The position numbers and the translations under genes are program-made. The notes under the pieces were generated by a model. That model made no database searches. It was not told where the DNA came from and worked only from the letters and a program-made list of their open reading frames with translations. A DNA stretch of 64,000 bases from Macrostomum lignano (lineage: Eukaryota): the NCBI GenBank assembly GCA_002269645.1, contig NIVC01002475.1:60826-124825 (forward strand). Reading direction: 5' to 3'. Positions 1 through 64,000 of the stretch are shown piece by piece. Positions within the stretch are counted from its first letter, which is position 1. Every line of letters starts with the position of its first letter.

Positions 1-1944
1 CATTTTATTACGTTGGCTGCCCACGCCCAGGCCGTATCTACGGTAACGAGAGCGTAGATAATACTCGGCCGCGGTGGCGAGAGTGGTTGCTACTGTCGGC
101 GGAGCCGCGCCGGAATCCGGCTGCGGTTCACCACTGGCCGTACTGCTAGCAACGCCGGCCGCGGTGACGAGAGTGGTTGCTACTGTCGGCGGAGCCGCGC
201 CGGAATCCGGCTGCGGTTCACCACTGGCCGTACTGCTAGCAACGCCGGCCGCGGTGACGAGAGTGGCTGCTACTGTCGGCGGAGCCGCGCCGGAATCCGG
301 CTGCGGTTCACCACTGGCCGTACTGCTAGCAACGCCGGCCGCGGTGACGAGAGTGGTTGCTACTGTCGGCGGAGCCGCGCCGGAATCCGGCTGCGGTTCA
401 CCACTGGCCGTACTGCTAGCAACGCCGGCCGCGGTGACGAGAGTGGTTGCTACTGTCGGCGGAGCCGCGCCGGAATCCGGCTGCGGTTCACCACTGGCCG
501 TACTGCTAGCAACGCTGGCCGCGGTGTCGGGCATCGGCTCATCAGGATCGAAAACGAGCCCTCTCGATGTAAGGCCTGTGCTAGGCCGCGCCAGTAGTGC
601 CGGGTCGCGGACCATTAGTTGCGCTGCCTCGCGGCACATCGAAAGCACTACTGACGCACCAAAGCTACAATACCTTATCTCTACACCCACAATGGCCACG
701 GCGACATTATCTGTCGTGCAGTAGCCACGGGGGATGCCCTCACGCAAAAGCATTTGTAGCAGGAAGCCGACTAGATCTTTTTGGCCCTTACTGCGCTGAT
801 AGGCCACATCGACTCTCCCTGCCTCCTGACGGAGTAGCGCCAGCAGAGCGTCGGTTCGGTCGGCCAAGGGCTCAGTGCCCATAATGGCGGGCTTTTCGAT
901 TCCAGCTTTATCCCGCGAGCGCAGGCCCATGCCCAACTGCCGAGCCCAAGATCTGAGCAGGTGGAAAAGGCAGTTAAGGCCACAGCCACGCCGAACGACG
1001 TCTCGAATGCCGACTTGAAGGACGACCAGCCGCTCGAGCACAGCAGCCGGTGCCATGCTGACGTCGCATGAGTCGTTCTCTCCGTCTTCTTCGTCCTGCC
1101 ACAGAAAGCCCGTGTAAATGTCGGTTGGGCTTTCCACGGCGGTTGTGAGTAGACCCATGACATCGCGAAGCATTGGCAGGGGCCAGTTCTGCAGAGTGAC
1201 GATGGCATTGCAGCCGCACTGATTGGAAGCCGCCGCCTCGCGCCTGCTGGTTTCAACAGTCAACTGCGCAGCTGAGTGTTTTGACTGGTTCGCAGAGACA
1301 AACCGCTCTGGTCCAGTGTTAACAGGCGACCGATGCGGTGGCTTTTTCAGTGGCAATGCATTCGAACATGCGATGTGCCACTGCCACTGCTCCAGGACGG
1401 CGTCGACGCTAGCGTCTGGCGTGAGCAACCGGCCGACTTCGGCCACTGTCGGTTGCGTCGCGACGCAGGGACTGGCACTGGCTGGCAAATTGGGCCGACT
1501 GTGTACGCCGACTTCGGCCACTGTTGGCTGTCTCGCGACTCTGGGACTGGCACTGGCTGGCAAATTGGGCCGACTGTGTACGCCGACTTCGGCCACTGTT
1601 GGCTGTCTCGCGACTCCGGGACTGGCACTGGCTGGCAAATTGGGCCGACTGTGTACGCCGAATCCGGGCACGAGATTCGCGAGCCACAGCCACGCGCCGT
1701 CCGTTCCGATCCTCTGGCTATACCGGTGTACTAGTTCGGCGACGCTGTTGCATCCGAGGTCAGCGAGAGGAACTTCAGCGCCTAATAGCTGTCGGTAGGA
1801 GGTCAACACGGACTCGATGCGCACCCGAGGTGCTGGACGGCCCCGATGTGCGGGGTACAGCAGGATGGCACGGAGGTTACTAAGCACGTCGGCTAATTTC
1901 CGTTTCTTTTCATCGGACAAATCCGAGATTTCGTTGCGATCCAT
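1..1944 (-). CDS. LOTUS (OST-HTH) domain protein, 3'-truncated by window edge (>=648 aa)
   Basis: Hand translation from ATG at 1944 is open to position 1: MDRNEISDLSDEKKRKLADVLSNLRAILLYPAHRGRPAPRVRIESVLTSYRQLLGAEVPLADLGCNSVAELVHRYSQRI... This matches the LOTUS pattern (LRxLL...Y..L.G..VP...LG..S..EL). An acceptor-like ccctttcag lies 4 nt upstream of the ATG. Confidence 0.75.
   Translation of the reverse strand, partial: MDRNEISDLSDEKKRKLADVLSNLRAILLYPAHRGRPAPRVRIESVLTSYRQLLGAEVPLADLGCNSVAELVHRYSQRIGTDGAWLWLANLVPGFGVHSRPNLPASASPGVARQPTVAEVGVHSRPNLPASASPRVARQPTVAEVGVHSRPNLPASASPCVATQPTVAEVGRLLTPDASVDAVLEQWQWHIACSNALPLKKPPHRSPVNTGPERFVSANQSKHSAAQLTVETSRREAAASNQCGCNAIVTLQNWPLPMLRDVMGLLTTAVESPTDIYTGFLWQDEEDGENDSCDVSMAPAAVLERLVVLQVGIRDVVRRGCGLNCLFHLLRSWARQLGMGLRSRDKAGIEKPAIMGTEPLADRTDALLALLRQEAGRVDVAYQRSKGQKDLVGFLLQMLLREGIPRGYCTTDNVAVAIVGVEIRYCSFGASVVLSMCREAAQLMVRDPALLARPSTGLTSRGLVFDPDEPMPDTAASVASSTASGEPQPDSGAAPPTVATTLVTAAGVASSTASGEPQPDSGAAPPTVATTLVTAAGVASSTASGEPQPDSGAAPPTVAATLVTAAGVASSTASGEPQPDSGAAPPTVATTLVTAAGVASSTASGEPQPDSGAAPPTVATTLATAAEYYLRSRYRRYGLGVGSQRNKM
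66..526 (-). repeat. Coding 90-bp tandem repeat x5 (VASSTASGEPQPDSGAAPPTVATTLVTAAG)
   Basis: Exact 90-nt period, in frame with the LOTUS ORF. Confidence 0.95.
1433..1661 (-). repeat. Coding 75-bp tandem repeat x3 (VHSRPNLPASASPGVARQPTVAEVG)
   Basis: 75-nt period, in frame, directly after the LOTUS domain. Confidence 0.95.
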
Positions 1945-2307
1945 TGTGCTGAAAGGGTGTGACATTCGACTTATGCAAATAGCATTCAGCTTGAACTGTA
2001 GGGGACGTAACTATGGTAGTAATGGCTACTTTGATGCTATCGAGGTATCACTTTTCCTTACTGCACATATGTACATAATGATGCGGAAAATGTATCATTC
2101 AATCAACTTGGGGTTCCAACTGTACGTTAAGTGAACAGTTTTAAAATTATGCTGCACCCAGTACTCAACAGTTTACGAGGTTACCTTCAATACATAAAAT
2201 TAATAACACGTATTACCCAATACTTTCGAAAACGGAAAAAAAGAAAGACAGAAGTCAGTGCACCAATACTAAAGCGCATAATTAAATTTTATTTTCAAAT
2301 CGCATAT

Positions 2308-2507
2308 CAGCTTAGCAGCTGCCTTGAGCCACAACAGAAGCGAGGATAGATTATCCATCGCAGGTCAGCATGGAAGCTGCCTTGAGCCACAACAGAAGCG
2401 AGGATTGATTATCCATCGCAGGTCAGCTTATCAGCTGCCTTGAGCCACAACAGAAGCGAGGATTGATTATCCATCGCAGGTCAGCTTATTAGCTGCCTTG
2501 AGCCACA
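2308..2507. repeat. 58-bp tandem repeat x3.3 with internal hairpin
   Basis: agctgccttgagccac at 2317, 2375, 2433, 2491; unit contains GCGAGGAT(A/T)-GAT-TATCCATCGC. Confidence 0.9.
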
Positions 2508-3132
2508 CGATATGGTTACCGACCATAGTAGTCCGTATAGACTACTCTAGACGTGATCTGCTCACGGCTGGTGCAACTGCAAACGCCTTAGACAAACCAA
2601 TGGAGCATGCACCGACAAAAATCGGATTAGCGTCTATCTTAATAGGAAAGCTGCTTTGCCTACTGGGCCAGTTGGAGCTATTTGGAACCATGCCACTGTC
2701 TCCTTCTAGACACCCAGCTGTGTCAAACAATATGGTTGGCTGATTTTTTATGCTTCTAAGCGTCAAATATGACGATAGAATCATTCAGCCCGTTGACACA
2801 CTAAGCAGCTGTGATAGACTACATGCCAGTGGAAGTCAAACCTCTCGCACACAAACAGGGCGCAACAATTTTTCAATTGTCACCTGTACGGAGGATGGGC
2901 TCAGCCTCACATTACGGACGCTACAGTGCCGCCGAAAAGCAGATCAATTTACATTGCAATTTCGAGGATTTATTACCCCTCGCTTTACAAGAGGAATTAG
3001 CGCCGTTGACCAAACGGATGCCAGGGATTGCCTGATGGGATAGCCATTTGCTGGGGTCTGTATTCAGCGGTTTTCCATCGGAGGCTTCCTCTCAAAATCC
3101 CCATGGAACTTATATAATGGATGCCGGATTGA

Positions 3133-3790
3133 TTCCGACTCAAGTCCCGAAATTTTCCCGGATCAGCTTCGCCCGGAATTTGGCTGAAATTCGAGTCAAG
3201 GGAGCTGATCCGGGTGAATTTTCCGGATCATTTGGTCCGGATCACTGGGGAATTCCGACTCAATTCCCGAAATTTTCCCGGATCAGCTTTGCCCGAAATT
3301 TGGCTGAAATTCGGGTCAAGGGAGCTGATCCGGGCGAATTTTCCGGATCAGTTGGTCCGGATCACTAGGGAGTTCCGACTCAAGTCCCGAAATTTTCCCG
3401 GATCAGCTTCGCCCGGAACTTGGCTGAAATTCGGGTCAAGGGAGCTGATCCGGGCGAATTTTCCGGATCAGTTGGTCCGGATCACTGGAGAATTCCGACT
3501 CAATTCCCGAAATCTCACCCGGAACATTTTCACCCGGAACACTACTGAAATTCGGGTCTACACCCAGAATTCCGTAGTGTTCCGGGTGAAAAATTCCGGA
3601 AAATCAGACCGGAACAGCTTTCCTTTTCCCGAAAATTTTCCGGATCATTTTTCCGGATTTTTTTCCGGAACAAGGGGCTGTTCCGGGCCAAAAAAGCTGA
3701 TCCGGGCCTTCACCCGGAAATCAATTAAAAATCAGGCCCGGATCACAAAATTCCGGAAAAAATTCCGGGTGAAACGTTCGACGGGTAAAC
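3133..3790. repeat. 120-bp tandem repeat x3 followed by inverted-repeat-rich (foldback/MITE-like) segment
   Basis: ttccgact at 3133/3253/3373/3493; cccggatcagct/agctgatccggg inverted pair in each unit; 19-bp perfect IR 3527-3545 / 3574-3592. Confidence 0.8.
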
Positions 3791-4030
3791 ACCATCTTAT
3801 TGAAAACTCTGGTAAAGCTTGTTTAATTCCGTGATTTTAAACACCATCTTATTGAAAACTGTGGTAAAATGTGTTTAATTCCGTGATTTTAAACACCATC
3901 TTATTGAAAACTGTGGTAAAATGTGTTTAATTCCGTGATTTTAAACACCATCTTATTGAAAACTGTGGTAAAATGTGTTTAATTCCGTGGTTTTAAACAC
4001 CATCTTATTGAAAACTACGGTAATTCTTGG
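3787..4030. repeat. 52-bp tandem repeat x4.6
   Basis: aaacaccatcttattgaaaact at 3787, 3839, 3891, 3943, 3995. Confidence 0.9.
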
Positions 4031-5812
4031 TTAACTCCACGATTAAACTCTGTCTCTATCTTATAGAAAAGCACGTGAGATGATGTTTGGAAGAAGAATT
4101 TTTTACCATAAATTGAAAACCTGGCTGTCGGGGTGGTATAAATTACTATTATAAAATAATGTTAATAAGCTGAATGCTTATTAATCAGCTTGTACTCATA
4201 AAATGTTATGCGCCCTACTTCAAGTAACAGTATGGGAATTTGAATGCCCATTTTTGGGGTAATTATACGAATTTAGAGTAGGGAATAACGTTAATCATTT
4301 TAGTCTGTGTCTGAACTTCCACCCGCCCATCTCAAAAGCGATCATATCACTTTAACAAAGCTTTATATAACACTAAGCCTGAAAATATCTATTAAAATTA
4401 TAAAAAACTTGAACGAAAAACAATTGAGCTAATATCAACGAAGTGTGTCGTAAATTTAACCTATTTTGTGAAACTGAGCAATTTCTGTTTGTTTATTAGA
4501 CTTCAAGACTTTACCATTACGAGCTATATGTAAGTAAAAAATGTTAATTAAATTTGTTTCTGTTCTTCAAACATTATAAGCATCCTTAACTTAAGGCTTA
4601 AGGCTTTCTAAACATTAAAGCGAGGGGCCATTGTACGTAAGGGATGGCGTGTACTATTAAAAATATTTGTTGGGACACCTGCTAGAATTGGGATCAGCGA
4701 CATTAAACCAGTGCCCCCCTCTCCAAACTTTGCCACTGATGAAACATCTATTATGGCATATGTGAAAAAGACATTCATTTGAAGAAAAGAAAGCACTTTT
4801 AATTTAAGTATCTGGGACCGGTACGTACGTGGTTTATATTGTAGCTTATAATATCGGATGGTCAATAAATTGACATTTTAGATACATTAAGGTATATATT
4901 GTACATGCAATGCAAACAACAGCCAAGATTGTAGGGTAAAAAATGACTGGGCTGAATTCTGGTTCAGAATCAGCATCAGCACTGGTCCTAACCCCCCTCT
5001 GAAAATCCGGTTTTGGGTTGGTTTTTCTGTACGCAATCCTCCTTTCCGTGCTATTTTTAGATTTGTGACTCCGCTATAATAATGTACAGGAGCTAAATGC
5101 ACATTAAAGGGACTGTACATCTGATTCTATGTTCAATTTCCAAAGTCCAACTTACATTAAGTCTTCAGCCCCAGCTCCCCACACCCCTTTTCGCAGACTT
5201 TCCACAACCCCGTGTTTAGGGTTTCTGCCGGGGCAGCCCCCACACCCCCGGTCGGTCAGTGCACGCACTGTCTGCATGATAGGAACGTCCCCAGAGCCCT
5301 CCCCCGCCCACGAAACAAACAGTTCATTCTGTCCCTCCGACAACCACTATCTTTCCTCTCTGCCCTTTCTCTCCTCCCTTGACTAGAATGTACACAAGTC
5401 TGTAGGCAGGGGCAGGAATGGAGATTTCCAGGCCCATAATGCACACGATTCCTTCGACACCCCGCCCCCATATAATACGCAAACGTTCTCCAGTCTTTTT
5501 ACCAGTTCTAACAACTGCGCCGAAAAATTTCTTTCCTTTTCAAAAAACCAAACACGTGATTACGCCGAATTTTTCTATTCTCAAATGAGCATTCAAAACT
5601 AGGCACCCTGCTCTTTGACCGAACTGTAACGTATATAACCCTAGCCTGTCTACACACCGCTTGCAGCTCCTGTCGATTTGCTGTAAAAGACTATTCCTAT
5701 AATTGAAGCGAACAAGAAGGAACGTGTCTATAAGGTTCCTGTTTAAATACCTGACGATCTGGGTTCTACTAAGTGTAAACTGCACTTTTCTAACAAAAAA
5801 GTGAAGTAAGAA

Positions 5813-35565
<29,753 letters not shown>

Positions 35566-36644
35566 AGCCTCGAGCCCGCATCGACAATTGAAATAAGCAA
35601 AAATTAAGCTGTTTGTTTATTACCCGTAAAACTGGGTGTGTTGTTTTAACTACTGCTATACATAATATTTATTATACATTTTGTATTAAGTATTTCGTTG
35701 CGTCATTTTTCCGGCTTTATTTTTTAAATTAGTGCCATTTTTATAGCAAAAAGTAACAAAATTTTGAATAATATATTTCTAGTAAATTAAATATTCTTAA
35801 ATTTTTATAGTTTTGTCCTACAATTTTTCAGCAATATTATATTTGTTTTATTCGTTGTAAAAATGGCACCAATTTAAATTAAAGTAAGCTTAAATTGAAA
35901 GTTCATTTAAGCTTAAAAAACACGTTTCGAAAAATCTCATGTTCACAGCTTTAATAATCTTTTTCCTCAAATTAACTTAAGTTAATTAAATAAATAATTT
36001 GTCAATTTTTGAGACCAAAAAAAACATTTACGTTCGGCTTGAAATGCTCTGATATTTTATTTGTCACCTTCTGCTAAATAGTAGTTAATAGAAGAAATTC
36101 ACTAAACGCGTTTCCAGTAGTACATGTATCTATAGTAGTAGTAGTAGTAGTAGTTTGCGCTTTCTCTTTGCTTTTTTCTGCAAAGTCACAAATCTTAGCC
36201 CAAGTAATTAGTGCGACATGTACCATCAACTTTTAAAATTCTTTTGCTATAATTGCTTCCCTAAGCGTCATACTTCGCCCTTCATTTTCCCGTTAATTAA
36301 TTACTTATATTTAATAATTTAGATTCAACCAAATTCACTCCATATTTTTTCGTAATAAATTTTAAATATTCCCCGTGCATATTACTATCGAGTAGTCTGT
36401 TTGCCTAGTATTTGGTAGAAAACGAATGATATTACAGATTCTTGCGCTAATTCAAGTAGATTTTGTTTTTGAACAACTTCGGTAAAAATATACTGTCACG
36501 AGTTTTTTCGACTTCATCAACTAGAATTAGAATTTTTGATGTTTAATTAGTTCAAACTTGATGGTTTTTTCTGTTTTTGGTTATTTGGGCATTTCTAGTA
36601 TAGAATATGATAGTGGTGCCTGCGATTGTATCTTCTAGCTGTAC

Positions 36645-37585
36645 CTCAGATATAAGATGGACACCCCAAATATAAGATGGACACCCCAGATATAAGATGG
36701 ACACATCAGATATAGGATGGACACCCCAGATATAAGATGGACACCCCAGATATAAGATGGACACCCCAGATATAAGATGGACACCTCAGATATAAGATGG
36801 ACACCCCAGATATAAGATGGACACCTCAGATATAAGATGGACACCCCAGATATAAGATGGACACCTCAGGTATAAGATGGACACCCCAGATATAAGATAG
36901 ACACCTCAGATACAAGATGGACACCCCAGATATAAGATGGACACCTCAGATATAAGATGGACACCCCAGATATAAGATGGACACCTCAGGTATAAGATGG
37001 ACACCCCAGATATAAGATAGACACCTCAGATATAAGATGGACACCCCAGATATAAGATAGACACCTCAGATATAAGATGGACACCCCAGATATAAGATAG
37101 ACACCTCAGATATAGGATGGACACCTCAGATATAAGATGGACACCCCAGATATAAAATGGACGCCTCAGATATAAAATGGACACCTCAGATATAAAATGG
37201 ACACCCCAGATATATAATGGACACCTCAGATATATAATGGAAACCTCAGATATAAAACGGACACCTCAGATATAAAATGGACACCTCAGAATAAAATGGA
37301 CACCTCAGATATAAAATGGGCACCTCAGATATAGACTGGACACCCCAGATATATAATGGACACCCCAGATATATAATGGACACCTCAGATATATAATGGA
37401 CACCCCAGATATATAATGGACACCCCAGATATATAATGGACACCCCAGATATATAATGGACACCTCAAATATAAAATGGACACCTCAAATATAAAATGGA
37501 CACCTCAAATATAAAATGGACACTCCAAATATAAGATGGACACTCCAAATATAAGATGGACACCCCAGAAATAAATACACCTCAG
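36645..37585. repeat. 20-bp minisatellite (cagatataagatggacaccc)
   Basis: About 46 copies with gradual variant drift. Confidence 0.96.
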
Positions 37586-38257
37586 ATATTCCGATAAAAA
37601 CTGCTTGAACTTATCTCCATCTATTACTGAGAAGCGAAATAAACAGCCTAGCCCAACTAGATGCACTATGACAAGCACTTTTAACCGGTCTCATCTTAGT
37701 CCTGGCTGCAATAATAAAAACACTTATAAAGAAGTTATCGAATCAATTATCTAAAGTGCCACGCGGAGAGCAGGGCGATGTCGATTTAGAAAATCATTTG
37801 CTAATTATGGCATCCAGACCAAGGAGTCGTGTAGGGTGCGTTTGATTCCCCAGACTCCCACTTCACTTATCTGGGAGGCTGCCCACTCTTGATCTTGCTG
37901 GACTTGCTCCCCCCTGGGGAGATCGAACTGGCTGGAAAGGTTGATGCGAAGTTAAAAAATGTAAAGTGATGTCAGAGAGGGACCAAGGCGACCCAAAACC
38001 AGAACCTGGGTAAACTCCCACTAACTCCCATCTCTCCACTATACTAAAATGAGTTGTTTCTATCCATCTATCTACATCGACTATAGCTTATTGGGCTTCA
38101 GAATTTAGAATTTTAGAGTTTAGACAGACGAAGTTTTATTGCCTGTCAATTTAAAATGACAGTTCAATAATTCCGCAATTCCCCCAAGAGTATTTTATGG
38201 TTGACATGGGGGATTCTATTTTATGGCTGAACCCTAACCCCCCTAACCCTCTAAAGG

Positions 38258-38650
38258 AACCGCAGCCCCAGTGGTCCAGCGCAGCTCTCTGATGTGCCAG
38301 CGGCCCAGGCTCGATTCCAAGTGCAGTCACATTAATTTGGGGCTGAATTGGAATCTCGGCTTGGCTCTGCTCTTGCAATTAACGGCCTTGAGGACCAACC
38401 CCCAAGGCACAGTAAAGTGTACATGCCTAACGATAAATAAAGTCAGGGCCGCTGTAAACTCCTGTGTGAGTGTGTGCCTGTGCGTATCACTGCGTACGTA
38501 TCCGCGCGCTTGTGTGCCTGCTCAGAGGGGGGTCGGCGGAATGGGCGGCAGTAATGGCTCTCGCCGGGTGTGTGACAATGCCGCTTAAAGTGCAGTGCGC
38601 CAGGGTGCGCCAGCTTCTGCCTCTATTACAAATGTATTATATTATTATTA
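38258..38650 (+). mobile_element. Probable tRNA-derived SINE
   Basis: A-box-like CAGTGGTCCAGCG, B-box-like GGCTCGATTCC, about 390-bp GC-rich body, (ATT)n tail; no TSD seen. Confidence 0.5.
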
Positions 38651-39219
38651 GGTGGCTTTATGGGGAGGAGCTGGCACTCCAGGTTCTGACTCTGAGCCTC
38701 CTTGAGTGATCCAAGGAGCATTACTAATGTGTATACATACAGGCTTTTTTAGTGCTCAAAGTGTTGAGGGCGTAACGACACCTCCTGCCTTAACTAACAT
38801 GCAAGTCAACCTCTACGAGATGAGGGCCTCACTTTGCTCCTCAATTATTGACAGCCAGCAACATCGGCATGTACAGAAAGTCAATTTTTAGAGGGCCTGC
38901 AGCTTAGCTTGGCCCGAGAGCTGTGTGCAACTCGCTCCCCTTATCAACTGGCAGAGTTGCTAAGTTTATTACCTATACATGTAGTAGCATGCTCCAGTAG
39001 TCCTGTGCATCTCTTCTCCCTGTAATTTCATTCTGAGCAGTGCTGGCCCACAGCAGAGCTCATTAGAGTTAGCCTGCTGAGCACCCGGTTTCGGGTTATG
39101 TAAGCTCATCTGTAATTTGCTCATCTGCCACTGTTGCTGTTCTGTAATGACTGCTTTGTTAGGCATGTGGAGTCTGAGAAGTGTGCTCTCATTATGCTTC
39201 CATCTGTTTTCAGGCAGAT

Positions 39220-39801
39220 TTCTAGCTGAGATTATCTTCCTTAGCTGTGAGATTCCCCGCTGAGATTATCCTCCCTAGGTGTGAGATTCCCAGTTGAGAT
39301 TATCCCCCCTAGGTGTGAGATTCCTAGCTGAGATTATCTCCCCTAGGTGTGAGATTCCTAGTTGAGATTATCTTCCTTAGGTGTGAGATTCCCAGCTGAG
39401 ATTATCTCCCCTAGGTGTGAGATTCCTAGTTGAGATTATCTTCCCTAAGTGTGGGATTCCCAGCTGAGATTATCCCCTATTTGTGAGATTCCTAGCTGAG
39501 CTTATCTTTCCTAAGTGTGATATTCCTAGCTGAGATTATCTTCCCTAAGTGTGAGATTCCTAGCTGAGATTATCTTTCCTAAGTGTGAGATTCCTAGCTG
39601 AGATTATCTTTCCTAAGTGTTAGATTCCTAGCTGAGATTATCTTTCCTAAGTGTTAGATTCCTAGCTGAGATTATCTTTCCTAAGTGTGAGATTCCTAGC
39701 TGAGATTATCTTTCCTAAGTGTGAGATTCCTAGCTGAGATTATCTTTCCTAAGTGTTAGATTCCTAGCTGAGATTATCTTTCCTAAGTGTTAGATTCCTA
39801 G
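39220..39801. repeat. 34-bp satellite (ctagctgagattatcttccctaagtgtgagattc), left arm
   Basis: Same unit resumes after the retrotransposon. Confidence 0.95.
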
Positions 39802-40510
39802 TGTTGTGTCACTACACGTGATCGAAACAGCCCCTAAGAACGCTCTGCAGTGATCGAGCCTGGAGATGGCGTCAGCCCACTGACCGGACTGACTCCGTAA
39901 CTGAGCGTGGGGTCGCGTCGAGGTAAGGTAGTCAGTCCGTCCCTGAGGTGTACAGTACCCACTTCGCACGAGGCCCAAATGAGTAATGAATGCAGGCGCA
40001 GGTCTTACTTTGATTTCCAATCTGCTCGACGATGGGCAAGGCAGCGAATTCGTTAATTTGTAGAACTGAGATTCTTGCTGTTGAAGTTTGTAGGTTCTGA
40101 AGAGTAGTCTAGTGTCAGGCGTCAACAAGCGCGCTCGCCCTGCCCACCGCCAGCAATTCTCTATTTATTTGGACTGCCTGGCGTAAGCCCTAGGGTCTCA
40201 CGCCAGACAGCATTATCAAAACCCAACTTATTGGCCAATCACCAATTGACAAGGGCTAACAAAAGGGGGAGAGAGGGGCCAGACCAGCCAATCCGGCTGG
40301 GTACGCATAAAGAAACGGGGCAGAGCATAAGAGCTGATACACAACTGGGGAGGGGGGGGGTTAGCGCAGGCAGAAATGGGGGGGTTGACACAAACAGAAT
40401 GGGGGGGGTGGCGCAGGCACGCAGCCAGGAGGGGTGGGAGTGCAGTGCCGGGCGCACTTGACCGAGAGCCAGAGATTGCTCATCGGTGCAGGTGCACCCC
40501 GGGCACAACA
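39802..40510 (-). repeat. 3' LTR (709 bp)
   Basis: Matches 46241-46950; AATAAA on minus strand at 40164-40169. Confidence 0.97.
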
Positions 40511-40525
40511 CCCTCCCCCTCCACG
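40511..40525 (-). other. Polypurine tract (cgtggagggggaggg)
   Basis: Purine run abutting the 3' LTR. Confidence 0.85.
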
Positions 40526-40608
40526 AAAAGAGGGTTCATACCATAGACGAAGGACTGTGCAATGACGACATGAGCATTTGTTATTGTCAGCTGGCATTTT
40601 ACACACAG

Positions 40609-41154
40609 TTAAATATTATAAAATTCACGCGCAGCCGCAGCCAGTCGACCAGATAGAGCCCCGTCGCTTCGCTCCTCAGCAAGCCAGGCCGCCGCCTTCC
40701 GGACATCAGTCGGCTTGCCCGGGTTTCCCGCGAATGGCGCTGACGAAGCGACTAGCAGCCGGTCGGAAGGTATCGCTGCGACGCGTCGGGCATGCCATCG
40801 GCTGTTGACGACCCGGGCGGTGACTTCAAATTTCAGTCTTGGCAACGACGCTAGGTACAGGCTGAGAGTGTCTTTGGGCCAGTCGGAAGATTCGACAACT
40901 AGAATGCGACAGTTTGCAAAGTCCGACGCCACTAGCAACTGTAAGAACTGGTGCCAGGCCGAGCCACCGGGTTCGACTGGGCTACGTCTACGCTCTCGCA
41001 AACGAACCAGGAGGGGTAGATCTCGTTTCTTTGCTAGCCGAACCTGTAGCTCCATGGCTGCCATTTGTTGCTCCACACTGATTGCAGTATTCTGGACGTC
41101 CAACTCGGCTTCACCGACAGCCACTACCCTTGCCCATCCTTGCCCAAAATACAA
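40609..41154 (-). CDS. TatD-like (amidohydrolase TIM-barrel) ORF, probably catalytically inactive; 5' end uncertain
   Basis: Collinear TatD motifs: VVAVGEAELD (VVAIGExGLD), QVRLAKKRDLPLLVR (QLELAKELNLPVIIH), IPSDRLLVASSAPF (IPLDRLLxETDAPY), KPTDVRKAAAWLA, EFYNI at the C-terminus. Confidence 0.75.
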   Translation of the reverse strand: MYFGQGWARVVAVGEAELDVQNTAISVEQQMAAMELQVRLAKKRDLPLLVRLRERRRSPVEPGGSAWHQFLQLLVASDFANCRILVVESSDWPKDTLSLYLASLPRLKFEVTARVVNSRWHARRVAAIPSDRLLVASSAPFAGNPGKPTDVRKAAAWLAEERSDGALSGRLAAAAREFYNI

Positions 41155-41264
41155 TTACAACTGCATGAAAATACGAACCCGTACTGTACTCAGCAACTTG
41201 AAGGCGCGATGAGAAGGGTGAGAATTAAACGTTCCAGAGCGATTGATAGACAGATTGGTACAGA

Positions 41265-44200
41265 TTAATAGAGGATTGGGTCTCCGAATCGACGTGGTGC
41301 AACTCCTCGATTCGCACGAACAGGGCGACGATTCAATTCTTGCTCGGGAGGAGCGGCTACAAGAGGCTGATGGTGTGTGACGCGCTGTGCCCAAATGGGC
41401 TCTGGTTCCAATTCAGCGTCACTGTTCTGCTCAGAGTCAAATACCGGCATCGGGGGATCAGGAGCTTCCGGGCGGGAATATCGCTCACGTGACCTGATTC
41501 CCGCCGCTGCTTGAGTCCTCCTCTGAGCAGGGACGTGGAACCTAGAGCTGGCATCGATTTTCCTTAGGTTGTTGAAATGGACTACTCTAGGCCTTCGCGC
41601 ACCATCGTGCAGGATTCTGTAATTGACATCGGAAAATTTTTTCAGGACTTTGGCCGGGCCTTTCCAATAGCGGTGGAACTTCGGGATTTCATTCGGTTTA
41701 ATGACGGGATCGTATTCTAGAACAAAATCACCTTCATTGATCTGAGTGCCACGAGCTTGGCTGTCATAAGGCTTCTTTTGCTTCCTCTGATAGGTTCTGA
41801 GATTCTCCCTCACGGCCTCGTGTGCTTGCTGAAGGTCTTCAGCCAGTCGACGAGTGAACTTGGAGAAACTCTCTGGCACCCTCTCAGTCGGATTCTCAAT
41901 GTCGATCGGGAGCTGCATCTCCCTACCAAACAGAATGTAGTGCGGAGTGTAGCCTGTGCCTCTATGCACGCTAGAACGATAGGCTAGCAAACCGGGCGCA
42001 ATGCAGTCTTCCCAATCCTTGTCCTCCTGCTCTAACTGACACGTTAACATGTGCTTTAGAGTCCTATTAAAGCTTTCTGCTTGCCCATCCGCCATCGGAT
42101 GATACGGAGTGGTTCGACACTTGCGGATGTCTAGCAGAGAACAAAGGTTCTTCATCAATGCTGACTCAAAGTTTGATCCCTGATCAGTGACTATCTCCTG
42201 TGGACAACCGAATGATGAAATCCAGTGCGTGAAGATTGCACGGGCTACTGTCTTGGCACGCTGATTGGTTAACGGGATTGCACACGGCCATTTACTGAAT
42301 GCGTCTTGGATTGTCAAAACAAATCTCGACCCATGCTTGGACTTCGGCAAAGGACCAATGATGTCGCACATGATTCTTTGGAACGGAAATGAGCTCGGGA
42401 TGGGTTGCAGTGGTGCCCTGCTTCTTGGCGATGGTTTGCACTTTGAGCACACTAGACATGTTCGGCAGAACTCTTCAACTCTACGAGACAGACCAGGCCA
42501 CCAAAAGCGTTGCTTAAACTTTCCTTGAGTCTTCTTAACTCCGAGGTGGCATCCACTGACGCCATCATGAAGAATTTTGGCGGCTTCCTCAAACAGGGAA
42601 CTCGGTAGGAGGATTCTCTTCTGTGAGCTCTCCGGCACTGTCAGGAGCAGTAGCCCATCTTCTACGACTATTCGAGTCCTATGAGCCCAGATCTCTCTCT
42701 CGACTAAACTACTGATCGGCTCATTTTGCAGCGCTTCACCTTCCAGGAGCTGCCTTATTCGTTTTAGAGCCGGGTCAATTCTCTGAGCCTCTCTGATGCA
42801 CTTGACGCTGAGAGGTGATACTAACACAGCGTTCACCTGTTCAGGTGCTTGTGGCGAACTGTTACAGGAAGGGCACGACTCTTGGGCCCAATGCTTTCGA
42901 ACTTTACGAGACAGACTGTCCGCATTCTGATGGAAAATTCCCTTCCTGTGCGAGATCTCAAAGTCGTAACGCTGCAGCGTCTCAAGCCATCTAGCACATT
43001 GCCCCTCGACGTCCTTAAGATTTGTCAACCACGAGAGAGCGCTATGGTCTGTTCGTATCTTAAATTTCCTTCCCAGCAAATAGTACTTGTACAGCTTTAC
43101 GAAGTGAACTATCGCTAGGAGTTCTAATCTGGTAGTACAGTAGTTTCTTTCACAATCTGCCAGCGACCTGGATCCGTAGGCAATGACGCGCTCTGACCCA
43201 TCGGGTTGGCATTGTGACAAAACTGCACCGATCCCAATCTTTGAGCTGGCGTCGGTGTCCAGCAAAAACGGTCCAGCTCCCTCGGAAAAGTCTGGATAGG
43301 CCATGATCTCCGCTGATGTTAGCGATTGTTTGAGTTCGGAAAACGCCTGCTGTTGTTCTGGGCCCCAAATAAGCTGCGAGTCCTTGCGCATGAGCTTGAA
43401 CAACGCGGCTGCCTTTATTGAGAAGTCATTCACGAAATTTCTGTAGTAGGAGCAGAGGCCCAAAAATGACTGCAGTTCTTTCATATTCTTGGGTGTGGGC
43501 CAGTTTCGAATTTCTTCTGTCTTCGCAGGATCTGTCGCAATACCTTCAGACGATACGACGTGCCCTAAGAACTTGGCTTCCTTGGACAGAAAATGGCATT
43601 TCTTGGCTTTCAAGCGGATCCCAGCAGTTCGTAAGCGATCGAAAACATGCTGGAGCCGCTCAAAATGCTCTTCGTAGGACTTTGAAAAAACTATTATATC
43701 GTCAAAATATACAAGACACTCTCTCCATGTCAGACCAGCCATAACAAGGTTCATCAGCTTGACGAAAGTCGCAGGGGCATTTCTTAGCCCAAAACTCACA
43801 TATCGCCAGGCGAACTGACCTCTATTTGGAACTACGAATGCCGTCTTAAGTTGATCTTTAGGATCTAGCGGGCACTGGTGATAGCCTGAAGCCAAGTCTA
43901 GGGTTGAAAAAATAGCATTTCCTGCAAGTGCTTCTAAAGTTTCATCCATTCGCGGCGGCGGAAATGGGTCAGGATTGGTTACTTCATTTAGTCGGCGATA
44001 ATCCAGGCACAGCCTGATGGATCCGTCCTTCTTCCGCACAGGTACGACCGGGCTGACCCACGGGGATTGACACTCGTAGATCCTACCGCAGTCTATTAGC
44101 CTGTCAATTTCTTTATCGATTTCTGGCCTTATGTGCGGTGGGATGCGGCGTGGTGGTTCTCTAGTTGGCCTGGCGTCCCCGGTGTCTATGGTATGCATTG

Positions 44201-45044
44201 CCTGGTCCGTTGAACCCAGCTCGCTATCGTCCTTGGCGAAGACATCTCTGTTCTGACGGATCAACTTTATGAACGACACCTGGTGGTCTTTGGACAAGTC
44301 CGGCGAGTCCCAACTGCCCAGATGCTCTACAGGATCCCAGTCTTTGTCGAGAGAAACCCGGTTAACTTGTGCTTTGGGTTCTTGATCGTGATTTGGTTGG
44401 CTGTCATGGACGGGCGAGAACCAGCCAATCTGCTTCCCTTTTGTCAGTACTACAGGTTCTCCCGACATATTGGTGATCTTGACAGGGACGGAACCGTCAG
44501 CAGAGGGTACGACAACTGACCTAGCCAGCATCACGTGGCCTTCAGTCTGGGAGCGGGTCTCTGCCATTCCTAAGAACCGAAATTCCTTCACTCCTCTCCG
44601 ACTCAGCTTAGCTCGAATGATTTGAGACCGATTTGCAGGAACTGTTTCCGATTTCGAAATGACTATCCGGCAGAGGAGGGGTCGCTCAGAAGATATACGA
44701 AAAGGAAAAGTTCCTACTGAAGTGACGATCTGAAGGTTCGCAAAATCCAACTTGGCTGCTTGGCAACGGAAAAAATCTGCACCAAGGATGCAGTGATGCA
44801 GTATGTGTGAGACGACGACAAAGGTGTGACAAAATCTATGCGAGCCAATTGAAAACTCCCCAACGCACTCACCCAGCACATTTATGACTTCGCCATTTGC
44901 AACTTGAATGCTCCTCCCTATGTAACTTGGCTCCAACACGGCTCGATTCGAATTCCTCTTCCACGCGGCTTCACTTAATAGGGAGATACTCGAGCCGGAA
45001 TCTAGCAAACATGCCATACTACTTGTTCTGCCTTCAAATATCAC
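41265..45044 (-). CDS. pol: Gypsy Pol: protease, reverse transcriptase, RNase H, integrase (probably expressed as a Gag-Pol -1 fusion)
   Basis: LLDSGS; LCLDYRRLN, DLASGYHQ, FGLRNAP, YFDDI; LDTDAS, ELLAI, TDH; HHCC, CDIIGP, TDQGSNF, YHPMADGQAESFN, WKGP; intact 1259-codon ORF. Confidence 0.98.
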   Translation of the reverse strand: MIFEGRTSSMACLLDSGSSISLLSEAAWKRNSNRAVLEPSYIGRSIQVANGEVINVLGECVGEFSIGSHRFCHTFVVVSHILHHCILGADFFRCQAAKLDFANLQIVTSVGTFPFRISSERPLLCRIVISKSETVPANRSQIIRAKLSRRGVKEFRFLGMAETRSQTEGHVMLARSVVVPSADGSVPVKITNMSGEPVVLTKGKQIGWFSPVHDSQPNHDQEPKAQVNRVSLDKDWDPVEHLGSWDSPDLSKDHQVSFIKLIRQNRDVFAKDDSELGSTDQAMHTIDTGDARPTREPPRRIPPHIRPEIDKEIDRLIDCGRIYECQSPWVSPVVPVRKKDGSIRLCLDYRRLNEVTNPDPFPPPRMDETLEALAGNAIFSTLDLASGYHQCPLDPKDQLKTAFVVPNRGQFAWRYVSFGLRNAPATFVKLMNLVMAGLTWRECLVYFDDIIVFSKSYEEHFERLQHVFDRLRTAGIRLKAKKCHFLSKEAKFLGHVVSSEGIATDPAKTEEIRNWPTPKNMKELQSFLGLCSYYRNFVNDFSIKAAALFKLMRKDSQLIWGPEQQQAFSELKQSLTSAEIMAYPDFSEGAGPFLLDTDASSKIGIGAVLSQCQPDGSERVIAYGSRSLADCERNYCTTRLELLAIVHFVKLYKYYLLGRKFKIRTDHSALSWLTNLKDVEGQCARWLETLQRYDFEISHRKGIFHQNADSLSRKVRKHWAQESCPSCNSSPQAPEQVNAVLVSPLSVKCIREAQRIDPALKRIRQLLEGEALQNEPISSLVEREIWAHRTRIVVEDGLLLLTVPESSQKRILLPSSLFEEAAKILHDGVSGCHLGVKKTQGKFKQRFWWPGLSRRVEEFCRTCLVCSKCKPSPRSRAPLQPIPSSFPFQRIMCDIIGPLPKSKHGSRFVLTIQDAFSKWPCAIPLTNQRAKTVARAIFTHWISSFGCPQEIVTDQGSNFESALMKNLCSLLDIRKCRTTPYHPMADGQAESFNRTLKHMLTCQLEQEDKDWEDCIAPGLLAYRSSVHRGTGYTPHYILFGREMQLPIDIENPTERVPESFSKFTRRLAEDLQQAHEAVRENLRTYQRKQKKPYDSQARGTQINEGDFVLEYDPVIKPNEIPKFHRYWKGPAKVLKKFSDVNYRILHDGARRPRVVHFNNLRKIDASSRFHVPAQRRTQAAAGIRSRERYSRPEAPDPPMPVFDSEQNSDAELEPEPIWAQRVTHHQPLVAAPPEQELNRRPVRANRGVAPRRFGDPILY

Positions 45045-45103
45045 ATCAACAAAACCAAGTTCTGTACCTTGTGCGGGTTGGCTCGGTGCGCTGGGTTGGG
45101 CCT

Positions 45104-46072
45104 CTACTGCTGGTTCGGGTGGGTGCCTGGGCGGCCCTGCCTCCAGGTCCCCTGACCGTTTCCCGTCTGCTGCTGGTCTCTCTGCAGTTTAAAACACCTG
45201 GCCCGTTTGTGACCGGACCGGTTGCAGTAATTGCAAACTATAAGATTTCTGCATTGCTGGGTCGTGTGGGTGGTCTCAAGGCAGCGACCACACTGGAAAG
45301 TTCTCTGAGCTGGTGCTGCAGCCTGGGCAGGTTGGGGATTAGGGTGCTTTTGATAGCGGACTCCAGTTCCCGATCCAGCCTTCAGGACTTGCAGCTCCGC
45401 TCTCAGTTCTTTCAGCTCTTCGCGGAGTCTGACTGCCTCATCTTGCGTGTTACTTGCGGATACGTTCGCTGAGGGCCAAGGTTTCTCAGTGCTCGATTGA
45501 GCTGTGCGGAGGGATGCCATACTCTGTCTTACACGCCTACAAGCTGCGTCGAGGGTACCCGGTTCCTCCAATAGCAAGTGTTCACGAATTCTATCGGCGA
45601 TTCTGGCACCTAGCAGGAACCGGTCTCTTGCTAGCTCATCTCTCTGTTCTACCGGCAGGTTTGGGTAGGCCCGGCGGACAATTTCTCGAAGAGCGTCGGC
45701 ATAATCTTCCACAGATTCATCCTTCTTCTGGTCCCGACCCCTCAGTTCGATCTTACTGTCTTGTGGGGTGTGATGCTGATTAAACCGCTGTGAAAGGCGC
45801 TCAACAAAATCGTCAAACTCTAGATCATCTGGTAACTCAAGGTTGGCAATGGCTCGGTAAGCTGAGTTGAAGTCCATCATACTAAGTAGGTGCTGCTTCC
45901 TATCTTCCTCGGGGATTTCTGCAGCCTCACAATACGCTGTAAATTGCTGCATCCACAGAGCAAAATCCTGACTCAGCACAAACTTGGATGGTCGGGGCAC
46001 TCTTTGCCCTACGTTCAAATTATTCTGCACTCTAGCTGTAAGCGCATTGATGAGGTCGTCAACGTTGGCCAT
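45104..46072 (-). CDS. gag: Gypsy Gag with two CCHC zinc knuckles
   Basis: 322 aa; CGRCLETTHTTQQC and CNYCNRSGHKRARC; Q..DESVEDY and RDRFLLG capsid-like motifs. Confidence 0.93.
   Translation of the reverse strand: MANVDDLINALTARVQNNLNVGQRVPRPSKFVLSQDFALWMQQFTAYCEAAEIPEEDRKQHLLSMMDFNSAYRAIANLELPDDLEFDDFVERLSQRFNQHHTPQDSKIELRGRDQKKDESVEDYADALREIVRRAYPNLPVEQRDELARDRFLLGARIADRIREHLLLEEPGTLDAACRRVRQSMASLRTAQSSTEKPWPSANVSASNTQDEAVRLREELKELRAELQVLKAGSGTGVRYQKHPNPQPAQAAAPAQRTFQCGRCLETTHTTQQCRNLIVCNYCNRSGHKRARCFKLQRDQQQTGNGQGTWRQGRPGTHPNQQ
45158..45164 (-). promoter_or_regulatory. -1 ribosomal frameshift slippery site G GGA AAC
   Basis: X XXY YYZ heptamer in the gag frame; the -1 frame is open from there into pol; downstream CCTGG...CCAGG stem. 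Confidence 0.75.
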
Positions 46073-46220
46073 CGGGATTCGAAAGACAACTTCAGGAAGA
46101 AAAGACTAAGAGATTGACTGGGATAGAGAAGGAGACAGACTAACAGTGCATAGATCTAAGAGGCGCGCAAGCTGCTAACAAATAAACGTACAACCCAGGT
46201 TACAGTAAACTAAACTCCTA

Positions 46221-46239
46221 AATCCTGGTCACGGCACCA
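46221..46239 (-). other. Primer binding site complementary to the tRNA-His 3' end
   Basis: TGGTGCCGTGACCAGGATT begins 1 nt after the 5' LTR; its complement ...GTCACGGCA-CCA is the eukaryotic tRNA-His 3' end. Confidence 0.85.
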
Positions 46240-46240
46240 G

Positions 46241-46950
46241 TGTTGTGTCACTACACGTGATCGAAACAGCCCCTAAGAACGCTCTGCAGTGATCGAGCCT
46301 GGAGATGGCGTCAGCCCACTGACCGGACTGACTCCGTAACTGAGCGTGGGGTCGCGTCGAGGTAAGGTAGTCAGTCCGTCCCTGAGGTGTACAGTACCCA
46401 CTTCGCACGAGGCCCAAATGAGTAATGAATGCAGGCGCAGGTCTTACTTTGATTTCCAATCTGCTCGACGATGGGCAAGGCAGCGAATTCGTTAATTTGT
46501 AGAACTGAGATTCTTGCTGTTGAAGTTTGTAGGTTCTGAAGAGTAGTCTAGTGTCAGGCGTCAACAAGCGCGCTCGCCCTGCCCACCGCCAGCAATTCTC
46601 TATTTATTTGGACTGCCTGGCGTAAGCCCTAGGGTCTCACGCCAGACAGCATTATCAAAACCCAACTTATTGGCCAATCACCAATTGACAAGGGCTAACA
46701 AAAGGGGGAGAGAGGGGCCAGACCAGCCAATCCGGCTGGGTACGCATAAAGAAACGGGGCAGAGCATAAGAGCTGATACACAACTGGGGAGGGGGGGGGT
46801 TAGCGCAGGCAGAAATGGGGGGGTTGACACAAACAGAATGGGGGGGGGGTGGCGCAGGCACGCAGCCAGGAGGGGTGGGAGTGCAGTGCCGGGCGCACTT
46901 GACCGAGAGCCAGAGATTGCTCATCGGTGCAGGTGCACCCGGGCACAACA
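46241..46950 (-). repeat. 5' LTR (710 bp)
   Basis: By eye differs from the 3' LTR only in two homopolymer lengths. Confidence 0.97.
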
Positions 46951-47680
46951 CTAGCTGAGATTATCTTCCCTAAGTGTGAGATTCCTAGCTGAGATTATCT
47001 TTCCCAAGTGTGAGATTCCTAGCTGAGATTATCTTCCCTAAGTGTGAGATTCCTAGCTGAGATTATCTTTCCCAAGTGTGAGATTCCTAGCTGAGATTAT
47101 CTTCCCTAAGTGTGAGATTCCTAGCTGAGATTATCTTCCCTAAGTGTGAGATTCCTAGCTGAGATTATCTTTCCCAAGTGTGAGATTCCTAGCTGAGATT
47201 ATCTTCCCAAGTGTGAGATTCCTAGCTGAGATTATCTTCCCTAAGTGTGAGATTCCTAGCTGAGATTATCTTCCCTAAGTGTTAGATTCCTAGCTGAGAT
47301 TATCTTTCCTAAGTGTGAGATTCCTAGCTGAGATTATCTTCCCTAAGTGTGAGATTCCTAGCTGAGATTATCTTCCCTAAGTGTTAGATTCCTAGCTGAG
47401 ATTATCTTTCCTAAGTGTTAGATTCCTAGCTGAGATTATCTTCCCTAAGTGTGAGATTCCTAGCTGAGATTATCTTCCCTAAGTGTGAGATTCCTAGCTG
47501 AGATTATCTTCCCTAAGTGTGAGATTCCTAGCTGAGATTATCTTTCCTAAGTGTGAGATTCCTAGCTGAGATTATCTTCCCTAAGTGTTAGATTCCTAGC
47601 TGAGATTATCTTTCCTAAGTGTTAGATTCCTAGCTGAGATTATCTTCCCTAAGTGTGAGATTCCTAGCTGAGATTATCTC
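46951..47680. repeat. 34-bp satellite, right arm
   Basis: About 21 homogeneous copies. Confidence 0.96.
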
Positions 47681-48409
47681 CTTAGGCAGCATAGTAGGCA
47701 TTTGATAGGCGGTAGAGTAGACAATACAGTAGGTCAGTCATTGGCAATAAATTAGCCTCTACATTTATAGTCAGGCCTTATTGCATAACTTATATTAAAT
47801 CGATGAAAAGTATTCTACATATATCTGGACACCAATTTGTTAAGATGAATTACATCTATAAGAGAATGATTTGGTGTAGGACTAATAGACGAAGTTTTTT
47901 AACAGTTTTAATTTCTGCAACTCTCCAACACACACGCGCGCAAAACTCCCTCTGCTCCATCTGTCGATTTCTCTCTCTGTCTCTCTGTGTGTCGATTCAT
48001 TTATTTATAGTCAATTAGAAGGGCCGCCAACTCCCCTTTGGAAGGAAATTGCTGTAGTTCGTTTCCTGCAGATAGAGAGTGACAAGTGGTGCGATCGAGT
48101 CTCCATGGTGGGAGGCTGTTCCAAGTCTCTCTCTCTCTCCCTCCCTCGCTGTCTGGTCTCGATCTCTGTAAAAGTGCTCCGCTAGATCTCTTGTCGACTG
48201 CAGGGGCCAGTTTTTCCTCATGGGATTTTGGCCACGAAAATTTGACTTAGAATGTCGCCACTACAGCTCGCACACTTGATGCCAAAAAAGTTTTTTCTCG
48301 AGCTGGAAAATAAAACGGGTAGTTGGCAAGCCTCGGAAGGAACGAAAATTGGCGAGGGAACTCCCAGCAACACTCGTTGGAAAACCCATGTAGCTATAAG
48401 AGAGTTATT

Positions 48410-49465
48410 GGGAAACCCTTCACCAAACCATGGTCATTGGGAAACCCTTGACCAAACCAAGGTCATTAGGAAACCCTTGAACAAACCGAGGTCATTGGGA
48501 AACCCTTGACCAAACCAAGGTCATTGGGAAATCCTTGACCAAACCAAGGTTATTGGGAAACCCTTGACCAAACCAAGGTCATTGGGAAATCCTTGACCAA
48601 ACCAAGGTTATTGGGAAACCCTTGACCAAACCAAGGTCATTGGGAAACCCTTGACCAAACCGAGGTCATTGGGAAACCCTTGACCAAACCGAGGTCATTG
48701 GGAAACCCTTGACCAAACCAAGGTCACTGGGAAATCCTTGACCAAACCAAGGTCACTGGGAAATCCTTGACCAAACCAAGGTCACTGGGAAATCCTTGAC
48801 CAAACCAAAGTTATCAGAAAACCCTTGACCAAACCAAAGACATTGAGAAACCCTTGATCAAACCAAGGTCATTGGGAAACCCTTGACCAAACCGAGGTCA
48901 TTGGGAAACCCTTGACCAAACCGAGGTCATTGGGAAACCCTTGACCAAACCGAGGTCATTGGGAAACCCTTGACCAAACCATGGTCATTGGGAAACCCTC
49001 GATCAAACCAAGGTCATTGGGAAACTCTTGACCAAACCAAGGTCATTGGGAAAACCCTTGACCAAACCAAGGTCATTGGGAAACCCTTGACCAAACCAAG
49101 GTCATTGGGAAACCCTTGACCAAACCGAGGTCATTGGGAAACCCTTGACCAAACCGAGGTCATTGGGAAACCCTTGACCAAACCGAGGTCATTGGGAAAC
49201 CCTTGACCAAACCGAGGTCATTGGGAAACCCTTGACCAAACCAAGGTCATTGGGAAACCCTTGTTCAAATCAAGGTCATTGGGAAACCCTTGTTCAAATC
49301 AAGGTCATTGGGAAACCCTTGACCAAACCAAGGTCATTGGGAAACCCTTGTTCAAACCAAGGTCATTGGGAAACCCTTGTTCAAATCAAGGTCATTGGGA
49401 AACCCTTGACCAAACCAAGGTCATTGGGAAACCCTTGACCAAATCAAGGTCATTGGGAGACCCAT
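48410..49465. repeat. 29-bp minisatellite (ccttgaccaaaccaaggtcattgggaaac)
   Basis: About 36 copies. Confidence 0.96.
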
Positions 49466-49924
49466 AGAGTTATCAGAGGTCTCTGGCAGACCCTGGAAGC
49501 AGACAGTGCTCATCAGACGAAAACCGTATTTTCTCGAGTCAAACAGGAAATTAGTTCTCTTAAGCCAGTTAATGCATCAAATCTGGAAAGCTGATCATCT
49601 TCTGCCACAGATTCAGATAGTAAAATGAGCGATTGAGCGAATGATGAGGTACTCGATCAAATAACATGATTCTGGATACACTCCGCTGGTCTCATGCGTC
49701 TGTCTCTTGGCCTTATATCTAACCCTGTGGTTGCTAGAAAATGATTGAGCTATCATACTTAATAAGCTTTTTATGGTTTGGTGCTGTTAAATTTTACAAC
49801 AGGAAAATATTGCTGCTCTTAGCGGCAGTGATTCCATACTTTTGATCAGTAATATCAGGATGAAAGAAAGTAAGGGAATACAGATTTACACAGAGAAAAG
49901 ATGGAAGGAAAAGGAATGTAGATG

Positions 49925-50450
49925 AGAGAGTGAAGAAGACGATGAGACGAACGAGAGGGAGGGGAGAGAGGGTGAGAAGAATGGGAGGGAGGGGACAGAG
50001 GGTGAGAAGAATGGGAGGGAGGGGAGAGAGGGTGAGAAGAATGAGAGGGAGGGGAGAGAGGGTGAGACGAATGAGAAGGAGAGAAGAGAGGGTGAGAAGA
50101 ATGAGAGGGAGGGGAGAGAGGGTGAGACGAATGAGAAGGAGAGAAGAGAGGGTGAGAAGAATGGGAGGGAGGGAAGAGAGGGTGAGAAGAATGAGAGGGA
50201 GGGGAGAGAGGGTAAGAAGAATGGGAGGGAGGGGAGAGAGGGTGAGAAGAATGGGAGGGAGGGGAGAGAGGGTGAGAAGAATGGGAGGGAGGGGAGAGAG
50301 GGTGAGAAGAATGGGAGGGAGGGGAGAGAGGGTGAGAAGAATGGGAGGGAGGGGAGAGAGGGTGAGAAGAATGGGAGGGAGGGGAGAGAGGGTGAGAAGA
50401 ATGGGAGGGAGGGGAGAGAGGGTGAGAAGAATGAGAGGGAGGGAAGAGAA
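49925..50450. repeat. 30-bp purine-rich minisatellite (atgggagggaggggagagagggtgagaaga)
   Basis: Direct inspection. Confidence 0.95.
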
Positions 50451-50919
50451 GCCTGACGAAATACAGAGTGGCACAGCTACCCAGTGCTCAGAGGACTAAG
50501 TAATAAAAACTTGGTACGCTTGAGCAGTGGGAAATGCCATAGTCGCGCGAACAAATAGAATTCCAAGACAACCCTAACCCTAAGGGAAAAAACATGCTTG
50601 GAAGAAAGAAGTTGAACAAAAAATGGATGCTTTGGTTCTTTTCTGTTGTCCGAGATCTCCAATCGAGATTTCCCAAGAGTACCCAACCCCGGCTTTGACT
50701 TCTTACTCTGCTCTGCGGATCACTCTGAGAAATCTTTGCTTGATCATGAATGATGGCTTATGCTGAACTAATTTTTATCTACAGAATCTCTTTGATGTTG
50801 GCGACATTCTTTTGCTAGTTACAGCATCTTGATGATGCTAACCAATCGATCAATAATTATTTACGGAGTAGAGATAAACACACCATGGCTAAGAATAAAA
50901 TAATAAAATCATAAAATCA

Positions 50920-51800
50920 TATGTAAACACATCAAGCATTCATATGTAAACACATCAAGCATTCTTATGTAAACACATCAAGCATTCATATGTAAACACA
51001 TCAAGCATTCATATGTAAACACATCAAGCATTCTTATGTAAACACATCAAGCATTCATACGTAAACACATCAAGCATTCTTATGTAAACACATCAAGCAT
51101 TCTTATGTAAACACATCAAGAATCCAGTCATAAACAAATTAAGCATTCATAAATCAACAATTGAAACAGCCAGTCATAAACACATCAAACATCCAGTCAT
51201 AAACACATCAAACATCCAGTCATAAACACATCAAACATCCAGTCATAAACACATCAAACATTCAGTCATAAACACATCAAACATCCAGTCATAAACACAT
51301 CAAACATCCAGTCATAAACACATCAAACATTCAGTCATAAACACACCAAGCAGCCAGTCATAAACACACCAAGCAGCCAGTCATAAACACATCAAACAGC
51401 CAGTCATAAACACATCAAACAGATCAAACAGCCAGTCATAAACACATCAAACAGATCAAACAGCCAGTCATAAACACATCAAACATCCGGTCATAAACAC
51501 ATCAAACATTCAGTCATAAACACACCAAGCAGCCAGTCATAAACACATAAAAAATCCGGTCATAAACACATCAAACAGATCAAACAGCCAGTCATAAACA
51601 CATCAAAAATCCGGTCATAAACACATCAAACAGATCAAACAGCCAGTCATAAACACATCAAGCAGCCAGTCATAAACACATCAAACATTCAGTCATAAAC
51701 ACATCAAACATTCAGTCATAAACACACCAAGCAGCCAGTCATAAACACATCAAACATTCAGTCATAAACACATCAAACATCCAGCCATAAAAACATCTAA
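50920..51800. repeat. Two related 23-bp minisatellites (atgtaaacacatcaagcattcat; ccagtcataaacacatcaaacat)
   Basis: Shared core aaacacatcaa. Confidence 0.92.
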
Positions 51801-52046
51801 AATTTAGTCATAAACAAATTAAGCAGTCATATAAAAACACATTAAACAGCCAGTCTTAAACACAATAAAAGCATTCAGTTATAAACACAAGCTGTATCTA
51901 AGTGCATAAAACAGTGGTAGCTTCTCAGTCGAAACTGTGTACATCAGGGATCAGTAAACAGTACGTATTGTCTCCAAGCCATCAGGTCTGTTTAGTCATA
52001 AAATCAATTAGCTACTTCAAAACATCCGAGACAGACCGCTATCGTG

Positions 52047-54815
52047 TCAGAAGAACGCAATAGACTGGTCAGAGGTTTCAAAAACTGACGCGGAGTCTCG
52101 ACAAGCGAACCGATCTGACAGCCTGGACACGGTGCTGATCTGAGCGCAGGTGCATCGTCGCAGGCGACGAGGAACGTTCGAGTTCAACGCTTGACGCACA
52201 GCAGCCTCGGCAGGATTTTTCGAAGATTTCATTTCGGATTCGTTTGAGTCGACTGACGTTCGGGTCGCTCGAGTATTGTCCAGATCTTCGTCGTACTCTT
52301 CATCGTCTAAGTCGAGATCTTCGTCAAGATCTTCCTCCTGCTGCTCGTCGTCAGCGTCCTGACGATCGGAAGTCCTGCGGCAGCCGCACTCGGTGCAGAG
52401 TCCGGCCGTCTGAGTAAGTGAGTGATGGACTGACTGACTGACTGACTGACTGACTGACTGACTGACTGACTGACTGACTGACTGACTGACTGACTGACTG
52501 ACTGACTGACTGACTGACTGACTGACTGACTGACTGACTGACTGACTGACTGACTGACTGACTGACTGACTGACTGACTGACTGACTGACTGACTGACTG
52601 ACTGACTGACTGACTGACTGACTGACTGACTGACTGACTGACTGACTGACTGACTGACTGACTGACTGACTGACTGACTGACTGACTGACTGACTGACTG
52701 ACTGACTGACTGACTGACTGACTGACTGACTGACTGACTGACTGACTGACTGACTGACTGACTGACTGATTGACTGACTTGAGTGAGTGACTGACTGACT
52801 GACTGACTGACTGACTGACTGACTGACTGACTTAAGTGAGTGGGTGACTGACTGACTGACTGACTGACTTAAGTGAGTGGGTGACTGACTGACTGACTGA
52901 CTGACTGACTGACTGACTGACTGACTGACTGACTGACTGACTGATTGACTGACTTGAGTGAGTGACTGACTGACTGACTGACTGACTGACTGACTGACTG
53001 ACTGACTGACTGACTGACTGACTGACTGACTGACTGACTGACTGACTGACTGACTGACTGACTGACTGACTGACTGACTGACTGACTGACTGACTGACTG
53101 ACTGACTGACTGACTGACTGACTGACTGACTGACTGACTGACTGACTGACTGATTGACTGACTTGAGTGAGTGACTGACTGACTGACTGACTGACTGACT
53201 GACTGACTGACTGACTTAAGTGAGTGGGTGACTGACTGACTGACTGACTGACTTAAGTGAGTGGGTGACTGACTGACTGACTGACTGACTGACTGACTGA
53301 CTGACTGACTGACTGACTGACTGACTGATTGACTGACTTGAGTGAGTGACTGACTGACTGACTGACTGACTGACTGACTGACTGACTGACTGACTGACTG
53401 ACTGACTGACTGACTGACTGACTGACTGACTGACTGACTGACTGACTGACTGACTGACTGACTGACTGACTGACTGACTGACTGACTGACTGACTGACTG
53501 ACTGACTGACTGACTGACTGACTGACTGACTGACTGACTGACTGACTGACTGACTGACTGACTGACTGACTGACTGACTGACTGACTGACTGACTGACTG
53601 ACTGACTGACTGACTGACTGACTGACTGACTGACTGACTGACTGACTGACTGACTGACTGACTGACTGACTGACTGACTGACTGACTGACTGACTGACTG
53701 ACTGACTGACTGACTGACTGACTGACTGACTGACTGACTGACTGACTGACTGACTGACTGACTGACTGACTGACTGACTGACTGATTGACTGACTTGAGT
53801 GAGTGACTGACTGACTGACTGACTGACTGACTGACTGACTGACTGACTGACTGACTGACTGACTGACTGACTGACTGACTGACTGACTGACTGACTTAAG
53901 TGAGTGGGTGACTGACTGACTGACTGACTGACTTAAGTGAGTGGGTGACTGACTGACTGACTGACTGACTGACTGACTGACTGACTGACTGATTGACTGA
54001 CTTGAGTGAGTGACTGACTGACTGACTGACTGACTGACTGACTGACTGACTGACTGACTGACTGACTGACTGACTGACTGACTGACTGACTGACTGACTG
54101 ACTGACTGACTGACTGACTGACTGACTGACTGACTGACTGACTGACTGACTGACTGACTGACTGACTGACTGACTGACTGACTGACTGATTTACCAGCCC
54201 AGAACGAACCTGCTGAGCCGCACTCCCCACAGCGGACGCAATCGAGTAGGACGACAGTTCACCAGCCGGAGTCTCCGTTGTCTGAGTCGCGTCATCCTCG
54301 CAGTCGTCATCCTCGTCATCAGCGTCCCAGCAGCCCTGTCTGGAGGACCCTGCACCTCCTGTCGCTATGAGCTTCTCCTCATCCATGTCTTTCATGCGTC
54401 GTGTAACGTACAGGCCACACAAGAAGACTCCGGCAATTAAGCAGAGACCGAAAGCTGAGCACAGCAGAGCCAAGGTCTCAAACAGGCCCAGCTGTCGTCT
54501 TCCGCTGCCAGCAGTCGAAGGCCGAGCGTCAGGCAGCGGGGTCGCCAGAGTCGAGTTGCCATCAGACAGCTCATCGTCTCCCCCAGCTTTGGCACCACCG
54601 CTGCCGCTGTTGAACACGAAGCTGATCAGAAAGACAACGCTTGCGATTGAGGACAGGACAAAGCCGATGTAGAACAGCTTCTGCGCTCCGGCGCAATCCG
54701 ACTTGTAATTGTAGGGCGGCGGCGTCAACAAACGAAGCTTGCGTTGTCCGCGACGTCGGCCCCGATCGATGAGTCGGCGAAGTCGCGGCAACGACTGGAG
54801 CTGAGGTCGACGCAT
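52047..54815 (-). CDS. Uncharacterised two-TM membrane protein, 2 exons (54815-54195, 52409-52047), about 327 aa
   Basis: TM1 LFYIGFVLSSIASVVFLISFVF, TM2 LALLCSAFGLCLIAGVFLCGLYV; donor CTG|GTAAAT, acceptor cacttactcag; the phase-0 join continues into TAGLCTECGC, an acidic stretch and the ORF-track peptide MKSSKNPAE. Confidence 0.7.
52428..54189. repeat. (GACT)n microsatellite, about 1.76 kb, filling an intron
   Basis: Near-perfect array with recurring variant cassettes. Confidence 0.98.
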
Positions 54816-55775
54816 TTCGTTTCGCGAACCGCCCCCCTCCCTAAGCTGGCTTCAACCTGCTGGGATTAAAACGAAGAGAAGTTTCTGCTGCGTGTTTTGA
54901 AGCGGCTTTCTGCTTTTGAGAGGGACAGGGCTGCTGCTGCTGCTGCTGCTGAGTGCTCCGTCTCGGGAGCAGCCAATGAGCTTGGCTTGCATCCCCTATT
55001 TCTGCTTTTTCTCCTAGTCCCACTCTCTACACTTCTCAGAGAGTAGCCTTGCGTTTCGTTTACCCTTATTCTGTTTGCTTGTTAACCATTTGGCTTTAGT
55101 GTGCACTGTTGCAATAAAGTTGGTAGCTGTACTTGACTTTGCATGCAGCCGTACCTGTTGCAGCTTCTGGGTCTAATCTCTGGGCTATTTTAGTCTTAAA
55201 TTTACGAAAACTCATCACGAGAAAACGTTTGTGCTCTTACAAAATTGTTTCATCTAAAGACAAATCGGGATAATTGGTCATTCATTTAGTTCGAGCAAAT
55301 ATCTTCTGCTAGGCTAATATGGACTCGTGTGTGGTCATAAATTATCAGAAAATTGGGGTTTTTTAGGCAAGCCAGAAAGGCTGGCAACCCAATAAATCTG
55401 TCTTGTTCAGGAGAGAGAGTGTGCAGACTAGTCTAAATTGATGTCATGCATGTAGTTTACTATAGAATATAAAGTGCAAGTAAGTAATCCGACATATCAT
55501 TCGTACTGCAAGTTATACTGCAAGATTTCGAAGTAAATGTCTAGCTCGCTACTTCCAGTAGAGCCGACCGTTTTTTGCAAAGATTTTTTATACAATGTTT
55601 ATTCGGCAATAAAGAGATAATACTTACAGAGTAGTTTGCTCAACCAATAAATTTGACAATGGCTAAAACGATTTGCTTTCAACAAACACCATTAGCGATA
55701 TCAGCATAAAATGAGGGAAGTTGCTAAAAACTTCACTGTTAGGTAAGGATCGTCTGTACCTGCAGACAGGGGGAG

Positions 55776-57398
55776 ATGCTGTCCGAAGCCCTGACTAAAT
55801 ACGCAGGCGAGGCCAGCACCCACTGCCTCTCCAGGCTGGCTGGTGGCAGACCCGGCTACGTCAGGGCCTTCTGGTTTGTCACGCTTCTGGCGTCTGTGAC
55901 TCTCTGCTCAATTCGTATGCGCAACGCTTTTGAAAGCTACTCTAAAAACAGTCTAAAGACGACTTTTAGAGCCAATGAGCTTGATTTTAGATTCCCGGAT
56001 ATCTACTTTTGCAATGAGATTCCAATTTCTGGTAGTTACTCGGTGATGCTCAGCGCCGCGGACGCCGAACTGCTGAGTCGTTACCGCCAGCTGGTCAACG
56101 CAAGCATCGAAGGATTTCCGCACCAAAATAGGGTTGGGAACTACAACATCAGATTAGTGAACACGCTGCCGTTCAACTTTCTAGCCGACAAAATGGCGCA
56201 CAAATCCGACCAGCTGGTTGTGTCGTACTACTTCAACGGAAATTTCACGCCTCAGCTTCGCACGCTGAGGCATGCCGACCATTTGAACTGTTTCAAGCTA
56301 GATTTGACGGAGTCGGACATTCGAGCTCTGCAAAGTCCTACCAGCTACATGCAGATCGGCTTGTTCTTGGACCCGCTGCTTCCAAAGCCATTTGACAACT
56401 CTACTGAGCAGGACTTGTTTTACTACGGTAGCTCGAGGATCAACGTAAAACCAGTTGACTGGAGTTTCAGCTTCGGCGTCGATTTTTTTCAAGCCAGCGG
56501 CATCCAACTGTTCATTGTGCCTCAGTATGAGTATCCCAGCAGGTGGGGTCATTCTTTTCGCATTGGACCAGGCCAGCACCACAAGCTGTCAATCAGCATG
56601 CAGGAAACCGTCTACGACGACGAAGTGAGTGACAGATGCTTTGGAAGAAGCAATGCCAATACTGGGGCCTTTCTGAACCCCTACTCTGGCGACAGGCAGA
56701 AGTTCAGAAACACTCCGATCGTGTGCTGGTACCGAGAAATTGTCAGACTATCCATGGAGCGATTCGGCTGCGTTTTAGAGCGAATTCCGCTTCCCTGGGA
56801 ACACAGATGGGCGCCGTACTGCTTCAACATAACGCAGTTCCCAGCTAGTTTAAACGTCTCCAGAGAGGGGATACTTGAAAGAGAGCGAATACTTTTCAAC
56901 GCGACCAGAAAGTGCTCCGAAATGGCCGCCTGTCGGCAGAGATCATACAGCTACACTTATTCATCCAGCCTTTGGCCGACCGAACGGGTTTGGAGATCGT
57001 ATTTGCGAGAACAAATATTAGAGAAGATTTCGATGGCCAACGGACCAACCCCCGGACTCTCCTACCTAGTGGACAATGCCACTATGCAGCAGGTTCGCGA
57101 TTCTCTACTGCTGCTGGAAATCTCATCGGCTGAATTCCGCAGCAATTTGGTGTTGCTGTCACTCGACTACAGTTTCGATGCATTGGTTGCGAATGTCGGC
57201 GGCCTGCTGGGTTTGTTCCTTGGCATGTCGCTGCTGTCGGCTCTGGAGCTGCTGGAGCTGCTACACGACTGCTGCCTGATTGCCTGGCAACGGGTTCAAC
57301 AACGAACAAAGCGAAGAACGGCGGATGAGACCGTTGACGTGGCCAACTCTACGACTTGCTCCGAGATTTCTGGAGTATGGGCAGCAAAAGCAGAATGA
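55776..57398 (+). CDS. DEG/ENaC family sodium channel, copy 1 (intact, intronless, 540 aa)
   Basis: Pre-M1 THxLxR, TM1, FPDIYFCN, LNCF, Cys-rich thumb, TM2 LVANVGGLLGLFLGMSLLSALELLE. Confidence 0.92.
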   Translation: MLSEALTKYAGEASTHCLSRLAGGRPGYVRAFWFVTLLASVTLCSIRMRNAFESYSKNSLKTTFRANELDFRFPDIYFCNEIPISGSYSVMLSAADAELLSRYRQLVNASIEGFPHQNRVGNYNIRLVNTLPFNFLADKMAHKSDQLVVSYYFNGNFTPQLRTLRHADHLNCFKLDLTESDIRALQSPTSYMQIGLFLDPLLPKPFDNSTEQDLFYYGSSRINVKPVDWSFSFGVDFFQASGIQLFIVPQYEYPSRWGHSFRIGPGQHHKLSISMQETVYDDEVSDRCFGRSNANTGAFLNPYSGDRQKFRNTPIVCWYREIVRLSMERFGCVLERIPLPWEHRWAPYCFNITQFPASLNVSREGILERERILFNATRKCSEMAACRQRSYSYTYSSSLWPTERVWRSYLREQILEKISMANGPTPGLSYLVDNATMQQVRDSLLLLEISSAEFRSNLVLLSLDYSFDALVANVGGLLGLFLGMSLLSALELLELLHDCCLIAWQRVQQRTKRRTADETVDVANSTTCSEISGVWAAKAE

Positions 57399-57758
57399 AG
57401 CAACGCTCAGTTAATTAGGAAAATCTCATTGGGAATAACTAATGACAGTTTAAGCACTTTGAAGCGTATTAAACCGACCGTTGACTTGACGCGAGTTTCG
57501 AGTGTATAGCAACCTTCTGCTTTACCTGTCCTGAGTTAAACTTTAAAGCAACTACTCTAATTTCATAACACAATTTTTGAGTTTCATCCAATTAGTTTGA
57601 AAGTTTAAGCGAGCAGAAGTGACTAGCAATAGTATTTTGATAACGTGACATTTCGAGCTTGTGTGAGAGTGATCAAACCTTTTTTTATTTTTCTACCATA
57701 TGAAGTTTCGAGTTCATGAAAAATGACTCGAAACTTAAAAAATGAATTGCGAGCTTTT

Positions 57759-58298
57759 GAAATGTCGAGGTTGTGAAATGTCGAGGTTGTGAAATGTCGA
57801 GGTTGTGAAATGTCGAGGTTGTGAAATGTCGAGGTTGTGAAATGTCGAGGTTGTGAAATGTCGAGGTTGTGAAATGTCGAGGTTGTGAAATGTCGAGGTT
57901 GTGAAATGTCGAGGTTGTGAAATGTCGAGGTTGTGAAATGTCGAGGTTGTGAAATGTCGAGGTTGTGAAATGTCGAGGTTGTGAAATGTCGAGGTTGTGA
58001 AATGTCGAGGTTGTGAAATGTCGAGGTTGTGAAATGTCGAGGTTGTGAAATGTCGAGGTTGTGAAATGTCGAGGTTGTGAAATGTCGAGGTTGTGAAATG
58101 TCGAGGTTGTGAAATGTCGAGGTTGTGAAATGTCGAGGTTGTGAAATGTCGAGGTTGTGAAATGTCGAGGTTGTGAAATGTCGAGGTTGTGAAATGTCGA
58201 GGTTGTGAAATGTCGAGGTTGTGAAATGTCGAGGTTGTGAAATGTCGAGGTTGTGAAATGTCGAGGTTGTGAAATGTCGAGGTTGTGAAATGTCGAGG
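57759..58298. repeat. Perfect 16-bp tandem array (gaaatgtcgaggttgt) x33.7
   Basis: No variant units seen. Confidence 0.98.
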
Positions 58299-58761
58299 TC
58301 GCATCTTCTGCCTTAAGTGACTAAACCTGTAGAATGATTTTTGTATCGCTTTCTTCAATAGTAAATCTTTTTTTAAACTGCCCCAGCCTCTGAATATCTG
58401 CTTTAGATGATAAAATCTTTCTATTTATTCTTCTATCTGCGCAAATTTTTGACGTGGCAAATTTCACGCTTTTGCTTGATAATCCAGATAATCTAATATA
58501 CTCTACAGTCGCGAGCTTACGCTGAGCTTGCTCAAATTAAACAGGACACGCAAGTCTCTTGGCTTAGTTCAGCTTCGAATTGATTAGACGATCGATTAAA
58601 ATTTGTTTAAAGAGAGAGAAAATGATTAATGCAACCGGATCGAACAAGTCATATTTACCGAGCTAACAACGCCCAGTTAATGCATCTAGTCAAACAGAGA
58701 TCATTATTGATAAAATCAATAGTCCCATGCTGCAGCCAGGCAGAATCAACTCAGATCAACA

Positions 58762-60310
58762 ATGCTGTCAGAAGCGCTGAAAAACTTTGCCACGGACGCT
58801 ACGACTCACAGTCTCGCTCGGCTGTCGAGCGACAGACCAGTCTACATCAAAGCCTTCTGGCTGCTTGCGTTCCTAACATTTCTGTGTCTGTGCTGTACAA
58901 GAATCGGCGAGTTTTACCACACTTTTCAACGAGGCGACCTGAAGACTACCATTCGAGCAGATCAAGTCAAGTTTGAATTCCCAGACATTTACATCTGCAA
59001 TGAAAATCCAATTTCAGGCAGCTATTACGGCATTTTAAGTCCCGAAGACGTTGAGCTAATCTCTAAATACAAGCGTTTGGTCAGCGACAGCATGGCTGGA
59101 ATCGAATTCGGTGATTCGAACTTCGCACATTACACCTATTTTGCCCGTCTGGTCAACACTCTGCCCTATCAGTTTCTGTCTGACAAACTGGGGCGTCGGG
59201 TCAACCAGCTAGCCGTTCAGTTTTTGTTCGACGGAGACCCGACGCCTAAATTCGAATTCAGAGGCACAGCGCTCTTCTTAACTGTTTCACTCTAAACTTT
59301 ACGGAGTCGGACTACGAGGTATTGAGCAACCCGGTTTCATACATACAGATGGGCCTATTCTTGACTTGCTGGAGCCTCCAGTGGCATTTGACAACTCGGG
59401 GTTTCACCGGTGCATTGGAATTTGCTGTTCGGGCTAGGATTTTCAATGCCGACTGGGTTCTCAGTTTTAATAACGCCCAGAGGTCAGCATCCGTCGCTTC
59501 AGACGCCAGACTGCAGATTGGACGGGGCAGAGCCATCGACTGTCGCTAAAGATGCAAGACACTGTCTACGAAGAAGACCTCAAAGGAGACAGATGCTTTG
59601 AGATGATAAATCCGAGGAATTGCTCGATCCATACACAATGGGAGTGTACAAGGTTAAATTCAGCTTAGACGAATGCGGTTACCGTGAAATCGTCCGACAG
59701 TCAATGAGAAGTTCAACTGCGTTCCCTGGCAAATGACTTTGCCTTGGGATCTCCGACGATCGCCCATGTGCTTCAACCTGACACAGTTTCCTAGAAGCCT
59801 AGTCCTGAACAAGACGGTAATGAAGGAGAGGGAGAGAGTTGTTGGATTTGCCACAGCCAAGTGTGCTAAACACGTGCCGTGCCGCAGACGTTCTTACACT
59901 TTCGACTATTCGACGAGTCTCTGGCCGACAGAAAAAGACTGGTCTGGCTATCTGCGAGAGCACATTGCGACTAACCTGCTGGATCAGGGCGGCCCAACGC
60001 CCGGTTTTCGACAGCTGGTCCACAATGCAACATTTCGTCAGGTCCAAGAGTCGCTTGTCTACCTGGAGATGTTTGCGGACAAGTATATGTGCCAGGAGGT
60101 TCGCCTGTCGTATGCCTACTCGTTCAACTCGCTGATAGCTGACATTGGCGCATCCTGGGCCTGTTCTTGGGCATGTCGCTGCTGTCGCTGCTGGAAGTGC
60201 TGGAGCTGCTGCACGACTGCGGCCTGATTGCGTGTCGACGGCTGCAGACGAGGACAGCGACAAGGAAGACGGCGGATGCCAGTTCAACCGATATGGCACG
60301 TTCTAATTGA
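58762..60310 (+). pseudogene. DEG/ENaC copy 2, several frameshifts (pseudogene or sequencing error)
   Basis: FATDATTHSLARL, FPDIYICNE, TM2 reached after frame changes at about 59270, 59365, 59705, 60150; TGA at 60308-60310. Confidence 0.75.
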
Positions 60311-61318
60311 GCTTAGAGAAGCTTCGCAACTTTTACTAACTTTTCTGTTGTTTTAAATTCTCCTATCTTTATAAACTGGTAATCTATTTAGAAAAATTCT
60401 TTTCCAGTTATTGTTAATTCCTGTCCTTTTGCTGTAGTTAGGCTCCTATTATGATATTATGATTTCGATGCAGACAGACGAATCTTGAAAATTCCTCAAT
60501 GAACTTTGCTGCTTCAGCCCTCTGTGCATATCAGTACTCGTATCCTGTGAATATTACCATGCCTATTTGACCAAATGCTACGCGAAGAAATCCAGCAATG
60601 GCATCGACTGCTGGTTTTAAGTTAAAACAAATTTCTACTCCGTTGTAGATAATGATGGTTTCGACCTTTCGGCCCCTTGTGGGGAACCTTCGGCCTCAGG
60701 TCTCAGAGATAAATCAATTCGAGTCCTGGCCTGCGATAGTGAGCGTGAGCGTAAACTGCGCTTCATCTACCGCAACTGACTCAACATCCTCTTCAAAAAA
60801 TTAGTCAGAAATCTGCTTGTTTGGCACGCACTGTTTGCTAAAAAGCAACCATATTCCTGCCACTTTATTTGACCAGAGAAAATATAACCAGTATATTAGC
60901 TAGCTGTCGTGTAAAAATGACTCGCCATAAGAGTCATCCATGAGCTACGTTGCATACATTATTTAATGAAAGACTTTGCTAGATGGATTCGATCCCGATT
61001 AGGATTTTAATCCCAGAAAAAAGCTACTGGCAAAATTGATAGCTAATTTACACAGAGACAACACTTCAGCTTTCTAAATTGATCTCCGAGCTTAACAGCC
61101 ATGGATCTTTGACTGTCCAGCTGTCAATCAAGACGTCACTATACGATATGTAGCAAGGCTGTTTACCGATGACTGAAGCTTGATCCAGTTAGAGTTAGTA
61201 CTTGACAAACATACGGAGTTCGAGTTGGATCCCACAGGGGATAAAACTCTCAAACATGTCCGGTAACTGCAACACTGCTCTCATTGAGTTTGAAGCGCTC
61301 AACCCTCTCAGCTCAGCC

Positions 61319-62958
61319 ATGCTGTCAACGCGCCATCGCAAAGTACGCCAAGAGGCCACGACCCACAGTTTGTCCCGTATCGCAGGCGAACGGCCTCTCT
61401 ATGTCAGAGTCCTCTGGCTGCTCGTCTTCTTGGCCTCCGTCATCCTGTGCGTGGTGCGAATAGTTGAGACTTACAGCAGCTTTGCCAAAGCCGAGCTCAA
61501 AACCACCATTAGAGCCAATGAGCTGGACTTTGTCTTTCCCGAGCTGCACATCTGCAAAGAGAAGCCCATCTCCGGTAGCTACTCGTCACGCTCAGCGCTG
61601 AAGACAATGCGTTGCTAAGCCGGTATCGAGCTCTGGTCAACCGCAGCCTCGCTGGAGTCTACAAGGAGCTCGTAGCTGACGACTTTCTGCCTGAGAACTA
61701 CGCAATCCGGCTCATTAACACCCTGCCATTCCAGTTTCTCTTCGACAAGATGGCGCTCAGGGCCAGCCAACTGGTCTTCATGTACTATTTTGAAGGAAAA
61801 TCGACTCCGAAAATTAGCACCTTCAGACACCGCTGTACCTCAACTGCTTCACAATCGATTTCACCGACAAGGAAATCCGATCCCTGCAAAATCCATCGAA
61901 TTACTTTCAGATTGGCCTGTTCCTGGACCCTCCGCTGCCTCATTCATTCGACAACTCCACTGAGCAGGACGCTCTACCTTTATTCGGATCGTTCATCAAC
62001 CCGAAGCCCTCGGACTGGACCTTCAGGCACGGCTTGGACTATTCTGTGGCTCGCGGATTCGAAATATTCATCACGCCTCGAGGCCAGCACCCCAGCTTCA
62101 TGGACGCCACTCTGAACGTCGGGCCCGGCCAGAGCCACCGCTTGAAAATCAAAATGAAGGACACCATCTTTGATGCCGACGTGAGCTCGAGATGTCTTGC
62201 GGCTGACAGCAGCAGCAAAAGTGTCAATATTTTTGATCCGTACACACAGGGCAAGCGAACCTTCAACTACAGCCACGTGGACTGCTGGTACAGAGAGATC
62301 GCACGGATGTCCTTGGAGCTGTTTAACTGCACTCCCTGGGGTTACCCGCTTCCTTGGAGTACAGATCTCTGCCTTCGTGCTTCAACCTGACGCAGTTCCC
62401 AAGCGGCACAATACTAACCAGTCGGTTACTGGAAGACAGGGAGATGATGCTGTACAAAGCAACGCTGCGCTGCGCTAACAAGGTTCCGTGTCGTCAGAGA
62501 ACTTACAGCTACGAATATTCGTCGGCTCAGTGGCCTACGGAAAGAGATTGGCAGATGTACTTCAAGAAGTACATCGCATTGTATAAGGTAGAGAAGAACG
62601 GTCTCACGCCAGGCTTCTCTTACCTGCGTGAGCAATGCCACAATGGAGCAGCGTGCGCCAGTCACTACTATTCTTAGAAGTATCTGGCGCACAACTTCAC
62701 AGCCAGGAGGTGCGGCTGTCTCCGGCGTACAGCTTCAACTCATTGGTTGCGGATGTCGGCGGCCTGCTGGGCTTGTTCCTTGGCATGTCGCTGCTGTCGG
62801 CTCTGGAGCTGCTGGAGCTGCTGCACGACTGCTGCCTGATTGCCTGGGAACGGATTCAACAACGAACAAAGCGAAGAACGGCGGATGAGACGGTTGACCC
62901 GGCCAACTCTACGACTTGCTCCGAGATTTCTGGAGTATGGGCAGCAACAGCAGATTGA
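61319..62958 (+). pseudogene. DEG/ENaC copy 3, several frameshifts (pseudogene or sequencing error)
   Basis: ATTHSLSRI, FPELHIC, ITPRGQHPS, DCWYREI, LVADVGGLLGLFLGMS spread over several frames. Confidence 0.75.
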
Positions 62959-63584
62959 AACAACGCTTGCTTGTAGCTTGTGAATTTTCCTGCTTATGAC
63001 AGTTGAAGCACTTTCAAGTGGCACGTTCAACCTGACTGACATGATTACAATTTCTCTTTTACTCGATTAAAGCATTACAAGCTTTTTACTGGTACCTTCT
63101 GTGATCTGTGTTCACTTCGACGAGACAAATATTATTATTTTACGTTTTCTAAGGCCCAAAATTTAATCTAAGCTATCAACTTTAGAGACAGTAAAACAAA
63201 TAAACAAATATACTTTTCTTGCTATAGTTTAAAAACTGAAAGTAACACTAACTTTCGTTCTTTATTTCTTAACTTATGTACAGGCGTACTCGTATGTCCC
63301 AGTCTTCCTACTCGTTAAGTAGACGCGGGCTCGCTTGCATAAAATTTATTTGTTTACCAGGCTGACGAAGGATCAGGTCGGGATCCAAGAGACTTCTGTT
63401 GAAAGTTATTTTACAGAAGTGTGATTGATTAATAACTAATTGGAGAATCAGAGCTTTCTAACGGAGTCTTTTCATTTTTTGTGGCAAACATTTTTGCTGT
63501 TCATTAGATTGTGAACTTTGAGATCATTAAAGAAGCTGTTGAGCTAGTGTCCAGCAGAGAGGCGACAATTTGATCACGTGGCAG

Positions 63585-63990
63585 TTTGGCGCCACTCAAA
63601 CCAGTTTGGCGCTAACTCAAACCAGTTTGGCGCTTACTCAAACCAGTTTGGCGCCACTCAAACCACTCAAACCAGTTTGGCGCTTACTCAAACCAGTTCG
63701 GCGCTAACTCAAACCAGTTTTGCGCCCACTCAAAACAGTTTGGCGCCACTCAAACCAGTTTGGAGCCACTCAAACCAGTTTGGCGCCACTCAAACCAGTT
63801 TGGAGCCACTCAAACCAGTTTGGAGCCACTCAAACCAGTTTGGCGCCATTGAAACCAGTTTGGCGCCACTGAAACTAGTTTGGCGCTACTCAAACCAGTT
63901 TGACGCCATTGAAACCAGTTTAACGCCACTGAAACCAGTTTGGCGCCACTCAAAGCAGTTTGGCGCCACTCAAACCTGTTCGGCTTCACT
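63585..63990. repeat. About 20-bp minisatellite (ggcgccactcaaaccagttt)
   Basis: Direct inspection; runs nearly to the window end. Confidence 0.9.
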
Positions 63991-64000
63991 CAAAAAATTA

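Follow-up and report, generated by a model that had tools for sequence, protein, structure and literature searches.

The 181-codon open reading frame between pol and the 3' LTR of a Ty3/Gypsy element in the window (the whole 64,000-nt stretch of Macrostomum lignano DNA analysed here) is a deletion remnant, likely non-functional, and the full-length ORF3 to which it belongs is likely a J-domain co-chaperone that would bring Hsp70 to nucleic-acid or chromatin complexes; this two-part reading is held with somewhat better than even confidence. The window copy itself is a mere marker of a J-domain/TatD ORF3 system.

The window element and its truncated ORF3 frame

The element was assigned to the Ty3/Gypsy LTR retrotransposons from its LTRs, primer-binding site, polypurine tract and target-site duplication and from its gag followed by PR-RT-RH-IN; the features given below, the duplication aside, are on the reverse strand. 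Sequence comparison placed the 5' LTR (TG...CA) at 46241..46950 and the 3' LTR at 39802..40510. The two are 99.6% alike, with 0 mismatches and 2 gap openings, and the element is flanked by a 4-bp CTAG duplication (46951-46954 and 39798-39801), its insertion site being a 34-bp tandem array. The primer-binding site (46222..46239), which we take to be the complement of the 3' end of tRNA-His, and the polypurine tract (40511..40522) were also located. ORFs and profiles gave a gag frame of 333 codons (PNMA/Retrotrans_gag with zinc knuckles; 45104..46105), which overlaps an unbroken PR-RT-RH-IN pol frame of 1307 codons (41265..45188). Both frames are open, and together with the LTR identity and the duplication they bear out the young age given in the original prediction.

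The 181-codon frame (stop to stop, 40609-41154) was found where it had been placed, on the coding strand of the element, after the pol stop (41265) and before the polypurine tract. It matches Pfam TatD_DNase with E 1.6e-7 and 31.5 bits (cut-off 27) over profile positions 85-233 of 253, which confirms the TatD likeness first noticed by eye. Codons 1-6 consist of leader and deletion filler, while the remaining 175 codons and the stop (40609..41137) correspond to a degenerate TatD barrel, of which they cover the C-terminal two thirds. The 8-nt filler (41138..41145) was copied from the adjacent 41128-41135 and replaces about 1.2 kb; ahead of it lies the non-coding ORF3 leader (41146..41264), which contains a TAA (41155-41157) and is arranged identically in undeleted copies. 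This internal deletion (41146/41137, with the 8-nt patch; 1,215 nt when measured against L037) is present in the window copy and five others; with it went the ORF3 start, the J-domain and its HPD motif, the helical domain and the initial third of the TatD barrel. Of 12 loci that match on both sides of the junction, six are contiguous, hence deleted, and six are split, hence undeleted. A spliced-out intron was rejected as an explanation, the ends not being GT..AG and the filler being templated. Four distinct target-site duplications were seen among the deleted copies; since the deleted subfamily is found at at least four distinct insertion sites, ORF3 is dispensable in cis.

The frame had been interpreted as part of a stand-alone pseudo-TatD of 260 codons, whose missing third would be supplied by an upstream 79-codon ORF through a read-through stop. 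This model (79 + 181 codons) was rejected: joining the two ORFs, with the TAA as X, adds no profile coverage and lowers the score, and 130 of the 237 nt of the 79-codon ORF are pol in another frame, the remainder being leader. Nor did the TAA arise as a nonsense mutation of a TatD gene, as it also occurs in the leader of undeleted copies, where it precedes the ORF that they carry. The window frame is instead the 5'-truncated 3' tail of an ORF3 of about 560-590 aa composed of J-domain, helical domain and TatD. It is likely non-functional because the start and barrel strands are missing, the dN/dS values being indecisive: of a complete barrel (profile 1-253, with a start codon) only positions 85-233 are left, and the start is deleted.

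A working gene, reached by read-through, splicing or re-initiation and encoding a stand-alone binding protein or decoy, is quite improbable. The remnant is open in three of the five deleted copies that span it, and the other two are broken by 1-2-nt indels resembling probable assembly errors seen elsewhere; its dN/dS is about 0.4 (0.36-0.49), and its first in-frame ATG (41064) would give a product of 151 aa. That product, however, would start beyond the conserved GE glutamate and lack about 45% of the barrel, the first ATG past the junction (41137) lies in another frame and opens 8 codons, the barrel has no start codon before it, and the upstream codons bring no TatD match. Moreover, the synonymous excess (7 synonymous, 9 non-synonymous substitutions) is not significant, the ratio being indistinguishable from that of pol (Fisher P=0.41) and from neutrality (P=0.11), and the deletion is young, so that an open frame is expected anyway. 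For the window copy the data give no significant sign of an ORF kept open in an active element; as compared between subfamilies A and A2, the barrel is under purifying selection.

Architecture and selection of the full-length ORF3

Seven Gypsy families of the M. lignano genome have, after pol and ahead of the 3' LTR, an ORF3 made of J-domain, acidic linker and helical domain, with a degenerate TatD appended in two (A and B) and a chromodomain inserted in one (F; Chromo E 1.4e-12). Judged from these sequences, the J-domain and the helical domain are the conserved core and TatD is an add-on. Twenty loci were picked from the J-domain search; 11 lie directly downstream of a Gypsy pol and nine resemble host J genes. 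Pfam DnaJ E values were 6e-13 (L037), 8e-17 (L010) and 0.0025 (family B), and all five further families scored above the cut-off. PF00226 above cut-off together with HPD, as in class C J-domain proteins, was observed in A (L037/L038), A2, C, D, E, F and G, whereas L033-L036 have RPD in place of HPD. HPD is also replaced in family B, which reaches 18.3 bits and has a predicted J fold (best Z 8.9). The J-domain tree had one supported branch out of 17. The helical domain, common to all seven families, gave no sequence match in Pfam or the PDB, and the fold search returned only middling helical-bundle matches (best Z 8.7, under the bar for helical bundles).

Young family-B copies have an unbroken ORF3 of 558 aa, and in this assembly ORF3 is broken in all eight undeleted family-A copies. 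Only family-A copies combine TatD with a canonical J-domain; family B, which alone of the two families with TatD has an unbroken ORF3 in this assembly, is without HPD. ORF3 was lost or gutted at least three times, namely in the window subfamily, in the A3 copies L042/L046 and in the ORF3-less B' family L142/L144, and is absent from seven RT-related elements viewed LTR to LTR. An env of the errantivirus type was rejected on hydropathy and Pfam: no ORF3 with a signal peptide or TM anchor was seen, the maximum 19-residue hydropathy was 1.3-1.5 in four of four proteins (1.3 in the window frame, in agreement with the original prediction), and no env profile matched.

ORF3 is under purifying selection. 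In families G, E and C, five comparisons of diverged subfamilies gave dN/dS 0.10-0.29, and the TatD barrel gave 0.14 between subfamilies A and A2; among close copies, family-B ORF3 had 0.34 (P 1e-4) and that of family D 0.40. Taken by itself, the TatD part within family B shows no significant constraint (6.5 synonymous, 8.5 non-synonymous, P=0.19). A passively captured host sequence, of no benefit to the element, would suit the repeated losses and the many broken copies, but it is disfavoured by the selection data, with dN/dS 0.10-0.29 in four lineages where dS exceeds 1. HPD and domain order are also retained across families whose pol is 40-55% identical, and relatives of the protein are known from outside this assembly (P0009, whose best match here is 51%, and P0036, 76%), which leaves this alternative very improbable.

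Further relatives were sought in several collections. The 181-aa query found two proteins, both canonical members of the TatD family. P0005 had no match among 8000 candidates and 12 among 1.84 billion representatives (three gene models of the same species, the P0009 relative, six generic TatDs and two generic J proteins), and the helical-domain profile had three, two labelled M. lignano and one other. UniRef/NCBI contains M. lignano proteins 97-100% identical to family-B and family-F ORF3. The ESM Atlas offered nothing usable for P0005 and, for family E, no more than generic J clusters at 0.79; none of 598 pattern matches in the metagenome scan was confirmed, and the viral fold library gave one match, a generic TatD-like protein. 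Protein, atlas and metagenome searches are weak for eukaryotic transposon ORFs, and spread beyond the genus may be missed by them.

The element TatD belongs to the TatD family by homology and fold. Families A/A2 score 31.5-35.3 bits against PF01026 (gathering cut-off 27), with E 1e-8 for L037 and 1e-7 for L010; family B is below the cut-off at 24.6 bits, yet has E 1.9e-5 (rounded, 2e-5). With a profile built from element TatDs alone, 12 of 12 structures at E<0.001 were of the TatD family, and HHalign against canonical TatDs gave 99.3%. The predicted model (pLDDT 88) has TM 0.80 to TatD structures, in line with the fold that had been proposed, this match being partly circular with seven true TatDs in the folding alignment. 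The element TatD is no closer, visibly, to the host canonical TatD genes (L178, L179) than to bacterial TatDs.

Seven canonical site residues were compared (HxH, GxH, GE, two barrel His, ETD Asp), of which two are kept in family A and one in family B. The GE Glu is retained in all and the first His in undeleted family-A copies; these are the only parts left of the active-nuclease motif set, which comprises HxH or (G/A)xN, the GE Glu, two barrel His and the ETD Asp, and the domain is likely nuclease-dead. As the original prediction had it, the glutamate of GE is conserved, Arg takes the place of the first barrel His, and Ser that of the ETD Asp. The second barrel His is indeed absent, but it is replaced rather than simply lost, with a Glu at or next to its position invariant in all six element sequences. 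Likewise, the window copy has no HxH, but this is an effect of the deletion, undeleted family-A copies showing D-A-H-A-F there. What stands of the central claim is a TatD fold that has lost most of its metal ligands and rides in Ty3/Gypsy elements between pol and the polypurine tract, with selection on the barrel between A and A2. A re-wired nuclease with acidic ligands (GE Glu, the Glu at the second barrel His and an N-terminal Asp), trimming cDNA ends or clearing RNA:DNA hybrids, is improbable. It would agree with the two Glu at or adjoining ligand positions being invariant (6/6), with the purifying selection and with the residual activity of TATDN1 active-site mutants (PMC10085689); the few canonical residues left (2/7 in family A, 1/7 in B), and the Arg or Lys at two of the site His, argue against it.

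Predicted expression and putative roles

A splice donor was predicted in the LTR of the window element (AAA/GTAAGA, 46442..46450, reverse strand; intron start 46447), about 160 nt past a TATA-like box. GTAAG or GTGAG occurs at a similar LTR position in all ORF3 families checked and in two of three ORF3-less families, and an acceptor-like YAG precedes the ORF3 ATG by 0-17 nt in seven of seven families, directly adjoining it in three. These motifs suggest that ORF3 would be made from a spliced sub-genomic RNA. No joint into ORF3 was seen in contigs of 4 of 24 runs (guessed to be RNA) compared with family B, which is not the window's family, and contigs drop rare forms. Heat-shock elements, perfect or with one mismatch, were absent from nine of nine ORF3-family LTRs scanned.

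The protein so produced would recruit and stimulate host Hsp70 through its J-domain, as the HPD of A, A2, C, D, E, F and G, lost in B, suggests, and the likely nuclease-dead TatD, or the chromodomain of family F, would target it to nucleic acid or chromatin. Its client is at best guess, with less than even confidence, the host silencing machinery on element RNA or chromatin; the element's own capsid or integration complex ranks behind it and is doubtful. A role in the element life cycle, with Hsp70 assembling or uncoating the Gag particle or dismantling the integration complex while TatD or chromodomain holds cDNA or selects chromatin, is likewise possible but rather unlikely. It is consistent with available accounts in which J-proteins disassemble native complexes (PMC13254874), chromodomains are accessory domains of LTR elements (PMC6338049) and the TatD fold engages nucleic acid (PMC10085689). 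Against it, transposition was recent both in deleted copies and in relatives that have no ORF3 (LTRs 99.3-100% identical), and any such step is therefore optional or supplied in trans. TatD may alternatively shield cDNA or R-loops, or act as a decoy for host nucleases.

To return to the co-chaperone reading, it is conceivable, if doubtful, that a flatworm Ty3/Gypsy radiation has its own spliced J-domain co-chaperone with swappable modules, turning Hsp70 against silencing in the manner of T-antigen. To our knowledge, few accessory or counter-silencing proteins encoded by animal transposons are known. The ORF3s form a natural series (J-domain plus helical domain, with chromodomain, with pseudo-TatD, HPD-less, deleted, absent) in a probably tractable model flatworm with RNAi and transgenesis, so that use of Hsp70 by retroelements in polyomavirus fashion becomes directly testable. 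Some gene models annotated as J domain-containing protein in M. lignano are transposon ORFs.

Comparison with known systems

Extra ORF3 cargo in LTR elements is already known, and J-domain or TatD cargo was not found described in the literature, as had been supposed for a TatD cargo; Repbase, bioRxiv supplements and reference 16 of PMC12801592, beyond the scope of this search, could mention it. The accessible text of the M. lignano Ty3/Mdg4 paper and five supplements report no extra ORF, DnaJ or TatD in the elements (PMC12801592). Its Gmr1/Osvaldo family Mlig-id38 resembles the ORF3-less locus L147 in LTR length and primer-binding site, compared by eye. L147 neighbours families A/B in the RT tree (node 84/93, no strong support), a tree without Gmr1/Osvaldo reference RTs.

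The Juno/Vesta LTR elements of bdelloid rotifers carry a DEDDy-exonuclease or GDSL-esterase ORF3, and such ORF3s are typically expressed from spliced messages (PMC5408684). Common to both systems is an enzyme-like ORF3, not an env, that follows pol ahead of the 3' LTR, is family-specific and has been repeatedly gained and lost. In Juno/Vesta, as far as the available text goes, catalytic residues are intact and no DnaJ is mentioned (PMC5408684), whereas in M. lignano the nuclease domain is a TatD TIM barrel in which most ligands are substituted, and it follows a J-domain and a helical domain.

The element TatD resembles TatD/YcfH/YjjV and TATDN1-3 in its profile match, predicted barrel (TM 0.8), GE glutamate and, in family A, a Group II-like D-x-H-x start; unlike them, it has the second HxH His, the GxH His, the first barrel His and the ETD Asp replaced, is 15-21% identical to solved TatDs and is one module of a transposon protein with several domains. 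Human TATDN1 stays active with D222A and with most His mutations, and every active-site mutant retains some activity (PMC10085689).

Chromoviruses carry a chromodomain on the integrase; family F is likewise a Ty3/Gypsy element with a chromodomain, placed inside a separate J-domain ORF3 and not on the integrase. Polyomaviruses encode J-domains, and stimulation of Hsp70 requires HPD (both from the accessible part of PMC13254874). Hsp70 and an Argonaute are connected through a J-protein (PMC11194074). Unlike T-antigen, ORF3 shows no helicase or LxCxE, is carried by an LTR retrotransposon and is in family B a type-IV (HPD-less) J-protein; like T-antigen and class C J-proteins, it bears an N-terminal HPD J-domain, followed by other modules, on an accessory protein of a mobile element.

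The window element and its partly deleted ORF3

The minus strand of the window carries a complete Ty3/Gypsy element with LTRs at 46241-46950 and 39802-40510 (99.6% alike, zero mismatches), a CTAG target site duplication (TSD), PBS, PPT, and open gag (333 codons) and pol (PR-RT-RH-IN, 1307 codons). The insertion site is a 34-bp tandem repeat array (39100-39800 and 46951-47500), and other minisatellites are abundant in the window. Between pol and the 3' LTR, the 181-codon frame at 40609-41154 has no transmembrane segment and matched Pfam TatD_DNase above cut-off (E 1.6e-7, profile positions 85-233 of 253); solved YjjV/TatD/YcfH were also matched, weakly, in agreement with the Pfam result. The degenerate TatD of the original prediction is therefore real. 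The accompanying gene model, a cargo gene of 79 and 181 codons split by a TAA (41155-41157), was wrong, as profile coverage did not grow when the 79 codons were joined on and the TAA was read as X, and the same TAA is present in the leader of undeleted copies.

A search of the same genome returned 40 matches from 47 candidates, which fall into identity groups of 91-100%, 57-66% and 34-35%. When the window element was compared with 20 genomic stretches, six close copies had 1,121-1,215 additional bases precisely at the window 41146/41137 junction, where the window has 8 nt copied from adjoining sequence. Twelve loci were matched by a DNA search spanning this junction; the match is contiguous in 6 of them and split in the other 6. 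Lost in the deletion were the start of the ORF, an HPD-bearing J-domain (Pfam DnaJ, E 6e-13 and 8e-17), an acidic linker, a helical domain and the N-terminal third of the TatD barrel. In what remains, the first ATG is in another frame, and the ORF's own frame has no ATG until past the conserved glutamate. Because TSDs and flanks differ among four deleted copies (a fifth has its flank in common with one of these), the deleted lineage went on inserting. Variant codons in the remnant were 7 synonymous and 9 non-synonymous (P=0.11 vs neutral; Fisher P=0.41 against 48:36 in pol). The window frame is what the deletion left behind, yet it is a marker of a J-domain cargo system that is apparently undescribed.

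ORF3 across Gypsy families

A genome search with the J-part of ORF3, the element's third gene, which lies between pol and the 3' LTR, gave 148 matches among 150 scored, out of 241 candidates. Twenty loci were picked as representatives of distinct groups; Gypsy pol lies directly upstream in 11, and 9 have the appearance of host J genes. Besides the TatD-bearing families A and B, five more (C-G) combine the J-domain, acidic linker and same helical domain without TatD. In family F, a chromodomain (Pfam E 1.4e-12) separates the J-domain of ORF3 from its helical domain (L110:7031-8014 (+); proteins P0034, P0036). This ORF3 is matched at >=70% by ~25 contigs and appears in the NCBI annotation as a separate, predicted 328-aa gene model. 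Among 18 RT-search loci chosen as families not previously seen, J or helical matches occurred in 2; 7 of the remaining 16 were covered from LTR to LTR, and ORF3 is truly absent from them. Two further arrangements were observed: an ORF3-less sister of B has another 247-codon frame between pol and LTR (L142:3298-4038 (-)), with no Pfam match, and L104 (G000:C3538) holds a tandem pair of family-C elements, apparently with one LTR in common.

In an RT tree of 30 rows, A and B form a single supported clade (97/98), ORF3-less sisters of B (B') included, and the J-only families lie outside it, the backbone being open. From this arrangement, TatD was probably gained once, onto a pre-existing J-ORF3. 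Between A and A2 (L039/L040 vs window), dS was 1.6-1.9 in ORF3 and only 0.21 in RT-RH, so that the element is a mosaic and module exchange by recombination is likely. A simple counting method, with high dS values near saturation, gave a dN/dS of 0.14 when the TatD barrels of A and A2 were compared; values were 0.10-0.29 in the J and helical parts of families C, E and G, 0.40 in family D and 0.34 over the whole family-B ORF3; constraint on the family-B TatD part by itself was not significant (P=0.19).

In each of the eight undeleted A/A2 copies examined, ORF3 is interrupted by a stop or frameshift or has lost further sequence, and A3 copies carry a separate, independent ORF3 deletion. Family B, with pol 54% identical and LTR pairs mostly >99%, has an ORF3 of 558 aa; by our own test, 9 of 21 copies have it unbroken. 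Its breaks are mostly single-base losses, recurring at the same sites and equally common in pol, so many are probably assembly errors; no indel within this ORF3 was found in contigs of three independent runs. In run X14, one contig passes over 103 nt of the family-B 5' leader (L048:1550-1654; side 21 nt, weak). Loci L037 and L038 (G000:C471, C513), with identical 3' flanks, hold the full ORF3 region and 3' LTR with only the last 38 pol codons within the 10 kb examined.

A YAG lies 0-17 nt upstream of the ORF3 ATG in all seven families (immediately adjacent in three), and a GTAAG/GTGAG donor follows a TATA-like or AATAAA box in 10/10 LTRs scanned from ORF3 families and also in 2/3 ORF3-less LTRs. 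As A and A2 have a second AG ahead of the J-domain, the A2 frame has no ATG, and A is the last base of the predicted LTR exon in each of the four A-type LTRs, splicing is predicted to create the start codon.

The TatD domain of the elements

With a profile built from element sequences only, 12 solved sequences scored E<0.001, every one of them a TatD-family member, and HHalign against canonical TatDs gave 99.3%. The family-B domain model (pLDDT 88) had a TM of ~0.8 to TatD structures, with true TatDs making up 7 of the 12 alignment rows. Against the canonical site residues, taken from excerpts of PMC10085689, the GE Glu is present in all element TatDs, while the HxH position reads H-x-F in A and K-x-Y in B, Arg/Lys replaces the GxH His, Arg/Gln the first barrel His and Ser/Ala the ETD Asp; an invariant Glu occupies the position of the second barrel His or the one next to it. 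This is most likely a binding-only domain and, less probably, one with a re-wired site. Two canonical host TatD genes (L178, L179; G000:C280, C584), each on 3-4 contigs, have intact LHC/HSF-type and ETD motifs.

Proposed role and known systems

HPD J-domains stimulate Hsp70 and steer it to clients, and polyomaviruses encode J-domains (PMC13254874, in excerpt); J-protein/Hsp70 is used in Argonaute loading (PMC11194074). One add-on module has a chromatin-reader fold and the other a nucleic-acid-binding fold, which suggests that the clients would themselves be chromatin-bound or nucleic-acid-bound. Together with Argonaute loading, this favours ORF3 as an adaptor that would bring Hsp70 to host silencing complexes. 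Remodelling of capsid or intasome by ORF3 ranks below the silencing-complex adaptor. A trans-acting product fits the optional status of ORF3 in cis; what speaks most against an Hsp70 adaptor is that family B has lost HPD.

Literature searches, and term searches within further papers, returned no description of J-domain/TatD cargo in LTR elements. A recent M. lignano LTR survey (PMC12801592) names no DnaJ, TatD or additional ORF in elements in the text and no TatD in five supplements; DnaJ occurs 13 times in one expression table, where the two rows displayed are host transcript clusters. Proteins labelled Macrostomum lignano are near-identical to element ORF3 proteins. Public gene models P0007, P0008, P0010 and P0035, annotated as 'J domain-containing protein' or 'ribonuclease H', join ORF3 or pol pieces to unrelated sequence and are probable annotation artefacts. 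The system exists beyond this assembly, as two related proteins have best matches here of only 51% and 76%; no evidence of it was found in other animal groups. Enzyme-like additional ORF3s have already been described in rotifer LTR elements (PMC5408684, in excerpt).
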